From a virus (taxonomy: Duplodnaviria; Heunggongvirae; Uroviricota; Caudoviricetes), in the IMG/VR virus record IMGVR_UViG_2703718836_000005, positions 1 through 25,124 of that record: a DNA stretch of 25,124 bases. One strand, 5' to 3'. Position numbers and translations under genes: made by a program. Every line of letters begins with the position of its first letter. The first letter of the stretch is position 1. Below, one piece after another: positions 1 to 25,124 of the stretch. The notes beneath the pieces are model-generated. The model had not been told where the DNA came from. It saw nothing but the letters and a program-made list of their open reading frames with translations, and ran no database searches.

Positions 1-1147
1 GACTATTTGCAACAGTGCCCGCAAGAGTACGCCAGATCATGATGCGAAGACGCAGCATATCCTGTTCATGAGACAGGTATTCCTTCAGGGTGCGGAACTG
101 TAGGGAACCCAGGTCCAGACCAAATTCACGCTGTGCTTCATACGCCGCCTGTACCGTGTGCTCAGCCGCGATAACGAACTGACTTGGGAACAGGGTGTAT
201 TTCTTCATTTCGTGGTTGATCAGCGGGATAAGCTCAGGAGCGGCTTCAATATTGATTTCCGTCTCAATTGCGATCTCAGTGCCTTTATCCGGCGCTTTGG
301 AGAACGACAGGGCAATCTGACCAATGTTGTAGTTCAGAGAGCAGGTAACAGTGATTTGCTCCCCAGCAGCATTAGTAAACGAGTGAAGTAGGCTGCCGGA
401 GCCGTTATCAACAACAGACTTAATACGGTTAACGTAGATGTTAGTGCGACCTTTGCGGATTGGGACATTCTGGCCTTCGAAGTCTTCCATTTTGAAGGTT
501 GCGGTTTTGCTGGTGCCATCGGAGATTGCCACCAGCACATAGCGGCGGCGTAGCTGGCTGTACACACCAACGGATTGCATGTCCAGAACATCACCAGCAG
601 CATAAGAACCAAAAGAAGAACCCGCCACGTTAAAGACTTCGTAGATGTCGGACTGGTCACGCGTAACCGGAATGAAGGTACACGCATCAGCGGTAGCTGC
701 CCCCAACTGAACAGGCAGGATCATCGCCAGGAATAAAGGCAGACGCATAACACCGTCAGAAACACTCATCATCTCTGCCGCGACTGATTCCAGCATCGCT
801 TTATTGGTGGAGTCCATGCTATTGCGGGTGGACTCAATCAGGCAGTTTTCCAGCGTCTGGTGGCAGGAGGCCAGAATTTCCGGACGCGGCATAGATTTAT
901 GTGTTGCGGCATAGTCAGCCAGTGCACTTGCCCATGCGGTAGCAATTTGAGCGGTGGCATTATCAGAAATACCCGCAAAAATCGGGTCTTTGCGTGCAGC
1001 TTCAAGGATAGATGCGGCACGCGCGGCATCATCTTTGATGAATTGGTTATCAGTACCGAACTGTGCTGTACTTGCCCAGCCAAGAACGGCTTTAGAGCGT
1101 TTTGCGATATCTGCAATACGATTCTGGTATTCGCGTAAGTTACTCAA
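1..1147 (-). CDS. phage structural protein, probable major head protein (P1 gene 23-like); partial, 3' end beyond the window
   Basis: Continuous minus-strand frame from a TTG at 1145-1147 (SD AAGGAAG about 6 nt upstream) to position 1 with no stop; translation begins MSNLREYQNRIADIAKRSKAV. Assignment rests on position next to parS as in P1, not on recognised motifs. Absent from the ORF track because it has no in-window stop. Confidence 0.45.
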   Translation of the reverse strand, partial: MSNLREYQNRIADIAKRSKAVLGWASTAQFGTDNQFIKDDAARAASILEAARKDPIFAGISDNATAQIATAWASALADYAATHKSMPRPEILASCHQTLENCLIESTRNSMDSTNKAMLESVAAEMMSVSDGVMRLPLFLAMILPVQLGAATADACTFIPVTRDQSDIYEVFNVAGSSFGSYAAGDVLDMQSVGVYSQLRRRYVLVAISDGTSKTATFKMEDFEGQNVPIRKGRTNIYVNRIKSVVDNGSGSLLHSFTNAAGEQITVTCSLNYNIGQIALSFSKAPDKGTEIAIETEINIEAAPELIPLINHEMKKYTLFPSQFVIAAEHTVQAAYEAQREFGLDLGSLQFRTLKEYLSHEQDMLRLRIMIWRTLAGTVANS

Positions 1148-1411
1148 GTTACTCTTCCTTAAACACAAGGCACTTGTGTGAATCCCTTTTCGGAAGAGAT
1201 TTTATTGAAAGTCACTTGTTGACTTTCTCGCGAAAAGTAATTTTTTAAATTTTTTGTGCGGGGAAGTGGACGGTGAATGCAGGCGTTAAATCGTGGGAAT
1301 TTCAGTCTGAAATTCTCCTAAAAAACACATGCAAATCATAAGGTTAGTAATGAAATTAGTGCGGGACATTTTAGGAAGGGGAGGGGCTAACACCACCTCC
1401 CACCAGCGGGA
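1148..1411. promoter_or_regulatory. parS: parS-like partition site region downstream of parB
   Basis: Non-coding 264 bp directly after the parB stop; perfect 19-bp palindrome GAATTTCAGtCTGAAATTC at 1297-1315 built from heptamers resembling P1 ParB box A (ATTTCAC-like); further GTGAAT/AGTCAC heptamer-like copies at 1171-1186 and 1273-1279; IHF-like AATCATAAGGTTA near 1335-1347. Confidence 0.5.
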
Positions 1412-2377
1412 TTATTCCCCAGCAGACATTTTCCCAATGATTTTTTTTATTGCTTCGTCAATTTCAGTTTGCACTTCAGACGGGAGTCTGGAGAACTCGT
1501 AGGCGACAACCCGTTTTTTCGGATCGGACTTCTTTCGAGCATATTGGCGACGGTCAGAGAAGTCTCGCAGCTTCTCAATCACCACAGATTTAACCGGCGC
1601 GGGCTTCAGGCTTTTGCTTTCCGCTTTGAAGATAGCCAGTATCTTCGATTTATCCTCTTTCGCGCCCTCAGTCTCTGCAATTCGTTCGCGCACCGTATCA
1701 ACCAGCTCTTCAATCGGCACGCTTTTAGCGTTAGCATCCTCGGCGATCTGGAGCAGTAACTGGTAATCTGGCAGGGCGAGATCGCTGGCAACAGGGAAGA
1801 CAGCAATCATCTCATCCGGCACCGCGGCAGCCTGGAAAGCTCGCGTCACTTTAGCCTTTGAGATGTTCTCAGCTCGGGCGATCTCTTCTTTGGTCATATT
1901 CTTACCGTACATAACCTCGAAGCGTTTACCCAGCTCGCGCAGAGTGTGTTCGCGGGCTGTCTGGATATCAATGGCCAGCTGGCGTGCATCCGCCAGGCTG
2001 ATCTCATCTTTCGTCACCAGAATCTCAAATTTCGTTTCATTGAAGATACACGCAGCGCGGCGACGTGATCCGTCCAATACCTCAATGCGCTCCCCAACCA
2101 TACGACCGATAGCCGGGAAGAACTGTTGCAATTTAATGGTGCGGGAAATATCGCTTACCGACTCAGGGGTGAGCAGAGACTGATCGCGGCCGTTAACTGC
2201 CGGGTCAACGAACGTGCGCGACTCAATCTCACCACTCAGCACAACGGTAAGCAAAAATTTAGCCTGGCGGCCAGATTTTAGGGTAAAGGTTTTGGTGCCT
2301 TCACTGCCTTCAAGCATGCGAGCAAACTCGGAGCTATTCTTGCCCAGCACTCGTCCACGGGAAACTATTTTTTTCAT
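1412..2377 (-). CDS. parB: partition protein ParB (P1/P7 family)
   Basis: 321-aa ORF; start ATG overlaps the parA stop (ATGA, translational coupling); position downstream of parA and upstream of parS; size close to P1 ParB. Confidence 0.85.
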   Translation of the reverse strand: MKKIVSRGRVLGKNSSEFARMLEGSEGTKTFTLKSGRQAKFLLTVVLSGEIESRTFVDPAVNGRDQSLLTPESVSDISRTIKLQQFFPAIGRMVGERIEVLDGSRRRAACIFNETKFEILVTKDEISLADARQLAIDIQTAREHTLRELGKRFEVMYGKNMTKEEIARAENISKAKVTRAFQAAAVPDEMIAVFPVASDLALPDYQLLLQIAEDANAKSVPIEELVDTVRERIAETEGAKEDKSKILAIFKAESKSLKPAPVKSVVIEKLRDFSDRRQYARKKSDPKKRVVAYEFSRLPSEVQTEIDEAIKKIIGKMSAGE

Positions 2378-3579
2378 GCCGCCTCACCCCTAACAAACTC
2401 AATTCGATCAAACACAGCCTTAGTGAAACGCTCGGCCTCGGTTCGTGCCTTCTTCAGCGCCTCTGCACTGCCTGGATACGATTGCGGGTTGGCACTGATT
2501 ACGGTGTCGAAAGACTCGCCGCATCGCTCAAATCCATCCAGACGAGGCAGAGAAGAGTCCAGAATGTTGCTGGCGTAAACCTCACGCGCAAGGCTGTGTG
2601 ATGTCTCGTGATCTCGCTTGCCGGTCATCTTCGACATAAAACCAATGCTGGCGCTTAAACGCGGTTCTACGCCTTCCTCCTCCAGTTGCTCCAGCATTTC
2701 TGGCAGACGGGTGAGATATTTCAGTGTTGAGTGGAAGTCAACCTGGGCTGGTGGGGTAGGGGTAAGCAGCAAATCGCTGGCCGCCAGACCGTTGAGCAGG
2801 AACGGATCCAGGTGTGGACCGGTATCAATAAAGATAAAGTCATAATCATCCGCAACACGATCAATGATATTGCGTCGAAGGATTTCGTACTGATTTTGTC
2901 CGGGAAGATGCTCTTCAACCAGCTCTTTCCATTGGCTGGCAACAAAGCCATCGTCGATAGAGGCTGGAATCACGTCTACGCCAGGAACGATGGTCGGACG
3001 AATCACCTCTTTGCGTAGCGTCTCCGCGTCCAGGTCGTTCAGCATCGCCTGCGCGGCGGTTTCCAGGATGGAACCAATACTGTGAGTATGGTCGAGGAAC
3101 ATTGTGCTGGATGCCTGAGGGTCAAGGTCAATTACCAGAATGCGCAGATCGTGACGCAGTAAATCCTGATGCACACGCAGAGCGTGCGCCAACGTGACTG
3201 TGGAAACCGTTTTGGATACGCCACCCTTCAGGTTTACGACAAAAATAACGTAAGGCGATTTGTGAATGTCGCGATATTTGGGGATCTTACGGTGGGCATA
3301 GATATCAATGACGTTCTGGATGGTCAGCGCGTACTGTTCAACGTTACCGACCTGTTTCTTGTTGAACTGGTACCCATCATCTTCCATCTCTTTGATGGCC
3401 TGCTCCACAATGCGGCGGCTCAGCTTCGGCAACTTTGCCACAGCGTTACGAGTGAACGTCTGATAATACTCGGTCTGATTGAACTCTTTGCGCTGATCTT
3501 CAATATCCTGACTCATGGCCTTAAGTAATGCGCTTGCACGAAGAGCTATGGTGCCGACACCGCCGTAATCGCGTTTCAT
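2374..3579 (-). CDS. parA: partition ATPase ParA (type Ia, P1/P7 family)
   Basis: Translation has the deviant Walker A KGGVSKT, VIDLDPQ, and the C-terminal block LPRLDGFERCGESFDTVISANP that I recall as highly conserved in P1 ParA; three consecutive ATGs, the third (3577-3579) has the best spacing to SD AGGAG at 3586-3590 (ORF track starts at 3585). Confidence 0.9.
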   Translation of the reverse strand: MKRDYGGVGTIALRASALLKAMSQDIEDQRKEFNQTEYYQTFTRNAVAKLPKLSRRIVEQAIKEMEDDGYQFNKKQVGNVEQYALTIQNVIDIYAHRKIPKYRDIHKSPYVIFVVNLKGGVSKTVSTVTLAHALRVHQDLLRHDLRILVIDLDPQASSTMFLDHTHSIGSILETAAQAMLNDLDAETLRKEVIRPTIVPGVDVIPASIDDGFVASQWKELVEEHLPGQNQYEILRRNIIDRVADDYDFIFIDTGPHLDPFLLNGLAASDLLLTPTPPAQVDFHSTLKYLTRLPEMLEQLEEEGVEPRLSASIGFMSKMTGKRDHETSHSLAREVYASNILDSSLPRLDGFERCGESFDTVISANPQSYPGSAEALKKARTEAERFTKAVFDRIEFVRGEAA

Positions 3580-3599
3580 CATCATCTCCTTATCATTTC

Positions 3600-3675
3600 G
3601 TATGAGTGAATTGTACGTTTGATTCTGCTACGTGCAACTTTTTTTGATTCGTGCGTCAATTATTGCACGTAAAGA
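3600..3675 (-). promoter_or_regulatory. putative par promoter/operator
   Basis: On the minus strand -35 TTGCAC (rc of 3632-3637), 16-nt spacer, -10 TACAAT (rc of 3610-3615); 8-bp inverted repeat ACGTGCAA / TTGCACGT at 3632-3639 and 3663-3670 overlapping it, as expected for ParA autoregulation. Confidence 0.4.
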
Positions 3676-3694
3676 AATGGCGATGAGGCTATTA

Positions 3695-3980
3695 GATGTG
3701 TGCTGGAGGGATGATGCAGGACCAGAATGTGCGATAGAGGGAAGTCGCATTGAATTATGTGCTGTGGAGGGATCGCTGGTATCAAATATGTGTGCTGGAG
3801 GGAAAGATAGAAGATTAGATGTGCGCTGGAGGGAAACTTGGATGGTTAGATGTGTGCTGGAGGGAATGTCTTGGCAAACTGCGTGGCGCAACCCTCCAGC
3901 GCACACCAAAAACAGGAAAATGGGCAGGCATTCCCGGCAGCGCACATTTTTCAAATGCAGCTGCCCTCCAGCACACACTT
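3695..3980. repeat. incA: incA-type copy-control array of about nine 19-bp RepA iterons
   Basis: Direct copies of GATGTGTGCTGGAGGGAAA-like 19-mers at 3695-3713, 3755-3773, 3787-3805, 3818-3836, 3849-3867 (plus a degenerate one near 3733-3745) and inverted copies at 3890-3908, 3931-3949, 3962-3980; matches the P1 iteron consensus as I recall it; lies between repA stop and parA. Confidence 0.85.
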
Positions 3981-4839
3981 ATTCGGGAAGTTTCAGCTTT
4001 GGATTGCGAGAATGGACGATTACAAAACTTTCCCGGCCTTTCTTCTCAATTGAACAGTCGAGATAGCCGATTGTTTTAAGCTGTTCTATCGCTTTCTTAA
4101 TGATACGGTTTTGCTCGCCAACAGCTGACTGCAAAGCCAGGCGCTCACGGATTCGCGCGAACGATAGCGGCAACGGGTTCTGCGGAAGGCTTTCGATGAA
4201 AGTGTAAATGGCTTGTGCAGCTTCTTTCTTCGGAAGGGCACGCAAGGCGTGGTGTTGCAACAGAACGCGATAATCAAGCTGGAACAGCTCCCAGAGCTTC
4301 GAATCGGCCTCCAGCTCTATCAGATCAAGGTCAGCATCAAAACGCCCGACCTTCAGCAGACCAGTCTGATAGCCGCCTTTAGCATCTTTTCCGCGCTTAA
4401 AAGCGATACCCTTGTTACGCAAGCGTCCAAGTGATTCATGAATGGTTAAACGCAGTTTCGCATCCAGACGTTTTGAGGGGAAACCACAGGCTTTAGCGAA
4501 CTCCTGAAACGATAACTGGATGGTGTTTGAAGACAAGCCGTATTTGCTGAACGCGTAGATGACACCGATCCACGTTTTGAAATCAGTATCCATATCGAGT
4601 CGAGGACCGGTGATTTTAATATCATCGTAACCCTCGGCTTTAGCTATCTCCAGCTGGGAAAACGCTTTGGTGGCATCAATCTCTTTACTTTCTCCTTTGC
4701 TCTTTGATGGCTTCGGAACGAATACCCCCAAGCGCATCAACGCCACAGGCTGCACAGTGTTGTTTGAATTAACTGTTAGTTCTTTTGCCTTACTTTCAAT
4801 GTCTGCGTAAAGAATATCGGAGATAAATGATTGATTCAT
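3979..4839 (-). CDS. repA: replication initiator RepA (P1-type, iteron-binding)
   Basis: 286-aa ORF flanked upstream by origin iterons and downstream by the incA iterons; length and translation (MNQSFISDILYADIESKAKELT...) agree with my recollection of P1 RepA. Confidence 0.95.
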   Translation of the reverse strand: MNQSFISDILYADIESKAKELTVNSNNTVQPVALMRLGVFVPKPSKSKGESKEIDATKAFSQLEIAKAEGYDDIKITGPRLDMDTDFKTWIGVIYAFSKYGLSSNTIQLSFQEFAKACGFPSKRLDAKLRLTIHESLGRLRNKGIAFKRGKDAKGGYQTGLLKVGRFDADLDLIELEADSKLWELFQLDYRVLLQHHALRALPKKEAAQAIYTFIESLPQNPLPLSFARIRERLALQSAVGEQNRIIKKAIEQLKTIGYLDCSIEKKGRESFVIVHSRNPKLKLPE

Positions 4840-4895
4840 ATTACTTTTTCCGAATTATGTGGATAGTTTTTATAAGTGATGATAACTACCCAGGC

Positions 4896-4957
4896 TTTCC
4901 CGTCAGCACACATTTTTATCCCGCCAGCACACATCGTTTTCCCTCCAGAACACATCG
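4896..4957. repeat. oriR origin iterons (inverted orientation, at least three clear copies)
   Basis: TTTCCCGTCAGCACACATT, ATCCCGCCAGCACACATC and TTTCCCTCCAGAACACATC are reverse complements of the 19-bp iteron, immediately upstream of the repA start. Confidence 0.8.
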
Positions 4958-4995
4958 CGATACACTTCTAGGCCAGACGTGGCGCGGCCTGCAAC

Positions 4996-5075
4996 GATCA
5001 GGGATCTATATGGATCTAATTGGGATCTGTATGGACCTAATTATTGGATCTATCCAGTGGATAATGTGGATAAGT
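4996..5075. promoter_or_regulatory. oriR methylation-dependent region: cluster of five GATC sites plus two tandem DnaA boxes
   Basis: GATC at about 4996, 5003, 5013, 5024 and 5047 within 7-mer repeats (GGATCTA-like), then AGTGGATAAT and TGTGGATAAG (DnaA box TGTGGATAA) at about 5057-5075; the layout mirrors the P1 oriR architecture. Confidence 0.8.
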
Positions 5076-5100
5076 GAAAAACCGGCCAACATAGCCGGTT
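5076..5100 (-). terminator. intrinsic terminator after the upfA-like gene
   Basis: Minus-strand hairpin AACCGGC / GCCGGTT (6-7 bp, 7-nt loop) followed by TTTTTCAC. Confidence 0.5.
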
Positions 5101-5113
5101 GGAAGGAAGGGTA

Positions 5114-5506
5114 TTATTCTACGCTTTCGATAAGAAGACCATGTTCATAACATTTAAGCTCATCGCCTTCGTACAGGAATTGGTATCCAATACCACCATT
5201 TTCATGGACATTAGGGAATAACTCATAACTCACTGAAGAGCAAATCACACCAATGCAGCGATCAACGCCTTCTCGTTCTTCAGTGCTGAAAAAATCCTCT
5301 TCGGTAAGGACATGAGTACATTGCTCATCAGCATAGGTCGGAAATACATGCTCGATGCAATCCGGGTGTTTTAAACCAAGCTGATCGGCAAGCTCGAAAG
5401 CACGACGGTATTGTTCAGATCCTGGCTTGCCAACAGTGATTTGCTCAATTTTGTAGATTGAAGTCGCTTTGTTGATAGTTTGCTTTACTGTTACTTTATC
5501 AGACAT
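5114..5506 (-). CDS. hypothetical protein (P1 upfA-like position)
   Basis: 130-aa ORF, last gene of the leftward operon next to oriR; no recognised motif. Confidence 0.65.
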   Translation of the reverse strand: MSDKVTVKQTINKATSIYKIEQITVGKPGSEQYRRAFELADQLGLKHPDCIEHVFPTYADEQCTHVLTEEDFFSTEEREGVDRCIGVICSSVSYELFPNVHENGGIGYQFLYEGDELKCYEHGLLIESVE

Positions 5507-5517
5507 AAAAATCCCTT

Positions 5518-5850
5518 TTAGTTACCGCTAATAGCTCGGTTGTAATCATTAACGTTGCGATTCTTCCTATTAATCCCCATCAGCATCGTTTCTGTATCGA
5601 GGATATACGCTGGCAGATCATCAAAATATTCACTGCTAAACTCTGGCATCCTGCACATAAATGCACTTTTTGGGTCAGGGTGGTTAACCTTTGTCGGCGT
5701 CGGCGTTAAATTCGCTGATCGACTCCCGGAGCAACCGCTGAGTGTCAGCAGGAATACGCTGGCGAACATTACCCGCCGCAACCAGTTGTTTCTGAACTTC
5801 AGCTTTTCGTTCCATTTGCCTGTCAGCATATTTGGCTTGTTCTGATTCAT
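5518..5850 (-). CDS. predicted lipoprotein (lipobox LTLSGC); candidate outer-membrane spanin subunit
   Basis: Signal peptide with lipobox L-S-G-C, mature part has a Pro/Thr-rich stretch TPTPTKVNHPDP; SD AGGAAG 6 nt before the ATG at 5848-5850; an internal start at 5769 (MFASVFLL...) is also possible; overlaps the 3' end of the upstream TM gene in another frame. Confidence 0.6.
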   Translation of the reverse strand: MNQNKPNMLTGKWNEKLKFRNNWLRRVMFASVFLLTLSGCSGSRSANLTPTPTKVNHPDPKSAFMCRMPEFSSEYFDDLPAYILDTETMLMGINRKNRNVNDYNRAISGN

Positions 5851-6106
5851 TTTTCACTTCCTGGCTGTGAAAATGTTGCTCTGCTTTGTTCATCGTCTCA
5901 ATGGTCTGGTTAAGATCCATTATTGACTTATCACGTTCCTTAACAGCCTGATCAAGACTGCCAATTTTCTCCATGGCTTGCTTTAGCTGATGACGTTCCC
6001 ATGCAAACCCAGCACCAACAAGTGCGCAAATCAGAACAAGAACACCAGTAGCAGCAAGTTTCTCCTTCAAAGACAAAGCTGTTTTTAACGTAGAAAAGAA
6101 TGACAT
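5684..6106 (-). CDS. N-terminal transmembrane, coiled-coil protein; candidate inner-membrane spanin subunit
   Basis: Start moved to the ATG at 6104-6106 (MSFFSTLK...), which has SD GGAGG 5 nt upstream (ORF track starts at 6133); one hydrophobic helix LAATGVLVLICALVGAGFAW followed by charged helical sequence. Confidence 0.65.
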   Translation of the reverse strand: MSFFSTLKTALSLKEKLAATGVLVLICALVGAGFAWERHQLKQAMEKIGSLDQAVKERDKSIMDLNQTIETMNKAEQHFHSQEVKNESEQAKYADRQMERKAEVQKQLVAAGNVRQRIPADTQRLLRESISEFNADADKG

Positions 6107-6145
6107 GTCTTCCTCCTGAAGAAAAATTATCAATGAAGTCCTTTG

Positions 6146-6934
6146 TTACTGTGCCGCTTTGTTTAATTCATCAAGAACAGAATCAGGAACCAAAGCAGCA
6201 ACTGCGCTGGCTGTGCTGGCCTTATTTGCTGATGCTTCCGCAAGCGCAGTACCGATAGCATGGTTATAAGCAGTTATGGCTACATTGGTGCTTTCATTCG
6301 CTCGTTCATACTGCTGTTGTAACGCAGTTGTGGGCGCTGTTGTCTGGTTGAAAACAACCCCAAACTGTTCAGTTGCTACTTTCAGAGATTCAATTTGCTC
6401 TTCTGTTAGTGCTGGTGGGGGAGTGGCAGTGCCGCCGCCTGAACCAGAGCCTGACGAGCTTCCTGAGCCAGTGTTAAGGGTCTGGTTAATCTCCCCCATA
6501 GCAGCGACTAAACTTGATGTATTAAGCGCGTTTACAGCGTCCTCAAGCGATTTAGTAATAGTCACATCACCAATGGCAATAGAGATCGGCAGTTCTGATA
6601 CTTCTCGCTCATTAGCACGGCAGTAAACATCCCAACCAATATCGAGTTGAAGCAGCATTGACAGATCTGCATAACCAGCCAACAGGTCCGCGTGCTTAGT
6701 TGCCAGTTCTCCAATGTTCGTTAAGCCGGTTGTGGTTGTTCTGATCGTTGAAACATAGCTGGTAATAGTGTCGGGATAGACAATTGTATCCAGAATTAAT
6801 CCGGTCAATTCTTCTGCAAGCAGTTTTGCTGTGTTAGCACTGTTTCGTGCCGATGTTATGGCACCAGGTGTTTTCATCCCACCGGCAGCGGCCAATTTTT
6901 TATATGCGGATAACTGGTAGTCTTTTTCCAGCAT
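6146..6934 (-). CDS. hypothetical protein with Gly/Ser-rich linker (P1 upfB-like position)
   Basis: Start set to the ATG at 6932-6934 (MLEKDYQ...), SD AGGAG 5 nt upstream; contains GSGSSSGSGSGGG linker; no recognised catalytic motif. Confidence 0.6.
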   Translation of the reverse strand: MLEKDYQLSAYKKLAAAGGMKTPGAITSARNSANTAKLLAEELTGLILDTIVYPDTITSYVSTIRTTTTGLTNIGELATKHADLLAGYADLSMLLQLDIGWDVYCRANEREVSELPISIAIGDVTITKSLEDAVNALNTSSLVAAMGEINQTLNTGSGSSSGSGSGGGTATPPPALTEEQIESLKVATEQFGVVFNQTTAPTTALQQQYERANESTNVAITAYNHAIGTALAEASANKASTASAVAALVPDSVLDELNKAAQ

Positions 6935-6942
6935 GATATCTC

Positions 6943-7227
6943 CTAACTTACCTGAACCAGGCCGTCTCCGGACGCTACGGTAGATCCGCATGAAACAGGG
7001 TCACCAACGCATACGATCCCTTTACCATTGACGGTAAACCATGCCCTGGTTGATATAGCTTGCCCACCGTGCGTACTGTTTCCATCGGTATGCTGTGCAT
7101 ATTGCTTACCATCAACTAACACTTCGACTCCGTTGACTTTAAGTAGTGGTTCACTCTCTACAGGAGGCCTGGATGGGAATCCTCCGTGCCCCGAACAAAT
7201 GCTGTCTTTTGTTGCAATACTTGCCAC
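6943..7227 (-). CDS. small PAAR-like (spike-tip-like) protein, hypothetical
   Basis: 94-aa ORF with GTG start; repeated HGG and VNGK.../GDPVSCGS blocks reminiscent of PAAR-repeat proteins; weak, by-eye assignment. Confidence 0.4.
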   Translation of the reverse strand: MASIATKDSICSGHGGFPSRPPVESEPLLKVNGVEVLVDGKQYAQHTDGNSTHGGQAISTRAWFTVNGKGIVCVGDPVSCGSTVASGDGLVQVS

Positions 7228-7308
7228 GTCATCACCAATTATTTGCTCTGATTTTCGTTATTTTAACTCAGGTTGTTTGTGGTCTACATGGAGTTCAACT
7301 ATTGCAAA

Positions 7309-7325
7309 ATTGCTCTAATAAATAT
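7309..7325 (+). promoter_or_regulatory. C1-operator-like 17-mer (16/17 to ATTGCTCTAATAAATTT) in the divergent intergenic region
   Basis: ATTGCTCTAATAAATAT; TTGCTC could double as a -35 hexamer for the rightward operon beginning at 7397. Confidence 0.55.
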
Positions 7326-7396
7326 TGTTTTTTATGTCGTATTTTCGGTACCATTCAGCCATCGCCCTTCAATGGGCATTTGTTTGGAGTCGTCAG

Positions 7397-7681
7397 ATGC
7401 AGATGGAGCTAATAAGCCGCAAAGAGTTCGATAGCCGTGTAACCAGCGGTGAACTCGACAACTTGCAGGCTATCAAGGTGAAAGAAGGCTTTTGCCTCAT
7501 TGGGAATCAGAGCGGAACAAATCGCGTTTTTATGCTTCGCCGTACGGATTTGAAGCCATTTGTCTGGAAGAACGAAATTGGTCCCAGCTCATACGCTCAA
7601 ACGAGGGGGTGCCACAACCTGGCCTTTTTCTACAAAGACGAGCTTTCTGTGGTTGATATTCAAGGGTTACAACATGTTTAA
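7397..7681 (+). CDS. hypothetical protein, first gene of the rdgC-methyltransferase operon
   Basis: ATG at 7397 with SD GGAG 7 nt upstream; stop overlaps the next start (ATGTTTAA). Confidence 0.5.
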
Positions 7682-8579
7682 GCACTGGAAAAACATTACT
7701 ATTTATAAACTTTCTCGTGAGGCGGATCTGACCGACTTAGAAGATAAAAAGAAAATGATCCTTTTCACGCCATGCGGTAGTCAGGATATGGCCAAGTTCG
7801 GTTTTGTATCTCCATTTGGTGATAATTCCGAAGTTATCGCTATGCATGGAAATGGTTTTATCCTTGTTGAAGCAAAGCGCGAAACAAAAATTCTTCCCCC
7901 GCCGGTTATCCAGCGAGCTATTCAAGAAAAAATTGAAAAACTTGAGCAAGAACAAGCGCGTAAACTGAAGAAAACAGAGAAGGACTCCCTGAAAGACGAA
8001 GTTCTGCATTCTCTTCTGCCACGGGCTTTTTCAAAGTTTTCTGTTATCCAGGCGATCTACGACGGTTCAACTAAACGCATCTATATCAATGCCAGCGCGC
8101 GGCAGGCAGAGGATATGCTCGCGCTTATGCGTAAGTCTCTGGGTTCTCTTCCTGTTGTGCCACTAAGTGTTGAAAATTCCATTGAGTTAACGCTGACCGA
8201 CTGGGTACGTGATGCTAGTGCTCCACAGGGATTTCAAATGGGGGATGCGGCAGAACTTAAGGCAGTGCTTGAGGATGGCGGTATCGCCCGAGTGAAAAAG
8301 CAGGATTTGGGAAGCGATGAAATTTCCACACACCAGGAAGCTGGCAAGCTCGTCACAAAGTTGGCACTCGACTGGCAGAACCGCATTAAATTTACACTGG
8401 ACCATAACTTCAGCCTTACCAGCGTCAAATTTGCGGATGAATTGCTTGAGCAGAACTCTGATATTGATAGTGAAGATGTTGCGCAGCGACTGGACGCAGA
8501 TTTCTTCCTGTTAACCAGTGAAATTTCGTGCCTGGTTGATGCTCTGGTAAATGCCCTGGGCGGAGAGGCTAAGCAGTGA
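7674..8579 (+). CDS. rdgC: recombination-associated protein RdgC homolog
   Basis: 301 aa; translation shares long blocks with E. coli RdgC as I recall it ([61 protein letters not shown]). Confidence 0.85.
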
Positions 8580-20636: not shown

Positions 20637-21240
20637 GACTGTTTTTTGTGTCGGTAGCGGTCCGTCACTCACTCGTGAGGACTGTGCTGCTATAGAAAAA
20701 ACTGGCTGTTCAATCATCGCGGTTAACAATTCCTGGCAGATGTTCGATGACATTTATGCCTTATACGCCGGTGATTTGTCATGGTGGAAGCAATACGGAT
20801 CCACCATACCGGGAGGGAAATTCCGCAAAGTGACAGCCAACCTGGCGGCGGCGAAATCATTTTCGTTGGAGTACAGGCGATATTGTGGACCGGCGGAAGG
20901 GGTAAATAGCGGCGCGCAGGCTATCAGTCTGGCTGCTGAATCAGGGGCTGAAGTAGTTGTATTAGTCGGCTATGACTGTTCTCTGCAAAACGGCCTTCAT
21001 TGGCATGGCGCGCACCCTCAAGCCCTACGGAATCCAACGCAGGTGTCTATTTCAAAATGGCAACAGCAGTTCCTGGATACCCGCAAAAAACACGCAGATT
21101 TACATATTTTGAATGCAAGTAGGAGCAGTGCAATTCAATGTTTCCCAAGAATAAATTTAGAGGCAGTGATCGCGTTATTATCGTCGGCAGTGGCCCAAGC
21201 GCCGCAAAGTTTGTTGCGCCGCGCGGAGTGCCGATTATAG
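20599..21240 (+). CDS. sialyltransferase-like / MptE-like (DUF115, GT42-like) protein, paralog 1
   Basis: VFCVGSGPSL...IIAVNNS...NSGAQAISLAAESGAEVVVLVGYDCS resembles the GNGPSL and SG...YLSGIDFY motifs of Campylobacter Cst-II type enzymes; TTG start at 20599 has SD GGAGG 6 nt upstream (alternatives ATG 20611 or 20578). Confidence 0.55.
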   Translation: MQLRMNIPPRATRTVFCVGSGPSLTREDCAAIEKTGCSIIAVNNSWQMFDDIYALYAGDLSWWKQYGSTIPGGKFRKVTANLAAAKSFSLEYRRYCGPAEGVNSGAQAISLAAESGAEVVVLVGYDCSLQNGLHWHGAHPQALRNPTQVSISKWQQQFLDTRKKHADLHILNASRSSAIQCFPRINLEAVIALLSSAVAQAPQSLLRRAECRL

Positions 21241-21764
21241 CGGTCAATGGGGCCATCGACTGGCTGAACCGCGCTTCTTATTTTTTCACACTTGATCCAT
21301 CGCCAGACAATATGCGGCGCGTTGGTCGTGGCCGCCGTCGCCGTGGTGTTTGTTATTGCATGGCACTACCCGATGCTAAAGAACGTGAAGTCAGAGACGG
21401 CGTTCTGTGCTTCCGTCGTGTGGCTGAACGTGGCATGGAGCCAAAAAATATGAATTCTCCCGAGTGGTGGGCGTGGCGCTGGTCCGCACATTTCGGACTT
21501 TGCGAAGATGAGAATGAAATTGCCAGCGGCAATAGTGCATATGGCGCTCTGAACCTGGCTTTCCATATCGGATTCAAACATGTCGCCCTGGTGGGCGTTG
21601 ACGCTACACAAGAACCACGCGTTCACTCCGGCGGCACGCCAAAAAATCTAAGTCACCTGCCTTTGTTATTCCAGTCTGCGCGTGAACAGATTGACGTTGT
21701 TTCATGCGGGAAAATGGGAGGTATTCCGCAGATGACTCTTAAAGAATGGCTGAAGAATACATGA
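21138..21764 (+). CDS. sialyltransferase-like / MptE-like protein, paralog 2
   Basis: [10 protein letters not shown]...IIAVNGA...[27 protein letters not shown] parallels paralog 1; overlaps paralog 1 by about 100 nt in another frame. Confidence 0.6.
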
Positions 21765-22438
21765 TGGCACCCACAATTTATCACCGTATCGACGGTACCA
21801 AATACAGGAATGTCTGGGTTGTTGGTGATCTGCATGGTTGCTACACCAGACTGATGTCCGAACTCCATCGTGTGGATTTTGACCCGGCGCAGGATTTACT
21901 GATATCGGTCGGCGACCTTATCGATCGCGGTACTGAAAATGTCGAATGTCTGGAACTATTGCAGATGCCCTGGTTCAGGGCAGTGATGGGGAACCATGAG
22001 CGGCTGATGATTGATGCGTTAAGTCCAGATGGCAACGTGAATAACTGGCTAATGAATGGCGGACAATGGTTCTTCATGCTGGACACTGATCAGGAAATAT
22101 TAGCCTGGGCGCTGGTGGAGCTGGTAAAGCGTCTGCCCTATATCATTGAGTTGAACACCGGGCAAGAAAATATCGTTATAGCCCATGCCGACTATCCGGA
22201 TAATGAATACCAATTCGGTAAGGAGGTGCCGCTTTTCAACGTTGTCTGGGCGCGCGAGCGTATCAGTGATTCGATGGATGATATTGGTGGCGAAATTTCG
22301 GGCGCAGATCGTTTTATCTTTGGTCACACTCCGGTGAAAAGCCCGAAGACATTCTGGAATCAGCAGTATATCGACACTGGTGCCGTATTTTGCGGAAACC
22401 TGACATTGATGAAAGTGAAAGGTGATGGTGCAGCATGA
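21761..22438 (+). CDS. ppp: Ser/Thr protein phosphatase, lambda PP-like (calcineurin-like metallophosphatase)
   Basis: GDLHG, GDLIDRG, GNHE and downstream blocks nearly colinear with lambda PP as I recall it; start chosen at the ATG that overlaps the upstream stop (ATGA); the ORF track starts at 21746. Confidence 0.85.
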
Positions 22439-23136
22439 AGATTGCTTTAGTTTTTCGCTCTGGTGGTGACTATAACGCTTCCGATGTGCAGTGGCTGGTT
22501 AATCAACTGCCAAAAGGCTATGAAATTATTTGCCTGACAGACCTGAAGCGTTTACATGTACCTGGCGTCAAAGTTGTCCCATTGATCAACCAGTGGCAAA
22601 AGTGCCGTGGCTGGTGGGCGAAAATAGAGTTGTTCCGACCGGATATAACCGATGATCTGTTCTATCTGGATTTGGACACGGTTATTGCCGGTGATATACG
22701 CCCAATCCTAGAGCATCCACCAACCAGCTTCACCATGCTTAGGGATTTTTACCATCCACAATATCGTGGCAGCGGTGCCCTGTGGATACCAAATAGTGTT
22801 AAAGCGCATATCTGGAGTTCATTCTGGCAAGATCCGGAAGGTTGGATTTCTCGTTGTGTCACTACTGAGTGCTGGGGTGACCAGGGGTTCTTACGAAAGG
22901 TTATGGGCGATGATACACCAGCATTTCAGGATCTGTATCCAGGATGGTTTGTAAGTTACAAGGCCGATGTTGTGGAACCTGGTTCAAAATATGCGAGCGC
23001 GCGTTACTCCAGGGGGAATGGGGCATTACCAAAAGACTGCCGAATAATCTTTTTCCACGGCAAACCGCGACCTCGCGAAGTGTCAGAGGATTGGCTTCCC
23101 CTTATCAGCTCATTTTTTGAGCGAGAATCAGAATAA
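22435..23136 (+). CDS. putative GT-A fold glycosyltransferase with DxD motif
   Basis: YLDLDTV (DxD) and [10 protein letters not shown] blocks; ATG overlaps the ppp stop (ATGA). Confidence 0.55.
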
Positions 23137-23205
23137 TATTGCTCTAATAATTCCATATTTTTAAAACGTGATGTACACTCATCACGTTTTTTATTAGAGC
23201 AATAT
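23136..23205. terminator. terminator hairpin nested inside a perfect 15-bp inverted repeat of the operator-like motif
   Basis: ATATTGCTCTAATAA at 23136-23150 and its exact reverse complement at 23191-23205; between them an 11-bp stem AAAACGTGATG / CATCACGTTTT (23163-23190) with a 6-nt loop and flanking T-run. Confidence 0.55.
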
Positions 23206-23217
23206 ACAAGGTGCACT

Positions 23218-23436
23218 ATGTGGCCATTCCGACGGAAATATCACTACTGGCTGATCGCCTTTGTTACGCCGACCGGCGGTATCAGGCATGTCATCACCAG
23301 GTATCGCAACAAGAGACTCACCTTAGCCAGAATTTTACAGGCTGCCATAGGTGAGGGACTGGATACAAATTGCGTAGTCCTTCCTCCTTCATACTTAGGA
23401 AAAATGACCGAAGCACAAGCTAATACGGAACTTTGA
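23218..23436 (+). CDS. small hypothetical protein
   Basis: 72-aa ORF, SD AAGG 7 nt upstream; stop adjacent to the next start. Confidence 0.4.
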   Translation: MWPFRRKYHYWLIAFVTPTGGIRHVITRYRNKRLTLARILQAAIGEGLDTNCVVLPPSYLGKMTEAQANTEL

Positions 23437-23437
23437 A

Positions 23438-24700
23438 ATGATCACTTCAGCACAAAACCAATCAATCGAAAATGTATCTATCCCTGACGTCCTGAATGCC
23501 GGTATCCCGGCCATTATCCAGAACATCCGGGCCGCGCAACGCCGCGTTAGTTGTGATGACCTCACAGCGCGTTTTTTTGATAATGCGGTTCAGTCAGCGG
23601 AGATGCTTCACGCACAGCTTATTGATGTTTATAACGCAGAAGCTGATAGCCATAACTCCTTGGTAGATGCAGCTGAAAATATGCAGTTGGATCTCGGTCT
23701 GAAGGATAAAGAAATTGAAGAGCTTCAGCTGCAAATTGAACATTTGAAACGCCAGCAACAGGACGCGATCGACGATGCGACGCATGACGCCAACCAGCGT
23801 GCTGATAATGCCGAACGTATAAGCATTGAGCTGGAAACAAAACTCAATGAAATGACCGCGATGGTTGAACTGCGGAACTCACAGATTTCAACGCTAAAAT
23901 CTCAATATAAAGAGATCATGAAACTTGATCCTTTTAACCTTGAGAAACGCTATAACAAAGCTAAAAGCGAGCGACAGGAACTGCGTAAGCAGGTCGCCGA
24001 CCTTAACCAACAGCTCAAAAAAACTATTAAAGATGCAAGCGAGGCGCGCGTGGCATTTGCTAATAAAAAAGCAGAGGTTACCGCGCTGGTTAATGAGAAT
24101 GCCAAATTTGCGACGCTCAAGAAGGAAATGTATGGCATTACTGAGCGCCGTTTCCCTGCAAGCAAACTTCATCCGACGTTAGGGCAAATCTCCTTCTTCC
24201 CGCGCCTCCTGGCTTATGGGATCTCATCGCCTAAAGAGTTCAATAACGAGCGTCCTTATATCGTTTCTAAGCTGGACTTTGCTTATCAGTTCTGCTGCGA
24301 CATGGGCTATGCCATTGATATCCGAATCAACGAATGGTTGATGCCAAACTTCCAGCCGTTGGCAATTTTCCGCGAGTTCCAGCCGGAAGGTTGGGTAGAG
24401 TTCTTCCATGAATTGATCTGTAAAGAGATGGAAAGCCGCCACCCGGAACTGGTCCGTCGAGTTGAGTGGGCGCAAGAGGTTATGTTAGCAGATGCAGAGC
24501 TGCCGTTCGAACCGGAATTCATTGATGATCTGGCAACTAAAGGGCTGCATACCCTGTTTGATGTGGTTACCCGCCGTCATGAGCAGTTGGTTGTCGAATT
24601 GGGGTTAGAGGAAACAGCGGCAAGAAGACTTCTTGATGTTTGCTATGCACTTAGCGATGCATGGGAAAAAGAGAACGGCGGTACTATTTACGTTCGCTGA
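23438..24700 (+). CDS. hypothetical coiled-coil protein
   Basis: 420-aa ORF; the central 250 aa are heptad-like and rich in E/K/Q/L; followed by an intrinsic terminator. Confidence 0.6.
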   Translation: MITSAQNQSIENVSIPDVLNAGIPAIIQNIRAAQRRVSCDDLTARFFDNAVQSAEMLHAQLIDVYNAEADSHNSLVDAAENMQLDLGLKDKEIEELQLQIEHLKRQQQDAIDDATHDANQRADNAERISIELETKLNEMTAMVELRNSQISTLKSQYKEIMKLDPFNLEKRYNKAKSERQELRKQVADLNQQLKKTIKDASEARVAFANKKAEVTALVNENAKFATLKKEMYGITERRFPASKLHPTLGQISFFPRLLAYGISSPKEFNNERPYIVSKLDFAYQFCCDMGYAIDIRINEWLMPNFQPLAIFREFQPEGWVEFFHELICKEMESRHPELVRRVEWAQEVMLADAELPFEPEFIDDLATKGLHTLFDVVTRRHEQLVVELGLEETAARRLLDVCYALSDAWEKENGGTIYVR

Positions 24701-24722
24701 TAGTTACAGTGTCACTTTTAAT

Positions 24723-24754
24723 GCTGGTGGAGTGCGTCCCACCAGCATTTTTTT
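24723..24754 (+). terminator. intrinsic terminator
   Basis: GCTGGTGG-AGTGCGTC-CCACCAGC (8-bp stem) followed by ATTTTTTT. Confidence 0.6.
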
Positions 24755-24773
24755 CGTCCAATGGGGAGGGTAT

Positions 24774-24941
24774 TTGAGTATTTTCAACAAACACGCACAC
24801 CAGGAGCGTCCGTACATCGTCATAGTCGATATTGATGGAACAATATCAGAAGCAATTGAAGACAGGCTGCATTTGCTTCCGCTGCCGGGGAAAGGAGCAT
24901 TAATATTGATATGGGGCACGTTTACACAGTCTGGTTTGTAA
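24774..24941 (+). pseudogene. possible HAD-like phosphatase fragment (DxDGT motif)
   Basis: IVIVDIDGTI resembles HAD motif I; the frame ends after about 55 codons; TTG start with SD GGAGG. Confidence 0.2.
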
Positions 24942-25124
24942 CCGGGTACTGTGAGAACGCCAGGGATAAAACACGAGCCTGGTTGCGGAAAAAATAACAA
25001 ACGTAGCCGAACTGTGCGACGGAGATGACAAAAGGAGGGTTACAAAATAAATCGGCTCAATAGACATTATCTGCAGTGGCGAAAGCTGTTTTGATACGGA
25101 TATTGGTAATGCTGCCAACTTACT

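Follow-up and report, generated by a model that had tools for sequence, protein, structure and literature searches.

The question raised by this locus is whether two overlapping genes lying beside a plasmid origin, one for a helical membrane-anchored protein and the other for a small lipoprotein, encode the two components of a spanin, and whether such an assignment would be new. The window, i.e. the whole stretch of DNA analyzed here (25,124 nucleotides), belongs to a P1/P7-like phage-plasmid variant. In a comparison over 25 kb, P7 and one P1 isolate matched it with 88% coverage and the P1 reference with 78%, at approximately 97.5% identity. With respect to the reference phages the window is thus a mosaic (88% vs. 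78% coverage), several of its segments departing from canonical P1. The 851 bases spanning the pair are 99.2% identical to phage P1 (NC_005856, positions 63236–64083) and to P7, and the genes annotated beneath this match in P1 are upfA, mlp, ppfA and upfB. The match confirms the identification of the two genes as ppfA and mlp of P1 in the first-pass annotation. The same annotation was wrong, however, in regarding their functions as unassigned and a spanin role as a fresh assignment, since Kongari et al. 2018, Bednarek et al. 2022 and RefSeq all precede it.

Indeed, the spanin assignment of ppfA/mlp is already known from a curated spanin table, from RefSeq and PHROG annotation and from the literature on P1 lysis. 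Comparison with the curated set, one of the checks proposed at the outset, located the pair in Table S1 of Kongari et al. 2018 (PMC6139136), which classes P1 gp064 and gp063 as i-spanin and o-spanin, respectively, of the overlapped type. These are the same two genes as in the window; start codons and ribosome-binding sites coincide, and nothing of substance differs: PpfA of the window departs from gp064 by one residue (I45M; 99.3% identity to P1 PpfA) and Mlp departs from gp063 by two (S7N and A59D). Bednarek et al. 2022 (PMC9025707) refer to ppfA and mlp as 'the spanin genes of P1', the pair having been identified, going by the citation in that paper, by Summer et al. 2007. In PMC9025707 ppfA is labelled the o-spanin and mlp the i-spanin, which is swapped; the sequence features together with Kongari Table S1 give the reverse, with ppfA as the i-spanin and mlp as the o-spanin. 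The RefSeq name of mlp is 'Rz-like spanin', several GenBank records use Rz/Rz1 or Rz-like spanin for the pair, and the available part of the P1 record carries for mlp the note 'possibly involved in regulation of lysis (by homology)'.

The two genes and the signals within and before them are located in the window as follows.

6112–6117, minus strand: Shine-Dalgarno sequence AGGAGG of ppfA, with the ATG start downstream (anti-Shine-Dalgarno duplex energy −10.3 kcal/mol).
5684–6106, minus strand: ppfA, the i-spanin candidate, 140 aa with an N-terminal transmembrane segment and a helical periplasmic domain (ORF, translation, phrog_89 match).
6002–6058, minus strand: codons for the predicted transmembrane helix of PpfA, residues 17–35 (Kyte-Doolittle; inside the predicted helix 13–110).
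5857–5862, minus strand: Shine-Dalgarno sequence AGGAAG of the annotated mlp ATG, AGGAGG in diverged relatives (duplex energy of the window's site −5.0 kcal/mol).
5518–5850, minus strand: mlp, the o-spanin candidate, as annotated a lipoprotein precursor of 110 aa with a mature part of 71 aa (ORF, phrog_30284, LysC homology, codon-position conservation).
5779–5781, minus strand: TTG codon for Mlp L24, a possible alternative start located 16 residues N-terminal to the lipid-modified Cys and matching the position of Met1 in P2 LysC.
5731–5742, minus strand: lipobox codons L37-S38-G39-C40 of Mlp, with Ser at +2 (L[SN][GA]C in 8 of 8 loci).
5684–5850, minus strand: dual-coding overlap of 167 nt, mlp being +1 relative to ppfA (translation; raised ppfA third-position identity).

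PpfA had been described as a protein with one N-terminal transmembrane helix followed by a long coiled-coil periplasmic part. Hydropathy bears out the single helix: the top 19-residue Kyte-Doolittle segment consists of residues 17–35 (LAATGVLVLICALVGAGFA, mean 2.35), Lys 8, 14 and 16 stand on its N-terminal side, and the scan of all 140 residues revealed no second hydrophobic segment. The topology predicted in this way is that expected of a type II inner-membrane protein (N-in/C-out). The coiled coil, on the other hand, is supported for the membrane-proximal half, in which a single-register heptad pattern is strong from about residue 37 to 88 and was reached by 8 of 500 shuffles, whereas the remainder is helical in the AlphaFold2 model (helix 13–110, break 111–119, helix 120–137), the mean pLDDT of 69 indicating moderate confidence. 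No periplasmic cysteine is present in the PpfA sequence, and the Pfam search returned coiled-coil noise only, with nothing above threshold.

The existence of a lipoprotein gene with the lipobox LSGC is confirmed by translation and by the conserved L[SN][GA]C-S pattern. The Ser at +2 of Mlp, with no Asp, matches the pattern that would direct a lipoprotein to the outer membrane. The signal peptide is 39 residues long, which is atypical; for P1 gp063, Kongari et al. 2018 (PMC6139136) give the LipoP cleavage at residue 39 in Table S1 and flag the protein with 'Too long signal sequence'. The description of the mature protein as proline-rich is moderately true: it contains 6 Pro in 71 residues (8.5%), mostly near the N-terminus, with four within the first 21 residues (TPTPTKVNHPDP). 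A single further, periplasmic cysteine, C66, is invariant in the alignment and common to P2 LysC; the same distribution is recorded in Table S1 of Kongari et al. 2018 (PMC6139136), with gp064 lacking a periplasmic cysteine and gp063 having one. In Pfam, Mlp gave nothing above threshold, the sole match being a sub-threshold one to the lipid-attachment family LPAM_1.

Of the two subunits, Mlp is the one with homology to a known spanin in direct comparison. Aligned by BLASTP, Mlp and P2 LysC are 37% identical over 68 aa (E 3e-7), the alignment covering the signal peptide, the lipobox, a PTP motif and the conserved periplasmic cysteine. The profile comparisons agree: Mlp matches phrog_30284 'Rz-like spanin' (2.2e-77) and phrog_456 (1.7e-4), while P2 LysC matches phrog_456 (1.7e-31) and also the Mlp family phrog_30284 (5.4e-4). 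PpfA matches phrog_89 'Rz-like spanin' (1.2e-25), as P2 LysB does (5.8e-61), and three distant full-length relatives of PpfA (P0101, P0108 and P0116) match the i-spanin PHROGs 89, 739 and 214. The match of PpfA to phrog_89 may, however, reflect its own membership of that family and not independent homology, and direct comparison of PpfA with P2 LysB (BLASTP and profile-sequence comparison/hhalign) or with lambda Rz gave no significant similarity. The i-spanin side of the assignment therefore rests mostly on architecture. In NCBIfam, the best match of PpfA was phage_LysB (TIGR03495; E 0.0013, 19 bits vs. a cut-off of 92.75) and that of Mlp was P2_Rz1/LysC (NF038368; E 0.068, 13.3 bits vs. a cut-off of 27), scores by which the two proteins are not members of these equivalogs but at best remote relatives. 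A PDB sequence search found no relative, and the PpfA family is narrow, with 34 matches among the 1.84 billion representative proteins scanned by profile.

The architecture resembles that of P2, in which the o-spanin gene likewise starts inside the i-spanin gene and runs past its end (lysB 7922–8347, lysC 8202–8492) and in which the products are of similar size (LysB/LysC 141/96 aa vs. PpfA/Mlp 140/110 aa). Annotated Mlp differs in having a 23-residue N-terminal extension that is absent from P2 LysC. Lambda Rz/Rz1 also combine a type II inner-membrane protein carrying a helical periplasmic domain with an outer-membrane lipoprotein whose gene lies in the +1 frame, but Rz1, a precursor of 60 aa, is fully embedded in Rz, whereas mlp overlaps ppfA and extends beyond it. 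The lambda proteins fall into other PHROGs (13 and 3198) and are without significant sequence similarity to the P1 pair. Further, lambda Rz has two periplasmic cysteines, which serve homodimer disulfides, in contrast to none in PpfA and one in Mlp.

The surroundings of the pair comprise the following features.

6943–7227, minus strand: upfC, with which the same-strand block opens, encoding a tail spike tip of the PAAR type (ORF; P1 annotation; PMC12810830).
6146–6991, minus strand: upfB, the gene immediately preceding ppfA, for a baseplate 'tripod' protein (ORF; P1 annotation; PMC12810830).
5114–5506, minus strand: upfA, last gene of the block (ORF; P1 annotation).
5080–5100, minus strand: terminator-like hairpin with a trailing T run, situated between the end of upfA and oriR (consensus scan only).

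On the shared strand the order is thus upfC, upfB, ppfA, mlp, upfA and the hairpin, then oriR/repA. In the P1 cryo-EM structure (PMC12810830), UpfC is the PAAR protein that tips the tail spike and UpfB is a baseplate 'tripod' protein; since these are tail tip and baseplate proteins, the genes upstream of ppfA are late structural genes. The claim that the pair lies beside the plasmid origin and not in a recognizable lysis cassette is accurate: its neighbors are upfC, upfB, upfA, oriR and repA, and in P1 coordinates lyz and lydA/lydB are about 43 kb and 32 kb away, respectively. The P1 spanin genes are likewise described as a separate, unlinked operon in PMC9025707. P2 differs in this respect, lysB and lysC following the holin and endolysin genes in the lysis cassette Y-K-lysA-lysB-lysC, while the P1 pair follows tail-tip genes and abuts the plasmid origin. 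Neither in the window nor in any relative found was there a holin or endolysin gene near the pair, which always stood beside the plasmid replicon, and the neighborhood therefore offers no guilt-by-association support. A lysis-cassette location is usual for spanin genes but not obligatory.

Searches for relatives placed in a lysis cassette were negative, tblastn of 50,697 phage records retrieving P1-like phages and JK004 only. A word-indexed protein search gave P1-like elements only, and locus scans of viral and genome collections gave almost exclusively near-identical P1-like sequences. The distant relative with retrievable context (L097) again proved to be a P1-like element with the same synteny, and P0108 was absent from the viral contigs searched.

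Some variation was seen around the pair. One Klebsiella-type P1-like contig (L089:4424–4977) is, unlike the other relatives, without upfA between mlp and repA. In three diverged P1-like contigs (L088, L090 and L091) the protein at the upfA position has a precomputed Pfam match to Phage_gp49_66 (PF13876), and UpfA of the window has no Pfam match. In the incC/oriR region (window 4852–4960, junction near 4898/4899) 43 nt of the P1 reference are missing from the window, a deletion that takes out two of the five RepA-binding iterons and leaves three. The full spacing of 271 nt occurs in 18 of the 19 P1-like loci that have both flanking anchors, the window alone measuring 228 nt.

The reading of the two genes as an overlapped i-spanin/o-spanin pair is supported by their architecture, the homology of Mlp to LysC, the PHROG matches, selection on both frames and late RNA-seq. 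The gene structure, the targeting signals, the two-frame selection and the Mlp–LysC homology come directly from this analysis, and late transcription comes from the literature; complex formation, topology and membrane disruption would follow the published Rz/Rz1 model (PMC9025707, PMC6139136). Cumulatively, we consider it likely that PpfA and Mlp are the two components of the spanin in this P1-like phage and would disrupt the outer membrane after the action of Lyz. According to this model, late transcription would cover the pair along with upfC and upfB, which encode tail-tip proteins. PpfA would anchor in the inner membrane by its N-terminal helix, with the helical, partly coiled-coil domain reaching into the periplasm, while Mlp, after export and lipid modification on Cys40, would be directed by its Ser at +2 to the outer membrane and would reside there in the inner leaflet. 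Binding between the C-terminal periplasmic portions of PpfA and Mlp would connect the two membranes through complexes that span the periplasm and are caught in the peptidoglycan network. Destruction of the wall by the holin and the SAR-endolysin Lyz would free these complexes, which would then disrupt the outer membrane by linking it to, or fusing it with, the inner membrane.

The main alternative is that ppfA and mlp form a genuine spanin by descent, which is expressed but redundant or dispensable for the release of P1, the outer membrane being disrupted in another way. As stated explicitly in PMC9025707 (2022), the lysis role of the P1 pair is without experimental demonstration, and the functional data bearing on it come from a plaque screen under CRISPRi (PMC10695390). 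Two values are given there for each gene, 0.24 and 0.19 for mlp and 1.3 and 1.2 for ppfA; both genes were scored non-essential, on plates with 5 mM CaCl2 and 5 mM MgSO4 in the top agar, while Rz of lambda was scored essential within the same study. This result argues mildly against an indispensable role of the pair. Plating with divalent cations and the contrast with lambda Rz both fit a dispensable spanin, as does the P1 lysis system itself, which is unusually complex and scattered, with several holin-like proteins (PMC9025707). On the other hand, knockdown by CRISPRi is partial and may be incomplete, lyz itself giving just 0.05 and lydA 0.12 (PMC10695390), and plaque formation differs from a lysis assay. 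Dispensability is also opposed by the strong purifying selection that acts on mlp and the overlapped frame across P1-like elements with only approximately 60% identity, and we regard this alternative as improbable. Because spanins are non-essential for lysis in shaken laboratory cultures (PMC9025707), the proposal that intact lysis after deletion of both genes should refute a spanin role was too strong.

Still less probable, in our estimate, is that PpfA and Mlp act in the envelope but not in lysis, for example in assembly or membrane penetration linked to UpfC/UpfB, or in exclusion or conversion by the prophage. In P1vir RNA-seq (PMC8201110, Table S1), the five genes upfC, upfB, ppfA, mlp and upfA show log fold changes of 4.1–5.6 at 10 min and of 10.5–11.2 at 30 min, whereas uhr and hrdC, early genes next to the block, have reached 8.6–9.4 at 10 min. 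The kinetics of the block match those of lyz, lydA/lydB, gene 23 and the capsid and tail genes (PMC8201110), and the designation of the locus as a late-type operon is thereby supported for the whole upfC–upfA block. The strand and late kinetics that ppfA/mlp have in common with upfC/upfB are compatible with a role connected to the tail, and the position of the genes next to the plasmid maintenance region with one in the prophage. The transcription signals point the same way. In the P1 record, the promoters annotated before ppfA are solely the predicted sigma-70 promoters P1ppfA and P2ppfA, inside upfB, and a canonical late promoter was not found upstream of upfC: the pattern AAGTKAYTT-N4-TANNNT, derived from LPlyz, LP23 and LPdar, had no match at up to 2 mismatches in 7228–7400 (minus strand), weak ones appearing at 3–4 mismatches. 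Elsewhere in the window, an exact LP23 late promoter occurs at 1199–1217 (minus strand), and the only near match to the late pattern, with 3 mismatches (AAAGGACTTCATTGATAAT), lies immediately 5' of ppfA at 6126–6144. Against a non-lysis role stand the homology of Mlp to a lysis protein of P2 and the architecture of ppfA/mlp, which is specific to overlapped spanins. Further, neither PpfA nor Mlp is among the virion components named in the available part of the cryo-EM paper (PMC12810830), and their transcripts, low at 10 min, rise about 60–80-fold by 30 min (from the values in PMC8201110), as those of lysis and structural genes do.

The remaining question is whether mlp encodes a protein at all, as gene callers often omit or shorten it, JK004 and many contigs carrying a call of 44–52 aa or none. 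The loci compared were Cronobacter phage JK004, five contigs with PpfA approximately 60% identical and one contig with 93% identity, to which a still more distant P1-like element of 94 kb was later added. An mlp ORF of 109–110 aa in the +1 frame, with ATG and Shine-Dalgarno sequence, was present in all P1-like loci examined, and in every compared locus Mlp retained the lipobox L[SN][GA]C followed by Ser at +2, as well as the cysteine-containing motif FMC(R/T)MP, and was well conserved in its C-terminal half. Nine P1-like elements share the overlapped pair, among them a P0101-type relative with a profile match of just E 8e-23; the architecture of two genes overlapping in different frames, as first described, is thus real and is kept in all relatives. 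Downstream of the ppfA stop codon, identity at mlp codon positions 1, 2 and 3 is 0.82, 0.86 and 0.55, respectively (P1 type vs. the class with approximately 60% identity), which is a coding-type pattern. The third codon positions of ppfA have an identity of 0.40–0.47 outside the overlap and of 0.82 where the overlap covers Mlp residues −16 to +17 (numbered relative to the lipid-modified Cys), the rise beginning at ppfA codons 109–112. Because of the mlp codon pattern 3' of the ppfA stop and the constrained ppfA third positions in the overlap, we conclude that both frames are under selection. With synonymous sites of ppfA constrained exactly where the signal peptide and mature protein of Mlp are encoded, and with Mlp being homologous to LysC, the view that mlp is a chance ORF in and after ppfA from which no protein is made is therefore ruled out, being refuted at the level of sequence evolution.

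The constraint does not extend over the whole of annotated mlp. The part of the overlap that encodes the first 23 residues shows no extra constraint (0.34), and these residues vary freely among lineages yet stay basic. The codon at −16 was considered as the real start, which would be favored by the onset of constraint and by the alignment with Met1 of LysC; this codon is TTG in P1 types, ATG in five of the six diverged loci and Arg in JK004. It was not adopted, on account of the Arg codon in JK004 and of a weak Shine-Dalgarno sequence, the anti-Shine-Dalgarno duplex energy at this codon being −0.5 to −7.1 kcal/mol in all loci. For the annotated ATG the corresponding values are −10.3 to −11.6 kcal/mol in six diverged loci and −5.0 kcal/mol in the window, and this ATG and its Shine-Dalgarno site are kept in 8 of 8 loci. 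The simplest reading of these alignments is that translation of mlp would begin at the annotated ATG, with a long basic leader that would be free to vary in sequence. A speculative and rather unlikely extension is that P1-like phages may make two isoforms of Mlp, or may slow its export via the long basic leader.

In summary, ppfA/mlp represents a rediscovery: the feature is real and was correctly read as an overlapped spanin pair, and it matters little as a discovery since the spanin assignment has been published. If true, two isoforms of Mlp or export slowed by its leader would amount to a mode of spanin control with no described counterpart in lambda or P2, and such control could also relate to the weak CRISPRi phenotype.
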